Part shown: positions 1 through 10,619 of the stretch, piece after piece
Position numbering within the stretch: the stretch's first letter is position 1
Layout of the letters: each line of letters opens with the position of its first letter
Virus record (IMG/VR): IMGVR_UViG_2778261593_000002
Coordinates: 1 to 10,619 of that record
Source: a virus
Lineage: Duplodnaviria > Heunggongvirae > Uroviricota > Caudoviricetes
DNA length: 10,619 nt
Reading direction: 5' to 3' (one strand)
The notes under the pieces: generated by a model
Told to the model about the DNA's origin: nothing
Seen by the model: the letters and a program-made list of their open reading frames with translations, nothing else
Databases searched by the model: none
Made by a program: the position numbers and the translations under genes

Positions 1-101
1 TAAGTATTCTGCGCAATTTCCCCGACGGTCGCCGGTTCGGTGACGCTTAATTCATTAAACACCACTCTGGCGGTTTCGGTCATATCCTGCTGTTTTAGCA
101 T
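1..101 (-). CDS. Window-truncated CDS (first 33 codons only), unknown product; first gene downstream of the Q-dependent late promoter/terminator
   Basis: ATG at 101..99 preceded by AAGGGA Shine-Dalgarno-like motif about 7 nt upstream; frame stays open to the window edge; translation MLKQQDMTETARVVFNELSVTEPATVGEIAQNT. No family recognised. Confidence 0.3.
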   Translation of the reverse strand, partial: MLKQQDMTETARVVFNELSVTEPATVGEIAQNT

Positions 102-224
102 GTCTTTTTCCCTTTTAAGGTTAACGTGACATACCAATAACTCTTGTCGAAAAAGCCAGCAAGCTGAAAGACCGGTATCCGCAACCACCAGCTCGTTTAA
201 CGTCCTGTACCGCTTTTCGGGCAC

Positions 225-251
225 AAAAAAACCCGCTTGGCGGCGGGTTTT
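225..251 (-). terminator. Intrinsic terminator (tR'-like) downstream of Q and the late promoter; bidirectional architecture
   Basis: Plus strand reads AAAAAAA-CCCGC-TTGGCG-GCGGG-TTTT: 5-bp GC stem (232-236 / 243-247), 6-nt loop, flanked by A-run and T-run. On the minus strand the hairpin is followed by 7 U residues. Confidence 0.6.
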
Positions 252-301
252 GCTTACTTTGCCATCGCGTACAAAATCGGCAAAATATCAGATTTGCATG
301 A

Positions 302-330
302 AATATATGCTTTTCAATCTACTTTTGCAA
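302..330 (-). promoter_or_regulatory. Sigma70 promoter directly after the Q stop codon (PR'-like late promoter, candidate qut region)
   Basis: Minus strand reads TTGCAA (coords 330..325) - 17 nt - TATATT (307..302). The -35 overlaps the last Q codons; predicted start near 295, about 50-70 nt upstream of the terminator at 225-251. A -10-like TATTTT lies in the early transcribed region. Confidence 0.5.
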
Positions 331-1003
331 TACTTTGCTTTGAAAATGCCGCCTTTTGTTCCGAACGCGTCCTCATTACCAACAATAAAGCCTCACTATC
401 CAGCTGGTGGAAAATGTGTTTCATTGCAACCCAGTGACCAGTAAATGTTTTGGACCAGTTTTTAGTTGTCACTCCCGCCAGTAATGCCAGATCCTGGTAT
501 TCATAACCTTCCCCGCCAAAAAGTTCTGCTTTTACTGCCTGCGCCGCCAGCCAGATTAATTTTTTCAGGCGTTCCCGTGTTTTCTCTGCAATTTTCCTGT
601 TGCCAGAATGAGCCTTAAACTCTTCCCATGCCCAGCGGGTTATGGTGACCTGATACTCCCAGCAAATATTTCCGCTGTAACACCACAACAACCAGGTTTT
701 ATGAGGTTCTTCAAGAGACAGAACAGCCCGTCGCCATGAGGATGTCGAAAACTCAACCTGACTTACCAGAGGAATTGACGTCCCCTTCGCCAGCGATTGT
801 TTCCCCGGGATTGGTGGATTATCCCGCGTGATCATTTTTCCAGTCACTTCATCGCAGTACCGGATTTTTTTACGCCTGTAACGCCCTGTATCGAACATGG
901 CATTCTCCTGCCAGGCTTCAAGCTGACCTTTTGTTGCCCCACTCAAATCGGCGGTGGCGATAATGAGCTGCTCACGAACAAACTGTAAATACTGGTTATT
1001 CAT
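314..1003 (-). CDS. Phage antitermination protein Q (non-lambda, phage 82/21-type Q family), 229 aa
   Basis: ORF 314..1039 trimmed to ATG at 1003..1001, which overlaps the rusA stop (ATGA coupling). It sits directly downstream of rusA and upstream of a strong promoter plus terminator, the canonical Q position. Family assignment is from memory of Q-like proteins. Confidence 0.65.
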   Translation of the reverse strand: MNNQYLQFVREQLIIATADLSGATKGQLEAWQENAMFDTGRYRRKKIRYCDEVTGKMITRDNPPIPGKQSLAKGTSIPLVSQVEFSTSSWRRAVLSLEEPHKTWLLWCYSGNICWEYQVTITRWAWEEFKAHSGNRKIAEKTRERLKKLIWLAAQAVKAELFGGEGYEYQDLALLAGVTTKNWSKTFTGHWVAMKHIFHQLDSEALLLVMRTRSEQKAAFSKQSIAKVD

Positions 1004-1365
1004 GCGCACTCCAGTTCTGTGATTTTTATCCCCAACCAACCACCAGGAACAGGCAGTCCGCGCACAATATTTATTTCATCAAACTGCTCGTCGTCTATGA
1101 GAAGTCCGGCATGCGTCAGCGCATCCAGTGGTGCTTTCAGAATATTGTCCAGGTCACGACGGCGCTTATCCGGTGGCTCCGCAGTAATTTTTATTGCCAG
1201 CCTTCCGGACAGGTTTAATTTCAGTCGCTGCTGGCGAACAATAAGCGCCACATCCCGGCGATAACGCTCACCGGCTTTTGATACAAAATATGTGCTGCCA
1301 CGACGTCGCCAGTAGGTGTTTACCGTCGGCGGGTAAGGCAAAACAAATTCTATGCGTTCAGTCAT
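1000..1365 (-). CDS. rusA: Crossover junction endodeoxyribonuclease RusA (Holliday junction resolvase), 121 aa
   Basis: Translation contains LPYPPTVNTYW, PDKRRRDLDN and DALTHAGLLIDDEQ blocks matching motifs I recall from E. coli RusA (LPWPPS, PDRRRRDLDN, DALTKAG..DD). Size and position before Q match lambdoid nin-region rusA. Confidence 0.88.
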   Translation of the reverse strand: MTERIEFVLPYPPTVNTYWRRRGSTYFVSKAGERYRRDVALIVRQQRLKLNLSGRLAIKITAEPPDKRRRDLDNILKAPLDALTHAGLLIDDEQFDEINIVRGLPVPGGWLGIKITELECA

Positions 1366-1366
1366 T

Positions 1367-2699
1367 TCATGCTTTCCACTTCAGAACACCCGAATTTTTC
1401 GCGTGCATTAAAAAACGAATCAGCAACAACAGCTGGCTGCCGTGTTTTTCTTCAAAATCTTTTACCCCAGCATGCAGTTCGTTATGGCATTTGCGGCACA
1501 GCGGAATAACAAACAAATCGTCAGCCTTTGTTCCCATCCCTCCCAGCCCATGACCAATGATGTGGTGCGGATCATCTGCCTGATTGCCACACGTCACGCA
1601 TTTCTGCGTTTTTACCCAGCGCGTGTATACGGGCATCTCTTCCCGTTGTGGTTTCTGGCGCTGGAGATACTGAGCCGGAGACTCCGGATCAACGGCAATG
1701 CTGACCACCGTCTTTTCCTGTGGCAGGCTCTGTTGCTGGTGGACGTGAGGCGGTAGCACAATATTTTTTGTGCGCTGCTTCAGTATGCTGGTGGCTGTCT
1801 GCTCTCCAGGTACGATGTCGCTGTCGCGGTACACTGAGAGGATTTTATCCGCACGCAATCCCAGCGAACGACGTAATACTGCCTCCGGTAATGCGTCCGC
1901 TACCTGATTGCAGACCGCCCACCAGGATAATTCAGCCAGCGATAATTCCCGCTCCTGTGTGCCATTCATTGCGTGACGGATGACGTCAGTCATCCATGCT
2001 GACAGGTTTTGATGAGCAAGTTGCCCGAGTGATTCGGAAGTCTGGTCACGCAGCTGGTTGTCGCAGTGCCAGCACAACACCATCGCGCCGGTACCGTAAC
2101 GATGTATGACGGTTTCGCTGTGGTGATAGTCGCCATGAGGCCACTGGCAGGATTTGACATGACGCAACAGCCAGTCAGAAAGTGCACCAGCGCCGCCAGC
2201 AGCACGAATCACCCGTTCGTTACTGAAAAACGGCAGCAATGTTTTGTCTTCCGCCAGCGGCTGGCGAATGGCAGGAACGACTCCGGACGGCAGACCGCGC
2301 ATGCTTTTCGGTTCCGGCTCCACCAGCACTCGAGGGTTATGAAATACCTGCATGGATTCACGACCAGGCTTAAGGACCACCAGCCCGAGTTCCGGTACCG
2401 GAACAGGTCGAAGCAATACCCGCACGTTACCTCCAGATCCGTTGCTGGAATGTGCGGGACGGACGCGGTGGGCGTTCAGAGTAAGGCAGTCTGACTGAGA
2501 TGATCCAGTGTCGGAAGTCGAGGCTGAGGTCTTTCTGAAACTCGTAACCACGTCTGCGGTAGTTCTGAATCAGCCATTCGGCCTGTTCTTCAGTGCATGG
2601 ATCATGCTGGAACCAGTCAGATTTGAATGCATGAGAACGCCGCCCGTGCCTGCTGGCAAGGTCGGTATCAGAATTGTGATGTTTGGTATTGTGCGCCAT
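1367..2699 (-). pseudogene. DUF968-family (YdfU-like) protein with HNH-like Cys/His zinc motif, split across two reading frames (frameshift or sequencing error)
   Basis: C-terminal part in ORF 1367..2551 contains CVTCGN..HHIIGHGLGG..CRKCHNELH. N-terminal part is in a different frame (ORF 2427..2825, probable ATG at 2699..2697). The two frames overlap over 2427..2569 and both look coding-like. Same position as ydfU between hok and Q in Qin-type prophages. Confidence 0.5.
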
Positions 2700-2760
2700 C
2701 GGTTTTCTCTGCTGGCGCAGCAGGTGCCAGTTGTTCAGGCTGGCCTGTGGATTGTAAACC

Positions 2761-2786
2761 AGAATACGTAAAACAAAAAACCCGCC
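2761..2786 (-). terminator. Intrinsic terminator of the hok/mok mRNA
   Basis: Minus strand reads AACCCGC-UUCG-GCGGGUU followed by UUUUUGUUUU: 6-bp GC stem, UUCG tetraloop, U-run (plus-strand A-run 2761-2770). Confidence 0.6.
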
Positions 2787-2791
2787 GAAGC

Positions 2792-2806
2792 GGGTTAAGC
2801 GCGGGT
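2792..2806 (-). promoter_or_regulatory. 3' fold-back element of the hok mRNA (fbi-like), complementary to the predicted mRNA 5' end
   Basis: Plus 2792-2806 GCGGGTGCGTTGAGG is the reverse complement of plus 3180-3193 CCTCAAGCACCCGC with a single 1-nt bulge, so the 5' and 3' ends of the minus-strand transcript can form a 14-bp duplex, as in hok-family mRNAs. Confidence 0.5.
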
Positions 2807-2865
2807 GCGTTGAGGATGCCGACACATCAGAGGTGGCGGGAGATTACTCTCCCGCCTGGTCACTC

Positions 2866-3021
2866 TTACTTCTCAGATTCGTAGTCTACGAAGACAGCAA
2901 CCTCCGTCTGGCCGGTTCGGATTCGTACCTCGCAGAGGTCTTTCCTCGTTACCAGTGCCGTCACTATGACGGTTAAACAGATGACGATCAGGGCGATTAA
3001 CATCGCCTTTTGCTGCTTCAT
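2866..3021 (-). CDS. hok: Hok/Gef-family type I toxin (small membrane peptide), 51 aa
   Basis: MKQQKAMLIALIVICLTVIVTALVTRKDLCEVRIRTGQTEVAVFVDYESEK is near-identical to Hok/Gef/RelF family sequences recalled from memory. ATG at 3021..3019 with AAGGAG Shine-Dalgarno 9 nt upstream. Confidence 0.9.
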   Translation of the reverse strand: MKQQKAMLIALIVICLTVIVTALVTRKDLCEVRIRTGQTEVAVFVDYESEK

Positions 3022-3078
3022 AGCCTGCTTCTCCTTGCCTTTCGGCACGTAAGAGGCTAACCTACATTTGTGAGACAT
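2866..3078 (-). CDS. mok: Mok-like in-frame N-terminally extended reading frame sharing the hok stop codon (70 aa)
   Basis: ATG at 3078..3076 with GAGG about 9 nt upstream; in frame with hok and adds 19 residues (MSHKCRLASYVPKGKEKQA). This mirrors the mokC/hokC arrangement (longer frame sharing the 3' end). Confidence 0.55.
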   Translation of the reverse strand: MSHKCRLASYVPKGKEKQAMKQQKAMLIALIVICLTVIVTALVTRKDLCEVRIRTGQTEVAVFVDYESEK

Positions 3079-3120
3079 AGATTGGGCCTCAGATTAATGT
3101 TAAGCGTCTTGCAGGACGCG
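3035..3120 (+). ncRNA. Candidate Sok-like antisense RNA region (promoter plus RNA) opposite the mok translation initiation region
   Basis: Plus strand TTGCCT (3035-3040) - 17 nt - TAACCT (3058-3063) would start transcription near 3070, antisense to the mok Shine-Dalgarno/ATG (3076-3095). A hairpin GCGTC-TTGCAG-GACGC lies at 3104-3119 but no clean U-run follows. Weak evidence. Confidence 0.25.
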
Positions 3121-3179
3121 TAATGTTAACTGGGGCTTTTCTCTATCTGCCTTTTGGTGTTCATGCCTGAGGCAGATAG

Positions 3180-3225
3180 CCTCAAGCACCCGCAGCAATT
3201 CTACTTAACTCTCCTTTTCCCGCAA
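3180..3225 (-). promoter_or_regulatory. Putative hok/mok promoter and mRNA 5' end
   Basis: Minus strand TTGCGG (3225..3220) - 16 nt - TAGAAT (3203..3198); predicted start near 3191, which coincides with the 5' partner (3193..3180) of the fold-back pairing. A 9-bp hairpin CTATCTGCC / GGCAGATAG (3144-3179) lies in the leader. Confidence 0.4.
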
Positions 3226-3232
3226 ACCGTTT

Positions 3233-3316
3233 TTATCCCCATCGGCAAATCGAATACACCACCAGCGCCACCGCCATCGCAATTCCTACTGTAGTGAATG
3301 CCTCAGGCCAGGTCAT
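3233..3316 (-). CDS. Possible 27-aa hydrophobic small protein (below the ORF-track cutoff)
   Basis: ATG at 3316..3314 overlaps the stop of the upstream gene (ATGA); translation MTWPEAFTTVGIAMAVALVVYSICRWG ends at TAA 3235..3233. One predicted transmembrane-like segment. It overlaps the predicted hok promoter. Confidence 0.3.
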   Translation of the reverse strand: MTWPEAFTTVGIAMAVALVVYSICRWG

Positions 3317-3708
3317 CGATTCACCTCCTGCTCAATATTTTTAAGGTCATTTTCCGCATACAGTATTGCTGTCCTGGCTGCTCGTAACCGGGCTTTGGCG
3401 TTTTTCTCTTCACGTTCAAGTTTTGCCACAGCTTCACGAAGAGCATCCCGCTTTGCATAGAGTGATTTTATCTCAGACACTATGTTTTCACCGTTTCTCG
3501 CACGCTCGAGAACAAGCTCGAACGGATCTAAAGCCAATCCGCATCGGTTACAGGTAATCGTACGATTCACTTCTGAAATTGTTGTACGGATATGCTGACA
3601 GCATTTTTGCTCGCCGCTTTTTCTGTCGGTTATCACAACGTTGAGGAGTCCTTCCTCCTCTGATTTTGGCTGTACCAGGGTGATAACATTGTCGACTTCA
3701 TTTTTCAT
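3313..3708 (-). CDS. Hypothetical phage protein, 131 aa, N-terminal Cys cluster (CC..C..C) and C-terminal coiled-coil-like region
   Basis: ATG at 3708..3706 overlaps the upstream stop (ATGA) with AGGAGG 7 nt upstream; C-terminus is Lys/Glu/Arg/Ala-rich (AKLEREEKNAKARLRAARTAILYAENDLKNIEQEV). Confidence 0.6.
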   Translation of the reverse strand: MKNEVDNVITLVQPKSEEEGLLNVVITDRKSGEQKCCQHIRTTISEVNRTITCNRCGLALDPFELVLERARNGENIVSEIKSLYAKRDALREAVAKLEREEKNAKARLRAARTAILYAENDLKNIEQEVNR

Positions 3709-4241
3709 CAGTTCACCTCCTGCGGTGGTTCTGGTAGCGGCATCCAGTGAGTTGCCTGCTCAATATCATTACCCGGCTTAATCGTTGCATCCCCTCTCCG
3801 GAATGTACTTCCGGTATAGCGTGCGGAGCATATTAGCGGTTCAACCAGAGAGCTATCGAAATTCACCGAAATGAGCACGTTCTGATTCTTCTCAGGCATT
3901 CGCTCACTACAGCTTATCCAGTCATTTTTAATGCCACTATCCTGACTCTGAAGCATAGTGGCGCGGTGACACCAGATAATCCAGCCAAGCGCCATATCCC
4001 ATGCCATGTATTCGCTATCGCCATTTTTTGCCCTGCGACGATCTACAGATTCCCCGAAACGCTTCTCCATAAATAATTCATAGGCTGCCCGTTCATCCGA
4101 TACTGCTTCCAGCGATGCCAGTGCGATACGAAACACATCAGCAAGTAGGCTGTTTGAAGATTGGTTATCGTGCGCCGGATCGCTCAGGAAACCAGTGATG
4201 AATGATTTAATCTCCGCGTTTTCTCTGGTAATAGTGGTCAT
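3708..4241 (-). CDS. DUF551-like phage protein, 177 aa
   Basis: ORF 3708..4331 trimmed to ATG at 4241..4239 with AAGGAG 7 nt upstream; C-terminal THWMPLPEPP motif is what I recall as typical of DUF551 proteins. Start lies 2 nt after the upstream gene stop. Confidence 0.6.
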   Translation of the reverse strand: MTTITRENAEIKSFITGFLSDPAHDNQSSNSLLADVFRIALASLEAVSDERAAYELFMEKRFGESVDRRRAKNGDSEYMAWDMALGWIIWCHRATMLQSQDSGIKNDWISCSERMPEKNQNVLISVNFDSSLVEPLICSARYTGSTFRRGDATIKPGNDIEQATHWMPLPEPPQEVN

Positions 4242-4242
4242 A

Positions 4243-4461
4243 TCAGTTCTCCTTATACGGATTAATTTTATTGTGCAGTGTGTTGAACGACGCCCATACC
4301 ACGTCGTTATACAATTCAATAACGGGCTCAATTACTTTTCCGATTATCCAGGCCAGTAATAGCGGGAATATCGGTATCATCAATACGATAAACAGAATGA
4401 GAAACAGAAATTCTGTCGCTCTACTTTTTCGCGGATATTCTTTTCTGAATAATGTAGTCAT
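4243..4461 (-). CDS. Small predicted membrane protein, 72 aa
   Basis: ATG at 4461..4459; hydrophobic stretch FLFLILFIVLMIPIFPLLLAWIIG; tightly coupled to the downstream DUF551 gene. Confidence 0.5.
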   Translation of the reverse strand: MTTLFRKEYPRKSRATEFLFLILFIVLMIPIFPLLLAWIIGKVIEPVIELYNDVVWASFNTLHNKINPYKEN

Positions 4462-4588
4462 TTCTTACCGCCCTTTCGGGCGGCCTCCGGATGATTTGAG
4501 GGTGCAGGAATCCCTCCGGTTAAGGATTTAATAAAAACCACTTCTGATTTAAATTTTCAGTGTTTTGTTGTCAGGTGGTTTATCGCCT

Positions 4589-5194
4589 TTATGCTTCAGC
4601 CTTATTTCTCAGCCATACACAAACAGGGCCGTCTTCGGTGTCATGTATTGAACCAATAAACCAACCATCGCCCTCTGGTCGTTCCGGTTCCCATGCAGAA
4701 ATATCAGCATCACACGCATCAAGGTCAGCACATCCTTCGTCTCTGAAGCAGAGGACGTATTGAAGATTATTTTCCTCCATCCAGGCGTTAAACTCTTCCG
4801 TTGAAATATACTCCCGACCACCACAGAATTTTTCATATTCAGGATGCGTCCAGTAGCCATATTCATCACGCATTACTGGTATTTCTTTAATTACGTTCAT
4901 CAGTATCACTCCTAATGCTTTGTTAATTGCAGAATGGGCCATTTCGAATTCATCAGTTTTTCTGTCAGCAACACGAACCACCGCTTGCAGGGCTTCAAGT
5001 AATTCTGGTGCTGCCGCTAAAAGCTGAAAATTAGCTTTCTGCATCTGCCAGTCATTGTTGTATTTTGTCACCTTAGCAATTGCCTTATCGCGTTCACTAT
5101 CCACTACCCAGCAATTAGCTGAACCGTGGAAACTTACATGCCATGGACCTGGTGTTCCTTTAAATTTCATGCCATGATTTTTTGTATTGCTCAC
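4589..5194 (-). CDS. Hypothetical phage protein, about 201 aa, acidic Cys-containing C-terminal region
   Basis: ORF 4589..5272; preferred start is GTG at 5194..5192 because GGGAGGA lies 7 nt upstream, whereas the 5272 start and the ATG at 5170 lack a Shine-Dalgarno motif. Contains GTPGPWHV and LLAAAPELLEAL segments. Start choice is uncertain. Confidence 0.5.
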   Translation of the reverse strand: MSNTKNHGMKFKGTPGPWHVSFHGSANCWVVDSERDKAIAKVTKYNNDWQMQKANFQLLAAAPELLEALQAVVRVADRKTDEFEMAHSAINKALGVILMNVIKEIPVMRDEYGYWTHPEYEKFCGGREYISTEEFNAWMEENNLQYVLCFRDEGCADLDACDADISAWEPERPEGDGWFIGSIHDTEDGPVCVWLRNKAEA

Positions 5195-5441
5195 TCGCTT
5201 CCTCCCACGTTTTAATGCTTTCACCACAGAACGGGCAAAATGAAACCCGAACTGGTAATTTAGAAAATTCACCGGATCGCAACATCACCAAATCAGGGCC
5301 GCGAGTTAAACTCTCATTCCAGATTTTGTATATCAGCAGGCCTTTTCGCGTCGTGTATTCAGCATCATGCTCAAGGGATTTTGTCAGTGCCGTACACGGT
5401 TCTATCTGATTGCCCTTAACCTGGCATTTTGATTCACTCAC
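5160..5441 (-). CDS. Hypothetical protein, 93 aa, with a C-terminal CPFC zinc-ribbon-like motif
   Basis: GTG start at 5441..5439 with AGGAG about 11 nt upstream; overlaps the upstream gene by 8 nt; Cys at positions 6 and 16 plus CPFC near the C-terminus. Confidence 0.45.
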   Translation of the reverse strand: MSESKCQVKGNQIEPCTALTKSLEHDAEYTTRKGLLIYKIWNESLTRGPDLVMLRSGEFSKLPVRVSFCPFCGESIKTWEEASEQYKKSWHEI

Positions 5442-5715
5442 TGGTTGCTGTCTCCTGTCGGAACATCACGATCATCAGGCCATCTTTTGTTGCTACCCTG
5501 GCTGTTGTACCAGGCTCTATGCTGCTAAGGTCAAATGCATCACAGAACTCCTCTAACACTTTCTGGCGTCTCTCCTGTTTGCGGCGCTTTTCCCACTGCT
5601 TCAGAAAAACAGAGGTCACCCACTTCCCCGCGCTGAACATGATGTAAAACCAACCAAGCAGAGCCAACCCCGTGTTGAGGGCTGTATCAATCGTTATTGT
5701 TGTGTCGATATTCAC
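5434..5715 (-). CDS. Hypothetical membrane-anchored protein, 93 aa
   Basis: GTG start at 5715..5713 overlapping the upstream stop, AGGAG 10 nt upstream; N-terminal hydrophobic segment LALLGWFYIMFSAG followed by a charged KRRKQERRQK stretch. Confidence 0.45.
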   Translation of the reverse strand: MNIDTTITIDTALNTGLALLGWFYIMFSAGKWVTSVFLKQWEKRRKQERRQKVLEEFCDAFDLSSIEPGTTARVATKDGLMIVMFRQETATSE

Positions 5716-6008
5716 TGTGTCTTCTCCTGGAAAATAACCGCATGCCCCAGTTTCTCCGCCAGTGCCAATTCTGCCTTAGCACCTGCTGACCGCTGCCAGC
5801 CTTTCAGCATGTAAATCGCATCCACACAACGAATCATTGCCATGCAAATATCCATGTAGTGTGGCTGTGTCAGCCCGTCCGGAAGTACTGCCGGGTTTAA
5901 GACTGTATGCCCTTCCCGTTTCAGTTCCTCTTCCGCCTTGTGGAACGCCTCACGGTTGAAATTTTTATACCCGGTCATTGGACCGGCGATATAAACCCTT
6001 ACCCTCAC
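5712..6008 (-). CDS. DUF4406 / nucleoside 2-deoxyribosyltransferase-like protein, 98 aa
   Basis: N-terminal VYIAGPMTG motif is characteristic of that superfamily as I recall it; GTG start at 6008..6006 overlapping the upstream stop (GTGA) with AGGAGG 8 nt upstream. Confidence 0.55.
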   Translation of the reverse strand: MRVRVYIAGPMTGYKNFNREAFHKAEEELKREGHTVLNPAVLPDGLTQPHYMDICMAMIRCVDAIYMLKGWQRSAGAKAELALAEKLGHAVIFQEKTQ

Positions 6009-6406
6009 TCCATCACCTCCTGAAAATCTCCCTGATAGAACGCCAGTACACGCTGCATAACCTCACTCTGACGGCACTCACGGCAAATTATGTTCTGGTG
6101 CCGGTCGTAGGGTTGTGCTCCGGCTTTACCCTGTTTTTGTGCTGGTTTGCGGATAACCCTTGCTTTTCTTGCCGAACTTGCCAGCCATTCACGGTAAACT
6201 CCCTCTGAAAGGAATACCCCTTTTCCGCTGACAACATACACTTCGCCCTGGCTCACCAGCATCTTCAGGTACCGGCGAATGGAATCATGTGAAGCATATG
6301 TTGTCGATGCCAGTTGTGGCATTGTCATACGCCCGTTTTTACGTACAAGGTCAACGATGTGACGCTGTAATCTTTCCCGCTGTTCTTCGGTATAAATAGC
6401 CCCCAT
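6005..6406 (-). CDS. Hypothetical winged-helix-like DNA-binding protein, 133 aa (sits where a helicase loader would be expected)
   Basis: ATG at 6406..6404 with AGGAGA 5 nt upstream; segment MTMPQLASTTYASHDSIRRYLKMLVSQGEVYVV resembles a winged HTH. No AAA+ or DnaC-like motifs seen. Confidence 0.5.
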   Translation of the reverse strand: MGAIYTEEQRERLQRHIVDLVRKNGRMTMPQLASTTYASHDSIRRYLKMLVSQGEVYVVSGKGVFLSEGVYREWLASSARKARVIRKPAQKQGKAGAQPYDRHQNIICRECRQSEVMQRVLAFYQGDFQEVME

Positions 6407-6448
6407 AAACTCTCCTGAGAAAATAACTTCATAACCTCAAATCAACAC

Positions 6449-7381
6449 TTACCCCCTGAACCCCGGCGGAATTTCGGTGTCCGGTTCAGAAATGTGATTC
6501 ACGCAACGCTGTACAGGCGAACGCCCCAGACGAATAACCAGCTCATCCCATTTTTCGCGAAGCTTTGACGGGCTCATGACGTTTTTTACCCAGAATGGAT
6601 CCCGCTGTACCCGACCAAACATTTCGCAAATTTGTCTGTGAGTTCTGCCATCCAACATCCGCATTGTGCGCACATCATTGGCCCATGCAGTCCAGTTGGG
6701 TTCTTTCGGTCGCATGATTTCGCCATCATCGCTGGCAGCCTGCTCGTAAAGACTCACGATTCGTCCCCAGATCCACTGCGCACACGCTAAATCTTCCTGG
6801 CTGCCCCACTGGCGTTTTTTCGCACTGAACACAACCGCGTCAGGGTGTCGGGTTAAAAAATCCTGTTCAGCCGTCTGCGAGTCCGGTTGCGAAGCTTCCG
6901 GACGAAAAGATCTTTTATCTGACGGATCAGGTTTTAATACTGACGGATCGGGGCCAACCATCGCCCCCCTAACCGGATGTTTTTTATCAACGGTTGATCC
7001 ATCAAAATTTGAGGGGTCAATATTTGACGGGTCATTTTTTACCGGGTTAATTTTTCTTTTCGGTTTATATGCCTCACGCGCCGCCGCTGCTGCTGCTTCG
7101 AGTTTTTCCACATTAAGACGGTAGATATTGCTTTCATTACGCCCACCGACCTTACGTTCTTCCTTCGTCAGCCAGCCGTTCTTTTCCAGTTCTGCTATCG
7201 CAGCTTTAACCGTTGATTCACTCTTTGCCCCAATCTGACGACGAATGGTCTCCACTGCAGGCCATGACACACCTTCGTCATTGCTGTAATCTGCAAGGCG
7301 AGCCATTACTGCCACCCTGGATAAGATCATGCCGGTGAAGGCGCACCCTTCCCAGACAAGACCATGAAGCTTGCTGCTCAT
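6449..7381 (-). CDS. Replication initiation protein (lambda O-like: N-terminal HTH domain, iteron-containing linker), 310 aa
   Basis: ATG at 7381..7379 with GGAG 7 nt upstream; N-terminal HTH-like segment; central repetitive DPSNIDPSNFDGS...GPDPSVLKPDPSD region encoded by DNA iterons; position after the cro/cII-analog genes. Confidence 0.65.
   Translation of the reverse strand: MSSKLHGLVWEGCAFTGMILSRVAVMARLADYSNDEGVSWPAVETIRRQIGAKSESTVKAAIAELEKNGWLTKEERKVGGRNESNIYRLNVEKLEAAAAAAREAYKPKRKINPVKNDPSNIDPSNFDGSTVDKKHPVRGAMVGPDPSVLKPDPSDKRSFRPEASQPDSQTAEQDFLTRHPDAVVFSAKKRQWGSQEDLACAQWIWGRIVSLYEQAASDDGEIMRPKEPNWTAWANDVRTMRMLDGRTHRQICEMFGRVQRDPFWVKNVMSPSKLREKWDELVIRLGRSPVQRCVNHISEPDTEIPPGFRG
6918..7060. 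repeat. Candidate replication origin: four to five GG(A/G)TC-containing iterons followed by an AT-rich stretch, inside the O-like gene
   Basis: TCTGACGGATC (6918-6928), ACTGACGGATC (6939-6949), TTTGAGGGGTC (7008-7018), TTTGACGGGTC (7024-7034), then TTTTTTACCGGGTTAATTTTTCTTTTCGGTTTATAT (7035-7070). Confidence 0.5.
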
Positions 7382-7405
7382 AAAAAAACTCCGAACACCG
7401 TGCTT

Positions 7406-7831
7406 TTAGTGCATCACCAGGGCATTTCCCGCCGGACCACCACGATTCATCTGATTGAAACCAGCGATCGCCACTGCGACAAAATCATCAGCGTCTCTCA
7501 CCAGTCGCTCCCGCGTCTCCACCAGCTCCCGAAAATAAGCTGAACTGTGGCTGCGCATTCTGGCCACCAGCAAAGGTGGCATTGCCTTTTCGATCGCTGG
7601 TAACAACGCCTGAATTTTTTCAACTGCATCAGGGGTGTCTTTCTCTACCCAGCGGAAAATTTTCTGGGTATTGCGAGCCAGGGCTTCCGGATGGCTGTCG
7701 TCATACAGTTCCGGGAACGTCATTCCCAGCTCGAAATACGCTTTGGTAATTTTCGCAGCCGGTACTTTTTCGCCGTCCGGATGCGCCCAGGCATTCATCG
7801 CCATGCGGATGTGTTCATGCTTGATTTTCAT
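7406..7831 (-). CDS. YdaT-like protein (reported CII functional analog of Rac-type prophages), 141 aa
   Basis: N-terminus MKIKHEHI and C-terminus ending VMH match what I recall of E. coli Rac YdaT; start overlaps the cro-like stop (ATGA); GGGGG Shine-Dalgarno upstream. Confidence 0.6.
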   Translation of the reverse strand: MKIKHEHIRMAMNAWAHPDGEKVPAAKITKAYFELGMTFPELYDDSHPEALARNTQKIFRWVEKDTPDAVEKIQALLPAIEKAMPPLLVARMRSHSSAYFRELVETRERLVRDADDFVAVAIAGFNQMNRGGPAGNALVMH

Positions 7832-8058
7832 GAATCCCCCCCTTGGTTAGAAGGCGGATTATGATCAGAACCGGGAATGACAACCGTCGGTATGTGTAAC
7901 TCATATTTGAGCGCCCCGGCAGTGACTGCCTGAATTAGCAACGCCCATTTCCACGGAACCTCTTCCCCCCACATGCTGACTGTGGTTTTTGACGTTCCTA
8001 GAGCTGCGGCTGTTTTAACAACTCCGCCAAAATAGCCTAATACTTCTGATTTTTTCAT
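7828..8058 (-). CDS. Cro/YdaS/DicC-like small HTH regulator, 76 aa
   Basis: ORF 7828..8106 trimmed to ATG at 8058..8056 with GGAG 7 nt upstream; HTH-like segment VVKTAAALGTSKTTVSMW; divergent from the CI-like gene across a 91-bp operator region. Confidence 0.65.
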   Translation of the reverse strand: MKKSEVLGYFGGVVKTAAALGTSKTTVSMWGEEVPWKWALLIQAVTAGALKYELHIPTVVIPGSDHNPPSNQGGDS

Positions 8059-8151
8059 GAGTCGCTCCATAAAACTGAACGTCAAAAGTTTAATAATCAA
8101 AACCAAAAAAAGTCAAGAAACAAAACCATCTGTGTTTTAAAATCAAAACAT
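8059..8151. promoter_or_regulatory. Divergent immunity control region (OR-like): PR-like and PRM-like promoters with a palindromic operator
   Basis: Perfect inverted repeat TGTTTT-aaaatc-AAAACAT at 8133-8151, overlapping the CI start codon and a TAAAAT -10 (8138-8143). Minus strand has TTGACT at 8116..8111 followed by AT-rich -10 candidates for the cro-like gene. No Shine-Dalgarno precedes the CI ATG, suggesting a leaderless transcript. Confidence 0.55.
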
Positions 8152-8788
8152 GAGCAAGCAAACTATATCTGAACGCATAACCCAACGTATGCATGCGCTA
8201 AACCTGAAAGGCAAAGACCTTGTCAATGGCACTGGCGCATCAAAAGGCTCCGTAAGTCAATGGATGAACGGTGGAGGAGCGCCGTCCTCGCGTTACATAA
8301 GTTCACTGGCAAAAATATTGAAAGTAAACGAAAATTGGCTTCTTAATGGAGGAGAGTTAAATACAGGTGATTCGCTTGATCTATCTTTACCGCCGATAAA
8401 AACGGTTCCGCTACTATCACTTCAGCAGGCAGCAAGCTGGAGTGATTATATGAAAAATTCCTCAATAACCTCTTGTGTGCAGCTTGTCGGAGAAATCCCG
8501 GTCAATACCTTTGCAGTTGTTCTAGAGAGTGACAGTATGTCAACATCTGGTGGGGGAGTTTCCATCCCAAATGGTTCAACAGTTTTTGTTGATCCCGATC
8601 GAACCGTACAACCAGGAAATATTGTCCTTGCCTTACCCAAAGGGACCACAACACCTGTCATTCGTAAACTGGAGATAGAAGGGCCGGATATTCTTTTAGT
8701 CCCCACGAATCCTCGCTACCCTTCAATTATGCTGGATGATCTATCTTGCATATTGGGCGTATGCTTTAAAATTCAACAAGATATTTAA
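8150..8788 (+). CDS. CI-type prophage repressor with N-terminal HTH and C-terminal S24 (LexA-like) autopeptidase domain, 212 aa
   Basis: N-terminal HTH (ISERITQRMHALNLKGKDLVNGTGASKGSVSQW); C-terminal ESDSM...VFVDPDR...VIRKL...LVPTNPRYPSI parallels lambda CI motifs GDSM / VDPE / KKL / LNPQYPMI. Confidence 0.85.
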   Translation: MSKQTISERITQRMHALNLKGKDLVNGTGASKGSVSQWMNGGGAPSSRYISSLAKILKVNENWLLNGGELNTGDSLDLSLPPIKTVPLLSLQQAASWSDYMKNSSITSCVQLVGEIPVNTFAVVLESDSMSTSGGGVSIPNGSTVFVDPDRTVQPGNIVLALPKGTTTPVIRKLEIEGPDILLVPTNPRYPSIMLDDLSCILGVCFKIQQDI

Positions 8789-8854
8789 CCAACCTCATCT
8801 ATTTGATTAACTGTATGCCATCGTGGTGATGGCTTAACAGCTGCCTGCTTAAAA

Positions 8855-8901
8855 TGTTTTGATAAAAAAACATTGACCTGAAAAGTTCGTTTTTCTAAAC
8901 T
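8855..8901 (+). promoter_or_regulatory. Promoter of the ydfABC-dicF-dicB-like operon with a second copy of the operator palindrome
   Basis: TTGACC (8873-8878) - 17 nt - TAAACT (8896-8901), preceded by an A-tract. Operator-like TGTTTT-gataaa-AAAACAT at 8855-8873 overlaps the -35 and has the same half-sites and spacing as the site at 8133-8151. Confidence 0.5.
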
Positions 8902-9080
8902 TCATTCATTCCCTCACCCCATCCTACAGAATGCAGGGCAATACTTCGAGTTACCAGGCAGTGGTCAGGGGTTAAGTAGCCAGCCCGAGGCGTAAGAACA
9001 TGACGGCAGGGTTCAACTTTAATAACTATGCAGCAGGTTTTTGTTCCGCTACCCCGGCGTTAAGGGGAAATGAGGTCAGC

Positions 9081-9236
9081 ATGGATACTATCGATCTTGG
9101 CAACAACGAATCTCTGGTGTGCGGCGTGTTTCCCAACCAGGACGGCACATTCACCGCGATGACGTATACCAAAAGCAAAACGTTTAAAACCGAAAATGGT
9201 GCCCGTCGCTGGCTGGAAAGAAACTCAGGTGAGTGA
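9081..9236 (+). CDS. YdfA/YdaF-like small protein, 51 aa
   Basis: ORF 9000..9236 trimmed to ATG 9081 with GAGG 7 nt upstream; size and position as first gene after the repressor match ydfA of the Qin dicB operon. Identity is inferred from position and size, not sequence recall. Confidence 0.55.
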   Translation: MDTIDLGNNESLVCGVFPNQDGTFTAMTYTKSKTFKTENGARRWLERNSGE

Positions 9237-9237
9237 T

Positions 9238-9366
9238 ATGGATTTCGACACAATCATGGAAAAGGCTTACGAAGAATACTTCGAAGGCCTTGCCGAAGGC
9301 GAAGAAGCTCTCAGCTTCAGTGAGTTTAAACAGGCGCTTTCCAGTTCGGCAAAATCTAACGGCTGA
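9238..9366 (+). CDS. YdfB-like small acidic protein, 42 aa (below the ORF-track cutoff)
   Basis: ATG at 9238, 1 nt after the upstream stop, with AGGTGAG upstream; translation MDFDTIMEKAYEEYFEGLAEGEEALSFSEFKQALSSSAKSNG; TGA at 9364-9366. Confidence 0.5.
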   Translation: MDFDTIMEKAYEEYFEGLAEGEEALSFSEFKQALSSSAKSNG

Positions 9367-9396
9367 TAAGCGAAATAGCACCGCGAGGAATTCAGT

Positions 9397-9612
9397 ATGA
9401 AGAAACAAGAACCCGTCATCATCGCGCCAGACTATACCGATGATGAAATTTACGAATGGATGTGCGGGAAGATACGCGCCATTAATGACCTGAAGCAGGC
9501 TGCTGACTACAAAGAGCGCCTCTCTAAAGAGCTGGCGTCAGCGGAGCAGGATATTACCTCTCTGGCAAAAAACGCGGCATTAAACGTTTCGCGAGTGATT
9601 GCAAACTACTGA
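9397..9612 (+). CDS. YdfC-like small protein, 71 aa
   Basis: ATG 9397 with GAGGAA 9 nt upstream; third small gene of the operon, matching ydfC in position and size. Confidence 0.55.
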   Translation: MKKQEPVIIAPDYTDDEIYEWMCGKIRAINDLKQAADYKERLSKELASAEQDITSLAKNAALNVSRVIANY

Positions 9613-9627
9613 CCGATGAGGTTGACG

Positions 9628-9807
9628 ATGAATGAGACAGAACTTAAACACGTTATTGCCTTGCTTCTGGAAGATGCAAAACGCTTACATGAACTGGAAC
9701 CCAATGCAGGCACAGAGGCCCGCATTTGGTTAGCAAAAAAATGCCTGGATAGTAAAAGTTTTCAGAAAGAAATAACAATCAGTTTTGAGAATTCGCCTCA
9801 TCTATGA
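9628..9807 (+). CDS. Hypothetical small protein, 59 aa
   Basis: ORF 9616..9807; second ATG at 9628 has GAGG 8 nt upstream; its 3' end overlaps a convergent minus-strand ORF by 29 nt. Confidence 0.35.
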   Translation: MNETELKHVIALLLEDAKRLHELEPNAGTEARIWLAKKCLDSKSFQKEITISFENSPHL

Positions 9808-10009
9808 ATTGTTGAATCAGGTTTGCTAATTCAGTGGCATGTTTATCACCTGTGCTTTTTAAAGCATCTGTTACACAATCTGAGCGAAGTTCTGGCGGAA
9901 GTCTTGTTGCCATCAAAGCTATCGCGAGCTTAATGGCTCTTAACTCAGCATTTATTCCATCATGGGATAAATCATTATTAATAGTGGTTTTTATTGTGTT
10001 CAAAATCAC
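9779..10009 (-). CDS. Hypothetical small helical protein, about 74-76 aa, antisense to the surrounding operon
   Basis: AGGAGG at 10015..10010 sits right at the GTG (10009..10007); a TTG at 10003..10001 gives 6-nt spacing. Composition looks protein-like (LRAIKLAIALMATRLPPELRSDCVTDALK). Confidence 0.4.
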   Translation of the reverse strand: MILNTIKTTINNDLSHDGINAELRAIKLAIALMATRLPPELRSDCVTDALKSTGDKHATELANLIQQFIDEANSQN

Positions 10010-10337
10010 CCTCCTGAGGGTTGTTAATTAAGGAGTTCTCCACGGGTCAGGTGGAGTGCGTGCGCCGGACACGGGTGAGCATCCGGCACTGACAGTTTAC
10101 TGAAAGGATATATCCCTGAAAAGTCAGGGCATAACGCGAAAGCGCACGGCGAAGTTATTTCTCCCTCTGTTGCGTGCCACCGGCATCTTCGACCGTGCGC
10201 TTCCGGTTGTGGCAATCCGCGAAATGGCGCGGCGGTAAGTATGGCGGGGTTATTCTTTCCCCGTTGAGGACACCGGGTTGTCAGGTTGACCATACGCTTA
10301 AGTGACAACCCCGCTGCAACGCCCTCTGTTATCAATA

Positions 10338-10394
10338 TTCTGGTGACATTTGGCGGTATCAGTTTTACTCCGTGACTGCTCTGCCGCCCTTTTT
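10338..10394 (+). ncRNA. dicF: DicF small regulatory RNA with its Rho-independent terminator
   Basis: TTCTGGTGACATTTGGCGGTATCAGTTTTACTCCGTGACTGCTCTGCCGCCCTTTTTT matches the E. coli DicF sequence as I recall it with one or two substitutions; GGCGG...CCGCC stem followed by a T-run; position between ydfC-like and dicB-like genes. Confidence 0.8.
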
Positions 10395-10574
10395 TAAAAG
10401 TGAATTTTGTGATGCGGTGAATGCGGCTCAGCGCACGCGGAACAGTTAAATCGGTAAAGCGGTCATTTGCTGAGTAACGGGAATGCTCTGTATCCGGCGT
10501 TAATTGTTAACTGGTTAACGTCACCTGGAGGCACCAGGCACTGCATCACAAAATTCATTGTTGAGGACGCGATA

Positions 10575-10619
10575 ATGGAAAAGTTATCATACAATGCCAG
10601 TACGTCTGAACTTCGTTTC
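10575..10619 (+). CDS. Window-truncated start of a DicB-like cell-division inhibitor gene
   Basis: ATG 10575 with GAGGA 7 nt upstream; MEKLSYNASTSELRF shares about 7 of 15 residues with the N-terminus of E. coli DicB as I recall it (MKTLLPNVNTSEGCF), and sits downstream of DicF as dicB does. Confidence 0.4.
   Translation, partial: MEKLSYNASTSELRF

What the first reader, a model, noticed from the sequence alone, without database searches (positions are those of the whole stretch)
225..330. Compact PR'-like promoter and terminator immediately downstream of Q
A near-consensus promoter (TTGCAA-17-TATATT) overlaps the end of Q and is followed within about 70 nt by a strong hairpin and U-run terminator. 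A -10-like TATTTT sits in the initial transcribed region, a candidate sigma-dependent pause/qut element. The short distance is more like phage 82/21-type Q systems than lambda.
Basis: partly seen in the sequence, partly recalled or inferred. Interest (0 to 1): 0.4.

Follow-up and report, generated by a model that had tools for sequence, protein, structure and literature searches.

The report
Phage 82-type late promoter and terminator
This is the ordinary late-gene switch of a lambda-like E. coli prophage of the phage 82 type: a promoter, an RNA polymerase pause signal and a terminator just after the Q antiterminator gene, a well-studied arrangement found in many E. coli genomes.

Summary
All of it lies on the minus strand. 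The upstream gene (1003..314) encodes a 229-aa Q protein of Pfam PF06323, 76% identical to phage 82 Q.

- **Promoter:** TTGCAA (330-325), a 17-bp spacer, TATATT (307-302). It overlaps the last Q codons.
- **Start and pause element:** the inferred start is A295. TGATATTTT lies at +6..+14 and GCC at +15..+17. U at +25 matches published descriptions of 82 pR'.
- **Match to phage 82:** +1..+17 is 17/17 identical to a prophage whose Q is 100% identical to Q82.
- **Terminator:** stem 247-232 and seven U (231-225), giving an RNA of about 71 nt.

The layout TTGCAA-17-nATATT-11-TGrTAnnnT recurs behind Q relatives down to about 30% identity, from Escherichia to Aeromonas. Of 128 distinct leaders, 122 carry an intrinsic terminator ending at +53..+99.

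The system is 82-type, not 21-type or lambda-type.

Two extras emerged. A hairpin whose 5' arm is the pause element recurs with partner-matched changes. The Salmonella sRNA IsrJ sits behind the same promoter layout in Gifsy-1, so this leader resembles IsrJ in position but scores below Rfam's threshold.

This is an ordinary, known kind of element.

The parts
314..1003 (-). Q antiterminator gene, 229 aa, phage 82 family. Its start codon overlaps the rusA stop (ATGA).
   Evidence: PF06323 at E 7.8e-89. 76% identical to phage 82 Q and 74% to phage 434 Q. No solved structure matches by sequence.
325..330 (-). -35 hexamer TTGCAA of the late promoter PR'. It lies inside the last Q codons (I-A-K).
   Evidence: The same hexamer occurs at the same spacing in relatives retrieved by protein similarity alone. 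It also occurs in phiNP, where the promoter lies 38 nt past the Q stop.
308..324 (-). 17-bp spacer AAGTAGATTGAAAAGCA, the candidate Q-binding element (QBE). It contains the Q stop TGA at 316-314.
   Evidence: In Q systems the QBE lies between -35 and -10 (PMC4914094). 14 of 17 positions match the spacer of the Q82-identical prophage. Binding was not tested.
302..307 (-). -10 hexamer TATATT of PR'.
   Evidence: Relatives carry nATATT at this position.
295..295 (-). Inferred transcription start (+1, A).
   Evidence: It is the seventh base after the -10. This numbering places GCC at +15-17 and U at +25 as published for 82 pR'. Inferred, not measured.
282..290 (-). Sigma70-dependent pause element TGATATTTT at +6..+14, an extended -10-like sequence.
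   Evidence: TGrTAnnnT sits exactly 11 nt after the -10 in all but three relatives retrieved by protein similarity. It matches the description of 82 pR'.
279..281 (-). Discriminator-like GCC at +15..+17.
   Evidence: GCC at +15-17 is needed for the phage 82 pause (PMC5001585). The sequence is identical here.
270..271 (-). Predicted pause positions +25 (U271) and +26 (A270).
   Evidence: 82 pR' pauses at +25/+26 with U at +25 and G at +24. The window has G24 U25 A26. Inferred.
255..287 (-). Leader hairpin 1 (+9..+41). The 5' arm UAUUUUGCCG is the RNA copy of the pause element and the 3' arm is UGGCAAAGUA.
   Evidence: Folds at -8.8 kcal/mol. It recurs in relatives with partner-matched changes: own partner against swapped partner gives p 0.0005 over 20 arm classes and p 0.02 over 8 families. 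A fixed-register count is weak. The same helix appears in the Rfam isrJ consensus.
225..251 (-). Intrinsic terminator tR': A-tract, stem CCCGC/GCGGG, loop CGCCAA and U7 (231-225).
   Evidence: -13 kcal/mol, z -2.4. 122 of 128 distinct related leaders have a terminator ending at +53..+99, with 63 different hairpins, against 34 of 372 control segments. The mosaic junction lies here.
3..101 (-). Start of the first gene after tR', cut by the window end. It is a small protein annotated as TrmB-family regulator or hypothetical.
   Evidence: A DNA methyltransferase, tRNAs, lysis genes and terminase follow in the 99%-identical STEC316 prophage.

Best explanation
This is the late-gene control unit of a phage 82-type lambdoid prophage.

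1. Host sigma70 RNA polymerase starts constitutively at PR' (-35 at 330-325, -10 at 307-302, start near A295).
2. Sigma70 stays on the polymerase and re-binds the extended -10-like element TGATATTTT at +6..+14 on the non-template strand.
3. The complex scrunches and pauses near +25/+26.
4. Without Q, the polymerase escapes and stops at the intrinsic terminator (stem 247-232, U-run 231-225). It releases an RNA of about 71 nt and the late genes stay off.
5. When Q has been made from the early rightward operon, it binds the spacer DNA between -35 and -10 and engages the paused complex, probably with NusA.
6. Q then travels with the polymerase, which reads through tR' and later terminators into the methylase, tRNA, lysis and head genes.

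**Shown here:** the sequence elements, their exact spacing, the Q family and conservation across relatives.

**Inferred from published phage 82 work:** the start site, pausing, Q binding and read-through.
For: - **Q family:** PF06323, 76% identical to Q82.
- **Leader identity:** +1..+17 is 17/17 and -36..-1 is 31/36 identical to the leader of a prophage whose Q is 100% identical to Q82.
- **Fit to the literature:** the layout fits 82 pR' as described in PMC5001585 and PMC4914094.
- **Conservation found by protein similarity alone:** relatives at 57-63% Q identity (Citrobacter, Raoultella, Klebsiella, Enterobacter, Salmonella), Cronobacter at 51%, and relatives at 28-35% (Hafnia, Morganella, Aeromonas, Citrobacter phiNP, an E. 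coli phage) keep TTGCAA-17-nATATT-11-TGrTAnnnT. In phiNP the promoter does not overlap Q coding sequence.
- **Pattern scan:** in a scan that did not require Q, 200 of 212 sites had a Q82-like ORF just upstream.
- **Terminators:** 122 of 128 distinct leaders have a terminator ending at +53..+99, with 63 different hairpins.
- **Late genes:** they follow in a 99%-identical prophage.
- **Gene context:** cI-like repressor, Cro, YdaT, a replication gene, DUF968, RusA and Q, with the genes from Cro to Q on the Q strand.
Against: - Nothing was measured. There is no transcription start, pause or read-through data for this sequence.
- The promoter match alone (9 of 12) is at chance frequency.
- The loci from the pattern scan match the pattern by construction, so only the protein-derived loci are independent support.
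- The spacer differs from phage 82 at three positions. All three also change the last Q codons or the stop codon, so Q binding here is assumed.
- The prophage could be defective.
Confidence: 0.9

Rival explanations
1. The roughly 71-nt RNA is mainly a trans-acting small regulatory RNA of the lysogen, like IsrJ, StxS or IsrK. On this view the promoter and terminator serve chiefly to produce it. This can coexist with the late-switch role.
For: - In Gifsy-1 the experimentally detected sRNA IsrJ (74 nt, PMC2330248) sits directly behind the same promoter and pause layout.
- The window leader gives full-length but sub-threshold hits to isrJ and isrK.
- Its shape is typical of an sRNA: a single-stranded 5' end, a hairpin, then a terminator with a U tail.
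- PMC7547250 proposes that leaders of antiterminated promoters are a source of sRNAs.
Against: - The isrJ score is 22.1 bits against a threshold of 37, and isrK is 23.8 against 50.
- The conserved 5' part is explained by DNA-level needs (the pause element). The rest varies freely among relatives.
- No target or Hfq binding is known for this sequence.
Confidence: 0.25
2. The terminator merely ends the early rightward operon after Q, and the promoter-like and -10-like matches are chance.
For: The promoter-like match is 9 of 12, and such matches occur at chance frequency (4 found, 2.4 expected in 3 kb). The terminator directly follows the last early gene.
Against: The exact spacing of -35, -10 and TGrTAnnnT is kept behind Q proteins down to about 30% identity. 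It is also kept where the promoter lies outside Q coding sequence. The leader is identical over +1..+17 to that of a Q82-identical prophage.
Confidence: 0.03
3. The unit is a decayed remnant in a cryptic prophage and no longer works as a switch.
For: Many E. coli prophages are defective, and related Q regions occur in 2476 of 5426 complete E. coli genomes. The window shows only the early region.
Against: The Q ORF is intact at full length (229 aa), and all cis elements are intact and identical to the phage 82 type over +1..+17. The 99%-identical prophage carries lysis and terminase genes.
Confidence: 0.08

Closest known systems
Phage 82 late control region (Q82, pR', QBE, sigma70-dependent pause at +25, t82)
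   Same: - Same Q family (PF06323, 76% identity).
- Same -35 TTGCAA, 17-bp spacer and -10 TATATT.
- Identical +1..+17, including TGATATTTT and GCC at +15-17.
- G24 U25 at the pause site.
- A hairpin after the pause and a nearby intrinsic terminator.
   Different: - Three spacer positions differ. These are also the Val/Leu codon and the TGA/TAA stop of Q.
- +18..+48 is only 17/31 identical.
- The terminator hairpin is unrelated (CCCGCCGCCAAGCGGG against CTCGAGGTTTAAAGCCTTGGG).
- Different genes follow: a small regulator-like gene and a methylase instead of holin and lysozyme.
- The phage 82 sequence used here is from a prophage with an identical Q, not from a phage 82 record.
Phage 434 Q region (record OL657226, Q annotated 'Q82-like', terminator annotated)
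   Same: Q is 74% identical. The -35, the spacing and TGGTATGTT at +6..+14 match, and a terminator follows.
   Different: The 434 leader is short, about 54 nt, with the terminator starting near +28. It has GTA instead of GCC at +15-17 and no long hairpin 1.
IsrJ sRNA of Salmonella Gifsy-1 (Rfam RF01393)
   Same: It lies behind the same TTGCAA-17-TATATT-11-TGATATnnT layout. It is about 74 nt, starts with AAAUCUGAUAU, has a hairpin using +13..+18 as its 5' arm, and ends in a terminator.
   Different: The window leader scores 22.1 bits against a threshold of 37. The hairpin and terminator sequences differ. In Gifsy-1 an isrK/C4-like/anrP module separates Q from this promoter.
Lambda PR' / 6S RNA / tR' and Q-lambda
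   Same: Same logic: a constitutive late promoter, a sigma70-dependent promoter-proximal pause, a QBE in the promoter, a terminator and a short RNA in lysogens.
   Different: The Q family is unrelated (PF03589). The lambda pause is at +16/17 and the leader is 194 nt, against about 71 nt here.
StxS sRNA of Stx phages
   Same: It is a short RNA made from PR' and ended at tR' in lysogens (PMC7547250).
   Different: StxS is a 258-nt transcript cut by RNase E to 74 nt. Here the primary transcript is itself about 71 nt. Sequence similarity was not tested.

Membership tests
Phage 82-type Q antitermination unit | A Q protein of the Q82 family (Pfam PF06323) encoded immediately upstream | tested here: met
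   PF06323 at E 7.8e-89 is the only Pfam hit. 76% identity to Q82 over all 229 aa.
Phage 82-type Q antitermination unit | A sigma70-type promoter at the 3' end of Q | tested here: met
   TTGCAA-17-TATATT at 330-302, with the Q stop inside the spacer. 31/36 identical to the Q82-identical prophage. This is a sequence-level result only; activity was not measured.
Phage 82-type Q antitermination unit | A Q-binding element between -35 and -10 that is bound by Q | not testable with these tools
   The spacer is 14/17 identical to the phage 82 type. Similar spacers recur even where they are non-coding. Binding cannot be tested here.
Phage 82-type Q antitermination unit | An extended -10-like pause element at about +6..+14, a GC-rich discriminator at +15-17 and a pause at +25/26 | tested here: met
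   TGATATTTT, GCC and G24 U25 are present and identical to the phage 82 type. They fit the published description. Pausing itself was not measured.
Phage 82-type Q antitermination unit | An intrinsic terminator between the promoter and the late genes | tested here: met
   -13 kcal/mol hairpin plus U7 at 251-225. 122 of 128 related leaders have one.
Phage 82-type Q antitermination unit | Late (lysis and morphogenesis) genes downstream on the same strand | tested here: met
   The window ends after 33 codons of the next gene. In the 99%-identical STEC316 prophage, methylase, tRNAs, holins, endolysin and terminase follow.
Phage 82-type Q antitermination unit | Q-dependent read-through of the terminator | not testable with these tools
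   This needs in vitro transcription or reporter assays.
Rfam isrJ (RF01393) | Covariance-model score at or above the gathering score of 37 bits | tested here: not met
   22.1 bits, E 0.12, full-length match at 227-298 on the minus strand. Gifsy-1 scores 100.3 and CobraSix 62.6.
Rfam isrK (RF01394) | Covariance-model score at or above the gathering score of 50 bits | tested here: not met
   23.8 bits, E 0.006. True isrK belongs to a different module in Gifsy-1, with C4-like RNA hits.
Lambda-type (PF03589) or 21-type (PF06530) Q systems | A Q protein of that Pfam family | tested here: not met
   Neither family matched at E up to 0.01. The family assignments come from PMC9388147.

The most novel reading that the evidence does not exclude
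Two linked readings are not excluded.

1. The hairpin at +9..+41, whose 5' arm is the RNA copy of the sigma70 pause element, may be a selected part of long Q82-type leaders. It could shield terminator folding, or it could stabilise the released RNA.
2. These leaders may form one sRNA family with Salmonella IsrJ. IsrJ would then be the PR'-tR' by-product of a Q82-type late promoter. None of the papers I read say this.
Probability: 0.3. Interest if true: 0.45.

Novelty: new member of a known kind. Interest (0 to 1): 0.2.

Why it matters
The unit marks where late transcription of this prophage starts and how it is held off, which helps annotate this prophage and its many relatives. It matters little as a discovery, because the phage 82 system is well studied and related Q regions occur in nearly half of complete E. 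coli genomes.

Two points have modest value. The cross-genus alignment defines which positions of the Q82-type promoter, spacer and pause element are kept, which is useful because no Q82 structure has been solved. The IsrJ link suggests that a Salmonella virulence-associated sRNA is a late-promoter leader RNA.

Tried and rejected
- **Phage 82 pR' sequence in papers:** text searches for the leader sequence found only unrelated papers, because the sequences sit in figures. No supplementary text was held. I used a prophage with an identical Q instead.
- **Phage 82 record:** X92588 ends at the Q stop, so it gives no leader sequence.
- **Solved structures:** the Q protein has no significant match by sequence.
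- **Rfam:** only sub-threshold hits in the window.
- **CII-dependent antisense promoter (paQ):** phage 434 is annotated this way. The TTGYN6TTGY box at 325-338 on the plus strand is at chance level (3 found, 3.05 expected). It is kept only where the Q codons are kept, and the phage carries YdaT at the cII position. Rejected.
- **Fixed-register covariation count for hairpin 1:** weak. 63.6% of cells paired against 62.2% shuffled, and the covariation score was reached by 19 of 500 shuffles. The helix register shifts between groups. Register-free partner-swap tests gave p 0.0005 and, more conservatively, p 0.02.
- **IsrK as homologue of the leader:** rejected. In Gifsy-1 isrK belongs to an inserted module, and isrJ is the positional counterpart.
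- **Telomere phages N15 and PY54:** their Q (27-28% identity) shows no such promoter after the gene.

Full report
**What is in the sequence**

All features lie on the minus strand. Genes from position 8106 down to 314 run on that strand. They are a P22-Cro-like gene, a YdaT-family gene, a replication gene, DUF977, DUF551, DUF968, RusA and then a 229-aa ORF at 1003..314. An S24-peptidase repressor gene points the other way at 8150-8788. This is the early region of a lambdoid prophage.

The 229-aa protein matches only Pfam PF06323 (E 8e-89). PMC9388147 gives PF06323 as the Q82 family. The protein is 76% identical to phage 82 Q and 74% to phage 434 Q across its full length. No solved structure matches it by sequence.

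**The elements, in order**

| Element | Sequence | Window position | Relative to start |
|---|---|---|---|
| -35 | TTGCAA | 330-325 | |
| Spacer (holds Q stop TGA, 316-314) | 17 bp | 324-308 | |
| -10 | TATATT | 307-302 | |
| Start (inferred) | A | 295 | +1 |
| Extended -10-like element | TGATATTTT | 290-282 | +6..+14 |
| Discriminator-like | GCC | 281-279 | +15..+17 |
| AT-rich stretch ending G24 U25 A26 | | to 272-270 | to +24..+26 |
| Hairpin 1 | | 287-255 | +9..+41 |
| Terminator stem | CCCGC/GCGGG | 247-232 | |
| U-run | seven U | 231-225 | |

The predicted RNA is about 71 nt and folds at -22.6 kcal/mol (z -2.7). The terminator alone folds at -13 kcal/mol. The next gene starts at 101.

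**Is it more than chance?**

The promoter match alone is not. It scores 9 of 12, and such matches occur 4 times in 3 kb against 2.4 expected. The composite pattern occurs once against 0.01 expected, but that pattern was taken from the window itself. The decisive evidence is comparative.

**Comparison with phage 82**

The phage 82 record ends at the Q stop. I therefore took a prophage whose Q is 100% identical to Q82 and whose upstream genes match. Its leader is identical to the window over +1..+17 (17/17) and matches 31/36 over -36..-1.

Both leaders fit what PMC5001585 says of 82 pR':
- an extended -10-like pause element closer to consensus than lambda's;
- GCC at +15-17;
- an AT-rich stretch;
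- pauses at +25/+26 with U at +25;
- a one-base insertion at +18 that puts G at the pause end, which requires G at +24.

PMC4914094 places the Q-binding element between -35 and -10.

**Distant relatives**

These loci were retrieved by protein similarity only.
- **Group at 57-63% Q identity, plus Cronobacter at 51%:** Citrobacter, Raoultella, Klebsiella, Enterobacter, Salmonella and Cronobacter.
- **Group at 28-35%:** Hafnia, Morganella, Aeromonas, Citrobacter phage phiNP and an E. coli phage.

All of these keep TTGCAA (one TTGCGG, one TTGAAA), 17 bp, nATATT (CAGAAT in Cronobacter, TACATT in CobraSix), 11 bases, then TGrTAnnnT. A terminator follows.

In phiNP the promoter lies 38 nt past the Q stop, so coding constraint cannot explain the conserved -35 and spacer there. 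The exceptions are N15, PY54 and the site just after Gifsy-1 antQ.

A pattern scan of viral contigs that did not require Q brought the pooled set to 212 sites, and 200 of them had a Q82-like ORF just upstream. Of 128 distinct leaders, 122 have an intrinsic terminator ending at +53..+99 (median +73). These use 63 different hairpins. The same lax scan found terminators in 34 of 372 coding-sequence controls. The terminator's function is conserved while its sequence turns over.

**Context and mosaicism**

The window is 99% identical to a prophage of E. coli STEC316. There the leader is followed by a small gene, a DNA methyltransferase, two tRNAs, holins, an endolysin and terminase.

The Q-promoter module matches PPompW-type phages down to position 220. 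The downstream module matches phiP27 from position 250. The mosaic joint therefore lies in the terminator.

Related Q regions occur in 2476 of 5426 complete E. coli genomes. The element is common.

**Mechanism**

Reasoning by homology with phage 82:
1. Sigma70 polymerase starts at PR'.
2. Retained sigma70 binds the -10-like element.
3. The complex pauses near +25.
4. Q bound to the spacer, helped by NusA, engages the paused complex.
5. Q makes the polymerase resistant to tR'.
6. Without Q, the 71-nt RNA is released.

The sequence elements and their conservation are shown here. The start site, pausing, Q binding and read-through are inferred.

**Hairpin 1**

Its 5' arm (UAUUUUGCCG) is the RNA copy of the pause element. 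Its 3' arm is UGGCAAAGUA.

Leaders fall into two types:
- **Long leaders (66 variants):** these carry such a hairpin, with matching changes. Examples are AUGCUGCC/GGCGGCAU, GUGCC/GGCAC, UGUCA/UGACA and GUCG/CGAC.
- **Short leaders (24 variants):** these go straight from the pause site into the terminator.

Three tests were run:
- A fixed-register pair count is weak.
- A register-free test favours each arm's own partner: -8.3 against -6.8 kcal/mol for swapped partners, p 0.0005 over 20 arm classes.
- The same test gives p 0.02 after collapsing to 8 families.

Support is moderate. The hairpin's role is unknown.

**Link to IsrJ**

The window leader gives full-length but sub-threshold Rfam hits to isrK (23.8 bits, threshold 50) and isrJ (22.1 bits, threshold 37).

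Gifsy-1 AntQ is 64% identical to this Q. However, isrK sits in an inserted module that also matches the C4 antisense RNA models. Past that module, isrJ (100 bits) lies directly behind TTGCAA-17-TATATT-11-TGATATCGT. The last five Q82 codons and the stop are still in place there.

IsrJ is a detected 74-nt sRNA linked to invasion (PMC2330248). The papers I read do not describe it as a late-promoter leader. The window RNA is thus its positional counterpart, but it is not a member by Rfam's score.

**Verdict**

The observation and the interpretation both hold. This is an uncharacterised member of the well-known phage 82-type late switch. Interest is low. The hairpin and the IsrJ link are minor leads.

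Noticed in passing
L095 (Gifsy-1, NC_010392) 3014-3121 and 2198-2396: The sRNA IsrJ (Rfam 100 bits) lies directly behind a Q82-type promoter and pause element that still carries the last Q82 codons. The isrK/C4-like/orf45/anrP module appears to be inserted between antQ and its own late promoter. The papers I read do not say this.
   Followed up: partly
window 255-287 (minus strand) and related leaders: A leader hairpin whose 5' arm is the sigma70 pause element recurs with partner-matched changes in long leaders. It is absent from short leaders such as that of phage 434. Its function is unknown.
   Followed up: partly
window about 118-150 (minus strand): A motif like GACAAGAGTTATTGGTATGTCAC, about 40 nt upstream of the small gene's ATG, also appears upstream of the homologous gene in phiNP, Hafnia phage yong2 and a Morganella phage. 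It could be a regulatory site.
   Followed up: no
window 220-250: The mosaic joint between the Q-promoter module (PPompW-like) and the downstream module (phiP27-like) falls inside the terminator. Both module families share this kind of terminator hairpin.
   Followed up: partly
L006 (E. coli TUM9812) 2300-3220: In several E. coli prophages a PemK/MazF-family toxin gene is inserted right after tR', ahead of the small regulator-like gene.
   Followed up: no
window 325-338 (plus strand): TTGCAATACTTTGC fits the CII-box consensus that the phage 434 record annotates as paQ. Such boxes are at chance frequency in the window (3 found, 3.05 expected).
   Followed up: yes
window 259-286 (plus strand): A promoter-like match TTGCCA-16-CAAAAT lies antisense to the leader. 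It is the complement of the hairpin 1 arms and may be a side effect of that inverted repeat.
   Followed up: no
window 1000-1003: The rusA stop and the Q start overlap (ATGA), which suggests translational coupling.
   Followed up: no
L097 (Klebsiella phage Kp4856-1) 1648-1843: An Rfam STnc100 sRNA match (88 bits) lies a few hundred bases downstream of the Q82-type leader in this Klebsiella phage.
   Followed up: no

What the first reader, a model, noticed from the sequence alone, without database searches (positions are those of the whole stretch)
2761..3225. Self-contained hok/mok type I toxin locus with detectable 5'-3' mRNA fold-back pairing
The Hok toxin is unmistakable, and the locus has its own regulatory architecture. 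There is an in-frame Mok-like extension, a UUCG-tetraloop terminator, and a 14-bp complementarity between the predicted mRNA 5' end (3193..3180) and 3' end (2806..2792), the hallmark of fold-back inhibition in hok mRNAs. It sits between the cargo operon and the DUF968 gene where Qin has relBE-hokD, suggesting module exchange. An antisense Sok-like RNA is only weakly predicted.
Basis: partly seen in the sequence, partly recalled or inferred. Interest (0 to 1): 0.6.

Follow-up and report, generated by a model that had tools for sequence, protein, structure and literature searches.

The report
Ordinary prophage hok/mok/sok toxin-antitoxin locus
This is a complete, textbook hok/mok/sok type I toxin-antitoxin cassette in an E. 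coli lambdoid prophage, a near-copy of the already studied hokW-sokW locus and the intact form of K-12's truncated hokD, so it is real but not new.

Summary

- **Toxin.** Window 3229..2775 (minus strand) encodes a Hok toxin (3021..2866) identical in protein sequence to HokW of Stx2 phage Sp5/VT2-Sakai. The DNA is 95% identical to that annotated and experimentally tested hokW-mokW-sokW locus.
- **RNA switch.** Every element of the hok RNA switch is present, and thermodynamic folding reproduces the published switch. In the full-length mRNA, tac pairs with fbi (pair probability about 1) and ucb pairs with the mok Shine-Dalgarno. After 3' trimming, tac pairs with ucb and the mok SD pairs with dcb.
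- **Coordinate error.** It is 2815..2803 (12 bp plus a bulged C2809), not 2806..2792.
- **Sok.** Sok is not "weakly predicted". Its promoter hexamers and 71-nt RNA (3070..3140, plus strand) are those of sokW.
- **Relation to K-12 hokD.** K-12 Qin hokD is the 3' part of this same locus. relBE has displaced the leader (tac, ucb, mok start, sok).
- **Prevalence.** An intact leader is found in 4280 of 5426 complete E. coli genomes.

Novelty: already known. Interest is low. The only mildly new angles are the clustering of allele differences in the Sok 5' tail and the co-orientation of the cassette with early phage transcription.

The parts
3221..3226 (-). hok promoter -35 (TTTGCG), 17-nt spacer
   Evidence: Read from the sequence. 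Homology with PPompW and hokW loci begins just upstream, at about 3229. Below the threshold of the consensus scan, so assigned by position and homology only.
3198..3203 (-). hok promoter -10 (TAGAAT), 6 nt before +1
   Evidence: Sequence. There are no differences from the hokW locus between 3229 and 3169. hokW mRNA was detected in lysogens (PMC8621323).
2775..3191 (-). Full-length hok mRNA (about 417 nt), with +1 inferred at 3191
   Evidence: The Rfam sok/hok-leader model starts at 3191. The terminator ends at about 2775. Fold -167 kcal/mol, z = -7.0.
3180..3191 (-). tac (translational activator element), GGGUGCUUGAGG
   Evidence: Pairs with fbi in the full-length fold (p 0.87-1.0), with ucb in the truncated fold, and with 3173..3163 in the nascent 35-nt RNA.
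3163..3173 (-). Partner of tac in the metastable 5' hairpin of the nascent transcript
   Evidence: Fold of 3191..3157: 11-bp hairpin, -19.6 kcal/mol, z = -5.1.
3132..3138 (-). ucb (upstream complementary box, the anti-SD of mok), AAGCCCC
   Evidence: Pairs with the mok SD in the full-length MFE and with tac in the truncated MFE. Same helix as in the Rfam consensus.
3070..3140 (+). Sok antisense RNA (71 nt): 13-nt single-stranded 5' tail, long hairpin, UUUU
   Evidence: Aligns to the annotated sokW of VT2-Sakai with 64 of 71 positions identical. Fold -29.2 kcal/mol, z = -5.65.
3035..3040 (+). sok promoter -35 (TTGCCT)
   Evidence: Sequence. 17-nt spacer to the -10. No differences from the hokW locus here.
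3058..3063 (+). sok promoter -10 (TAACCT), 6 nt before the Sok 5' end at 3070
   Evidence: Sequence. No differences from the hokW locus here. Promoter mutations of sokW abolished antitoxin activity (PMC8621323).
3087..3090 (-). mok Shine-Dalgarno (GAGG)
   Evidence: Lies 8 nt upstream of the mok AUG. Paired with ucb in the full-length fold and with dcb in the truncated fold.
2866..3078 (-). mok ORF (70 aa), in frame with and containing hok
   Evidence: ORF list. Homologous to the annotated mokW.
3053..3057 (-). dcb (downstream complementary box), GCCUC
   Evidence: Pairs with the mok SD region in the truncated MFE.
3031..3036 (-). hok Shine-Dalgarno (AAGGAG)
   Evidence: Sequence; 9 nt upstream of the hok AUG. 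Homology with K-12 hokD starts here.
2866..3021 (-). hok CDS (51 aa membrane toxin)
   Evidence: Pfam PF01848 E=1.1e-22. NCBIfam Hok-family hit E=1.5e-14, below the curated cutoff. Protein identical to HokW.
2874..2888 (-). Predicted TadA editing hairpin: 7-nt loop CUACGAA carrying the Tyr47 UAC codon (2883..2881)
   Evidence: Structure in the MFE. TACG motif and Tyr-to-Cys editing of hokC/D/E are reported in PMC5630033 and PMC12214031.
2835..2856 (-). 9-bp GUAA-loop hairpin, the likely 3' protective stem of the processed mRNA
   Evidence: Present in the MFE and centroid folds. Role inferred from R1 data in PMC9841398.
2803..2815 (-). fbi (fold-back inhibitory element), CCUCAaCGCACCC with bulged C2809
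2775..2796 (-). Intrinsic terminator AACCCGC-UUCG-GCGGGUU followed by U run
   Evidence: Shared with K-12 hokD and PPompW but absent from VT2-Sakai.

Best explanation
The region is a canonical, intact hok/mok/sok type I toxin-antitoxin cassette carried as a moron in the early-right (replication-to-Q) region of an E. coli lambdoid prophage. It is an allele of hokW-sokW (Sp5/933W) and the uninterrupted form of K-12 hokD.

Proposed mechanism. The anatomy is shown here; the dynamics are inferred from plasmid R1 and hokW work.
1. A weak constitutive promoter (-10 at 3203..3198) makes a roughly 417-nt mRNA.
2. While the RNA is nascent, tac is trapped in a 5' hairpin.
3. In the finished RNA, tac pairs with fbi near the 3' end and ucb masks the mok Shine-Dalgarno. 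The RNA is then neither translated nor bound by Sok.
4. Slow 3' trimming back to the 2856..2835 hairpin removes fbi. tac switches to ucb and the mok SD moves to dcb.
5. mok translation can now drive coupled hok translation, unless the unstable 71-nt Sok RNA (3070..3140, +) pairs across the mok start and the duplex is cut by RNase III.
6. When Sok supply stops, Hok is made, inserts in the inner membrane and depolarises or lyses the cell.

In a prophage the most likely pay-off is the one shown for hokW: loss of Sok on induction and earlier, more complete lysis. Prophage retention or phage exclusion remain possible.
For: - Protein and RNA family hits: Pfam HOK_GEF 1.1e-22. Rfam RF01794 covers the whole leader at 121.7 bits, E=5e-28.
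- Homology to a tested locus: 95.4% DNA identity to the annotated hokW/mokW/sokW. Hok is identical to HokW.
- Sok: 64 of 71 positions identical to sokW, with no differences from sokW in either promoter hexamer. It has the canonical tail-plus-hairpin fold.
- Full-length fold: tac/fbi with p about 1 and ucb/mok-SD pairing. Truncated fold: tac/ucb and mok-SD/dcb. These are exactly the elements listed for R1 in PMC9841398.
- Metastable 5' hairpin.
- tac/fbi is conserved in position, with compensatory changes, across 7 loci.
- Experiments on hokW: toxicity, Sok antitoxin activity, partial RNase III/Hfq dependence, and RecA-dependent loss of Sok with Hok production on induction (PMC8621323).
- Prevalence: an intact leader is present in 4280 of 5426 complete E. 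coli genomes.
Against: - Nothing here is measured. Transcript ends, 3' processing, Sok expression and toxicity of this particular copy are all inferred.
- In the truncated RNA the ensemble slightly prefers the 5' hairpin (p=0.74) over tac/ucb. The two differ by only 1.5 kcal/mol (-142.4 against -143.9), so folding alone does not prove the switch.
- Both promoters fall below the consensus scan threshold.
- Chromosomal hok loci with intact elements were reported not to mediate post-segregational killing (Pedersen and Gerdes 1999, as cited in bioRxiv 10.1101/2025.08.07.668861).
- hokW sits in a different place in its phage and lacks this terminator, so its induction behaviour may not transfer to this copy.
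Confidence: 0.9

Rival explanations
1. The locus is a silent relic. It looks complete but, like the K-12 chromosomal hokA/C/D/E loci, it is functionally inactive and merely hitch-hikes in the prophage.
For: Literature cited in PMC12214031 and bioRxiv 10.1101/2025.08.07.668861 says most K-12 chromosomal hok loci are inactivated, and that even intact chromosomal loci failed to give post-segregational killing or rifampicin-induced killing. Both promoters are weak matches to the consensus.
Against: All elements are intact here: no IS insertion, no frameshift, and the tac/fbi/ucb/dcb pairings are preserved. Hok is identical to HokW, which is toxic and is expressed on induction (PMC8621323). Between 3229 and 3169 the sequence shows no differences from the active hokW locus.
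Confidence: 0.08
2. The 5'-3' complementarity is a chance match in GC-rich sequence and has no regulatory role.
For: In the window alone, 22 of 500 shuffles of the downstream 220 nt give a duplex at least as stable.
Against: The same pairing occurs at the same relative position in hokW, PPompW, a P1-like phage, a Klebsiella IncF plasmid, K-12 hokB and a Photobacterium plasmid, with two-sided compensatory changes. It is absent only where IS186 cuts off the 3' end of hokC. Its pair probability in the ensemble is about 1. K-12 hokD still retains the fbi sequence.
Confidence: 0.02
3. It is the same molecular device, but its biological role is prophage retention (killing of cured cells) or exclusion of superinfecting phages (abortive infection) rather than assisting lysis on induction.
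For: R1 hok/sok stabilises plasmids and reduces T4 plating (as summarised in PMC8621323). hok genes are enriched about 4-fold in prophages (bioRxiv 10.1101/2025.08.07.668861). The cassette behaves as a swappable moron next to other accessory ORFs.
Against: The only direct test of this allele family (hokW) found no growth effect in uninduced lysogens and a positive effect on phage release (PMC8621323). That preprint found no enrichment of hok next to defence systems.
Confidence: 0.3

Closest known systems
hokW-mokW-sokW of Stx2 phage Sp5 / VT2-Sakai (933W L0137/L0144/L0138)
   Same: 95.4% DNA identity over promoter, leader, mok/hok and fbi. The Hok protein is identical. No differences in the hok or sok promoter hexamers; same tac, ucb, dcb and fbi. 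The same 27-aa-ORF region lies upstream.
   Different: 7 of the 18 differences upstream of the terminator cluster in 3085..3068, which is the Sok 5' tail and mok codons 1-4: MSHK here against MLNT. VT2-Sakai lacks the UUCG terminator, with homology ending right after fbi. hokW sits just inside attR, downstream of int once the genome is circular, not between the replication genes and Q.
hokD (relF) of the K-12 cryptic prophage Qin
   Same: Near-identical from the hok SD (window about 3034) through hok, the 3' hairpin, fbi and the same terminator. Same neighbourhood type: DUF968 (ydfU), the Q antiterminator and DicF.
   Different: K-12 lacks the hok promoter, tac, ucb, the mok start and the whole sok gene; relB-relE occupy that position. 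The HokD C-terminus is ...FTAYEPEE against ...FVDYESEK here. rem lies between hokD and ydfU in K-12. The relE-hokD junction is found in 1165 of 5426 genomes.
hok/sok of plasmid R1 (parB), the mechanistic paradigm
   Same: Same set of RNA elements and the same alternative pairings: metastable hairpin, tac/fbi, ucb/mok-SD, tac/ucb, mok-SD/dcb, and Sok antisense over the mok start (PMC9841398).
   Different: HokW, whose protein is identical to this Hok, is reported as 44% identical to R1 Hok (PMC8621323). Here mok is in frame with hok, whereas in an R1-like Klebsiella IncF plasmid locus the annotated Mok-like (DUF5431) ORF has its own stop codon, so there mok is out of frame with hok. The carrier is a prophage, not a plasmid, so post-segregational killing is not the obvious role.
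hokC (gef)/mokC/sokC of the E. coli chromosome
   Same: Identical tac (GGGUGCUUGAGGC), an in-frame mok, and an annotated Sok in the equivalent position.
   Different: The K-12 copy has IS186 downstream and no detectable fbi partner (138 of 500 shuffles do as well). Its protein is diverged.

Membership tests
Hok/Gef toxin family (Pfam PF01848) | About 50-aa peptide with an N-terminal transmembrane helix and the conserved ...TRK.LCE... core, scoring above the family threshold | tested here: met
   PF01848 79.8 bits against a cutoff of 22, E=1.1e-22. Identical to HokW. NCBIfam Hok subfamily E=1.5e-14, but below its strict cutoff.
hok/mok/sok type I TA locus | mok reading frame with its own SD, starting upstream of and overlapping hok (translational coupling) | tested here: met
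   ORF 3078..2866 with GAGG 8 nt upstream. Homologous to the annotated mokW. Coupling itself was not tested.
hok/mok/sok type I TA locus | Small cis-encoded antisense RNA (Sok) with its own promoter, complementary to the mok translation-initiation region | tested here: met
   3070..3140 (+) aligns with the annotated 71-nt sokW, 64 of 71 positions identical, with no differences in the promoter hexamers. Fold shows a 5' tail plus hairpin plus U4. Expression not measured.
hok/mok/sok type I TA locus | tac/fbi long-range 5'-3' pairing in the full-length mRNA | tested here: met
   3191..3180 pairs with 2815..2803, p 0.87-1.0. Conserved with compensatory changes in homologues.
hok/mok/sok type I TA locus | ucb masks the mok SD in the full-length form; tac/ucb and mok-SD/dcb pair in the 3'-processed form | tested here: met
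   MFE pair lists for the full-length and truncated RNAs; Rfam consensus helix. Caveat: in the truncated ensemble the 5' hairpin competes (p=0.74).
hok/mok/sok type I TA locus | Metastable 5' hairpin sequestering tac in the nascent transcript | tested here: met
   11-bp hairpin in nt 3-29, -19.6 kcal/mol, z = -5.1.
hok/mok/sok type I TA locus | Match to the curated RNA family for the hok leader/sok region (Rfam RF01794) | tested here: met
   121.7 bits against a gathering score of 59, full model 1-157.
hok/mok/sok type I TA locus | Slow 3' exonucleolytic processing of the mRNA, and RNase III cleavage of the Sok-mRNA duplex | not testable with these tools
   Needs Northern blots or RACE in wild-type and rnc/pnp/rnb backgrounds. 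Partial RNase III dependence is reported for hokW (PMC8621323).
hok/mok/sok type I TA locus | Hok expression is toxic and Sok neutralises it | not testable with these tools
   Shown for the identical HokW protein and the near-identical sokW (PMC8621323), not for this copy.
K-12-type relBE-hokD (relBEF) arrangement | hokD immediately downstream of relE with no hok leader or sok | tested here: not met
   The window has the full leader instead of relE; homology to Qin starts only at the hok SD.

The most novel reading that the evidence does not exclude
The cassette may be wired to be triggered by phage early transcription.
- In this window hok is co-oriented with the PR operon (cro 8106..7828 through Q 1039..314).
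- In Sp5 the hokW block lies just inside attR on the same strand as PL-N-xis-int. After excision and circularisation, PL read-through would enter it.
- In both cases antiterminated early transcription would run with hok and head-on into the roughly 70-bp sok unit, shutting off Sok. This would explain the RecA-dependent and induction-dependent disappearance of sokW RNA that Takada et al. left unexplained.

A second, independent possibility: the cluster of allele differences in the Sok 5' tail (3085..3068) insulates co-resident hok/sok copies from cross-neutralisation. Genomes carry a median of 2 and up to 10-11 matching places.
Probability: 0.25. Interest if true: 0.4.

Novelty: already known. 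Interest (0 to 1): 0.1.

Why it matters
It matters little beyond annotation. The window carries a complete example of one of the best understood RNA-switch toxin systems, and it shows what K-12's truncated hokD looked like before relBE displaced its leader.

It could serve as a natural allele for two modest questions. How does prophage induction switch off Sok? Do Sok 5'-tail variants keep multiple prophage hok/sok copies from cross-talking?

Tried and rejected
- **Consensus promoter scan.** It found no sigma-70 site in 2600..3400. Both promoters are sub-threshold, so they were assigned by homology and spacing only.
- **Accessibility test.** I expected 3' trimming to raise P(unpaired) of the mok SD. 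It did not (0.24 to 0.19), because the SD merely swaps partner from ucb to dcb as in the published model. Simple accessibility is therefore not a usable test.
- **Truncated-RNA ensemble.** It slightly favours the 5' hairpin over tac/ucb, and the MFE favours tac/ucb by 1.5 kcal/mol. This is within model error and not decisive.
- **Source genome.** A whole-window megablast found no complete E. coli genome covering 80% or more. The best was 72% at 91%, so the prophage is a mosaic and the source strain was not identified.
- **K-12 hokE.** My fetch missed the locus and I did not pursue it.
- **L011.** This Shigella plasmid fragment has no hok ORF and was dropped.
- **'Module exchange' as hok/sok swapped for relBE-hokD.** Rejected. 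The alignment shows a shared hok 3' part with a replaced leader.
- **Pfam on the alternative L013 cassette, the 27-aa ORF and the 90-aa ORF.** No hits.

Full report
**What is in the sequence**

On the minus strand the window carries a 51-codon ORF at 3021..2866. It is nested in frame inside a 70-codon ORF at 3078..2866. The product hits Pfam HOK_GEF at E=1.1e-22. It is residue-for-residue identical to HokW of phage VT2-Sakai/Sp5.

Rfam's RF01794 ('sok') model matches 3191..3016 end to end at 121.7 bits, E=5e-28. This model lies on the hok-mRNA sense strand and ends in the hok AUG. It therefore identifies the hok leader rather than telling us the strand of Sok.

A UUCG-loop intrinsic terminator sits at 2796..2779, followed by a U run to 2775.

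**The 5'-3' pairing**

I folded the inferred full-length transcript 3191..2775, which is 417 nt. The result is -167 kcal/mol, z = -7.0 against dinucleotide shuffles. Both the MFE and the centroid structure close the molecule by pairing nt 1-12 with nt 377-389. Partition-function pair probabilities for these 12 pairs are 0.87-1.00.

The arms are 3191..3180 (GGGUGCUUGAGG) and 2815..2803 (CCUCAaCGCACCC, with C2809 bulged). Its 3' arm was not: 2806..2792 reads ACCCGCGCTTAACCC and overlaps the true partner by only 6 nt. The quoted 14 bp needs 3193-3192, which lie upstream of the homology-inferred start.

On its own the duplex is only modestly unusual, since 22 of 500 shuffles of the 220 nt after hok do as well. 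However, the same pairing recurs with its duplex starting 43-59 nt after the hok stop in these loci:
- hokW
- a PPompW prophage
- a P1-like phage
- a Klebsiella IncF (R1-like) plasmid
- K-12 hokB
- a Photobacterium plasmid

The changes are two-sided and compensatory. In hokB, U-A becomes C-G and G-C becomes A-U. The R1-like locus pairs GGCGCUUGAGGC with GCCUGAAGCGCC. The pairing is lost only in K-12 hokC, where IS186 sits downstream. The pairing is therefore real and family-conserved.

**The rest of the RNA switch**

The published R1 model is summarised in PMC9841398 and has four parts:
- a metastable 5' hairpin in the nascent RNA;
- tac/fbi plus ucb/mok-SD pairing in the full-length RNA;
- tac/ucb plus mok-SD/dcb pairing after 3' processing;
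- a 3' stem that protects the processed RNA.

All four are reproduced here by plain thermodynamic folding.
- The first 35 nt form an 11-bp hairpin (-19.6 kcal/mol, z = -5.1).
- In the full-length MFE, ucb (3136..3132) pairs with the mok SD (3090..3086).
- After removing fbi and the terminator, the MFE pairs tac (3191..3184) with ucb (3138..3132), and the mok SD with dcb (3057..3053).
- A 9-bp GUAA-loop hairpin at 2856..2835 is present in every fold.

One caveat applies. In the truncated ensemble the 5' hairpin competes with tac/ucb (p=0.74), and the two states differ by 1.5 kcal/mol. Folding is consistent with the switch but does not prove it.

**Sok**

VT2-Sakai (AP000422.1) annotates mokW, hokW and a 71-nt sokW. 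The window is 95.4% identical to that locus.

By alignment, Sok here is 3070..3140 on the plus strand. Its -35 is TTGCCT at 3035..3040 and its -10 is TAACCT at 3058..3063. There are no differences from sokW in either hexamer. The RNA is 64/71 identical to sokW. It folds into a 13-nt single-stranded 5' tail, a long hairpin and UUUU (-29.2 kcal/mol, z = -5.65).

Takada et al. (PMC8621323) reported the following for hokW-sokW:
- HokW arrests growth.
- sokW, expressed from its own promoter, neutralises it.
- RNase III and Hfq contribute partially.
- Prophage induction makes sokW RNA disappear and HokW accumulate in the inner membrane, in a RecA-dependent way.
- Deleting the locus halves phage release.

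**Promoter and boundaries**

TAGAAT at 3203..3198 lies 6 nt before 3191. TTTGCG at 3226..3221 lies 17 nt further upstream. Homology to the more distant PPompW copy begins at about 3229 and ends at the terminator. Both promoters fall below the generic scan threshold.

**Relation to Qin relBE-hokD**

The K-12 hokD region aligns at near identity from the hok SD (window about 3034) through hok, the 3' hairpin, fbi and the same terminator. Upstream of that, the hok promoter, tac, ucb, the mok start and the sok promoter are replaced by relE. This matches the literature statement that hokD lost canonical components through genomic rearrangement (PMC12214031, citing Pedersen and Gerdes 1999). The window holds the intact form of that locus, not an alternative module.

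Among 5426 complete E. coli genomes:
- 1165 carry the relE-hokD junction.
- 4280 carry a leader covering 80% or more of the query.
- 2794 carry 80% or more of the 601-nt locus query.

Real cassette swapping at this site does exist. The closest prophage backbone (L013) has the same flanks. The left flank runs into the first 15 codons of a small ORF, and the right flank starts at a near-identical terminator. Between them, L013 has a different two-ORF cassette where hok/sok sits here. The best hok match (L001, 99.5%) sits in a different nin-type context.

**Context**

The window is a lambdoid prophage early region. On the minus strand it carries:
- a cro-like gene (8106..7828);
- a YdaT-family gene;
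- an HTH replication-initiator-like gene;
- accessory ORFs, including a DUF551 gene;
- the hok cassette;
- a 90-aa ORF, DUF968, RusA and antiterminator Q.

On the plus strand it carries a cI-like gene (8150..8788) and DicF at 10338..10389. hok is therefore co-oriented with PR transcription, and sok opposes it.

In Sp5 the hokW block lies just inside attR, on the same strand as PL-N-xis-int. After circularisation, PL read-through would also run with hokW and against sokW. This suggests, but does not show, that early antiterminated transcription shuts off Sok by head-on interference. That would explain the induction-dependent loss of sokW RNA which PMC8621323 left open.

**Verdict**

The thing is an ordinary member of a very well known system and is extremely common in E. 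coli (bioRxiv 10.1101/2025.08.07.668861 also reports hok enrichment in prophages). The closest relative has been characterised experimentally. Novelty is 'already known' and interest is about 0.1.

Noticed in passing
window 10338-10389 (+): A full-length DicF sRNA (Rfam RF00039, 77 bits, E=4.8e-16). It fits a Qin/Rac-type dicB-region prophage.
   Followed up: no
window 3316-3233 (-): A 27-codon hydrophobic ORF (MTWPEAFTTVGIAMAVALVVYSICRWG) with a GGAGG SD. Its ATG overlaps the stop of the 131-aa ORF (ATGA). It travels with the hok cassette in L001. Its first 15 codons are shared with the hok-less prophage L013, where the C-terminus differs. It is frameshifted in VT2-Sakai. No Pfam hit.
   Followed up: partly
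L013 3034-3695 (-), equivalent to window about 2800-3270: The most similar prophage backbone carries a different two-ORF cassette (153 aa and 67 aa, no Pfam hits) between the same flanks, ending in a near-identical CCCGC-loop-GCGGG terminator. This points to a moron exchange hotspot.
   Followed up: partly
window 2888-2874 (-): The hok Tyr47 codon UAC followed by G (2883..2880) lies in a predicted 7-nt loop CUACGAA closed by UAGA/UCUG. This is the TadA A-to-I editing motif that recodes Tyr to Cys in hokC/D/E (PMC5630033; hokD edited at about 6%, PMC12214031).
   Followed up: partly
window 3085-3068: 7 of the 18 differences from hokW upstream of the terminator fall in this 18-nt patch. It encodes the Sok 5' single-stranded tail (5 of its first 10 nt differ) and mok codons 1-4. 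This may be allele-specific Sok-target recognition.
   Followed up: partly
L007 about 2930-2990 (VT2-Sakai), against window 2796-2775: The experimentally studied hokW locus lacks the UUCG terminator. Homology stops right after fbi, whereas K-12 hokD and PPompW keep the terminator.
   Followed up: no
window 3191-3016 (-): Rfam RF01794, named 'sok antitoxin', matches the hok-mRNA sense strand from +1 to the hok AUG. A hit to it marks the hok leader, not the strand of Sok.
   Followed up: yes
window 2699-2427 (-) and 2551-1367 (-): A 90-aa ORF (MAHNTKHH...) precedes DUF968, as in L013 where both are annotated. The mechanical 394-aa DUF968 ORF overlaps it and probably starts about 45 codons later; L013 annotates 349 aa. 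K-12 has rem at this position instead.
   Followed up: partly
whole window: No complete E. coli genome covers 80% or more of the window (best 72% at 91% identity). The prophage is a mosaic not represented as such in the collection.
   Followed up: no

Follow-up and report, generated by a model that had tools for sequence, protein, structure and literature searches.

Does a 27-codon open reading frame (ORF) that lies beside the hok toxin gene of a lambdoid prophage encode a protein in its own right, and if so, does that protein belong to hok? The ORF, whose product is MTWPEAFTTVGIAMAVALVVYSICRWG, lies within the window, by which we mean the whole 10,619-nucleotide stretch of viral DNA that was analyzed. 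An earlier reading, made from the sequence alone, had picked out a hydrophobic 27-amino acid (aa) ORF at this place, and it is present as described, on the minus strand (Table 1). A bare ORF of this length proves nothing, as 1.7 kb of the window contains 37 ORFs of at least 20 aa. What counts is whether the frame is conserved and whether its substitutions are of the coding type.

Pfam gene calls assign the surroundings of the ORF to a Qin/Rac-like lambdoid prophage, in whose rightward early operon the ORF lies. On the minus strand the order runs from cro, YdaT, an HTH_36 initiator and DUF977 on to DUF4014, DUF551, a 131-aa gene, the 27-codon ORF, hok/sok, DUF968, RusA and Q. The 131-aa gene, which matches no Pfam family, ends inside the start of the ORF. 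Translational coupling of the two through this ATGA had been proposed in the sequence-only reading, and the proposal is borne out, with a Shine-Dalgarno sequence placed inside the upstream gene in addition. That Shine-Dalgarno sequence, a perfect one, had gone unmentioned, as had a duplication of the junction within the window: the DUF551 gene is joined to the 131-aa gene by the same CAGGAGGTGAAnnGATGA junction that joins the 131-aa gene to the ORF, the near-identical form at the DUF551 gene being CAGGAGGTGAACTGATGA.

Table 1. Positions of the 27-codon ORF, its translation signals and neighboring features in the window
Feature	Position	Strand	Remarks
27-codon ORF	3233..3316	-	ATG 3316-3314, TAA 3235-3233; predicted single transmembrane helix, Trp at both interfaces, acidic N-terminus, basic C-terminus
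Shine-Dalgarno AGGAGGT, perfect	3329-3323	-	Spaced 6 nt from the ATG; lies in the final codons of the 131-aa gene
ATGA start/stop overlap with the 131-aa gene	3316-3313	-	ORF ATG over upstream TGA; translational coupling signature
131-aa upstream gene	3313..3708	-	Cys-rich N-terminal part and coiled coil; RefSeq homologs are 'hypothetical protein'
DUF551 gene	4331..3708	-	Upstream of the 131-aa gene
hok mRNA leader, including mok start region	3191..3016	-	Rfam RF01794, 121.7 bits, E = 5.2e-28, full model 1-157
Inferred hok promoter	3198..3226, start near 3191	-	-35 TTGCGG/TTTGCG 3226-3220; -10 TAGAAT 3203-3198
Sok antisense RNA homolog	3076..3140	+	Alignment covers bases 7-71 of phage 933W SokW (annotated, 71 nt)
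mok/hok reading frame	2866..3078	-	hokD-type toxin CDS 3021..2866; in-frame extension from 3078 is the mokW counterpart
Intrinsic terminator of the hok transcript	2796..2779	-	First terminator-like site 3' of the 27-codon ORF on the minus strand
DicF	10338-10389		RNA family (Rfam) scan

The coupling arrangement extends to the homologs of the ORF. In all annotated family loci that we inspected, the upstream CDS ends within the start of the ORF. The overlap is either the 4-nt ATGA or, in VT1-Sakai and BP-4795, a 1-nt TGATG, and in these two phages an in-frame ATG further upstream restores ATGA. Codon 2 of the family ORFs is invariably ACN, AGC or AAT, a limitation that preserves the overlapping upstream TGA. 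A GGAGG-type Shine-Dalgarno sequence is kept across the common upstream junction classes, with a few weaker versions such as the AAGGTG of the 933W type, and in about 95% of family copies the ORF is a separate cistron that has a Shine-Dalgarno sequence and an ATG of its own. With its start over the upstream stop and its Shine-Dalgarno sequence inside the upstream gene, both conserved across homologs, the ORF is a coupled downstream cistron.

We sought relatives by exact-sequence look-ups, tblastn and degenerate DNA patterns. A degenerate-pattern scan of viral contigs returned 126 matches, 114 of which are intact at 27 codons and amount to 55 unique DNA sequences. The other 12 comprise four defective copies (one in-frame deletion, one frameshift and two stop losses), one copy clipped by a contig end, one with 27 codons and a divergent C-terminus (IFCWG), and six that are either MTWPEAF ORFs of unrelated phage contigs or chance matches. 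The copy in phage POCJ13 is defective, with a TAG at codon 3. In the intact copies the stop codon alternates between TAA and TGA and its place is unchanged. Deviations from the consensus number 47, 43 and 122 at codon positions 1, 2 and 3, respectively. Across 73 unique sequences, divergent members included, pN/pS is 0.25 in the frame of the ORF and 1.3-1.7 in four of the five other frames. The fifth is an antisense frame that shares the wobble positions of the ORF and has a pN/pS of 0.28; its only start is a GTG, which leaves 16 codons. We rejected an antisense gene in this plus-strand frame, which is open from 3180 to 3344 and has only the GTG at 3294 to start from. The listed plus-strand ORF at 3154-3294 was also rejected as a gene, its second codon positions falling on variable sites.

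Divergent 27-codon members were found in VT1-Sakai and BP-4795 (MNWPEAFTAVGVAIAVAFILYSLFRWG), in PhiR12_4 (MSWPDAIVTLGMVFAAAFVVYSICRWG) and in 933W and Min27 (MTWPEAFANVGTVMAVVLVVYSICRWR). Members at 59-67% identity keep the length of the ORF together with W3, P4, E/D5, A6, G11, A15, A17, S22, R25, W26 and G27. Residues 8-10, 12, 14 and 16 vary freely, and many of the changes among divergent members are synonymous. Conservation of the frame in related prophages, a check named in the sequence-only reading, is therefore strongly confirmed, with more than 100 loci and coding-type substitutions. The excess of synonymous change in the ORF frame and the preservation of frame and length are the marks of purifying selection. 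This selection is moderate (pN/pS 0.25-0.34), and much of the identity that we sampled may stem from recent exchanges between prophages of E. coli and not from selection over long times. The frame, the length, the conserved residues and the pN/pS support the earlier suggestion of a genuine gene for a small hydrophobic protein, and judged from these sequence comparisons the ORF is very probably a real protein-coding gene.

This gene is widespread and almost invisible in annotation. By blastn, its 84 nt were found in 1468 of 5426 complete E. coli genomes (~27%), at 2384 places and up to six times per genome, so that the peptide is encoded in over a quarter of complete genomes of the species and often by several prophages of one strain. 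By tblastn, the 27-codon frame was found in 94 phage records, and carriers include the Shiga-toxin phages 933W/Sp5 and VT1-Sakai. NCBI entries for the exact peptide exist under the label of hypothetical protein, among them AOM45384.1. RefSeq/PGAP annotation of the ORF was absent from all six loci inspected, and none of ten inspected phage records annotates it. Neither MTWPEAFTTVGIAMAVALVVYSICRWG nor MTWPEAF was found as a string in a full-text literature search or in the supplementary files of two works, the Sakai small-gene paper and the Enterobacteriaceae microproteome preprint. The ORF is a concrete example of a conserved phage micro-proteome that annotation pipelines skip. A K-12 homolog was considered and rejected, as the CPS-53 DUF551 gene yfdS is trailed by yfdT and not by the 27-codon ORF. 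When a 31-residue in-frame extension of the peptide was searched with phmmer against 1.84 billion representative proteins, no distant family emerged, and the search returned only 24 close variants or gene-caller extensions.

The flanks of the ORF are mosaic. Clustering resolved at least 17 upstream and 13 downstream types, which occur in many combinations. Homology between upstream classes breaks off within the upstream gene's final codons, and downstream sequences diverge right after the stop codon of the ORF. All recombinants that we saw leave the ORF whole. The upstream classes include DUF551 proteins ending in PEPPQEVNQ (C-terminal sequence PLPEPPQEVNQ), the 131/156-aa coiled-coil family, a 114-aa protein ending in ISVEDVLR, EaA, a MazG-like-DUF551 fusion and a protein labeled as a methyltransferase. 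Behind every one of these unrelated classes the Shine-Dalgarno sequence and the start/stop overlap are retained. Downstream, the ORF is followed not only by hok but in other loci by convergent toxin-antitoxin genes, ea22, DUF4222-xis-int, host DNA or a terminator-like hairpin. From these boundaries, the ORF is, as far as the sequences tell, an autonomous mosaic module that carries its translation signals across unrelated neighbors.

What, then, is its relationship to hok? The sequence-only reading had the ORF overlapping the hok promoter, and this description does not stand. The hok leader begins with GGGUGCUUGAGG, which we take to be the 5' tac element of R1 hok mRNA. The putative promoter boxes were read off the sequence and anchored on the start of the RF01794 model; a consensus promoter scan made no call here, which we attribute to the weak -35 box. 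By these positions, 6-7 nt separate the stop codon of the ORF from the -35 box downstream of it. Counted from the hok start, the ORF occupies about -42 to -125; it abuts the inferred core promoter without overlap, and the only promoter zone that it reaches is the upstream (UP-element) one. Transcription of the operon into the hok region, which had also been suggested, is plausible. No terminator-like site was found on the minus strand between 3313 and 3191, and the hok terminator is the sole such site on that strand in the scanned region, so operon transcription should run on into hok. Judging from the layout, this read-through should produce RNA complementary to the plus-strand Sok homolog.

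The same block is found in Sp5/933W as the C-terminal part of a 131-aa-like gene, an unannotated small ORF and hokW/sokW. In Sp5, production of HokW needs RecA-mediated prophage induction, sokW RNA drops, and HokW helps lysis after induction (Takada et al., PMC8621323). This Sp5 hokW-sokW study makes no mention of the ORF upstream (PMC8621323). The dependence of HokW on induction fits early-operon read-through into hokW, a link that we infer, and the 27-codon ORF is probably co-transcribed with hok on induction. A practical consequence for Shiga-toxin phages is that any construct or deletion spanning the DNA upstream of the hokW promoter would include or eliminate the ORF without this being noticed. 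Nevertheless, the functional tie to hok that the earlier reading had implied is not supported. The ORF has hok within 600 nt downstream in 65/118 loci (about 55-60%), most commonly at the spacing of 211-212 nt seen in the window, and about 40-45% of its loci lack hok. The ORF is a unit separate from hok/sok, which is a frequent neighbor and not the same device.

We then considered what the peptide itself might do. Its hydrophobic stretch covers residues 6-24, with a mean Kyte-Doolittle value of 1.72 for residues 8-25. At 27 aa and with one helix of bilayer-spanning length, the peptide belongs by size to the small single-pass class (up to 50 aa, one bilayer-spanning helix). Trp3 and Trp26 bracket the helix, Glu5 is the sole N-terminal charge and Arg25 follows the helix, a charge pattern that persists across relatives. 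From the acidic Glu5 at the N-terminal end and Arg25 at the C-terminal end, the positive-inside rule predicts that the N-terminus is out and the C-terminus is in. The conserved small residues alternate as G11-x-A13-x-A15-x-A17, which makes two interleaved small-xxx-small motifs (G11xxxA15 and A13xxxA17). We lean towards the view that this pattern and the invariant interfacial residues would fit specific helix-helix packing better than generic membrane disruption.

Database comparisons assigned the peptide to no family above threshold in Pfam-A, NCBIfam, PHROGs or PADLOC. The best sub-threshold matches were DUF883_C (14 bits against a threshold of 27), KdpF (14.7 against 26.85) and phrog_4612 (E = 0.019), with a weak sub-threshold likeness to a glycine-zipper model as well; PADLOC gave no match at all for the 27-aa peptide. 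Hok_Gef was not matched in Pfam scans of three family variants at E values up to 10, and no homology of the peptide to characterized small proteins was found. At the RNA level, an Rfam gathering scan over 3233-3316 returned nothing and matched the neighboring hok leader. An RNA element over the ORF was rejected, with no Rfam match and an unremarkable fold (z-score -1.05).

Our overall reading, to which we give a probability of roughly 0.6, is that the ORF is a translated gene for a single-pass inner-membrane peptide of early lytic growth, which is proposed to pack against a membrane partner or against itself. The gene would be one of the accessory early-operon genes of lambdoid (pro)phages, situated here between the replication/DUF551 genes and hok-DUF968-rusA-Q. 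Ribosomes ending the preceding cistron would restart at the ATGA, aided by the strong Shine-Dalgarno sequence, and the peptide would be produced once the prophage early operon switches on. The timing is suggested by Sp5/933W, in which the homologous ORF lies directly upstream of hokW and HokW induction is RecA-dependent (PMC8621323). In the inner membrane the peptide is predicted to adopt an N-out/C-in topology, with Trp3 and Trp26 at the two interfaces. The conserved part, made up of WPEAF, xxVG and G-x-A-x-A-x-A, would then pack against another transmembrane helix, which could belong to a host or phage membrane protein or to further copies of the peptide. In this way the peptide may serve early in the lytic phase as a small membrane modulator. 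The small-xxx-small motifs and the interfacial residues suggest putative binding and modulation of a larger membrane protein by the peptide, and we hold this modulator mechanism tentatively, at somewhat less than even odds.

The main rival to modulation is a role as a toxin or lysis helper, which we consider unlikely. The peptide would depolarize or permeabilize the inner membrane after induction, in a kil- or type I-like manner and perhaps together with Hok for faster lysis. Its size and hydrophobicity are within the range of TisB, DinQ, ShoB and ZorO, but it lacks both a polar tail and an amphipathic or charged face, and what is conserved are interfacial Trp, Pro and Glu and small residues. 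Early operons that are silent in lysogens tolerate kil-type functions, and the company that the ORF keeps is suggestive: hok in more than half of the loci, toxin-antitoxin cassettes elsewhere, and other small membrane proteins next to the MTWPEAF ORFs of other phages. HokW, too, aids Sp5 lysis after induction (PMC8621323). The ORF, however, has neither an antisense RNA nor a structured leader, given the empty Rfam scan and the ordinary fold, and has a strong Shine-Dalgarno sequence and direct coupling instead; nor does it match any toxin family in PADLOC or Pfam.

It is less probable again that the peptide is unimportant and that the ORF serves through translation in cis, with ribosomes on the end of the operon guarding against Rho polarity ahead of the untranslated hok leader or a terminator, or as a conserved recombination linker between phage modules. 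In many loci no further cistron separates the ORF from a promoter, a terminator-like hairpin or a convergent cassette, and flank junctions fall at its ends; the junction motif occurs twice in the window, and selection is moderate. Such roles would not account for the constraint on amino acids, seen in the coding-type pN/pS of the ORF frame, for the invariant length and the specific residues kept among divergent members amid many synonymous changes, or for the recurrence of an MTWPEAFxxVG N-terminus in phages of unrelated DNA composition. Very improbable, in our estimate, is a detached membrane anchor of the upstream protein (DUF551, Ea22-like or coiled-coil), be it a split tail-anchored remnant or a tethering partner. 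The ORF does frequently follow proteins with the DUF551 C-terminal sequence, and one 143-aa database protein, P0054, fuses a coiled-coil protein in frame to MSWPDAF...RWG. Yet the upstream genes belong to several mutually unrelated classes, nearly all copies are separate cistrons, the junction has no slippery site for a -1 frameshift, and most of the longer database entries are gene-caller extensions into the open upstream frame. Programmed frameshifting from the upstream protein into the peptide was considered and rejected for either direction of shift. The peptide is in the -1 frame and GTGAATCGATGA offers no slippery heptamer, and a prfB-like +1 shift at the junction would enter the wrong frame. 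A functionless chance ORF would agree with the abundance of short ORFs and with the silence of RefSeq, but it is effectively refuted by the conservation, the substitution pattern and the translation signals.

Returning to a membrane peptide of early lytic growth, several known systems offer a comparison. KdpF (29 aa), AcrZ (49 aa), MgrB (47 aa), MgtS (31 aa), PmrR (29 aa) and CydX (37 aa) of E. coli likewise have fewer than 50 residues and one helix, and these small membrane regulators share with the 27-aa peptide a basic cytoplasmic side, small-residue packing motifs and a routine lack of annotation. The weak likenesses to KdpF and to the glycine-zipper model, both below threshold, lean in this direction as well. 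They are chromosomal, whereas the peptide is prophage-borne, mosaic and coupled in early operons, and has no significant homology to them. The Hok/Gef toxins with their Sok RNAs are also small hydrophobic inner-membrane peptides of prophages, and hok is the ORF's neighbor in many loci. Hok, however, has about 50 aa and a periplasmic Cys tail, and the peptide is half that size with no tail beyond RWG. In contrast to hok-sok, the ORF has no mok-type leader ORF, fold-back mRNA or antisense RNA, and a strong Shine-Dalgarno sequence takes the place of tight translational repression.

The operon setting resembles that of lambda Kil, Rac KilR and Qin DicB/YdfD, which are small non-essential early-operon genes, silent in the lysogen and made on induction; the window, a Qin/Rac-like prophage with DicF, YdaT and DUF968, is akin to the setting of kil-type operons. 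Kil, KilR and DicB, though, are soluble division inhibitors with no sequence similarity to the predicted membrane peptide. N-out/C-in mini-membrane proteins of the Pf3 coat type and the superinfection-exclusion membrane proteins T4 Imm and HK97 gp15 are phage-encoded and have a short acidic N-tail (predicted to be translocated), one helix and basic residues, as the peptide does. They are longer and not homologous to it, and those that act in exclusion are made by the prophage while the host is a lysogen. Pf3 coat and the superinfection-exclusion proteins are plausible functional analogs, by analogy of build, for a role in membrane exclusion or modulation. Small prophage membrane peptides are an established category, and the 27-aa peptide is an uncharacterized and systematically unannotated member of it.

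Finally, we asked how far beyond E. coli the peptide's N-terminal motif extends. Pattern scans were repeated with only G/C-ending or only A/T-ending codons, which largely excludes the E. coli family, and they uncovered other small ORFs starting with MTWPEAF in unrelated phage contigs of 40-71% GC. We delimit a provisional group by M-[TSN]-W-P-[ED]-A-[FIL], often with xxVG at positions 8-11, a single helix with basic residues after it, a length of 25-50 aa and a start over the upstream stop, and the window ORF has all of these features. Relatives include a 50-aa ORF at a GC content of 0.71 (MTWPEAFTTVGLAFAAL..., L258), in which 13 of the first 15 residues are identical to the window peptide; 29-aa ORFs at 0.65-0.66 (MTWPEAFCSVGWAAALAST..., L260 and L043); 30-aa ORFs at 0.45-0.46 from phages of 110-190 kb (MTWPEAFALVGINF..., L261, L262 and L265); a 25-aa ORF at 0.40 (MTWPEAFTSVGLLL..., L270); and a 34-aa ORF at 0.56 that is on 260 contigs (L016 and L078). 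Further examples of 27-35 aa occur at GC contents of 0.42-0.66 (L054, L088, L120 and L264). In all listed relatives the hydrophobic stretch is followed by basic residues, and the upstream stop is overlapped in every one whose upstream gene was inspected (L016, L043, L088, L258, L260 and L262).

In a manual tally, about 13 of 16 non-coli viral MTWPEAF matches are small transmembrane ORFs, as are about 2 of 72 among the matches listed for bacterial and archaeal genomes, which served as a null set; the MTWPEAF search motif brings ascertainment bias to these comparisons. Nine relatives from other phages matched nothing in Pfam or PHROGs, and Pfam scans of the neighbors of distant MTWPEAF ORFs gave nothing informative. 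As sequence similarity beyond the motif is clear only for some relatives, such as L258, the wider family is a lead. In its broadest form, which we regard as doubtful, this lead would make the peptide the enterobacterial branch of a wide and so far unrecognized family of phage micropeptides, always coupled to the gene before them, with MTWPEAFxxVG at the start, one helix and basic residues at the C-terminal end. Facing the outer leaflet and the periplasm, the conserved half of the helix would bind a universally conserved envelope component, or else the peptides would co-assemble with small membrane proteins encoded nearby, Hok among them; in both cases they would tune membrane integrity or the timing of lysis after induction. 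If the MTWPEAF group is one family, the peptide would offer a tractable 27-residue model of minimal transmembrane helices in phages. The listed pattern matches in bacteria and archaea were mostly chance, and they include one conserved out-of-frame Atopobium sequence.

Two copies of a junction motif, CAGGAGGTGAA-nn-GATGA, bracket the 131-aa gene in the window, one at its boundary with the preceding DUF551 gene and the other at its boundary with the 27-aa ORF. In many prophages, DUF551 (…PEPPQEVNQ*) directly precedes the 27-aa ORF. Together, these two observations make the 131-aa gene look like an insertion that arose by recombination at the junction microhomology, which spans the Shine-Dalgarno and the overlapping stop and start.

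At loci without hok, a GC-rich hairpin with a T-run often lies directly 3' of the 27-aa ORF (L003, L009, L022, L030, L034 and L037), followed by a convergent or unrelated cassette. Thus, the ORF tends to be the last cistron ahead of an insertion site for extra cassettes (morons). In the window, a complete hok/sok-type locus lies downstream of the ORF, with about 96-100% identity to hokW/sokW of phage 933W. In 933W, however, the block lies elsewhere on the phage map than in the window, in the leftward ea22-side arm. The prophage is Qin/dic-like, as marked by the full-length antisense RNA DicF (Rfam RF00039, 77 bits) that the window also encodes.

Features of the window (nucleotide positions)
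Feature	Position	Strand	Remark
Junction motif, copy 1	3706-3723	minus	DUF551 gene / 131-aa gene boundary
Junction motif, copy 2	3311-3331	minus	131-aa gene / 27-aa ORF boundary
hok/sok-type locus	2779-3226; 3076-3140	minus; plus	complete
hok promoter	within 2779-3226	minus	weak
tac-like 5' end	3191	minus	
mok	3078/3021..2866	minus	mok from 3078, in one frame with hok from 3021
fbi-like sequence	near 2815-2803	minus	complementarity to 5' end
Terminator	2796..2779	minus	
Sok homolog	3076-3140	plus	
DicF	10338-10389	plus	full-length

Small ORFs of 25-50 aa beginning with MTWPEAF, the start of the 27-aa peptide, are also found in other viral contigs (L258, L260/L043, L261/L262/L265, L270, L016/L078, L054, L088, L120 and L264), in phages whose contig GC content ranges from 40 to 71%. 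In these ORFs, xxVG often comes right after MTWPEAF; a transmembrane segment and basic residues make up the part beyond. Wherever the upstream gene was inspected, the ORF overlapped its stop. We found no Pfam or PHROG family for them, and the MTWPEAF ORFs may constitute a broad, unrecognised micropeptide family.

The 27-aa peptide falls in a 90%-identity cluster whose representative, a Shigella DUF551 protein of 121 aa, lacks the peptide sequence. The two seem to be connected by partial gene calls reaching across the boundary between the genes, the database protein P0012 (GGESMTWPEAF…) being one example, so the shared cluster looks like a clustering artefact. Exact copies also occur under non-enterobacterial host assignments, that of the window peptide in Actinobacillus phage vB_Apl-pPE4 (PP818812.1) and that of the 933W-type peptide in a 431-bp Xanthomonas pisi contig (L179); for these E. 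coli-family variants, contaminated or wrongly assigned records are a more probable explanation than a genuine host range of this kind.

The two natural variants of the peptide observed are an in-frame fusion to an Ea22-like coiled-coil protein (P0054, 143 aa; …LESNK-MSWPDAF…RWG) and, in phage POCJ13 (L254, 1201-1281), a copy inactivated by a TAG at codon 3.

What the first reader, a model, noticed from the sequence alone, without database searches (positions are those of the whole stretch)
6918..7070. Iteron array plus AT-rich stretch embedded in the O-like gene
Four to five GG(A/G)TC-core direct repeats spaced at 16-21 bp are followed by an AT-rich segment. They lie in the middle of the replication initiator gene, where they encode a repetitive DPS-rich linker, the classic ori-lambda arrangement. 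This points to a functional origin despite the absence of an obvious helicase-loader gene.
Basis: partly seen in the sequence, partly recalled or inferred. Interest (0 to 1): 0.45.

Follow-up and report, generated by a model that had tools for sequence, protein, structure and literature searches.

The report
Prophage replication origin inside initiator gene
The short repeats in the middle of this prophage gene are very probably the binding sites its own replication-initiator protein uses to start copying the phage DNA, the same layout as the textbook phage lambda origin with a different DNA-binding domain and different repeats, so this is a well-supported but ordinary finding.

Summary
The repeats are real. 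Five 10-bp cores (sense strand TGAYSSRTCA) lie at 7025, 7010, 6995, 6941 and 6920, and one is inverted. Spacing is 15, 15, 54 and 21 bp, not the 16-21 bp reported. They sit in the part of the 310-aa initiator gene (6449-7381, minus strand) that encodes a predicted disordered linker.

Four results point to selection on the DNA rather than on the peptide:
- Synonymous codon identity across genera is 0.85 in the linker against 0.49 in the folded domains (p = 9e-10).
- The unit occurs in both orientations (Asp-Pro-Ser or Glu-Gly-Ser), and in phiP27 in two reading frames.
- Initiators with another N-terminal domain and the same C-terminal half (mEp460, Rac YdaU) carry unrelated repeats at the same place.
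- The C-terminal half is homologous to lambda O (E = 1e-26). The first unit and a conserved inverted repeat (6881-6903) lie at the same gene positions as the first lambda iteron and the ori-lambda palindrome.

The AT-rich tract at 7036-7070 is modest and is not conserved across genera. No helicase loader lies between this gene and Q. About a third of close relatives, and isolated phages such as mEp460 and SfII, share that arrangement.

Verdict: a lambda-type origin with a new iteron and N-domain pairing. Nothing has been tested experimentally.

The parts
6449..7381 (-). Replication initiator gene (310 aa), O-like. It has an N-terminal winged helix, a disordered linker, a lambda-O-like C-domain and a short tail.
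   Evidence: ORF. PHROG 391 over the full length, 1e-112. Pfam HTH_36 at aa 25-71. AlphaFold2 domain layout.
7070..7381 (-). N-terminal winged-helix DNA-binding domain (aa 1-104), the presumed iteron reader.
   Evidence: HTH_36, 5e-8. pLDDT 73-88 with a helix-helix-helix-helix, two-strand wing, helix topology. Weak Foldseek matches to dimeric ArsR/MarR/PadR winged-helix repressors, best E = 3e-3.
7036..7070 (.). A-rich (sense strand) tract of 30% GC.
   Evidence: Composition. Duplex stability rank 237 of 10,579. Neither the sequence nor the peptide is conserved in the Erwinia and Edwardsiella homologues.
6995..7034 (.). Tandem iteron cluster: three 12-bp quasi-palindromic units (sense TTGACCCGTCAA-like) at a 15-bp period, with cores at 7025-7034, 7010-7019 and 6995-7004. 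The third is inverted.
   Evidence: Copy number varies in 15-bp steps among relatives. Both orientations occur in homologues.
6961..6972 (.). Degenerate unit in the spacer (sense TTAGGGGGGCGA). It corresponds to an intact inverted unit, TTAAGGGGTCAA, in the Erwinia, Mixta and Edwardsiella homologues.
   Evidence: Codon-level comparison.
6920..6950 (.). Distal iteron pair: sense CGATCCGTCA (6941-6950) and TGATCCGTCA (6920-6929), 21 bp apart. Both contain GATC.
   Evidence: Both copies use the codons GAT CCG TCA in most clade representatives; a few differ by one base (CCA, or TTA for TCA).
6900..6940 (.). Second low-GC patch (35% GC) interleaved with the distal iterons. GATC sites lie at 6909, 6925, 6946 and 6996. 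It sits where lambda has its AT-rich region, between the iterons and the palindrome.
   Evidence: Comparison of layout with lambda.
6881..6903 (.). Inverted repeat GTCCGG-N11-CCGGAC. The arms are conserved and the loop varies.
   Evidence: Present in 89 of 98 fetched loci, including mEp460, whose iterons are unrelated. Synonymous identity is highest here, 0.94. It occupies the same gene position (nt 479) as the ori-lambda palindrome (nt 477).
6515..6874 (-). C-terminal helical domain (aa 170-289), homologous to the C-terminal half of lambda O.
   Evidence: BLASTP alignment spanning aa 156-283: 38% identity over 128 aa, E = 1e-26. pLDDT 68-88 over most of the domain, lower at its N-terminal edge.
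6452..6511 (-). Disordered C-terminal tail (aa 291-310) ending SEPDTEIPPGFRG, nearly identical to the C-terminal tail of host DnaT.
   Evidence: Matches to PDB 2ru8, 6aep and 9zbt, and to NCBIfam DnaT. pLDDT below 50. This motif in O-like proteins was noted in PMC5509034.
8087..8116 (-). pR-like promoter (TTGACT-18-TAAACT) upstream of the cro-like, YdaT/CII-like and initiator genes. It would drive transcription through the origin.
   Evidence: Consensus scan only. Gene order.
6005..6406 (-). DUF977 / Ren-like gene immediately downstream of the initiator. It occupies the place where relatives carry a DnaC-like or lambda-P-like loader gene.
   Evidence: Relatives.

Best explanation
Window 6881-7070 is the replication origin of a lambdoid (Rac/Qin-like) prophage. 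It lies inside the linker-coding part of the phage's own O-like initiator gene.

**Proposed mechanism (all steps inferred).**
1. Transcription from a pR-like promoter produces the initiator.
2. The N-terminal winged-helix domain, probably as a dimer, binds the quasi-palindromic units TGA-N4-TCA. There are three units at a 15-bp period and two more 21 bp apart.
3. The resulting complex, like the lambda O-some, destabilises a neighbouring low-GC stretch. This is either 6900-6940, next to the conserved inverted repeat as in lambda, or 7036-7070.
4. The lambda-O-like C-terminal domain and the DnaT-like tail then bring in the host DnaB helicase. Because this phage has no loader gene, that probably occurs through host DnaC.

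**What is shown in silico.** The repeats are non-random, they are under DNA-level constraint, they travel with the N-terminal domain, and their position matches ori-lambda.

**What is inferred.** Binding, unwinding, helicase recruitment and activity in this particular prophage.
For: 1. **Non-random cluster.** All three TGAYSSRTCA hits fall in this region, against 0.17 expected.
2. **DNA-level constraint.** At amino acids conserved among six clade representatives, codon identity is 0.85 for aa 116-172 and 0.49 in the two folded domains (Mann-Whitney p = 9e-10). In the window, the Ser codon within units is TCA in 5 of 5 cases, against 3 of 19 elsewhere in the gene (p = 0.0013).
3. **The peptide is not what is conserved.** The unit occurs in both orientations, coding DPS or EGS/DGS. 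In phiP27 the same 18-19-nt unit is read in two frames, FDPSDS and LTLQNL. AlphaFold2 predicts no structure for aa 110-167.
4. **The repeats swap together with the N-terminal domain.**
   - mEp460 shares the C-terminal half at 89% DNA identity, starting exactly below the last iteron.
   - It has a different N-domain and 5-6 unrelated 23-bp repeats plus an AT-rich 3 x 12-bp block.
   - Rac YdaU (DUF1376) has four copies of AAGCAGATGTTCAA.
   - The same N-domain joined to three different C-domains keeps the TGA-N4-TCA units at a 15-bp period.
   - The bases flanking the core covary with the N-domain subgroup in a way that preserves the palindrome: TTGA..TCAA against CTGA..TCAG.
5. **Layout homologous to ori-lambda**.
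6. **Positive control.** Lambda-type O genes also show raised synonymous identity over the origin (0.75 against 0.44 in the N-domain) and iteron-encoded peptide repeats.
7. **The loader-less arrangement occurs in isolated phages**: mEp460, SfII and KpF5.
8. **No competing feature.** No Rfam family and no alternative long ORF covers the region.
Against: - There are no experimental data for this family. I found no paper describing these iterons.
- A 15-bp period (a multiple of 3) with copy number varying in 15-bp steps is also what replication slippage in a low-complexity coding linker would produce.
- A spacing of 15 bp is about 1.4 helical turns, unlike the roughly 2-turn phasing of the lambda iterons.
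- Neither AT-rich patch is strong (30-35% GC).
- Part of the synonymous conservation (aa 155-170) lies at a mosaic module junction. It could reflect recombination history rather than origin function.
- The window allele has the fewest tandem units (3, where most relatives have 4-5) and no loader, so this copy could be weakened or inactive.
Confidence: 0.8

Rival explanations
1. The repeats are only a coding feature. On this view they are a low-complexity, slippage-prone DPS-rich flexible linker between two protein domains, with no cis-acting DNA role, and the real origin lies elsewhere.
For: - The unit length is a multiple of three, and copy number varies in whole units among near-identical genes.
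- The linker is predicted to be disordered.
- The AT-rich tract is weak.
Against: - Synonymous sites are far more conserved here than in the folded domains.
- The unit survives inversion (DPS becomes EGS) and a change of reading frame.
- The repeats change completely when only the N-terminal DNA-binding domain is exchanged.
- The layout matches the experimentally defined ori-lambda within a homologous gene.
Confidence: 0.08
2. The repeats are a genuine cis-element but not an origin. They could be an autoregulatory operator for the initiator, a binding array for another factor (for example SeqA or Dam acting at the GATC cluster, or the downstream DUF977 helix-turn-helix protein), or conserved 'linker' DNA that promotes exchange of modules between phages.
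For: - Four GATC sites lie within 100 bp (6909-6996). The GATCs in the distal pair are conserved across genera, and several relatives encode a Dam methylase just downstream.
- The mosaic junction with mEp460-type genes lies exactly at the edge of the array.
Against: - The GATC cluster alone is not significant across the window (14% of simulations reach it).
- The units covary with the initiator's own N-domain, not with neighbouring genes, which differ among loci.
- The positional match to the lambda iterons, AT-rich region and palindrome favours an origin.
Confidence: 0.07
3. The element is an origin by descent but is dead in this prophage. The element lacks the DnaC-like loader (and the DUF1627 gene) that many close relatives carry, and its iteron array is the shortest allele seen, so it may no longer fire.
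For: - 37 of about 80 close relatives have a DnaC-like gene directly after the initiator, while the window goes straight to DUF977.
- The window has 3 tandem units, where most relatives have 4 or 5.
- The context is Rac/Qin-like prophage DNA carrying DicF and hok/sok.
Against: - About 26 relatives, and the isolated phages mEp460, SfII and KpF5, have the same loader-less arrangement.
- The initiator ORF is intact and close to the family consensus.
- For lambda, two iterons plus the AT-rich region are reported to suffice in vitro (PMC7466680).
Confidence: 0.2

Closest known systems
ori-lambda within gene O of phage lambda (and the Stx-phage variants with six iterons)
   Same: - The origin lies in the middle of the initiator gene, in a linker between an N-terminal DNA-binding domain and a C-terminal domain.
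- The C-terminal domain is homologous (38% identity, E = 1e-26).
- The first repeat starts at gene nt 348, against 349 in lambda. An inverted repeat lies at nt 479, against 477.
- Each unit has internal dyad symmetry.
- Iteron copy number differs between relatives, adding amino acids to the protein (PMC7466680).
- Upstream gene order is the same: cI-like repressor, then cro, then a cII-position gene, then the initiator.
   Different: - The N-terminal domain is HTH_36, not Phage_rep_O.
- The units are 10-12 bp (TGA-N4-TCA) at 15-bp and 21-bp spacing, in two clusters and in mixed orientation. Lambda has four 18-20-bp iterons at 20-24 bp spacing.
- The AT-rich DNA is much weaker.
- No P gene follows.
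- The C-terminal tail is DnaT-like (IPPGFRG), not the lambda tail (TDWIYGVDL).
Initiators of the isolated phages SfII, KpF5, YeP1 and phiP27, and homologues in Erwinia, Mixta and Edwardsiella prophages (same HTH_36 N-domain family)
   Same: - The N-domain is homologous at 55-82% identity.
- TGA-N4-TCA units occur at a 15-bp period in the same mid-gene position.
- Most have a distal GATCCGTCA pair and most carry the GTCCGG-N11-CCGGAC inverted repeat.
   Different: - The bases flanking the core differ by subgroup.
- The C-domain and tail differ, and so does the partner gene: lambda-P-like in Erwinia and Edwardsiella, DnaC plus DnaB-like in phiP27, none in SfII, KpF5 and YeP1.
- None of these origins has been mapped in the literature I could search.
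Phage mEp460 / HannyBb initiator, and Rac prophage YdaU (oriJ region)
   Same: - They share the C-terminal half and the IPPGFRG tail. mEp460 is 89% identical in DNA from the inverted repeat to the stop codon.
- mEp460 has the same loader-less gene order, and its mid-gene repeat array is followed by an AT-rich block and the same inverted repeat.
- Rac is reported to have an active origin, oriJ (PMC3945230).
   Different: The N-terminal domains are unrelated (no Pfam hit for mEp460, DUF1376 for YdaU). The repeats are also unrelated: 23-bp CATCnGGnCATTTTGACCnGATG in mEp460, and AAGCAGATGTTCAA in YdaU.
Iteron-type plasmid origins (for example the RepA/RepE/pi families)
   Same: A winged-helix initiator is encoded in cis, with an array of short repeated binding sites beside a low-GC stretch.
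   Different: In this element the array lies inside the initiator's coding sequence. The protein has a lambda-O-type C-domain rather than a second winged-helix domain. I tested no sequence homology to plasmid Rep proteins beyond the generic winged-helix matches.

Membership tests
Lambda O / ori-lambda family | N-terminal iteron-binding domain of the Phage_rep_O type (PF04492) | tested here: not met
   The window protein hits only HTH_36. Lambda O, as a control, hits PF04492 at 5.7e-36. BLASTP finds no N-terminal similarity.
Lambda O / ori-lambda family | C-terminal domain homologous to that of lambda O | tested here: met
   38% identity over 128 aa, E = 1e-26.
Lambda O / ori-lambda family | Iteron array in the middle of the initiator gene, followed by an AT-rich region and an inverted repeat | tested here: met
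   - Units lie at gene nt 348-462 and the inverted repeat at nt 479-501. In lambda the iterons are at nt 349-433 and the inverted repeat at nt 477-504.
- The AT-rich part is only 35% GC on that side, so this sub-feature is weak.
Lambda O / ori-lambda family | Partner helicase loader P encoded immediately downstream | tested here: not met
   The next gene is DUF977 / Ren-like. P-like genes follow only those homologues that have a lambda-like W..W..L tail.
Iteron-type replication origin (general) | Three or more repeated sites that are more than chance and conserved as DNA | tested here: met
   Conserved across genera and in both orientations.
Iteron-type replication origin (general) | Sites are bound specifically by the cis-encoded initiator | not testable with these tools
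   The evidence is indirect only: the repeats swap together with the N-domain, and the N-domain has a winged-helix fold.
Iteron-type replication origin (general) | Adjacent DNA-unwinding element | tested here: inconclusive
   There are two low-GC patches, 7036-7070 (30% GC) and 6900-6940 (35% GC). Both are about 2 SD less stable than the window mean, but neither is extreme, and the first is not conserved.
Iteron-type replication origin (general) | Supports autonomous replication | not testable with these tools
   This requires a plasmid or marker-frequency experiment.
Rac YdaU (DUF1376) initiators / oriJ | DUF1376 N-terminal domain | tested here: not met
   YdaU hits DUF1376 and the window protein does not. 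The two share little beyond a weakly similar C-terminal part (22% identity overall) and the IPPGFRG tail.

The most novel reading that the evidence does not exclude
The short C-terminal tail, not the origin, decides how these initiators obtain a helicase.

**Pattern observed.**
- Initiators ending in the DnaT-like motif SEPDxxIPPGFRG are followed either by a DnaC-like (IstB) gene or by no loader at all, and never by a P-like gene in the loci examined.
- Otherwise similar initiators ending in a lambda-O-like W..W..L tail are always followed by a lambda-P-like gene (5 of 5).

**Reading.** The IPPGFRG tail would be a DnaC-type (or primosome) recruitment peptide. It would let loader-less phages such as this one use the host DnaB-DnaC complex directly. 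By extension, the same tail in host DnaT would be the contact to DnaB/DnaC that the recent preprimosome structures still list as unknown (PMC13377028).
Probability: 0.25. Interest if true: 0.6.

Novelty: new member of a known kind. Interest (0 to 1): 0.3.

Why it matters
**Annotation.** This gives a precise, testable origin annotation (about 6881-7070) for a very common family of enterobacterial prophage initiators. About 1,500 of 5,426 complete E. coli genomes carry this N-domain and repeat module, and it is currently annotated only as 'helix-turn-helix domain-containing protein'.

**Modularity.** It adds another case of the lambda rule that the N-domain and its iterons move as one cassette while the C-domain, tail and loader are exchanged separately.

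**Practical uses.**
- Interpreting induction and copy-number data for Rac/Qin-like prophages.
- Predicting replication incompatibility or cross-activation between co-resident prophages.
- Choosing fragments for new compatible replicons.

The mechanism itself is textbook, so the biological surprise is small.

Tried and rejected
- **C-terminal half and loader.** I first supposed that the C-terminal half would differ between initiators with and without a downstream loader. It does not. The same protein (84-92% identical, same tail) occurs with and without a DnaC-like gene.
- **YdaU orthology.** I supposed the window protein was a YdaU orthologue because of the YdaS/YdaT-like neighbours. The N-domains are unrelated.
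- **DnaA boxes.** None lies near the repeats, and the count in the window is below chance.
- **GATC clustering.** Four sites in 100 bp is the maximum in the window, but 14% of simulated sequences reach it, so I keep it as an observation only.
- **RNA or overlapping genes.** There is no Rfam match in the region and no conserved overlapping ORF, so an RNA or a second gene does not explain the synonymous constraint.
- **Literature.** Searches for oriJ, ydaU/ydaV, 'initiator-solo', iterons and the IPPGFRG motif found no description of this origin type.
- **First attempt at a lambda control.** The scan of viral contigs returned only 99-100% identical O genes. I replaced it with PhiR30_1, SEN34 and HK225. 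That control is weakened by mosaic identity in the C-domain.
- **Solved structures.** The sequence search found only the DnaT tail. Foldseek gave only generic winged-helix matches with E above 1e-3.
Full report
**1. Context**

The window is the early-right region of a lambdoid, Rac/Qin-like prophage.

On the minus strand, in order of transcription:
- a pR-like promoter (8116-8087);
- a P22-Cro/DicC-like gene (7828-8106);
- a YdaT / CII-position gene (7406-7831);
- the 310-aa initiator (6449-7381);
- DUF977 / Ren-like, DUF4406 and DUF4752 genes, several genes of unknown function, hok/sok, DUF968, RusA and the Q antiterminator (314-1039).

On the plus strand lie an S24-peptidase repressor (8150-8788), a DUF1391 gene and DicF.

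No DnaC-, P-, DnaB- or other helicase- or loader-like gene lies between the initiator and Q.

**2. The observation**

Five copies of a 10-bp core lie at 7025-7034, 7010-7019, 6995-7004, 6941-6950 and 6920-6929. Their sense-strand sequences are TGACCCGTCA, TGACCCCTCA, TGATGGATCA, CGATCCGTCA and TGATCCGTCA.

- The degenerate pattern TGAYSSRTCA has 3 hits in 10.6 kb, all in this region, against 0.17 expected. None of 200 shuffles reaches 3.
- GAYSSNTCA gives 8 of its 9 strand-hits here, against 2.3 expected.
- The third unit is inverted.
- The units encode DPS, DPS, DGS, DPS and DPS.
- The tract at 7036-7070 has 30% GC and is about 2 SD less stable than the window mean, but it is not extreme. A second patch at 6900-6940 has 35% GC.

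**3. DNA or peptide?**

I collected homologues from four sources:
- complete E. coli genomes (1,529 of 5,426 carry this N-domain and repeat module);
- 80 viral contigs;
- seven other species: Erwinia, Mixta, Edwardsiella and Scandinavium;
- isolated phages SfII, phiP27, YeP1 and KpF5.

Copy number:
- The closest relative (98% identical) differs by exactly one extra 15-bp unit.
- Alleles with 2 to 5 or more tandem units exist. The window has one of the shortest arrays.

Four observations argue that selection acts on the DNA.

(a) At amino-acid positions conserved among six clade representatives, the codons are identical in 85% of pairwise comparisons for aa 116-172. The figure is 49% in the N- and C-terminal folded domains (Mann-Whitney p = 9e-10. 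A nine-sequence version is).

(b) The unit is a 12-bp quasi-palindrome (TTGA-SSSS-TCAA) that occurs in both orientations within one array. GAC CCC TCA codes Asp-Pro-Ser and GAG GGG TCA codes Glu-Gly-Ser. The peptide changes while the DNA motif is kept.

(c) In phiP27 the same unit, TTTGACCCTTCAGAWTCTG, is read in two different frames.

(d) In the window, the Ser codon within units is TCA in 5 of 5 cases, against 3 of 19 in the rest of the gene (p = 0.0013). This last test is weakened by the shared ancestry of tandem copies.

AlphaFold2, run with a 35-sequence alignment, gives this layout:
- a winged helix for aa 1-104;
- no structure for aa 110-167 (pLDDT below 50);
- a helical domain for aa 170-289;
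- a disordered tail.

The repeats therefore lie exactly in a tether whose amino-acid sequence is barely constrained.

**4. Linkage to the N-terminal domain**

Phage mEp460 (with HannyBb and PhiR42_1) shares the C-terminal half at 89% DNA identity. The similarity begins at about window 6916, immediately below the last unit.

- Its N-terminal domain is unrelated.
- The corresponding mid-gene stretch holds 5-6 copies of an unrelated 23-bp dyad-symmetric repeat at 23-24 bp spacing, followed by three AT-rich 12-mers.
- Rac YdaU, which has a DUF1376 N-domain, carries four copies of AAGCAGATGTTCAA there.

Conversely, the HTH_36 N-domain keeps TGA-N4-TCA units at a 15-bp period when it is fused to three different C-terminal domains: the window type, the Phg_2220_C type in Erwinia endophytica, Scandinavium and YeP1, and the phiP27 type.

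The bases flanking the core differ by N-domain subgroup in a way that preserves the palindrome:
- TTGA..TCAA in the window group;
- CTGA..TCAG in phiP27;
- CTGA..TCAA in the SfII group.

**5. Comparison with ori-lambda**

The lambda record annotates four iterons at O-gene nt 349-433. The same repeat tool recovers them, together with the palindrome at nt 477-504.

In the window gene:
- the first unit starts at nt 348;
- a conserved inverted repeat, GTCCGG-N11-CCGGAC (6881-6903), starts at nt 479;
- the two proteins align from just upstream of that point to near the C-terminus (38% identity, E = 1e-26).

The inverted repeat is present in 89 of 98 loci, including mEp460. Its arms are conserved and its loop varies. 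It sits in the stretch with the highest synonymous identity, 0.94.

In the direction of transcription the order is therefore: iterons, then low-GC DNA (interleaved with the two distal units), then the inverted repeat, then the C-domain, as in lambda. Which patch melts remains open.

As a rough positive control, lambda-type O genes (lambda, PhiR30_1, SEN34 and HK225) also show raised synonymous identity over the origin: 0.75, against 0.44 in the N-domain (p = 0.013). They also have iteron-encoded peptide repeats. Mosaic identity in the C-domain weakens this control.

**6. The missing loader**

Among close relatives carrying the same initiator (examples):
- 37 have a DnaC-like (IstB) gene next;
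- 13 have DUF1627 next;
- about 26, like the window, go straight to DUF977.

The isolated phages mEp460, SfII and KpF5 have no loader gene next to the initiator; YeP1 has none annotated, but its downstream ORF was not scanned. Absence of a loader therefore does not by itself imply a dead replicon.

The last 20 residues (…SEPDTEIPPGFRG) are almost identical to the C-terminal tail of host DnaT. A DnaT C-terminal motif in O-like proteins has been noted before (PMC5509034).

Homologues from Erwinia, Mixta and Edwardsiella end instead in a lambda-O-like W..W..L tail, and all five are followed by a lambda-P-like gene. This suggests that the tail selects the helicase-loading route. That is an inference from co-occurrence only.

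**7. Verdict**

The finding is correct in substance: this is a lambda-type origin embedded in an O-like initiator gene.

It is a new pairing of N-domain and iterons rather than a member of the lambda O family in the strict sense, because the PF04492 domain is absent and no P gene follows.

I found no published description of these iterons. The principle is textbook (PMC7466680). Binding, unwinding, helicase recruitment and activity in this prophage all remain untested.

Noticed in passing
window 6452-6511 (-); L008-L012, L003, L095, L098: The initiator's C-terminal tail type co-occurs with the downstream partner gene. DnaT-like IPPGFRG tails are followed by a DnaC-like gene or by no loader. 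Lambda-O-like W..W..L tails are always followed by a lambda-P-like gene (5 of 5). The rest of the protein can be about 65% identical across the two groups.
   Followed up: partly
window 6881-6903; L007 4433-4455; lambda L099 1163-1190: The inverted repeat GTCCGG-N11-CCGGAC has conserved arms and a variable loop. It is shared by initiators with unrelated iterons and lies at the same gene position as the ori-lambda palindrome. Its role is unknown.
   Followed up: partly
window 6909, 6925, 6946, 6996; L095 4431-5084, L097 4477-5190, L098 3936-4745, L013 3837-4295: Four GATC sites lie within 100 bp at the origin, and two of them are built into the conserved distal units. Several relatives encode a Dam-type methylase one or two genes downstream of the initiator. 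The cluster alone is not significant across the window (p about 0.14).
   Followed up: partly
window 6995-7034 compared with L001 7400-7690 and L002-L005: Iteron copy number is polymorphic in exact 15-bp steps among near-identical E. coli prophages. Gene lengths of 933, 948 and 963 nt are seen, and the window carries one of the shortest alleles.
   Followed up: yes
L096 (phage phiP27) 3001-3927: The same 18-19-nt iteron-like unit, TTTGACCCTTCAGAWTCTG, occurs twice in different reading frames of the initiator gene, coding FDPSDS and LTLQNL.
   Followed up: yes
window 2866-3078 (-) and 3016-3191 (-): A hok/gef-family toxin gene with its sok antisense RNA (Rfam RF01794, 122 bits) lies in the nin-like region.
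   Followed up: no
window 10338-10389 (+): A DicF small RNA (Rfam RF00039, 77 bits) lies near the end of the window. With the DicA/DicC-like repressor pair, it marks the element as Qin/Rac-like.
   Followed up: no
window 7406-7831 (-): The gene in the lambda cII position is a YdaT-family protein (Pfam YdaT_toxin; PHROG 163 'CII-like transcriptional activator'). K-12 annotation now calls YdaT a DNA-binding transcriptional activator.
   Followed up: no
window 6005-6406 (-): The DUF977 protein, which has a winged helix-turn-helix, sits directly after the initiator, in the position of lambda P and ren. PHROGs labels it Ren-like exclusion protein. It also follows the initiator in mEp460, where it is annotated LygF.
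   Followed up: no
L004 1018-2174: In E. coli VL7S7 the DnaC-like loader gene next to the same initiator is split by an IS600 insertion. This is one natural route to a loader-less module.
   Followed up: no

What the first reader, a model, noticed from the sequence alone, without database searches (positions are those of the whole stretch)
8133..8873. Shared 19-bp operator palindrome at both repressor-controlled promoters; likely leaderless cI
The same inverted repeat TGTTTT-N6-AAAACAT occurs at 8133-8151, overlapping the CI start codon and a TAAAAT -10, and at 8855-8873, overlapping the -35 of the ydfA-side promoter. This defines the probable immunity operator of this prophage. The CI ATG has no Shine-Dalgarno motif and lies 7 nt after the -10, implying a leaderless mRNA as for lambda PRM.
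Basis: seen in the sequence. Interest (0 to 1): 0.5.

Follow-up and report, generated by a model that had tools for sequence, protein, structure and literature searches.

The report
Prophage immunity operator, probably leaderless repressor
The two matching 18-bp palindromes are real and are most likely the repressor-binding sites of a common E. coli lambda-like prophage whose repressor mRNA probably starts at its own AUG; this is a tidy new example of a well-known design, not a new kind of system.

Summary
TGTTTT-N6-AAAACA occurs exactly twice in the window, at 8133-8150 and 8855-8872, with none expected by chance. It occurs nowhere else in 49.9 kb spanning a whole prophage that carries this module.

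The first site covers a TAAAAT -10 and the first base of the ATG of a 212-aa lambda-type cI (HTH plus S24 peptidase). The second site abuts the -35 of TTGACC-17-TAAACT, the promoter of the ydfA-dicF-dicB operon (the PL/dicBp equivalent).

They cover the -10 and -35 of the divergent cro promoter, giving a lambda-like three-part OR. In variants whose cI is 84% identical, substitutions fall in the linkers between these blocks (Fisher p = 2e-4).

Leaderless cI is not shown but is well supported:
- There is no Shine-Dalgarno pairing.
- ATG 8150 is the true start.
- The -10-N6-ATG geometry matches CP-933P paaR2, which is experimentally leaderless. Rac racR also has a mapped leaderless transcript. 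Both lie on the same YdaT backbone.

This operator specificity is apparently undescribed. About 19% of complete E. coli genomes carry the module. I rate it a new member of a known kind, of modest interest. Public annotations truncate this repressor gene.

The parts
7828..8058 (-). cro-like gene (76 aa, P22_Cro family). ATG at 8058-8056, SD GGAG 7 nt upstream.
   Evidence: Pfam PF14549, E = 9e-16. Anti-SD duplex -5.6 kcal/mol. Coordinates.
8087..8116 (-). PR-like promoter for cro and ydaT: -35 TTGACT (8116-8111), 18-nt spacer, -10 TAAACT (8092-8087). Predicted +1 near 8080.
   Evidence: Consensus scan, 9 of 12 matches. Both hexamers are invariant in the 84% variants. The start site is inferred.
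8087..8104 (.). OR1, a degenerate operator: AGTTTAATAATCAAAACC (9 of 12 half-site positions). It covers the PR -10.
   Evidence: Repeat family D1. 23-bp phasing of CAAAAC. The block is invariant apart from its edge position 8104 in L006 and L007. It is the third-best PWM score in the window, but it was in the training set.
8110..8127 (.). OR2, a half-operator: AAGTCAAGAAACAAAACC. The right half is good and the left half is poor. It covers the PR -35 and the predicted PRM -35.
   Evidence: Direct repeat D2, 23 bp from OR1. CAAAAC at 8121. Invariant in L006 and L007 while the flanking linkers vary.
8133..8150 (.). OR3, a perfect palindrome: TGTTTTAAAATCAAAACA. It covers the PRM -10, the predicted +1 and the A of the cI ATG.
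   Evidence: Exact match with none expected by chance. Conserved, with a single A8145G change in the L007 group.
8138..8150 (+). Predicted PRM core: -10 TAAAAT (8138-8143), 6-nt gap, predicted +1 at A8150, the first base of the cI AUG. The -35 is weak (AAGAAA, 8115-8120).
   Evidence: Sequence. The same geometry occurs in CP-933P paaR2, GATAAT-N6-ATG, which has a mapped start site. The start site here is inferred.
8150..8788 (+). cI repressor, 212 aa: N-terminal HTH domain, linker, and S24 peptidase domain with Ser129 and Lys173.
   Evidence: Pfam. PDB alignments to lambda cI, 434 repressor and P22 C2. The ORF is intact in 87 of 89 loci. The synonymous/non-synonymous pattern supports M1 as the start.
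8811..8840 (+). Conserved hairpin (GCCATC-GTGGT-GATGGC with an outer CUGU/ACAG stem) between the cI stop and OL. It may be a 3' end or terminator element for cI; it has no U-tract.
   Evidence: -12.6 kcal/mol, z = -2.0. The stem is conserved and the loop varies. L003 has a canonical terminator at the same place.
8855..8872 (.). OL, a perfect palindrome: TGTTTTGATAAAAAAACA. It abuts the -35 of the ydfA-side promoter and is centred near -44.5.
   Evidence: Exact match. Its reverse complement shares ATCAAAACA with OR3 and OR1. Conserved in variants.
8873..8901 (+). PL/dicBp-equivalent promoter: TTGACC, 17-nt spacer, TAAACT. Predicted +1 near 8908.
   Evidence: Consensus scan, 9 of 12. The hexamers are invariant while the spacer (8880-8882, 8889) is a polymorphism hot spot. 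Analogous to dicBp in K-12 (PMC10448788).
8884..8901 (.). Possible weak second OL site, AGTTCGTTTTTCTAAACT, over the PL -10. Tentative.
   Evidence: Best untrained PWM hit in the window, but only just above background (9.6 against 9.5) and partly circular, because the OR1 half-site is the complement of the TAAACT -10. Variants TGTTTG (L007) and TGTTCG (O157) match the left half better.

Best explanation
The window carries the immunity cassette (about 7835-8915) of a lambdoid prophage. The cassette sits on the backbone shared with Rac, Qin and CP-933P: cro, then a YdaT-type CII analogue and replication genes on one side; cI, then ydfABC-dicF-dicB on the other.

The 18-bp palindrome tGTTTt-N6-aAAACa is the operator recognised by the dimeric HTH repressor cI and, as in other lambdoid switches, probably also by Cro. 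It occurs as follows:
- OR3, a perfect copy over the -10 and +1 of the cI promoter and the cI start codon.
- OL, a perfect copy abutting the -35 of the ydfA/dicB promoter.
- OR1 and OR2, two degenerate in-phase copies (23 bp apart) over the -10 and -35 of the cro promoter.

In a lysogen, cI bound at OR1 and OR2 would shut off cro and ydaT. Bound at OL, it would shut off the toxic dicB/dicF operon by blocking the -35 and upstream contacts, possibly helped by a weak site over the -10 or by OL-OR looping across 722 bp. Bound at OR3, it would limit its own synthesis. After SOS cleavage (an S24 Ser129/Lys173 dyad is present), Cro binding at OR3 would silence cI.

The cI mRNA made from the promoter inside OR3 most likely begins at, or within 1-2 nt of, the A of AUG 8150 and is translated without a leader.

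Shown here: the sequences, their non-randomness, their conservation, the gene identities, the true start codon and the absence of an SD. Inferred: binding, which protein prefers which site, the direction of regulation at each site, and the transcription start.
For: - Exact palindrome at two sites only, none expected by chance. It is also unique within 49.9 kb covering a whole prophage.
- Three-part OR: CAAAAC at 8098, 8121 and 8144, and repeat families D1 and D2.
- Phylogenetic footprint: against loci with 84% cI identity, 5 of 6 (L006) and 4 of 5 (L007) substitutions in 8087-8150 fall in the 10 linker positions (Fisher p = 2e-4 and 1.5e-3).
- Among 86 near-identical loci, the common OR polymorphisms lie at 8082 and 8108. 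One is just outside OR1 and the other is in the OR1-OR2 linker, so both lie outside the operators.
- The OL block and the PL hexamers are conserved, while the PL spacer is polymorphic.
- Gene identities.
- The cassette boundaries coincide with the promoters, and heteroimmune cassettes between the same flanks each carry their own palindrome at both places. L003 has GTAAC-N4-GTTAC, L091 has TACCYAYRGGTA, Rac has TTAGGC-N2-GCCTAA, and Qin has TTAGY..CTAA.
- Leaderless support: no SD; M1 is the start; TAAAAT-N6-ATG.
- A 5-of-6 hexamer at gap 6 or 7 recurs in the window, L091 and Tritos and, as GATAAT (which lacks the first T the chance test required), in CP-933P; L003 has a 4-of-6 hexamer at gap 8. 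The chance of a qualifying hexamer at gap 6 or 7 is 1.5-4% per module.
- Leaderless transcripts are experimentally shown for CP-933P paaR2 (PMC8630535) and Rac racR PracR3 (PMC9638921).
Against: - There are no binding or start-site data for this module.
- The predicted PRM is weak (-35 AAGAAA, 8 of 12 overall) and the consensus scan did not call it.
- The strongest OR site sits on the repressor's own promoter, and OR2 overlaps the predicted PRM -35. The lambda logic of OR1 > OR2 > OR3 with activation from OR2 therefore cannot simply be transferred.
- OL lies upstream of the -35 (centre about -44.5), a position where lambda cI activates rather than represses.
- The other cassettes examined (L003, L091, Tritos, Rac, Qin) place an operator inside the PL core. 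Here only a marginal candidate exists there.
- OR1 is individually unremarkable: seven 3-mismatch hits occur in the window. OR2 scores poorly as a full site, ranking 59th.
Confidence: 0.72

Rival explanations
1. The operators are as described, but cI is mainly translated from a leadered transcript. That transcript would start upstream, either from a YdaT-activated PRE-like promoter at the ydaT/cro junction or from the promoter-like site at 8015-8044. Initiation at AUG 8150 would then use the A/U-rich, SD-less upstream sequence. TAAAAT would be operator sequence only, not a -10.
For: - A PRE activated by YdaT exists in CP-933P, and the 5' end of ydaT here is identical to that study's primers.
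- A TTAACA-18-AATACT match lies at 8015-8044 on the + strand.
- The predicted PRM has a poor -35.
- The sequence before the AUG is A/U-rich and only weakly structured (-3.6 kcal/mol).
Against: - The same -10-like hexamer at 6-7 nt from the ATG recurs in independent heteroimmune cassettes.
- Two of those cassettes have mapped leaderless transcripts.
- A lysogen needs a maintenance promoter that does not depend on the lytic-side activator.
- The -10 at 8039-8044 is not strictly conserved: AATACT becomes AAAACT in L006 and L007.
- This rival is compatible with a PRE transcript existing in addition to a leaderless one.
Confidence: 0.2
2. The perfect palindromes (OR3 and OL) are primarily Cro sites, which would shut off cI and turn down PL during lytic growth. 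cI would instead recognise the in-phase, pseudo-symmetric or direct repeats (A/T)CAAAAC(C/A) at OR1 and OR2. The palindrome would then not define cI specificity as such.
For: - In lambda, and in CP-933P (YdaS), the Cro analogue binds the PRM-proximal site first.
- The three CAAAAC elements are direct repeats 23 bp apart.
- The CP-933P authors also noted both direct and inverted repeats.
- The best site lies on the repressor's own promoter.
Against: - In characterised lambdoid switches, cI and Cro share the same operators.
- OR1 keeps both GTTT and AAAC cores with the same N8 spacing as the palindrome.
- No data separate the two proteins.
Confidence: 0.2
3. The site at 8855-8872 is not a repressing operator for the ydfA-side promoter. 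It would be an A/T-rich UP-like element, or a site from which bound cI is neutral or activating. Repression of the dicB operon would be achieved elsewhere, for example by Rho-dependent termination in the conserved C-rich leader.
For: - The centre is at about -44.5, upstream of the -35.
- The sequence is A-tract rich.
- The leader at 8920-9000 is C-rich and unstructured (z = +1.7) and is shared by all cassettes.
- No convincing operator lies inside the PL core.
Against: - The site is an exact copy of the OR3 half-sites, not generic A/T sequence.
- Rac, L091 and Tritos also place an operator directly abutting the PL -35.
- DicA represses dicBp 22-fold in Qin.
- The dicB and dicF products are toxic, so tight repression is expected.
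Confidence: 0.08
4. The match is a chance coincidence of two A/T-rich inverted repeats, or the arms act as RNA hairpins rather than as DNA operators.
For: The region is A/T-rich. Both sites can fold as short hairpins.
Against: - None of 200 shuffles gave even one exact match.
- The palindrome is unique within a 50-kb prophage context.
- It is conserved across diverged variants.
- The RNA hairpins are weak: -3.6 kcal/mol (z = -0.2) and -5.7 kcal/mol.
- The OL site lies upstream of the predicted PL start.
Confidence: 0.01

Closest known systems
CP-933P / Sp12 immunity region of E. coli O157:H7 (PaaR2-YdaS-YdaT; Jurenas et al. 2021, PMC8630535)
   Same: - Same prophage backbone. The 5' end of ydaT here is identical to that study's YdaS-RT1 and F-PRE primers.
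- Divergent repressor and cro-analogue genes are separated by 97 bp there and 91 bp here.
- Equally spaced 18-bp palindromes overlap PR and PRM and are repeated at PL.
- The repressor gene has -10-N6-ATG and no SD, and is leaderless there by 5' RACE and N-terminal sequencing.
- The PR hexamers are TTGACT and TAAACT in both.
   Different: - The repressor there is PaaR2, which has no sequence similarity to lambda cI and is followed by the paaA2-parE2 toxin-antitoxin pair. Here it is a 212-aa cI with an S24 peptidase domain.
- The Cro analogue there is an HTH_XRE YdaS. Here it is a P22_Cro-family protein.
- The half-site there is GTTTAGTAA (GTTT-N10-AAAC), with four palindromes. Here the core is GTTT-N8-AAAC, with three sites.
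- The PRM-proximal palindrome is centred at about -19.5 there and -8.5 here.
Bacteriophage lambda OR/OL, PRM and leaderless cI
   Same: - cI has an HTH domain plus an S24 C-terminal domain.
- OR is three-part with 23-24 bp spacing. OR1 and OR2 lie over the -10 and -35 of PR at nearly the same positions: -15.5 and -38.5 here, against -17 and -41 in lambda.
- The same operator type occurs at PL.
- cI is followed downstream, in the same direction, by the PL operon.
- PRM is weak (8 of 12 consensus matches in both).
- The cI mRNA is leaderless.
   Different: - The operator sequence and the repressor N-terminal domain are unrelated in detail.
- The PR-to-PRM start distance is 70 bp here (predicted), against 82-83 bp in lambda. 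OR3 therefore covers the -10 and +1, and OR2 covers the PRM -35.
- Only one strong OL site is present, and it lies upstream of the -35.
- The best sites are OR3 and OL, not OR1 and OL1.
- The putative cleavage site is Ala94-Ala95, not Ala-Gly.
- The lambda positions quoted here come from my own knowledge of the lambda map.
Rac (RacR-YdaS-YdaT) and Qin (DicA-DicC, dicBp) cryptic prophage immunity regions of E. coli K-12
   Same: - Same flanks: YdaT, the conserved leader and ydfA.
- The operator is repeated at OR and at the PL/dicBp promoter.
- The PL -35 is TTGACC in Qin as here.
- An operator abuts the PL -35 in Rac.
- The strongest racR promoter gives a leaderless transcript.
- DicA represses dicBp.
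   Different: - RacR and DicA lack the S24 domain and are not SOS-cleavable. Here the repressor has a LexA-type C-terminal domain.
- The operator sequences differ: TTAGGC-N2-GCCTAA in Rac and TTGTTAGTCATAACTAACAA in Qin.
- Both Rac and Qin have a clear operator inside the PL core promoter, which is not evident here.
434 and P22 repressor/operator systems
   Same: The N-terminal domain aligns from residue 1 with 434 repressor and P22 C2. The Cro is of P22_Cro type. The operator is an A/T-rich palindrome of 14-18 bp.
   Different: Sequence similarity of the DNA-binding domain is low (E = 1e-3 to 1e-4). The operators are ACAA-N6-TTGT (434) and ATTTAAG-N4-CTTAAAT (P22), both quoted from my own knowledge and neither related to TGTTTT-N6-AAAACA. 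No phage record with a characterised switch shares this N-terminal domain; the best outside this prophage type is 47% identity, in Acinetobacter phages.

Membership tests
Lambdoid immunity region (cI-OR-cro plus OL/PL) | Divergent genes for a cI-type repressor (HTH N-terminal domain) and a small Cro-type regulator | tested here: met
   HTH_3 and Peptidase_S24 in the 212-aa ORF; P22_Cro in the 76-aa ORF. PDB matches to lambda cI, 434 repressor and P22 C2.
Lambdoid immunity region (cI-OR-cro plus OL/PL) | Several related operators in the short intergenic region, overlapping two divergent promoters | tested here: met
   Three blocks at 23-bp spacing cover TTGACT/TAAACT on the - strand and TAAAAT on the + strand. 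The footprint pattern gives Fisher p = 2e-4.
Lambdoid immunity region (cI-OR-cro plus OL/PL) | The same operator at a second early promoter (PL) beyond the repressor gene | tested here: met
   An exact copy at 8855-8872 abuts TTGACC-17-TAAACT. It lies upstream of the -35 rather than inside the core promoter.
Lambdoid immunity region (cI-OR-cro plus OL/PL) | Repressor and Cro bind these operators and repress PR and PL | not testable with these tools
   Needs EMSA, footprinting or reporter assays.
LexA/cI-type self-cleaving repressors (S24) | Ser-Lys catalytic dyad and an Ala-Gly (or Cys-Gly) cleavage site in the hinge | tested here: inconclusive
   Ser129 (DSM) and Lys173 (RKL) align with lambda S149 and K192. 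The position aligned with lambda Ala111-Gly112 reads Ala94-Ala95 followed by Ser.
Leaderless mRNA (lambda cI PRM type) | No Shine-Dalgarno sequence and an AUG (not GUG or UUG) start codon | tested here: met
   Anti-SD duplex +0.9 kcal/mol, against -3.9 to -11 for neighbouring genes. ATG at 8150. No in-frame start lies upstream. M1 is confirmed as the start.
Leaderless mRNA (lambda cI PRM type) | A -10 element placed so that transcription starts at the A of the AUG | tested here: met
   TAAAAT at 8138-8143, 6-nt gap, A8150. This is identical in geometry to the mapped CP-933P PRM, GATAAT-N6-ATG.
Leaderless mRNA (lambda cI PRM type) | A mapped 5' end at the start codon, and protein made from that transcript | not testable with these tools
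   No start-site data for this module were found in the searchable literature.
Rac/Qin/CP-933P-backbone heteroimmune cassettes | Cassette flanked by a YdaT-family gene on the cro side and by the conserved leader and ydfA on the repressor side, with alternative cassettes between identical flanks | tested here: met
   YdaT_toxin Pfam match. Two-piece flank matches in E. coli genomes. L003, L091, Tritos and Rac were examined.
434 or P22 immunity specificity | The operator sequence and recognition domain of that phage | tested here: not met
   The operator differs from both. The N-terminal domain is only distantly similar. No characterised phage shares it.

The most novel reading that the evidence does not exclude
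Leaderless repressor mRNA, with an operator laid directly over the -10, the +1 and the AUG, may be a conserved design rule of the whole Rac/Qin/CP-933P-backbone prophage family, across unrelated repressor folds and specificities.

This particular cassette may also run a non-lambda logic. Its strongest operator sits on the repressor's own promoter, giving purely negative autoregulation. A single OL upstream of the -35 would then repress the dicB operon only through OL-OR looping over 722 bp.

A subsidiary possibility is that the conserved internal SD-ATG at 8450 yields a protein consisting of the C-terminal domain only, which could modulate repressor oligomerisation or cleavage.
Probability: 0.2. 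Interest if true: 0.5.

Novelty: new member of a known kind. Interest (0 to 1): 0.33.

Why it matters
It gives testable operator and promoter coordinates for an immunity type carried by about one in five complete E. coli genomes (1042 of 5426), including O157:H7. This immunity type controls the toxic dicB/dicF cell-division inhibitors.

It extends to an SOS-type (S24) cI the pattern of leaderless repressor genes already shown for two relatives.

It also exposes a systematic annotation error. Because the gene has no ribosome-binding site, RefSeq/PGAP calls only the C-terminal 113 aa and a GenBank phage record starts at Met14, although the 212-aa ORF is intact. Prophage-induction predictions that rely on finding an HTH-S24 repressor would miss it.

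Tried and rejected
- **RNA-structure reading of the palindromes.** The hairpins are weak (-3.6 and -5.7 kcal/mol; the first has z = -0.2). Rejected.
- **TAAAAT at 8850-8855 as an alternative PL -10.** It is not conserved (CTGTCA in L006; T>C polymorphisms at 8849 and 8850) and has no -35. Rejected.
- **A second strong OL at +/-23 bp.** None was found. The spacer at 8880-8891 is a polymorphism hot spot. Only a marginal site at 8884-8901 remains.
- **The operator-like 8762-8779 (TGCTTTAAAATTCAACAA, 4 mismatches), which is 100% conserved against L006.** This is not significant, given that about 0.7 such windows are expected.
- **Met14 or Met101 as the true cI start.** Rejected on the alignment of residues 1-69 with P22 C2 and on the 4-5 synonymous against 1 non-synonymous changes in codons 1-13.
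- **Genome-contig scan for diverged cI relatives.** It found nothing. The IMG/VR scan gave only 98-100% identical copies, so the footprinting rests on three to four metagenomic variants.
- **Rfam scan of the PL leader.** Nothing credible.
- **Literature search for the operator strings.** No hits.
- **Extended -10 (TGn) for PRM.** TG lies 3 nt, not 1 nt, upstream of TAAAAT. An alternative TGnTTTAAA reading would put +1 at about 8148, leaving a 2-nt leader. This cannot be excluded.
Full report

Yes. The window reads TGTTTTAAAATCAAAACA at 8133-8150 and TGTTTTGATAAAAAAACA at 8855-8872. A search for TGTTTT-N6-AAAACA finds exactly these two sites in 10.6 kb. None of 200 dinucleotide-preserving shuffles gave a single match. 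Allowing two mismatches adds one site, which is at chance level.

I fetched 49.9 kb that includes a whole prophage with the same module (E. coli strain 190, 99.9% identical over the 1301-bp query). There the palindrome occurs only at the two homologous places, with no 1-mismatch copies. The four 2-mismatch hits compare with 1.8 expected.

TAAAAT lies at 8138-8143, six bases (CAAAAC) before the ATG at 8150. The second copy ends at 8872, and TTGACC begins at 8873. It therefore abuts the -35 rather than overlapping it; only the T of the 19/20-bp version is shared.

**2. What surrounds it?**

- The ORF at 8150-8788 (212 aa) has an HTH_3 N-terminal domain and a Peptidase_S24 C-terminal domain. It aligns with full-length lambda cI, and its N-terminus (residues 1-69) aligns with P22 C2 and 434 repressor.
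- Divergently, 8058-7828 encodes a 76-aa P22_Cro-family protein with a GGAG Shine-Dalgarno sequence. It is followed by a YdaT-family protein (the CII position) and an HTH_36 replication-initiator-like protein.
- Downstream of cI lie ydfA, ydfB, ydfC and DicF RNA. This is the operon called dicBF in Qin, whose promoter dicBp is the PL analogue and is repressed by DicA (PMC10448788).
- A consensus scan finds TTGACT-18-TAAACT on the minus strand (8116-8087) driving cro, and TTGACC-17-TAAACT (8873-8901) driving ydfA.

**3.

Repeat finding shows a third copy at 8087-8105 (AGTTTAATAATCAAAACCA). It also shows a 22-nt direct repeat, 8084-8105 and 8107-8128, spaced 23 bp apart. CAAAAC occurs at 8098, 8121 and 8144, exactly 23 bp apart. 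ATCAAAAC is shared by OR1, OR3 and the reverse complement of OL. The sites are:

| Site | Coordinates | Sequence | Covers |
|---|---|---|---|
| OR1 | 8087-8104 | AGTTTAATAATCAAAACC | PR -10 |
| OR2 | 8110-8127 | AAGTCAAGAAACAAAACC | PR -35; good right half only |
| OR3 | 8133-8150 | perfect palindrome | cI -10, +1 and ATG |
| OL | 8855-8872 | perfect palindrome | abuts PL -35 |

Relative to the predicted PR start (about 8080), OR1, OR2 and OR3 are centred at -15.5, -38.5 and -61.5. By my recollection of the lambda map, the lambda values are -17, -41 and -64.

**4. Conservation.**

The 1.3-kb region is present at 80% coverage or more in 1042 of 5426 complete E. coli genomes.

Metagenomic variants whose cI is 84% identical (L006-L009) keep all three OR blocks and the OL block, and differ in the linkers. 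In 8087-8150, 5 of 6 (L006) and 4 of 5 (L007) substitutions fall in the 10 linker positions rather than the 54 operator positions (Fisher p = 2e-4 and 1.5e-3).

Among 86 near-identical loci, the common OR polymorphisms are at 8082 and 8108. The first is just outside OR1 and the second is in the OR1-OR2 linker, so both lie outside the operators. At PL, the spacer positions 8880-8882 and 8889 are hot spots, whereas TTGAC, TTTTTCTAAACTT and the palindrome are stable.

The only half-site changes seen (A8145G and T8860A in the L007 group) hit the symmetric innermost positions 13 and 6. The recognised core is therefore probably tGTTT-N8-AAACa.

**5. It is a swappable immunity cassette.**

Many genomes match only the flanks: the ydaT start, and the stretch from about 8915 onward. 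Between those flanks other cassettes occur, each with its own palindrome in both regulatory regions:

- L003: GTAAC-N4-GTTAC.
- L091: TACCYAYRGGTA.
- Rac: TTAGGC-N2-GCCTAA.
- Qin: the experimentally supported Oc, TTGTTAGTCATAACTAACAA, with relatives at dicBp.
- Phage Tritos: GTAC-based sites.

This supports reading the palindrome as the specificity determinant of this cassette.

In the other cassettes examined, an operator lies inside the PL core, and in Rac, L091 and Tritos another abuts the -35. Here only the site abutting the -35 is clear. A PWM built from OR1-3 and OL picks 8884-8901 (over the PL -10) as the best untrained hit. Its score barely exceeds background, and the test is partly circular because the OR1 half-site is the complement of the TAAACT -10. 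I list it as tentative.

**6. Leaderless cI.**

*The start codon.*
- No in-frame start exists upstream of 8150.
- Helix 1 of the HTH domain (ISERITQRM) precedes Met14, and residues 1-69 align with P22 C2.
- Codons 1-13 show 4-5 synonymous against 1 non-synonymous difference from the 84% variants.

*The ribosome-binding site.* The 25 nt upstream give +0.9 kcal/mol with the anti-SD sequence. cro, ydaT, the O-like gene, ydfA, ydfB and ydfC give -3.9 to -11.

*The geometry.* TAAAAT-N6-ATG places +1 on the A of the AUG. In CP-933P, GATAAT-N6-ATG precedes paaR2. That study reports a 5' RACE start coinciding with the translation start, and N-terminal sequencing consistent with translation from that transcript (PMC8630535). 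In Rac, the strongest racR promoter, PracR3, gives a leaderless transcript by primer extension and -10 mutagenesis (PMC9638921).

L091 (TATTAT-N6), Tritos (TATCAT-N7) and L003 (TAACAT-N8) show comparable hexamers with no SD. In shuffled intergenic sequence, a qualifying hexamer at gap 6 or 7 appears in 1.5-4% of trials per module. That test required TANNNT at gap 6 or 7, so CP-933P (GATAAT) and L003 (gap 8) fall just outside it.

The cassette also shares its backbone with CP-933P: that study's YdaS-RT1 and F-PRE primers match 7799-7823 and 7803-7822 of the window.

The inference is therefore strong by analogy and geometry, but it remains untested for this cassette. A start at about 8148, using a TGnTTTAAA extended -10, would leave a 2-nt leader and cannot be excluded.

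**7. How it probably works, and where it departs from lambda.**

*Inferred model.*
- cI dimers at OR1 and OR2 block PR.
- cI at OL blocks the -35 and upstream contacts of PL, possibly aided by a weak -10 site or by OL-OR looping across 722 bp.
- cI at OR3 limits its own promoter.
- After SOS cleavage (Ser129/Lys173 align with the lambda dyad), Cro at OR3 silences cI.

*Departures from lambda.*
- The predicted PR and PRM starts are 70 bp apart. OR3 is therefore centred at -8.5, and the weak PRM -35 (AAGAAA, 8115-8120) lies inside OR2, back-to-back with the PR -35 (8111-8116). Lambda-style activation from OR2 is not implied.
- The perfect sites are OR3 and OL rather than OR1 and OL1.
- The hinge reads Ala94-Ala95, not Ala-Gly.

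Which protein prefers which site cannot be decided from sequence. In CP-933P, the Cro analogue fills the PRM-proximal site first.

**8. Novelty.**

The design is textbook lambdoid. Leaderless repressor genes are documented for lambda, CP-933P and Rac.

The specific operator and the repressor's DNA-binding domain are not those of any characterised phage. The best N-terminal-domain match outside this prophage type is 47% identity, in Acinetobacter phages. The operator strings do not occur in the searchable literature. I therefore rate it a new member of a known kind.

A practical by-product concerns annotation. The 212-aa ORF is intact in 87 of 89 loci, yet public annotations truncate it:
- PGAP annotates only the C-terminal 113 aa in strain 190 and in O157:H7 86-24. 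That call starts at Met101, which has a GGAG SD.
- A GenBank phage record starts at Met14.

**9. Rivals.**

- *A leadered cI transcript as the main source.* This would come from a YdaT-activated PRE or from the 8015-8044 promoter-like site. It remains possible, and probably exists in addition to a leaderless transcript.
- *Preferential Cro binding to the perfect palindromes.* This also remains possible.
- *A non-repressing role for the OL site.* This is unlikely, given its exact identity to the OR3 half-sites and the same placement in Rac, L091 and Tritos.
- *Chance, or RNA-hairpin readings.* These are rejected.

Noticed in passing
window 8432-8455 (ATG at 8450, Met101 of cI); L139 9651-9989; L001 2150-2488: An internal in-frame ATG with a good SD (GGAG, -5.9 kcal/mol) lies just after the putative hinge. 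PGAP uses it as the gene start and annotates only a 113-aa 'LexA family protein', although the 212-aa ORF is intact. Codons 89-101 (8414-8452) are almost invariant at the nucleotide level against the 84% variants. Whether a protein consisting of the C-terminal domain only is made is unknown.
   Followed up: partly
window 8811-8840: A conserved hairpin (GCCATC-GTGGT-GATGGC plus an outer CUGU/ACAG stem; -12.6 kcal/mol) lies between the cI stop and OL. It has no U-tract. Its loop varies and its stem is conserved in variants. The heteroimmune cassette L003 has a canonical intrinsic terminator at the same place (L003 1516-1541).
   Followed up: partly
window 8920-9000 (aligned in A3 with L003, L090 Rac, L091, L092, L006): The leader downstream of the PL-type promoter is nearly invariant across heteroimmune cassettes, including Rac. 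It is C-rich at its 5' end and less structured than shuffles (z = +1.7), and it has no Rfam match. It could be a Rho-utilisation or antitermination site, or part of a longer ydfA ORF starting at ATG 9000 (78 aa, SD -5.9 kcal/mol).
   Followed up: partly
window 7794-7835: The most conserved patch near the cassette's left boundary carries TTCATC/TTCATG repeats at 7794, 7814 and 7827. It is identical to the primers used to clone the YdaT-activated PRE of CP-933P. It is a candidate PRE/YdaT-binding region that would read antisense through cro toward cI.
   Followed up: no
L003 794-840: In the heteroimmune cassette of strain RIVM_C036569, PGAP starts the repressor 43 codons upstream (ATG 794). The homologous start (MKNTISERI, ATG 837) abuts a GTAAC-N4-GTTAC operator and has no SD. 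This is probably another mis-called start of a leaderless repressor gene.
   Followed up: partly
L004 2501-3037 and about 3105-3125: A metagenomic variant carries a 34-aa in-frame deletion of the cI linker (178 aa). The A-run of its OL palindrome is one base shorter, giving half-site spacing N5. It may be a decaying copy or an assembly error in a homopolymer.
   Followed up: no
window 8429-8437 (residues 94-96): The position that aligns with the lambda cI Ala111-Gly112 cleavage site reads Ala-Ala-Ser. RecA-dependent self-cleavage therefore cannot be assumed, despite an intact Ser129/Lys173 dyad.
   Followed up: no
window 3016-3191 (-) and 10338-10389 (+): Rfam gathering-score matches to the sok antitoxin RNA (hok/sok locus, with hokD annotated in strain 190) and to DicF sRNA. 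Both confirm the Qin-like gene content of this prophage.
   Followed up: no
L139 9016-9259: In strain 190 the cro gene is annotated as frameshifted, while cI and all the operators are intact. That copy may be locked in the repressed state.
   Followed up: no

What the first reader, a model, noticed from the sequence alone, without database searches (positions are those of the whole stretch)
9628..10009. Convergent overlapping small-gene pair inside the ydfC-dicF spacer
Where the Qin-type operon is expected to be untranslated spacer, there is a plus-strand 59-aa ORF and a convergent minus-strand 74-76-aa ORF with a perfect AGGAGG ribosome site, overlapping at their 3' ends by 29 nt. An antisense gene embedded in the operon would create transcriptional interference and antisense overlap, a layout reminiscent of toxin/antitoxin or anti-defence inserts.
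Basis: seen in the sequence. Interest (0 to 1): 0.5.

Follow-up and report, generated by a model that had tools for sequence, protein, structure and literature searches.

The report
Swappable convergent gene pair before dicF
The two small overlapping ORFs are real prophage genes of unknown function that fill a swappable slot left empty in E. coli K-12, so this is ordinary prophage mosaicism, with no sign of a toxin-antitoxin system.

Summary
A 59-aa plus-strand ORF (9628-9807) and a 74-aa minus-strand ORF (9779-10003, TTG start, AGGAGG six bases upstream) converge and overlap by 29 nt. Together they form a 412-bp block that K-12 Qin replaces with about 30 bp.

Both are real genes. The plus ORF belongs to the widespread YmfJ family (e14 prophage): a near-invariant 40-aa core plus a variable tail. 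The minus ORF belongs to a rare, uncharacterised helical family (phrog_7249; 13 clusters in 5.8 billion proteins). In seven independent contexts this family is a lone antisense gene inside a one-directional phage operon, overlapping its neighbour's 3' end.

The block is one allele of a hypervariable slot. Most Qin-like prophages sampled have it empty. Others carry at least five other cassettes, four of them with unrelated antisense genes; three of those start after the same constant leader and ribosome site.

Nothing supports a toxin-antitoxin or known defence system. Both proteins are soluble, neither matches Pfam, NCBIfam or PADLOC, and the partner is not fixed.

The likely logic is an antisense accessory gene expressed when the dicBF operon is repressed, as in the e14 ymfI-ymfJ pair. 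This is inferred only; no convincing promoter was found. Modest interest.

The parts
9397..9612 (+). ydfC-like gene (71 aa); the constant left flank of the slot
   Evidence: phrog_1744, E=2.5e-27. Aligns to K-12 ydfC. Annotated as hypothetical protein or YdfC in related E. coli loci.
9607..10018 (.). 412-bp variable cassette relative to K-12 Qin. Its boundaries fall at the ribosome site/start of the plus gene and at the ribosome site/start of the minus gene.
   Evidence: blastn against K-12; junction alignments A2 and A3. Complete in only 4 of 5426 complete E. coli genomes.
9628..9807 (+). YmfJ-family small protein gene, 59 aa. The conserved core is residues 1-44 (9628-9759). The tail (9760-9807) runs into the antisense gene.
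   Evidence: phrog_30817/12693/2982, N-terminal 44-48 residues matched. 64% identical to e14 YmfJ over 55 residues; nucleotides 9627-9738 are about 80% identical to K-12 ymfJ. 174 clusters, many only 47-52 aa long. PGAP calls it WP_062873958.1. Core: 2 synonymous, 0 non-synonymous changes; tail: 0 synonymous, 4 non-synonymous.
9779..10003 (-). Gene for a 74-aa acidic, all-helical protein of a rare uncharacterised prophage family (phrog_7249); TTG start
   Evidence: phrog_7249, E=2.8e-19, full length. Family alignment A1. Only open frame in 7 homologues. PGAP calls it WP_032083067.1. AlphaFold2 model of 3-4 helices, pLDDT 69. GC 0.37 and inverted AT skew.
9779..9807 (.). 29-nt overlap of the two 3' ends
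   Evidence: Sequence. Homologues of the 74-aa gene overlap their convergent neighbour by 35-119 nt in six other contexts.
10008..10021 (.). Palindrome ACCCTCCTGAGGGT containing the minus-strand AGGAGG (10015-10010). It is part of the constant leader shared by unrelated antisense genes.
   Evidence: The same CCCTCAGGAGGGTGA-start precedes the 92-aa (XDL), about 91-aa (L062) and 77-aa (O157:H7) antisense genes.
10019..10337 (.). Constant right flank: on the plus strand the dicF precursor, on the minus strand the 5' leader region of whichever antisense gene occupies the slot
   Evidence: About 90% identical to K-12 and 91% to XDL. The K-12 190-nt DicF precursor starts at an RNase III cut about 137 nt upstream of dicF (10.1101/2023.04.14.536235). 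Minus-strand RNA 9990-10125 folds with z=-2.34, the plus strand with z=0.09.
10094..10122 (-). Weak sigma-70-like candidate promoter TTTTCA-17-TAAACT (8 of 12 matches) about 91 nt upstream of the TTG start; unproven
   Evidence: My own relaxed scan. The tool's 9-of-12 scan found nothing upstream of the gene. The motif is conserved in the K-12, XDL, STEC383, ETEC1746 and O157 flanks.
10338..10389 (+). DicF small RNA
   Evidence: Rfam RF00039, 77 bits, E=4.8e-16.
10575..10619 (+). Start of dicB (runs off the window)
   Evidence: Translation MEKLSYNASTSELRF matches the DicB-position ORF in L010. dicB is annotated at this position in related loci.

Best explanation
The stretch is a two-gene accessory cassette in a hypervariable slot of the early-left (dicBF) operon of a Qin-like lambdoid prophage. 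It is not an insertion into a spacer. SHOWN: (1) The plus gene encodes a YmfJ-family small protein. By position it is read with ydfABC, dicF and dicB. (2) The minus gene encodes a 74-aa soluble helical protein of a rare family that is always found as a lone antisense gene inside a one-directional phage operon, overlapping the 3' end of its convergent neighbour. (3) The cassette boundaries coincide with the two start codons. The ribosome site and leader on the minus side are constant DNA shared with unrelated antisense genes in other prophages, and they are retained in degenerate form in K-12, whose slot is empty. Recombination in these constant flanks can therefore explain how alleles are swapped. 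INFERRED: the antisense gene is transcribed from signals in the constant leader while the repressor keeps the dicB promoter off, that is, in the lysogen. When the operon is derepressed, converging transcription and RNase III cleavage of the overlapping RNAs shut the antisense gene off, and antisense transcription may in turn dampen leaky read-through into the toxic dicF and dicB. This is the excludon logic reported for e14 ymfI-ymfJ. The 74-aa protein would then be a lysogen-expressed accessory ('moron') product, most plausibly acting in phage-phage or phage-host conflict. Its molecular target is unknown.
For: Real genes: PHROG matches; family conservation with a single open frame; the substitution pattern; PGAP annotation; GC 0.37 and an AT-skew flip. 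Slot and allele swapping: alignment to K-12; the same leader and ribosome site before unrelated antisense genes; at least six cassette types plus the empty state; the antisense genes fall in different PHROG families and show no profile similarity. Conserved solo-antisense layout with 3' overlap in 7 of 7 contexts. Expression logic by analogy: e14 ymfJ is induced late in SOS and the protein is detected, whereas ymfI responds weakly (PMC11002266); ymfI-ymfJ and Rac sieB-ydaF are listed as convergent excludons (PMC12288877). The minus-strand leader folds better than shuffled sequence, with G-U pairs valid only on that strand. In K-12 the dicBF transcript is a single unit from dicBp with no internal promoter detected on the plus strand.
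Against: No consensus sigma-70 promoter lies upstream of the antisense gene here or in three other contexts. There is only an 8-of-12 candidate. No terminator was found on either strand. There are no transcript or translation data for this cassette. The start codon is a weak TTG. Function is wholly unassigned: no Pfam, NCBIfam or PADLOC hits, no structural neighbours and no PDB relatives. Support for the leader structure rests on 15 distinct, closely related sequences with mixed signals. The slot survey is a convenience sample.
Confidence: 0.6

Rival explanations
1. The pair is a toxin-antitoxin or other obligate two-component module, with one protein neutralising the other or an antisense RNA controlling a toxin.
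For: Small size, tight convergent overlap and a prophage location. The window also carries a genuine hok/sok locus elsewhere, so such modules do occur in this element.
Against: No match to any Pfam, NCBIfam or PADLOC model. Both proteins are hydrophilic and acidic without a membrane segment, unlike type I toxins. Convergent orientation is unlike type II operons. The partners are not faithful: the 74-aa family pairs with a YmfJ-core gene in 2 of 7 contexts. YmfJ-core genes pair with phrog_8894 or phrog_18692 genes, or with a co-directional gene. In E. coli M056 the plus gene survives with the antisense gene deleted.
Confidence: 0.05
2. The minus-strand unit matters mainly as RNA. Antisense transcription from the constant leader dampens leaky dicBF read-through or alters ydfABC/dicF processing by RNase III, and the encoded peptides are incidental and interchangeable.
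For: Unrelated coding sequences follow the same leader. The leader is kept even where the slot is empty, as in K-12. The minus-strand leader is structured. dicF maturation depends on RNase III. DicB and DicF are toxic when overexpressed.
Against: The 74-aa protein is conserved at the amino-acid level at 34-46% identity in contexts without dicF, which an RNA-only role does not explain. Every family member has a ribosome site before an ATG or TTG. Conservation of the leader is also explained by its plus-strand role as the dicF precursor.
Confidence: 0.2
3. The 74-aa ORF is a non-functional or spurious antisense frame in a decaying remnant of a longer plus-strand gene.
For: The plus ORF matches only the N-terminal 44-48 residues of longer PHROG families. 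Its tail is unconstrained. The cassette is rare.
Against: Many YmfJ-family proteins consist of the 47-52-aa core alone, so the plus gene need not be truncated. The minus frame is the only open frame in all homologues, has its own family with conserved residues and start position, and shows the compositional signature of a minus-strand gene.
Confidence: 0.05
4. The 74-aa protein is a regulator of the prophage's own switch, for example a modulator of the neighbouring repressor or of early gene expression, rather than a host-benefit or conflict gene.
For: In 5 of 7 contexts the family lies one to four genes from the repressor gene, an S24 cI-like repressor in four of them (window), and is transcribed towards it.
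Against: In Arsenophonus it lies between RusA and lysozyme genes, far from the immunity region, and the Yersinia neighbour has no S24 domain on record. The gene is dispensable in most Qin-like prophages. No DNA-binding or known regulator fold was detected.
Confidence: 0.1

Closest known systems
e14 prophage ymfJ-ymfI pair of E. coli K-12
   Same: The plus-type gene shares the same conserved core (64% identity over 55 residues; about 80% nucleotide identity). It lies in the early-left operon beside a cI-like repressor. It is followed by a convergent small gene that overlaps its 3' end (63 nt in e14, 29 nt here). The e14 pair is listed as an RNA-seq excludon, and ymfJ is induced late in SOS.
   Different: YmfI (113 aa, phrog_8894) is unrelated to the 74-aa protein (phrog_7249). 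YmfJ has a 58-aa C-terminal extension absent here. In e14 the pair lies directly after the repressor, not after ydfABC.
K-12 Qin dicBF operon (ydfABC-dicF-dicB)
   Same: Same gene order and constant flanks. dicF is a full Rfam match, and the region upstream of dicF is about 90% identical.
   Different: In K-12 the slot between ydfC and the dicF precursor is empty (about 30 bp), retaining only degenerate remnants of both ribosome-site regions.
Other cassettes in the same slot (O157:H7 135 aa/77 aa; XDL 133 aa/92 aa; STEC383 216 aa/69 aa; L062 about 109 aa/91 aa; L020-22 52 aa + 211 aa/172 aa)
   Same: Same position, with a plus-strand gene or genes ending against an antisense gene. The O157, XDL and L062 types share the identical antisense leader and AGGAGG site. 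The XDL and L020-22 plus genes contain the YmfJ core.
   Different: The antisense proteins belong to different PHROG families (18692, 10348, 4274, 1244) with no detectable similarity to the 74-aa family. The STEC383 and L020-22 junctions lie 40-100 nt further into the flank.
Phage 'morons' (accessory transcription units between conserved phage genes; from my own knowledge of the Hendrix/Juhala concept)
   Same: Presence/absence polymorphism between otherwise collinear prophages, lower GC than the flanks (0.37 against 0.47-0.55), and an orientation independent of the surrounding operon.
   Different: No recognisable promoter or terminator of its own. The expression signals appear to belong to the constant flank rather than to the insert. 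The cassette carries two genes that overlap.
Excludons (convergent genes with overlapping transcripts giving mutually exclusive expression)
   Same: The geometry: convergent genes with overlapping 3' ends and no terminator between them.
   Different: Overlapping transcripts have not been shown for this locus, only for the e14 and Rac analogues in K-12.

Membership tests
YmfJ family (phrog_12693/30817/2982; e14 YmfJ) | Conserved core of about 40 aa, ELKHVIALLLEDAKRLQQLEPNAGTEARIWLAK | tested here: met
   E=3e-23 to 8e-13 against the three PHROGs. 11 invariant and 11 near-invariant columns, all present in the window protein.
YmfJ family (phrog_12693/30817/2982; e14 YmfJ) | Location in a temperate-phage operon, commonly the early-left operon near the repressor | tested here: met
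   Window layout. Same position in e14, phiES15, XDL and L011. A Klebsiella variant lies near the lysis and terminase genes instead.
phrog_7249 (74-aa helical family) | Full-length sequence match to the family profile | tested here: met
   E=2.8e-19 over residues 2-72 of a 73-position profile. 34-46% identity to six further clusters, aligned end to end.
phrog_7249 (74-aa helical family) | Lone antisense gene within a one-directional phage operon, with 3' overlap of the convergent neighbour (a feature I derived here; it is not a curated definition) | tested here: met
   7 of 7 contexts (window).
Type II toxin-antitoxin system | Two adjacent co-transcribed genes | tested here: not met
   The genes are convergent.
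Type II toxin-antitoxin system | Recognisable toxin or antitoxin domain | tested here: not met
   No Pfam, NCBIfam or PADLOC match at E below 0.01.
Type II toxin-antitoxin system | Faithful co-occurrence of the two partners | tested here: not met
   The partners vary.
Type I toxin-antitoxin system (hok/sok-like) | Small hydrophobic membrane toxin | tested here: not met
   Maximum 19-residue Kyte-Doolittle mean is 1.0 and 0.13; GRAVY is -0.30 and -0.43.
Type I toxin-antitoxin system (hok/sok-like) | Cognate antisense RNA family | tested here: not met
   The Rfam gathering scan finds only sok at 3016-3191 and DicF at 10338-10389; nothing falls in 9600-10030.
Known anti-phage defence systems (PADLOC v2) | Match to a defence-protein model | tested here: not met
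   No significant hits for this pair or for seven other antisense proteins, five from this slot and two from other YmfJ pairs. The library dates from 2023, so newer systems are not covered.
Excludon | Convergent genes without an intervening terminator | tested here: met
   29-nt ORF overlap; no terminator-like site between the genes.
Excludon | Overlapping antisense transcripts and mutually exclusive expression | not testable with these tools
   This needs strand-specific RNA data from a carrier strain. Only the e14 analogue is documented.
Moron | Presence/absence between collinear phages, with deviant base composition | tested here: met
Moron | Own promoter and terminator | tested here: inconclusive
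   No site with 9 of 12 matches; one 8-of-12 candidate in the constant flank; no terminator.

The most novel reading that the evidence does not exclude
The ydfC-dicF junction of Qin-like prophages may be a dedicated diversity slot. Constant expression signals on both sides (a plus-strand ribosome site after ydfC, and a structured minus-strand leader ending in AGGAGG) would frame 'start-to-start' cassettes that are exchanged by recombination. The antisense position would hold a rotating set of at least six unrelated, uncharacterised small proteins that are expressed in the lysogen and act in phage-phage or phage-host conflict, such as exclusion, defence or counter-defence. The 74-aa protein would then represent a new effector family.
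Probability: 0.2. Interest if true: 0.6.

Novelty: new member of a known kind. Interest (0 to 1): 0.3.

Why it matters
The dicBF operon is a much-studied cryptic-prophage locus: DicF regulates ftsZ and manX, and DicB inhibits cell division and blocks some phage infections. The K-12 version has shaped the view that ydfC and dicF are separated by spacer only. In other strains, including O157:H7, this position carries a convergent gene pair, and the antisense member is drawn from several unrelated families behind one constant leader. That has two consequences. Antisense transcription could influence dicF and dicB output in those strains. The slot is also a compact place to look for new lysogen-expressed small proteins. 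All of these proteins, including YmfJ itself, are of unknown function. For this particular cassette the practical value is modest: it is rare, already annotated as two hypothetical proteins, and no function can be assigned.

Tried and rejected
1. Pfam, NCBIfam and PADLOC scans of both proteins gave nothing significant.
2. AlphaFold2 models of the 74-aa protein, from a single sequence and from a 7-sequence alignment, reached pLDDT of about 69. Foldseek against the PDB and BFVD gave no hit with E below 0.8. The third fold-search job was not used, because the model is short, helical and of middling confidence.
3. Profile searches of the PDB with both family alignments gave no hits.
4. A scan of GTDB species-representative genomes for the 74-aa protein found nothing. 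IMG/VR gave three near-identical loci.
5. hhalign of the 74-aa family against four other antisense proteins (three from this slot, one from the Yersinia locus L014) was not significant; the best was E=0.011 over 24 columns for L014_77. A common origin is therefore not shown.
6. The tool's promoter and terminator scans of the window and of three homologous contexts found no promoter upstream of the gene. My relaxed scan gave only an 8-of-12 candidate.
7. The 103-aa minus ORF at 10024-10335, which would have formed an operon with the 74-aa gene, is frame-shifted or stop-containing in K-12, XDL, L008 and L020/22. I rejected it as spurious.
8. Covariation support for the minus-strand leader hairpins was inconclusive. 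Only 15 distinct, closely related sequences were available. One compensatory change is strand-neutral, and the other single changes point both ways. No covariance model was built.
9. Literature searches for antisense transcription starts near ydfC, and for the original e14 analysis paper, returned nothing usable.
10. The long repetitive proteins P0002, P0007 and P0008 in the exhaustive search matched through many short stretches. I treated them as compositional hits.

Full report
**Setting.** The window is the regulatory and early region of a lambdoid prophage. On the minus strand it carries Q antiterminator, RusA, DUF968, DUF551, DUF977, a replication-initiator-like HTH protein and YdaT-like genes, plus a hok/sok locus (Rfam sok, 121.7 bits, 3016-3191). 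A cI-like repressor with an S24 peptidase domain lies at 8150-8788. It is followed on the plus strand by a DUF1391/ydfA-like gene, a ydfB-like ORF, a ydfC-like gene (9397-9612), the region in question, DicF (10338-10389, 77 bits) and the start of dicB at 10575. No complete E. coli genome covers more than about 74% of the window in one place, so it is a mosaic.

- The plus ORF runs from ATG 9628 to TGA 9807 (59 aa), with GAGG six bases upstream.
- The minus ORF runs from TTG 10003 (or GTG 10009) to TGA 9781-9779, with AGGAGG at 10015-10010.
- The two overlap at 9779-9807, which is 29 nt.
- Against K-12 Qin, window 9043-9606 aligns to ydfABC and 10019-10618 to the K-12 spacer, dicF and dicB. Window 9607-10018 (412 bp) stands in place of about 30 bp.
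- The K-12 remnant keeps a degenerate copy of the plus gene's ribosome-site region and of the sequence just upstream of the minus gene's ribosome site. The difference is therefore exactly 'both genes, from start codon to start codon'.

**The minus ORF is a real gene.**
- It matches phrog_7249 over its full length (E=2.8e-19).
- An exhaustive HMMER search of 1.84 billion representative proteins found six small-protein relatives at 34-46% identity. A profile search of 5.8 billion proteins found 13 clusters, from E. coli, Salmonella, Yersinia and Arsenophonus, all labelled hypothetical.
- The alignment fixes the start at the TTG (74 aa), as PGAP annotates in ETEC1746 and CEA224S.
- The family frame is the only one of six without stops in all seven homologues.
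- Among close relatives it shows 5 synonymous and 3 non-synonymous changes.
- GC falls to 0.37 and AT skew changes sign over the gene.
- Every homologue has a Shine-Dalgarno-like AAGGA before its ATG.
- The protein is acidic (pI 5.1), hydrophilic, lacks a membrane segment and is predicted to form three or four helices at moderate confidence.

**The plus ORF is also a real gene.**
- Its first 44 residues are the near-invariant core of the YmfJ family.
- It is 64% identical to e14 YmfJ over 55 residues. It is 72-78% identical, over 40-44 residues, to phiES15 gp010 and to the middle of a 133-aa E. coli protein.
- Nucleotides 9627-9738 are about 80% identical to K-12 ymfJ.
- The family has 174 clusters across Enterobacterales. 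Lengths range from 44 to 104 aa and many members are only 47-52 aa long. A 59-aa member is therefore not a truncated pseudogene.
- The tail after the core is hypervariable in the family. Here the core shows only synonymous changes and the tail only non-synonymous ones. The single overlap-site change is synonymous for the minus gene and non-synonymous for the plus gene.
- The tails of unrelated upstream genes that run into homologues of the 74-aa gene resemble one another: ITISFENSP, ITVRFDNAP, VTYTFRVDDAP, LSVKFDYAP. This is as expected if they are simply the antisense reading of that gene's conserved C-terminus.

**The layout is conserved.** In all seven independent contexts the 74-aa family is a lone gene pointing against a one-directional block of phage genes, and it overlaps the 3' end of the convergent neighbour by 29-119 nt.

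| Context | Location |
|---|---|
| Window | early-left operon, four genes from the S24 cI-like repressor |
| Two E. coli assemblies and one sequencing-run contig (L011-L013) | beside an S24 cI-like repressor |
| Yersinia (L014) | two genes from a Cro/YdaS-like gene; the neighbouring 160-aa gene has no Pfam domain on record |
| Sequencing-run (Logan) contig (L015) | beside an S24 cI-like repressor |
| Salmonella phage 118970_sal3 (L016) | near a gene annotated 'regulatory protein' |
| Arsenophonus (L147) | between RusA and lysozyme genes |
| Sequencing-run (Logan) contig (L148) | beside an S24 cI-like repressor |

The neighbour is a YmfJ-core protein only in the window and in L011. Elsewhere it is a ClpX-type zinc-finger protein or another small protein. 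Conversely, YmfJ-core genes are followed by convergent genes of other families. These are phrog_8894 (YmfI in e14, an unannotated 95-aa ORF in phiES15 and a 95-aa gene in Klebsiella) and phrog_18692 (XDL). In L020 a co-directional gene follows instead. In E. coli M056 the antisense gene has been deleted, leaving its last codons fused to the flank.

**The position is a hypervariable slot with constant edges.**
- Unrelated antisense genes begin immediately after the same leader, GTGGAGAACTCCTTAATTA(A/C)CAACCCTCAGGAGGGTGA. These are the 74-aa gene here, a 92-aa gene in XDL/AVS0193, an approximately 91-aa gene in L062/L047 and a 77-aa gene in O157:H7.
- The STEC383 (69 aa) and L020-22 (172 aa) cassettes join the flank 40-100 nt further in.
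- The antisense proteins fall in different PHROG families, none with a known function and none in PADLOC. They show no profile similarity to the 74-aa family.
- In a convenience sample of 59 loci with both flanks, 37 were empty. Eleven had a 407-nt slot: seven carry this cassette and four carry a 124-aa plus gene with no antisense gene. The remaining 11 carried five further size classes.
- In an evenly spaced sample of E. coli complete genomes, roughly 27 of 38 two-flank matches were empty and about 10 carried other cassettes.
- This cassette is complete in 4 of 5426 genomes.

**How it probably works.**
- *Shown:* in K-12, dicF and dicB are made from one transcript that starts at dicBp upstream of ydfA. 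DicA represses this promoter, and RNase III and RNase E process the transcript. The 190-nt DicF precursor starts about 137 nt upstream of dicF, which is downstream of the cassette position.
- *Inferred from position:* the plus gene here is part of that unit.
- *Inferred from the junctions:* the antisense gene has no room for a promoter inside the cassette, so any promoter must lie in the constant leader.
- *Evidence for such a promoter is thin.* No site reaches 9 of 12 matches. One conserved 8-of-12 candidate, TTTTCA-17-TAAACT, lies at 10122-10094.
- The minus-strand RNA of the leader folds better than shuffled sequence (z=-2.34) whereas the plus strand does not (z=0.09). Its main hairpin uses three G-U pairs, which exist only on the minus strand.
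- *By analogy:* e14 ymfI-ymfJ and Rac sieB-ydaF are listed as RNA-seq excludons. ymfJ, but hardly ymfI, rises late in SOS.

I therefore infer that the antisense gene is expressed while the operon is repressed and is silenced by converging transcription on induction. What the 74-aa protein does is unknown. A lysogen-expressed conflict or host-modulating role is a guess based on the layout and on the diversity of the slot.

Toxin-antitoxin membership fails every testable feature (see the membership table). A defence or anti-defence role cannot be assessed beyond the negative PADLOC result.

**Verdict.** This is a correct and careful observation of a real but ordinary kind of feature: two already-annotated hypothetical prophage genes forming one rare allele of a mosaic accessory slot. 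The more interesting point is the slot itself, with its constant leader and interchangeable antisense genes upstream of dicF, rather than this allele.

Noticed in passing
window 3016-3191 (- strand): A complete hok/sok-type locus: Rfam sok antitoxin RNA, 121.7 bits, E=5e-28. It is a genuine type I toxin-antitoxin module elsewhere in the same prophage.
   Followed up: no
window 10114-10129: Hairpin CCCTGA-AAAG-TCAGGG in the constant flank, whose 5' half resembles lambda boxB (GCCCUGAAAAAGGGC). Related loci show one compensatory change (CCCTGA/TCAGGG to CTCTGA/TCAGAG in L025, L101). No boxA-like sequence precedes it on the plus strand. It overlaps the -35 element of the weak minus-strand promoter candidate.
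   Followed up: partly
window 10060-10089 and 10038-10056: Two further hairpins lie in the constant flank. As minus-strand RNA the first forms 11 pairs including three G-U pairs, but only about 6 pairs as plus-strand RNA. The minus-strand fold of 9990-10125 has z=-2.34, against 0.09 for the plus strand.
   Followed up: partly
window 10024-10335 (- strand): A 103-aa ORF spans the whole dicF-precursor flank. It is frame-shifted in K-12 and XDL and contains stops in L008 and L020/L022, so it is spurious.
   Followed up: yes
L011 about 2920-2960; L015 about 120-170; L016 about 3430-3480; L020-L022 upstream of the 172-aa antisense gene: A conserved non-coding block, GCCTGCTTTTA(A/G)CCACATCAGGCGAGGTGG...CCCCAACAACAAGGA, lies upstream of antisense genes of different families. 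It is partly homologous to the window's flank (GCCCTGACTTTTCAGGG). It could be a shared promoter or leader element. When read through it translates as 'LLLTTSGEVVPV(I/V)PQQQ', which inflates some ORF calls.
   Followed up: partly
window 9627-9738; phage records JQ780327 (Cronobacter phiES15) and OL964755 (Aeromonas phage pAEv1818): The YmfJ core is conserved at the nucleotide level (80-84%) between E. coli prophages, a Cronobacter phage and an Aeromonas phage. This is unusually high for such distant hosts. It may reflect a role as a recombination linker, or very strong constraint.
   Followed up: no
L006 (phiES15) 2764-3051, - strand in the locus: An unannotated 95-aa ORF of the YmfI family (by similarity to the Klebsiella 95-aa protein, which matches phrog_8894) is convergent with the YmfJ-like gene gp010 and overlaps it by 30 nt. 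It appears to be missing from the GenBank annotation.
   Followed up: partly
L023 (E. coli M056) 2492-2774: A 59-aa YmfJ-core gene whose tail resembles the window's (EKITVSFECAPYL) is followed directly by the constant flank. Only the last eight or so codons (INKAHTRN*) of a 74-aa-family gene remain, so this is a deletion derivative of a cassette like the window's.
   Followed up: partly
L014 (Yersinia enterocolitica) 2149-2639: A second convergent pair lies next to the first: an 86-aa YmfJ-core protein and a 77-aa antisense protein. The N-terminus of the latter weakly resembles the 74-aa family (hhalign E=0.011 over 24 columns), so it may be a very diverged paralogue.
   Followed up: partly
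L021 1199-1677: In one Qin-like prophage a PaaA2/ParE toxin-antitoxin pair is inserted between the repressor and ydfA. The early-left operon therefore has more than one accessory insertion point.
   Followed up: no

What the first reader, a model, noticed from the sequence alone, without database searches (positions are those of the whole stretch)
10024..10337. GC-rich structured leader upstream of DicF with a 9-bp perfect hairpin and a 10-bp palindrome
The roughly 300 bp before DicF is GC-rich with multiple inverted repeats: GGGTTGTCA / TGACAACCC (10275-10283 / 10303-10311, 19-nt loop), the palindrome GGATATATCC (about 10104-10113), and several GTGCGC / GCGCAC pairs. DicF is released from a precursor by RNase III and RNase E processing, so these are candidate processing structures. 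The minus-strand ORF called here is probably spurious.
Basis: partly seen in the sequence, partly recalled or inferred. Interest (0 to 1): 0.35.

Follow-up and report, generated by a model that had tools for sequence, protein, structure and literature searches.

The report
Conserved knotted RNA fold before DicF
The stretch in front of the small RNA DicF is its known untranslated precursor, but its best hairpin is one arm of a 115-base knotted RNA fold of unknown function, kept in enterobacterial phages and about four of five E. coli genomes.

Summary
The region is real, non-coding and read on the + strand. It is the ydfC-dicF spacer of the prophage dicBF (early-left) operon, about 89% identical to E. 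coli K-12 Qin. It has three parts.

1. A poorly constrained 5' part (10024-10129). Its 10-bp palindrome is at chance level and is not conserved.
2. A long imperfect hairpin (10130-10154 / 10187-10211). It holds the GCGCAC/GTGCGC pair and fits the published RNase III cut that makes the 190-nt DicF species.
3. A 115-nt domain (10206-10320): a four-way junction plus a pseudoknot.

The domain has strong covariation. No Rfam family matches it, and I found no paper describing it. It also occurs without DicF:
- at the start of the early-left operon of lambdoid phages that lack an N gene;
- about 15-25 nt after the repressor-controlled Pban start of phage P1;
- in P1-like 90-kb elements;
- between Q and the lysis genes of other prophages.

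A terminator follows it in nearly all contexts. My best guess (about 35-40%) is a cis-acting element, put-like in logic, that lets RNA polymerase pass that terminator. It is not a detectable relative of put. Processing scaffold and host-factor decoy remain live alternatives.

The parts
10024..10129 (+). 5' part of the ydfC-dicF type leader: local hairpins, including CCCTGA-AAAG-TCAGGG at 10114-10129, and the palindrome GGATATATCC at 10106-10115
   Evidence: About 90% identical to K-12 Qin. Local fold z is only -1.8. The palindrome and the 10114-10129 hairpin are both broken in K-12. The palindrome is at chance level.
10130..10211 (+). Long imperfect hairpin, the candidate RNase III substrate. 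Arms are 10130-10154 and 10187-10211; the apical part 10155-10186 is variable. The inferred cut that makes the 5' end of the 190-nt DicF species is near 10200/10201.
   Evidence: repeat I1; dG -40.3, z -3.6, and the same stem forms in K-12 although its apical loop sequence is different; the arms are conserved. The cut position is inferred from the 190-nt length given in PMC10448788; it was not measured here.
10206..10320 (+). Conserved 115-nt RNA domain, a four-way junction plus a pseudoknot. P1 is 10206-10213 / 10313-10320. P2 is 10217-10221 / 10228-10232. The pseudoknot is 10239-10244 (GUAUGG) with 10290-10295 (CCAUAC). P3 is 10245-10249 / 10259-10263.
   Evidence: Alignments A1 and A2. Pair counts. 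Covariance model R1. The MFE fold of the 190-nt species gives the same P1-P4. No Rfam family matches.
10275..10311 (+). Its 19-nt loop L4 is 10284-10302. The loop has the constant parts GGUUGA and CYURAG, and its middle (CCAUAC) forms the pseudoknot.
   Evidence: The inner 7 pairs are kept through complete sequence replacement in four other subfamilies. The pseudoknot is 98% paired, with three pairs changed on both sides.
10321..10337 (+). A/U-rich linker between the domain and DicF. The RNase E cut that makes the DicF 5' end falls at its 3' edge. It is predicted to pair with the DicF seed (10327-10334 with 10341-10348), which would leave the cut site in a loop.
   Evidence: prediction only. 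RNase E dependence comes from PMC10448788 and PMC5069750.
10338..10395 (+). DicF sRNA (10338-10389), with its terminator hairpin and T run
   Evidence: Rfam RF00039, 77 bits, E 4.8e-16

Best explanation
Shown:
- 10024-10337 is the untranslated leader of the prophage early-left (dicBF-type) operon, read on the + strand. DicF is cut from it.
- It holds a long hairpin (10130-10211) that matches the published RNase III step.
- Directly after that hairpin lies a 115-nt four-way-junction and pseudoknot domain (10206-10320). This domain forms the body of the known 190-nt DicF species.
- The domain is an independent, mobile phage RNA module. It is found with and without DicF, always co-oriented with the operon around it, and in most contexts shortly upstream of an intrinsic terminator.

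Inferred, about 35-40% likely:
- The folded nascent domain acts in cis on the transcribing RNA polymerase, in the way HK022 put RNA does.
- A share of polymerases would then read through the DicF-type terminator, and the long untranslated stretch, into dicB, the exonuclease gene, xis and int.
- These phages have no N protein, which does this job in lambda.
- RNase III and RNase E would then trim the same RNA to the 190-nt and 53-nt species.
For: Identity and processing:
- DicF lies at 10338.
- The region is 89% identical over 97% of its length to the K-12 spacer between ydfC and dicB.
- The repressor, a DUF1391 gene and YdfC-like genes lie upstream.
- The 190-nt (RNase III) and 53-nt (RNase E) species are published.
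- The long hairpin places the 190-nt 5' end in its 3' arm.

Structure:
- 45 canonical copies: 94.5% of cells paired, 8 pairs changed on both sides, 0 of 500 shuffles as good.
- Five subfamilies: covariation score 0.461 against 0.14 for shuffles and at most 0.09 for slid partners. The pseudoknot is 98% paired, as AU/CG/UA at one position and UA/CG/GC/AU/UG at another.
- G-U pairs fit only the + strand.
- The MFE fold reproduces P1-P4.

Context:
- P1: the domain starts about 15-25 nt after the C1-controlled Pban start. An 8-bp terminator with a T6 run follows, and ban lies 2.4 kb further on.
- cdtI: an 11-of-12 pL promoter, then 283 nt with no ORF, then the domain, a terminator and the first gene.
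- All 76 distinct canonical downstream contexts have a stable hairpin ending in a T run within 140 nt (a crude detector; also read by eye).
- No N-like protein is seen in the early-left operons of the window, Tritos, mEp460, cdtI, F1055 or pPE4.
- N-less lambdoid phages are a recognised open case (PMC12315714).
- From my own knowledge, not checked here: P1 bac-1 lysogens express ban with the rest of the prophage repressed, so the leader terminator is passed without lytic phage proteins.
- K-12 makes both a dicF-terminated transcript and a longer dicB-ydfD transcript.
Against: - No experiment links the domain to termination.
- The domain has no detectable relation to put. Model R1 finds neither putL nor putR of HK022, even with filters off. 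Local alignment scores are no better than shuffles, p 0.15-0.33.
- In the window and in K-12 the domain lies about 1.3 kb from the presumed pL, behind translated genes, not next to the promoter.
- Subfamilies C and D lie between a Q antiterminator gene and the lysis genes, where Q should already make polymerase termination-resistant.
- Subfamily B1 is followed within about 10 nt by a tRNA-like element, not a terminator.
- Terminators are common in such leaders anyway, and my terminator count had no matched control.
Confidence: 0.4

Rival explanations
1. Processing and stability scaffold. The domain is a rigid, nuclease-resistant block. It fixes the ends of the small RNA next to it and presents the single-stranded linker to RNase E or RNase P. 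That small RNA is DicF, another seed-plus-terminator module, or a tRNA-like element. The domain would have no effect on polymerase.
For: - The domain is bracketed by the RNase III cut (about 10200) and the RNase E cut (10337/10338).
- The linker is predicted to hold the cut site in a loop.
- Canonical copies carry different sequences between domain and terminator. Only some reach the DicF threshold.
- B1 copies are followed at 7-10 nt by a tRNA-like element without an anticodon arm, an RNase P-type end-maker.
Against: - P1 has the domain and a terminator with only about 7 nt between them, so there is no small RNA to release.
- A mere block would not need near-constant loop and junction nucleotides plus a covarying pseudoknot across subfamilies.
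Confidence: 0.25
2. Trans-acting early RNA. The domain, with its terminator, is a stable non-coding RNA made as soon as the repressor is lost. It would bind and divert a host machine such as a ribonuclease, RNA polymerase, the ribosome or a defence protein.
For: - In P1 and cdtI it is the first RNA made from a repressor-controlled promoter, and it ends at a terminator about 170-450 nt from the start.
- The 190-nt species accumulates in K-12.
- The constant loops look like a recognition surface.
- The common partner must come from the host, because the phage backgrounds differ.
Against: - The domain is always co-oriented with, and embedded in, an operon, never a free-standing gene.
- No partner is known.
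- In K-12 no internal promoter was found.
Confidence: 0.15
3. Ligand-sensing attenuator (riboswitch). The junction and pseudoknot would bind a metabolite and set the efficiency of the terminator that follows.
For: - The architecture (a closed multi-helix junction, a pseudoknot, constant junction nucleotides, then a terminator) resembles transcriptional riboswitches.
Against: - I saw no conserved alternative pairing between the domain and the very different terminators of the window, cdtI and P1.
- B1 copies have no terminator at all.
- No Rfam riboswitch family matches.
Confidence: 0.07
4. One reading: all the inverted repeats, including the 9-bp hairpin and the palindrome, are simply RNase III or RNase E recognition structures for releasing DicF.
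For: - This holds for the long hairpin 10130-10211.
Against: - The 9-bp stem is kept by covariation in phages without DicF.
- It is too short for RNase III.
- The palindrome is not conserved.
Confidence: 0.05
5. The minus-strand ORF 10024-10335 (103 codons) is a real gene, and the conservation reflects its protein.
For: - The frame is open in the window.
- It is open for at least 100 codons in 22 of 42 distinct homologues.
Against: - It has no Pfam or PHROG match, while all five neighbouring small ORFs have PHROG matches.
- It is unannotated in 4346 RefSeq records.
- It is truncated in 20 of 42 homologues, and region lengths differ by 2-5 nt.
- The conserved core recurs in P1 and other contexts with paired, not codon-wise, changes and with G-U pairs.
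Confidence: 0.02

Closest known systems
ydfC-dicF leader and the 190-nt DicF species of the dicBF operon, Qin prophage, E. coli K-12 (Faubladier 1990; Ragunathan 2023, PMC10448788)
   Same: - It is the same sequence: 89% identity over 97% of the region.
- It has the same neighbours and the same DicF.
- The long hairpin and the domain are both present in K-12.
   Different: - The window has two extra small ORFs (9616-9807 on the + strand and 9779-10009 on the - strand) between the ydfC-like gene and the leader.
- The papers I could read describe the cuts and the RNA sizes, not the folded domain, its pseudoknot or its presence outside dicF loci.
put RNAs (putL, putR) of phage HK022, and putL of HK639: protein-independent processive antiterminator RNAs (PMC9378689)
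   Same: - Both are cis-encoded, strongly conserved folded RNAs in early operons of lambdoid phages that lack N.
- Both lie upstream of terminators.
- In P1 and cdtI the domain sits at put-like distances from the promoter.
   Different: - put is about 70 nt with two stems in a V shape and a small triplex. This domain is 115 nt, a four-way junction plus a pseudoknot.
- There is no covariance-model or sequence similarity.
- There is one copy per phage record, whereas HK022 has two put sites.
- The domain is also found in late-operon leaders.
- Activity on polymerase is untested.
'dicF-like region' annotated in the P1 genome record (NC_005856, 68791-68892), in the leader of the C1-controlled ban operon
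   Same: - It is the same domain, with compensatory changes in P3, P4 and the pseudoknot.
   Different: - The P1 annotation marks only similarity to the dicF locus. It starts inside the domain, which runs from about 68720.
- P1 has no DicF by Rfam.
nutL and the N protein of phage lambda
   Same: - Same position in the genome map: the early-left leader between the repressor gene and kil and the recombination genes.
   Different: - No N-like gene is seen.
- The hairpin CCCUGA-AAAG-UCAGGG at 10114-10129 only loosely recalls boxB (my recollection of boxB, not tested) and is broken in K-12.

Membership tests
DicF precursor / dicBF operon leader (K-12 Qin) | DicF sRNA directly downstream on the same strand | tested here: met
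   Rfam RF00039, 77 bits, 10338-10389 on the + strand
DicF precursor / dicBF operon leader (K-12 Qin) | Sequence homology to the K-12 ydfC-dicF spacer and the same gene neighbourhood | tested here: met
   89.2% identity over 97% of the region to a K-12-type chromosome, lying between ydfC and dicB. The window has a repressor, a DUF1391 gene and YdfC-like ORFs upstream. The ATG at 10576 matches the dicB start of the 98% identical relative.
DicF precursor / dicBF operon leader (K-12 Qin) | RNase III cut giving a 190-nt species and RNase E cut giving the 53-nt DicF | not testable with these tools
   The long hairpin has its 3' arm over the predicted cut site, and its arms match K-12 except one G-C to G-U change. 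Cleavage itself is taken from PMC10448788.
put antiterminator RNA (HK022/HK639) | About 70 nt, two-stem V-shaped fold with put consensus sequence | tested here: not met
   This domain is a 115-nt four-way junction plus pseudoknot. Model R1 finds nothing at putL or putR, even with filters off. Alignment scores are within shuffles.
put antiterminator RNA (HK022/HK639) | Lies in an early operon downstream of the promoter and upstream of terminators, in a phage without N | tested here: met
   P1; cdtI; Tritos and mEp460; no N-like ORFs. In the window the domain lies about 1.3 kb from the presumed pL.
put antiterminator RNA (HK022/HK639) | Suppresses termination and pausing by binding the beta' zinc-binding domain of RNA polymerase | not testable with these tools
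   Needs transcription assays and rpoC mutants.
Any curated RNA family (Rfam 15) | Covariance-model match to 10024-10337 | tested here: not met
   No match at gathering score. No match at E up to 10 with permissive filters over 9700-10619. None in P1, B1, C or D loci apart from tRNAs.
Transcriptional riboswitch / attenuator | Conserved mutually exclusive pairing between the sensor and the terminator | tested here: inconclusive
   Terminators differ in sequence between the window, cdtI and P1. B1 copies have none. I saw no shared anti-terminator by eye, but I made no formal search.
Protein-coding gene (minus-strand ORF 10024-10335) | Frame kept in relatives and a family match | tested here: not met
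   No Pfam or PHROG match. The frame is open for at least 100 codons in only 22 of 42 distinct homologues.

The most novel reading that the evidence does not exclude
The 115-nt domain is a second, structurally unrelated class of protein-independent antiterminator RNA. N-less lambdoid phages of the Qin, cdtI and Stx2c early-left type, and P1-like phages, would use it to carry early transcription past the first terminator and through long untranslated stretches. If so, the long-known 190-nt DicF RNA is mostly this element, and it sits unrecognised in about 80% of E. coli genomes.
Probability: 0.3. Interest if true: 0.85.

Novelty: new variant of a known kind. Interest (0 to 1): 0.6.

Why it matters
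DicF and its operon have been studied since the 1980s in the best-known bacterium. Even so, the most conserved part of its precursor appears to have no description, no Rfam family and no known function. That part is a pseudoknotted four-way junction found in 4316 of 5426 complete E. coli genomes, in P1, in Stx2c and cdtI phages and in late-operon leaders.

If it controls read-through, it would explain how lambdoid phages without an N gene express kil/dicB, the recombination genes, xis and int. It would also explain how P1 expresses ban. It would add a second RNA class to the one known example, put. It would also bear on when the toxic dicB and dicF products of cryptic prophages are made.

If instead it binds a host factor or shapes small-RNA processing, it is still a new, easily testable RNA module with a clear structural model.

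Tried and rejected
- Rfam at gathering score and at E up to 10 gave nothing for the region.
- put homology was rejected as membership. Model R1 gave no hit on HK022 with default filters or with filters off. Smith-Waterman scores were no better than shuffles. The short shared strings I saw by eye (GCGCGGCGG; CAGGUUGA against CAGGAUGA) are therefore not evidence.
- A 16-nt pattern scan of genome contigs was too short.
- The weak R1 hits L260, L265, L267 and L332 are chance matches. L332 lies antisense to the start of a secretin-like ORF and lacks the L4 loop.
- Several hits to the L4 pattern in viral contigs are chance matches without the domain's helices (L276-L278, L280, L283, L285, L286, L290, L291, L293, L295, L297, L305, L312, L325, L328) and were left out.
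- boxB/nut reading of 10114-10129: the hairpin is broken in K-12.
- Reading GGUAAGUAUGG as a sigma-dependent pause (-10-like) element: the motif is not kept in subfamily B, and the pseudoknot explains its conservation better.
- Any relation of the domain to tmRNA or tRNA: no Rfam hit.
- The King 2011 (put-like RNAs) and Lobocka 2004 (P1 genome) papers were not held.

Full report
**What is at the coordinates**

The window is a 10.6-kb fragment of a lambdoid phage. On the + strand it carries:
- an S24/HTH repressor gene (8150-8788);
- four small early-left ORFs (9000-9807; DUF1391 and YdfA-C-type PHROGs);
- then, on the - strand, one convergent small ORF (9779-10009);
- then the flagged stretch 10024-10337, with no credible gene;
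- DicF at 10338-10389 (Rfam RF00039, 77 bits);
- the start of a dicB-type gene at 10576.

The palindrome is 2 nt further on, at 10106-10115. GC content is 0.55 against 0.37-0.49 around it. Taken alone the repeats are weak evidence. A perfect inverted repeat of at least 9 bp turns up in 10 of 300 shuffles, and a palindrome of at least 10 bp in 103 of 300.

**It is the known DicF precursor**

The stretch matches 4316 of 5426 complete E. coli genomes and is never annotated. In a K-12-type chromosome it is the spacer between ydfC and dicB of the Qin prophage. Published work shows the following (PMC10448788; PMC5069750):
- DicF is cut from the polycistronic dicBF transcript.
- RNase III makes the 5' end of a 190-nt species.
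- RNase E makes the 5' end of the 53-nt DicF.
- No internal promoter was found.

Counting 190 nt back from the DicF 3' end gives about 10200/10201. That position lies in the 3' arm of a long imperfect hairpin, 10130-10154 / 10187-10211 (dG -40.3 kcal/mol, z -3.6). K-12 forms the same stem although its apical loop sequence is different. The cut position itself is inferred, not measured.

The palindrome, and the boxB-looking hairpin at 10114-10129, are broken in K-12 and in the closest relative. I set both aside.

**The 9-bp hairpin belongs to something else**

A search of phage genomes showed that window 10206-10328 is conserved on its own, in records without the rest of the leader:
- phage cdtI, Stx2c phages, phage 2H10, Salmonella phage F1055 and a phage deposited as an Actinobacillus phage;
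- more distantly, P1, P7 and related phage-plasmids.

The alignment shows near-constant blocks separated by a variable hairpin, with paired changes. From 45 distinct canonical copies I derived a four-way junction:
- P1: 10206-13 / 10313-20.
- P2: 10217-21 / 10228-32.
- P3: 10245-49 / 10259-63.
- A pseudoknot between GUAUGG (10239-44) and CCAUAC (10290-95), which lies inside the P4 loop.

In this set 94.5% of cells pair, 8 pairs change on both sides, and no shuffle out of 500 does as well. The unconstrained MFE fold of the 190-nt species gives the same P1-P4.

One caveat applies. Those 45 copies were collected with a pattern that fixed two conserved blocks, so the invariance of those columns is partly by construction. 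The copies found by BLAST, which were not constrained that way, show the same blocks.

**Diverged subfamilies give the real covariation**

I used a covariance model (R1) and a search for copies with a different middle of the P4 loop. These found four further groups:
- B1 and B2, in about 90-kb P1-like contigs.
- C and D, in prophage late regions.

The constant parts of the loop (GGUUGA, CYURAG) stay. The helices are rewritten:
- P4 reads GGGUUGUCA/UGACAACCC, GUUGCCA/UGGCAAC, GCGGACA/UGUCCGC, GGCAUCA/UGAUGCC or AUAGUCA/UGACUAU.
- The pseudoknot reads GUAUGG/CCAUAC, GCAUGG/CCAUGC, AUCUGG/CCAGAU, GACUGG/CCAGUC, GCUGG/CCAGC or UCUUGG/CCAAGG.

I counted pairs on 28 distinct sequences (alignment A5). 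Each row is the pseudoknot 5' strand joined to P4, with P3 left out. One N was inserted in the five shorter loops to keep register. Results:
- 90.9% of cells pair.
- The covariation score is 0.461, against 0.14 for shuffles (0 of 500) and at most 0.09 for slid partners.
- The pseudoknot is 98% paired, with three pairs changed on both sides.
- G-U pairs occur, which fits RNA read on the + strand only.
- Three of the six pseudoknot pairs (UGG/CCA) were fixed by my selection and carry no information.

Rfam 15 has no family for the domain, and my literature searches found no description. A sample of 401 genomes of the same family, as drawn from an E. albertii genome, gave 10 strong hits and one diverged true hit. 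A class-wide sample of 400 genomes gave none that survived inspection.

**Contexts**

- Canonical copies sit in the early-left operon, co-oriented with it, upstream of dicB or kil, an exonuclease gene, xis and int.
- In cdtI a near-consensus pL promoter is followed by 283 nt with no ORF, then the domain, a terminator, and only then the first gene.
- In P1 the domain starts about 15-25 nt after the start of the C1-controlled Pban. It is followed after 7 nt by an 8-bp terminator with a T6 run. The tRNA genes and ban lie 0.5-2.4 kb further on.
- All 76 distinct canonical downstream sequences hold a stable hairpin ending in a T run within 140 nt. My detector was crude and had no matched control. 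By eye each has a GGCGG...CCGCC-type hairpin, or a similar one, followed by a run of four or more T.
- The piece between domain and terminator varies. Only some copies are DicF by Rfam. The domain is therefore more widespread than DicF.
- B1 copies are followed after 7-10 nt by a tRNA-like element that lacks an anticodon arm.
- C and D copies lie between a Q-type antiterminator gene and the holin and endolysin genes. A strong terminator lies 90-320 nt downstream.
- I saw no N-like protein in any of the early-left operons examined. A 2025 survey notes lambdoid phages without N and only guesses at a put-type mechanism for them.

**What it most likely does**

The pattern I have to explain is this:
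- a strongly conserved fold with constant loops;
- always inside an operon and on its strand;
- usually just before a terminator, and at the very start of repressor-controlled operons in P1 and cdtI;
- carried by phages that lack N.

This is the logic of HK022 put RNA, which folds on the nascent transcript, binds the beta' zinc-binding domain and makes polymerase ignore terminators.

Two further points fit a phage-protein-independent read-through, though they do not prove it. First, from my own knowledge and not checked here, P1 bac-1 lysogens express ban while the rest of the prophage is repressed. Second, K-12 makes both a dicF-terminated and a longer dicB-ydfD transcript.

I therefore commit to a cis-acting, put-like read-through element as the single most likely function, at about 35-40%. 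Membership in the put family is another matter, and it failed. The fold is different, and neither the covariance model nor sequence alignment sees any relation.

Against the functional idea:
- C and D copies sit next to Q.
- B1 copies sit in front of a tRNA-like element rather than a terminator.
- In the window the domain is 1.3 kb from the promoter.

**Rivals**

- A processing and stability scaffold for the adjacent small RNA (25%). This fits the bracketing RNase III and RNase E cuts, the swapped seed modules and the tRNA-like end-maker. It does not explain P1, where there is nothing to release, or the constant loops.
- A trans-acting early RNA that diverts a host factor (15%).
- A ligand-sensing attenuator (7%). 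I saw no shared expression platform.
- A minus-strand gene (2%). It has no family match, and the frame is truncated in 20 of 42 distinct homologues.

One window-specific detail is inferred only. The 5' strand of P1 (GUUGUG, 10206-10211) is also the end of the RNase III hairpin, where it pairs with CAUAAC at 10130-10135. The domain's closing helix and the uncut long hairpin therefore compete, and RNase III cleavage would free P1.

**Verdict**

- The main hairpin is part of an apparently undescribed, well-supported RNA domain whose function is open.
- Earlier notes of this scan reach similar conclusions. They are not independent evidence, and I re-derived the structure, the contexts and the put test here.

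Noticed in passing
window 3016-3191 (-): A sok antisense RNA of a hok/sok-type toxin-antitoxin locus (Rfam RF01794, 121.7 bits). The same family is in related loci L138 and L108.
   Followed up: no
window 10403-10552 (+): The leader between DicF and the dicB start gives a sub-threshold match to the Salmonella prophage sRNA family STnc100 (31.6 bits, gathering score 47, model positions 21-154 of 206). The start of this stretch (about the first 50 nt after the T run) is conserved downstream of most canonical copies, whatever module precedes it.
   Followed up: partly
window 9779-10009 (-) and 9616-9807 (+): Two small ORFs lie here that K-12 lacks between ydfC and the leader. They overlap at their 3' ends, and the minus-strand one (phrog_7249) faces against the operon.
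   Followed up: no
L004 (phage P1) 2706-2738 (+), just after the leader terminator: A short frame reads ANDDLMMVAA-stop. From memory, not checked here, this resembles the tag template of tmRNA. Earlier notes of this scan describe a tmRNA-like module here. No Rfam tmRNA hit was reported for this locus at gathering score.
   Followed up: partly
L294 3567-3627 (-), L274 6527-6599 (+): In P1-like 90-kb contigs the domain is followed after 7-10 nt by a tRNA-like element. It has an acceptor stem, D arm and T arm but little or no anticodon arm. It comes in two different sequence versions (Rfam tRNA 48.3 bits; ARAGORN gives an odd 'tRNA-Phe').
   Followed up: partly
loci L005, L006, L030, L089, L108, L109, L138, L254, downstream of the domain: The piece between the domain and the terminator hairpin differs between copies: the DicF seed UUCUGGUGA, AACCCAUGUUGAUUACC, or none. 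The terminator stays alike across the copies. Only L030 of nine loci tested reaches the DicF threshold. This may be a family of small RNAs with swapped seeds.
   Followed up: partly
L089 1171-1359, L108 11185-11380, L005 40-228: isrK and C4 antisense RNA (with a1/b1 targets in L108) lie together in the same prophages that carry the domain.
   Followed up: no
L261 434-468 (+): A 15-bp perfect terminator hairpin lies right after the Q-like gene. It looks like the tR' of a short late leader RNA. The domain lies 1 kb further on, behind a lipoprotein gene.
   Followed up: no

What the first reader, a model, noticed from the sequence alone, without database searches (positions are those of the whole stretch)
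10338..10619. Conserved DicF next to a divergent dicB-like gene
DicF is nearly identical to the sequence I recall from K-12, whereas the downstream ORF N-terminus (MEKLSYNASTSELRF) is only about half identical to DicB. The sRNA appears far more constrained than the protein, and the dicB homolog may have altered target specificity.
Basis: partly seen in the sequence, partly recalled or inferred. Interest (0 to 1): 0.35.

Follow-up and report, generated by a model that had tools for sequence, protein, structure and literature searches.

The report
Ordinary DicF plus common DicB allele
The window ends with a normal copy of the prophage small RNA DicF followed by the first 15 codons of a genuine, already annotated variant of the cell-division inhibitor DicB; the "conserved RNA, divergent protein" contrast is mostly ordinary prophage mosaicism, so the finding is real but ordinary.

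Summary
DicF lies at 10338-10389 (Rfam 77 bits; 51/52 identical to K-12). An ORF starts at 10575 and is cut after 15 codons by the end of the contig.

E. coli prophages identical over the last ~520 nt show the full gene. It is a 62-aa protein (WP_032083068.1), gapless and 55% identical to K-12 DicB, and well above the Pfam and NCBIfam DicB cut-offs. It is followed by ydfD.

This allele occurs in 528 of 5,426 complete E. coli genomes, including O157:H7, and is always annotated dicB.

The contrast is only partly a matter of constraint. Synonymous divergence jumps from 0-0.17 (ydfA, ydfB, 5' ydfC) to 0.5-0.7 (dicB, ydfD, exonuclease), so a mosaic joint sits at the dicB start codon. Within the old segment DicB is weakly constrained (dN/dS about 0.6, against 0.11 for the exonuclease).

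The DicF slot is itself swappable, and sRNA type and DicB allele reassort.

"Altered target specificity" is untested and mostly disfavoured. Twenty-three residues are invariant, and three alleles co-reside in one host. One lead remains: Ser replaces the mutationally critical Leu5.

Verdict: already known, low interest.

The parts
8150..8788 (+). CI/LexA-type prophage repressor (HTH plus Peptidase_S24). It sits at the DicA position, upstream of the dicBF-type operon.
   Evidence: Pfam PF00717 49.4 bits and HTH_3. Same position as dicA in K-12 Qin.
8873..8901 (+). Promoter-like site and candidate equivalent of dicBp (the PL-like early-left promoter). Weak evidence.
   Evidence: Consensus scan, 9/12 match. 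It lies between the repressor gene and ydfA, as in K-12.
9081..9236 (+). ydfA (DUF1391), first gene of the operon.
   Evidence: Pfam PF07151, 101 bits.
9238..9366 (+). ydfB homologue.
   Evidence: The ORF translation contains MDFDTIMEKAYEEYFEGLAEGEEALSFSEFKQALSSSAKSNG. The gene is annotated ydfB in the syntenic loci.
9397..9612 (+). ydfC-like gene. The 5' part is shared with K-12 and the 3' part is divergent.
   Evidence: In the proxy prophage STEC316, the ydfC 5' part has dS 0 and the 3' part dS 0.86 against K-12.
10024..10337 (+). Conserved ORF-free structured leader upstream of DicF. It is the precursor region that contains the RNase III and RNase E processing sites in K-12.
   Evidence: Outside one ~40-nt variable patch it is 97-100% identical to K-12 and STEC316. 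The 103-aa minus-strand ORF here has no Pfam match. The 190-nt and 53-nt DicF species are described in PMC10448788.
10338..10389 (+). DicF sRNA, canonical, in the A11 form.
   Evidence: RF00039 at 77 bits, E 4.8e-16. 51/52 identical to K-12. The fold has a 5' single-stranded arm, a terminator hairpin at 10352-10388 and a U-run.
10396..10562 (+). Structured DicF-dicB spacer, i.e. the dicB leader. It is closed by a 24-nt long-range helix (10396-10419 with 10539-10562). Positions 10403-10552 are STnc100-like below threshold.
   Evidence: Inverted repeat, 88% complementary. MFE fold z = -4.65. RF02076 at 31.6 bits against a gathering score of 47, E 4.9e-5.
10563..10567 (+). Shine-Dalgarno GAGGA of dicB.
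   Evidence: Read directly from the sequence. It lies 7 nt before the ATG.
10575..10619 (+). dicB, the first 15 codons (MEKLSYNASTSELRF) of the window-type allele, cut by the contig end.
   Evidence: The DNA is identical to STEC316 and to L005/L006, where the ORF is 62 aa. That ORF scores PF05358 127 bits and NF049927 121.8 bits.

Best explanation
The window's 3' end is the standard dicF-dicB segment of the early-left (PL-like) operon of a lambdoid E. coli prophage.

How it most likely works (inferred from K-12 biology, not tested here):
- When the CI-type repressor is lifted, a polycistronic ydfABC-dicF-dicB-ydfD transcript is made.
- RNase III and RNase E release DicF. DicF represses ftsZ through its 3'/loop region and represses metabolic mRNAs through its 5' arm.
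- The structured spacer presents dicB for translation.
- DicB binds MinC and takes it to ZipA at the septum, which blocks division.

What the ORF is: a common, already annotated DicB allele (class A, WP_032083068.1).

Why DicF looks conserved and DicB divergent, three reasons:
1. A mosaic recombination joint lies at the dicB start codon. The leader and DicF share recent ancestry with K-12, and are also constrained as RNA. The dicB-ydfD(-exonuclease) block belongs to an anciently diverged allelic lineage.
2. DicB is a small protein under weak purifying selection outside a fixed core.
3. The sRNA slot and the DicB slot are independently exchangeable modules between conserved linkers.
For: Identity of the parts:
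- DicF.
- DicB full length via DNA-identical loci. Family cut-offs exceeded. 55% gapless identity to K-12 DicB.
- The downstream ydfD/DUF1482 gene overlaps dicB as in K-12.

Prevalence: 528 of 5,426 complete genomes, all annotated dicB.

Mosaic joint:
- Nucleotide identity is 98% for DicF, 100% for the 87 nt before the ATG, 73% for dicB and 75.5% for ydfD.
- dS is 0.17 / 0.04 / 0 for ydfA / ydfB / 5' ydfC, against 0.50 / 0.69 / 0.50 for dicB / ydfD / exonuclease.

Weak constraint: dicB has dN/dS 0.61 against K-12 and 0.2-0.5 among the other alleles, against 0.11 for the exonuclease. Codon-position differences are 16/18/17 for dicB against 7/8/33 for the exonuclease.

The gene is still functional:
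- 23 invariant residues in 21 distinct sequences.
- All 40 complete class-A copies sampled have an intact 62-codon frame.

Module reassortment:
- Class A occurs with DicF-A11 (32 loci), DicF-G11 (3), alt1 (2) and alt2 (2). alt1 and alt2 are mostly found with K-type DicB.
- Chimeric alleles P0008 and P0011 exist.

RNA-level reasons for conservation of the non-coding parts: the long closing helix and fold z = -4.65, the STnc100-like match, and published RNase III/E processing (PMC10448788).
Against: - No experiment or expression data were examined for this allele.
- The window holds only 15 codons. The full-length statements rest on other prophages that are identical over the last ~520 nt.
- Pairwise dN/dS on a 62-codon gene has a large sampling error. 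No formal recombination or site-model test was run.
- The near-perfect conservation of the leader could be due to RNA constraint alone rather than recent shared ancestry. The low dS of ydfA and ydfB argues for shared ancestry but does not prove it for the leader.
- Ser5 replaces a Leu whose Ala substitution inactivates K-12 DicB (PMC4967827), so equal activity of this allele is not assured.
Confidence: 0.82

Rival explanations
1. Pure differential constraint. DicF and dicB share one history, and the RNA is simply under much stronger purifying selection than the protein.
For: DicF copies are very uniform: 104 canonical copies differ from the window's at no more than 4 of 52 positions. DicB has a high dN/dS of 0.61.
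Against: - Synonymous sites of dicB are themselves diverged (dS 0.50), while upstream protein-coding genes of the same operon have dS 0-0.17.
- The drop in identity begins exactly at codon 2 and spans dicB and ydfD.
- sRNA type and DicB allele reassort.
- The DicF slot holds non-DicF hairpins in 75 or more viral contigs.
Confidence: 0.1
2. Neo-functionalised DicB. The class-A allele has changed partner or potency. For example it may bind MinC or ZipA differently, or be specialised for ManYZ-linked phage exclusion rather than division arrest.
For: - The N-terminal ~13 residues are essential in K-12 DicB and L5A abolishes toxicity (PMC4967827).
- Class A has S5 and only 7/15 N-terminal identities.
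- Codon 6 is tri-allelic (C/Y/R) within the class.
- Several alleles are kept side by side in one chromosome, which could reflect non-redundant roles.
Against: - The core is invariant, including an every-third-residue stripe in the tail (M1, L4, N7, T10) and E12, F15-V19, F26, E28-I31, N42, C45, I46, S48, A51, R52.
- Natural chimeras join a K-type N-terminus to an A-type C-terminus.
- dN/dS is below 1 in every comparison.
- All co-resident alleles face the same MinC and ZipA.
Confidence: 0.15
3. Decaying gene. The divergent dicB is a relaxed, non-functional remnant in a cryptic prophage.
For: dN/dS is relatively high. Within class A there are more non-synonymous than synonymous variant states, 9 against 4.
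Against: - All 40 complete class-A copies in viral contigs have an intact 62-codon frame.
- The allele is annotated as an intact CDS in 528 complete genomes.
- The length is strictly conserved and 23 residues are invariant across alleles.
- The RBS and the leader are perfectly conserved.
Confidence: 0.04

Closest known systems
dicBF operon of cryptic prophage Qin, E. coli K-12 (ydfABC-dicF-dicB-ydfD-ydfE, repressed by DicA)
   Same: - Same gene order and strand.
- DicF is 51/52 identical.
- The leader and the dicB 5' UTR are near-identical, including the long RNase III-type helix.
- DicB has the same length, gapless, with the same invariant core.
- ydfD overlaps downstream in the proxy loci.
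   Different: - DicB is only 55% identical (73% at the nucleotide level). ydfD is 75.5% identical at the nucleotide level.
- A convergent small-gene pair is inserted between ydfC and the leader.
- The repressor is a full HTH + Peptidase_S24 CI-type protein rather than the short DicA.
RefSeq WP_032083068.1, 'cell division inhibition protein DicB', from E. coli STEC and O157:H7-type prophages
   Same: The window's 15 codons and the ~520 nt before the contig end are identical to loci that encode this protein.
   Different: None detectable. The window simply ends inside the gene. Most class-A copies, O157:H7 included, carry C6 instead of Y6.
Lambda Kil and Rac KilR (other prophage early-left division inhibitors)
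   Same: They occupy the same operon position, are expressed on derepression, and block FtsZ-ring function (background: PMC3961180, listed).
   Different: They are unrelated in sequence. Kil acts via ZipA/FtsZ without MinC. No homology was tested or claimed here.

Membership tests
DicF sRNA (Rfam RF00039) | Covariance-model score at or above the gathering threshold (48 bits) over the full model. | tested here: met
   77.0 bits, model positions 1-52 of 52, E 4.8e-16.
DicF sRNA (Rfam RF00039) | A 5' single-stranded arm followed by a GC-rich terminator hairpin and a U-run. | tested here: met
   The MFE fold gives the same structure as K-12 DicF, -15.9 kcal/mol.
DicF sRNA (Rfam RF00039) | The ftsZ-pairing 3'/loop region is retained. 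| tested here: met
   Positions 12-52 are identical to K-12. Duplex energy with the ftsZ leader is -36.6 against -38.5 for K-12 DicF; the alternative slot RNAs are no better than shuffles (a weak test).
DicF sRNA (Rfam RF00039) | Located in a dicBF-type operon between ydfC and dicB, and released by RNase III/E processing. | tested here: inconclusive
   The position is met. Processing cannot be tested with these tools; it is known for K-12 only (PMC10448788).
DicB (Pfam PF05358 / NCBIfam NF049927) | Profile score above the curated cut-offs over the full length. | tested here: met
   PF05358 scores 127.1 bits (cut-off 27). NF049927 scores 121.8 bits (cut-off 100). Both cover residues 1-62 of 62. 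The test was made on the full ORF from loci identical to the window over its last ~520 nt. The window itself holds only residues 1-15.
DicB (Pfam PF05358 / NCBIfam NF049927) | A ~62-aa protein immediately downstream of the DicF slot and structured leader, overlapping a ydfD (DUF1482) gene. | tested here: met
DicB (Pfam PF05358 / NCBIfam NF049927) | Conserved core residues shared by all alleles. | tested here: met
   23 invariant columns in 21 distinct sequences. The window's 15 residues carry M1, L4, N7, T10, E12 and F15.
DicB (Pfam PF05358 / NCBIfam NF049927) | Leu5, shown by mutagenesis to be required for toxicity of K-12 DicB. | tested here: not met
   The window has Ser5. L5A is inactive in PMC4967827. 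This residue comes from one mutagenesis study and is not a family-defining position: it varies between natural alleles.
DicB (Pfam PF05358 / NCBIfam NF049927) | MinC-dependent, ZipA-targeted inhibition of cell division. | not testable with these tools
   This needs expression in wild-type and minC strains. No solved DicB structure exists and the fold search is uninformative.

The most novel reading that the evidence does not exclude
dicB-ydfD may be an anciently diverged allelic cassette whose classes (A, K, C) are kept side by side in single E. coli chromosomes because they are not functionally equivalent. Class A carries Ser5 and a hypervariable residue 6 in the essential N-terminal tail. 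It would then differ from K-12 DicB in potency or in partner use: MinC/ZipA-mediated division arrest versus ManYZ-linked phage exclusion. The sRNA slot upstream (DicF, alt1 or alt2) would be a second, independently reassorting payload slot.
Probability: 0.15. Interest if true: 0.45.

Novelty: already known. Interest (0 to 1): 0.14.

Why it matters
It matters little as a discovery. DicF and DicB are well studied, multiple dicBF copies in pathogenic E. coli are published (PMC5069750), and this exact DicB allele is a RefSeq protein found in about 10% of complete E. coli genomes.

The useful residue is methodological. A "conserved RNA next to a divergent protein" pattern in a lambdoid prophage should first be read as a mosaic joint, by checking synonymous sites, before invoking different selective constraint.

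A modest open question remains. No natural DicB allele other than K-12's appears to have been tested. The N-terminal tail that is essential in K-12 is the most variable part of the family.

Tried and rejected
- **Extending the ORF in its own genome.** Impossible: the window is the entire 10,619-bp record.
- **First Python attempts.** A fuzzy-regex script timed out and annotated-record loci were missing from the box. I replaced these with BLAST, anchors and tool-made alignments.
- **Word-indexed protein search.** It returned only close relatives plus chimeras. It did not reach K-12-type DicB, so allele diversity was gathered from loci instead.
- **Species breadth.** Only Escherichia and Shigella were found, plus one 'Veillonella' MAG scaffold that is almost certainly binning contamination. 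No distant homologues were found.
- **Structure route.**
  - The AF2 model is a three-helix bundle, but only 1 of 5 models is confident (pLDDT 82 against 63-65).
  - Foldseek against the PDB gave nothing below E = 3.
  - No DicB sequence relative exists in the PDB. No interface mapping was therefore possible.
- **Positive selection as the cause of divergence.** Rejected at the whole-gene level, since every pairwise dN/dS is below 1. Site-level tests were not run.
- **Host-target polymorphism as the driver.** Rejected: K-type, METLLPN-type and A-type DicB co-reside in one chromosome.
- **Literature search for the alternative slot sequences.** No paper holds them.

Full report
**1. What is there**

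Rfam's DicF model (RF00039) matches window 10338-10389 on the + strand over its full length, at 77.0 bits (gathering score 48) and E 4.8e-16. I fetched K-12 MG1655 for comparison rather than rely on memory. Against it the 52 nt are 51/52 identical; the one change is A for G at DicF position 11, window 10348. The RNA folds like K-12 DicF, with a 5' single-stranded arm, a GC-rich terminator hairpin and a U-run.

Downstream, GAGGA (10563-10567) precedes an ATG at 10575. The reading frame gives MEKLSYNASTSELRF and then runs off the end. The window is the entire record, a 10.6-kb IMG/VR fragment, so the ORF cannot be completed in its own contig.

**2. Completing the ORF**

The window's last ~520 nt are identical to prophages in complete E. 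coli genomes (STEC316, BMH-17-0027) and to IMG/VR contigs L005 and L006. There the ORF is 62 aa: MEKLSYNASTSELRFEIGVITGDKTFIEDAIKQRKLEQDLLNEVCIPSMLARLDLLQKGYKQ. This is RefSeq WP_032083068.1, annotated 'cell division inhibition protein DicB'. It overlaps a DUF1482/ydfD gene and is followed by a large exonuclease gene and an excisionase gene.

- It scores 127 bits on Pfam DicB (cut-off 27) and 121.8 bits on NCBIfam NF049927 (cut-off 100), end to end.
- Against K-12 DicB it is 34/62 identical (55%), with the same length and no gaps.
- The N-terminal 15 residues are 7/15 identical.

**3. How common**

The class-A dicB coding sequence is found at 95% identity or more in 528 of 5,426 complete E. 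coli genomes, including O157:H7 strains. It is always annotated dicB. The leader/DicF/dicB segment as a whole matches 4,717 of 5,426 genomes. DicB relatives were found only in Escherichia and Shigella. Multiple dicBF copies in pathogenic strains are already published (PMC5069750). This is a known gene and a known allele.

**4. Why DicF looks conserved and DicB divergent**

I profiled the class-A locus (STEC316) against K-12 across the operon.

| Segment | Nucleotide identity | dS | dN/dS |
|---|---|---|---|
| ydfA | 95% | 0.17 | not computed |
| ydfB | 98% | 0.04 | not computed |
| 5' part of ydfC | 100% | 0 | not computed |
| DicF | 98% | non-coding | |
| 87 nt before the dicB ATG | 100% | non-coding | |
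| dicB | 73% | 0.50 | 0.61 |
| ydfD | 75.5% | 0.69 | 0.32 |
| exonuclease (first 420 nt) | 87% | 0.50 | 0.11 |

The first difference falls at codon 2 of dicB. Neutral (synonymous) divergence therefore steps from 0.17 or less to 0.5 or more exactly at the dicB start. That is the signature of a lambdoid mosaic joint, not of unequal constraint on a shared history.

Within the old segment a second effect is visible. DicB's differences are spread evenly over codon positions (16/18/17, against 7/8/33 for the exonuclease). Comparisons among the other allele classes give dN/dS of 0.2-0.5. DicB is thus weakly constrained, but nowhere does dN/dS exceed 1.

**5. The non-coding parts have their own reasons to be conserved**

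- The ~300-nt leader contains the region from which RNase III and RNase E cut the 190-nt and 53-nt DicF species in K-12 (PMC10448788).
- The DicF-dicB spacer is closed by a 24-nt long-range helix (10396-10419 with 10539-10562, 88% complementary).
- The whole 263-nt stretch folds far better than shuffles (z = -4.65).
- It resembles the Salmonella sRNA family STnc100 below threshold (31.6 bits against a gathering score of 47, E 5e-5).

**6. The locus is modular**

In 140 dicB loci fetched from viral contigs and species genomes, DicB falls into three classes:

- class A (window type);
- class K (K-12 type, including the METLLPN sub-form);
- class C (METLL[LI]N type).

All are 62 aa. Twenty-three columns are invariant: M1 L4 N7 T10 E12 F15 E16 I17 G18 V19 F26 E28 D29 A30 I31 N42 C45 I46 S48 A51 R52 G59 Q62.

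The sRNA slot is also polymorphic. Between conserved flanks it holds one of the following:

- canonical DicF, in an A11 or a G11 form;
- one of at least two other terminator-hairpin RNAs (alt1, alt2), which score below Rfam's DicF threshold (26-44 bits);
- nothing at all, in some K-type loci where homology starts only about 130 nt upstream of dicB.

Class A is usually linked to DicF-A11 (32 of 41 loci). It also occurs with DicF-G11, alt1 and alt2. alt1 and alt2 mostly precede K-type DicB. Chimeric proteins with a K-type N-terminus and an A-type C-terminus exist (P0008, P0011). 'Conserved DicF next to divergent DicB' is therefore one combination among many, produced by two independently assorting modules. 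Earlier agents of this scan reached the same modular reading on other windows. I treat those notes as leads only; the numbers given here are my own.

**7. Does the allele have altered specificity?**

This cannot be tested computationally here. No DicB structure is solved. The AF2 model shows three helices (11-21, 24-36, 42-57) and a low-confidence N-terminal tail, but it is confident in only one of five models, and it has no informative structural neighbours.

Evidence that leans against altered specificity:

- The invariant core includes a regular stripe in the tail (M1, L4, N7, T10).
- Natural chimeras exist.
- dN/dS is below 1.
- In the single STEC316 chromosome, K-type, METLLPN-type and A-type DicB co-reside and face the same MinC and ZipA. 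Host-target variation therefore cannot be the driver.

Evidence that leaves the idea open:

- Yang et al. (PMC4967827) found the first ~13 residues of K-12 DicB essential and L5A inactivating.
- Class A has Ser5.
- Residue 6 is tri-allelic (C/Y/R) within the class.

This is a legitimate but small lead.

**8. Mechanism (inferred from K-12 work, not tested here)**

The upstream repressor is a full HTH + Peptidase_S24 CI-type protein, unlike the short DicA. Derepression is therefore probably SOS-linked. The polycistronic early-left transcript would then yield DicF, which represses ftsZ and metabolic mRNAs, and DicB, which delivers MinC to the septum via ZipA. Together they would arrest division during induction. 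DicB may also give ManYZ-linked exclusion of superinfecting phages (PMC6832061).

**9. Verdict**

The feature is an ordinary, already annotated dicF-dicB module. The contrast is explained chiefly by mosaicism, with weak constraint on a small protein as a second factor. Interest is low.

Noticed in passing
L038:1260-1330, L043:1260-1320, L048:1270-1335 (and 75 further viral contigs, L141-L215): The DicF slot, between conserved flanks, holds other terminator-hairpin RNAs (alt1, alt2) with different 5' arms and loops. They fall below Rfam's DicF threshold (26-44 bits), are unannotated in complete genomes (alt1 is in 158 genomes), and show no better-than-random complementarity to the ftsZ leader. 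Earlier scan notes already propose a modular sRNA cassette.
   Followed up: partly
L048 / L186 (IMGVR_UViG_2778261593_000004, 12717 bp): A second IMG/VR contig ends at exactly the same base, 15 codons into the same dicB allele, but carries an alt2 sRNA instead of DicF. This looks like a recurrent assembly or prophage-calling break point inside repeated prophage sequence.
   Followed up: no
window 10590-10592 (dicB codon 6): Codon 6 of class-A DicB is tri-allelic in the population: TGT/TGC Cys (most copies), TAC Tyr (this window) and CGT Arg. It lies in the N-terminal tail that is essential in K-12 DicB.
   Followed up: partly
P0008, P0011: Natural chimeric DicB proteins join a K-12-type N-terminus to a class-A C-terminal part. 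This shows intragenic recombination between alleles.
   Followed up: no
L049, L052, L054 and about 10 other K-type loci: In these K-12-type dicB copies, homology to the dicBF leader begins only about 130 nt upstream of the ATG. There is no DicF slot at all; unrelated sequence lies upstream.
   Followed up: no
window 10403-10552: The DicF-dicB spacer matches the Salmonella sRNA family STnc100 (RF02076) below threshold (31.6 bits, gathering score 47). It is closed by a 24-nt helix whose 3' arm ends 1 nt before the dicB Shine-Dalgarno sequence.
   Followed up: partly
window 3016-3191 (-) and 2866-3078 (-): A hok/sok-type toxin-antisense module. Rfam sok scores 121.7 bits, with an overlapping mok/hok-like ORF.
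   Followed up: no
window 8150-8788 (+): The repressor at the DicA position is a full CI/LexA-type protein with a Peptidase_S24 domain. This dicBF operon is therefore probably SOS-inducible, unlike K-12 Qin, where an antirepressor (Rem) is needed.
   Followed up: partly
L130 (JAGZPX010000007.1, 'Veillonella parvula' MAG): A scaffold binned as Veillonella carries an E. coli-type dicB locus. This is almost certainly binning contamination.
   Followed up: no
PMC4967827, Table 1: The DicB mutagenesis paper lists a 'T4A' mutant, although residue 4 of K-12 DicB is Leu (MKTLL...). Residue numbering in that table should be used with care when mapping it onto alleles.
   Followed up: no
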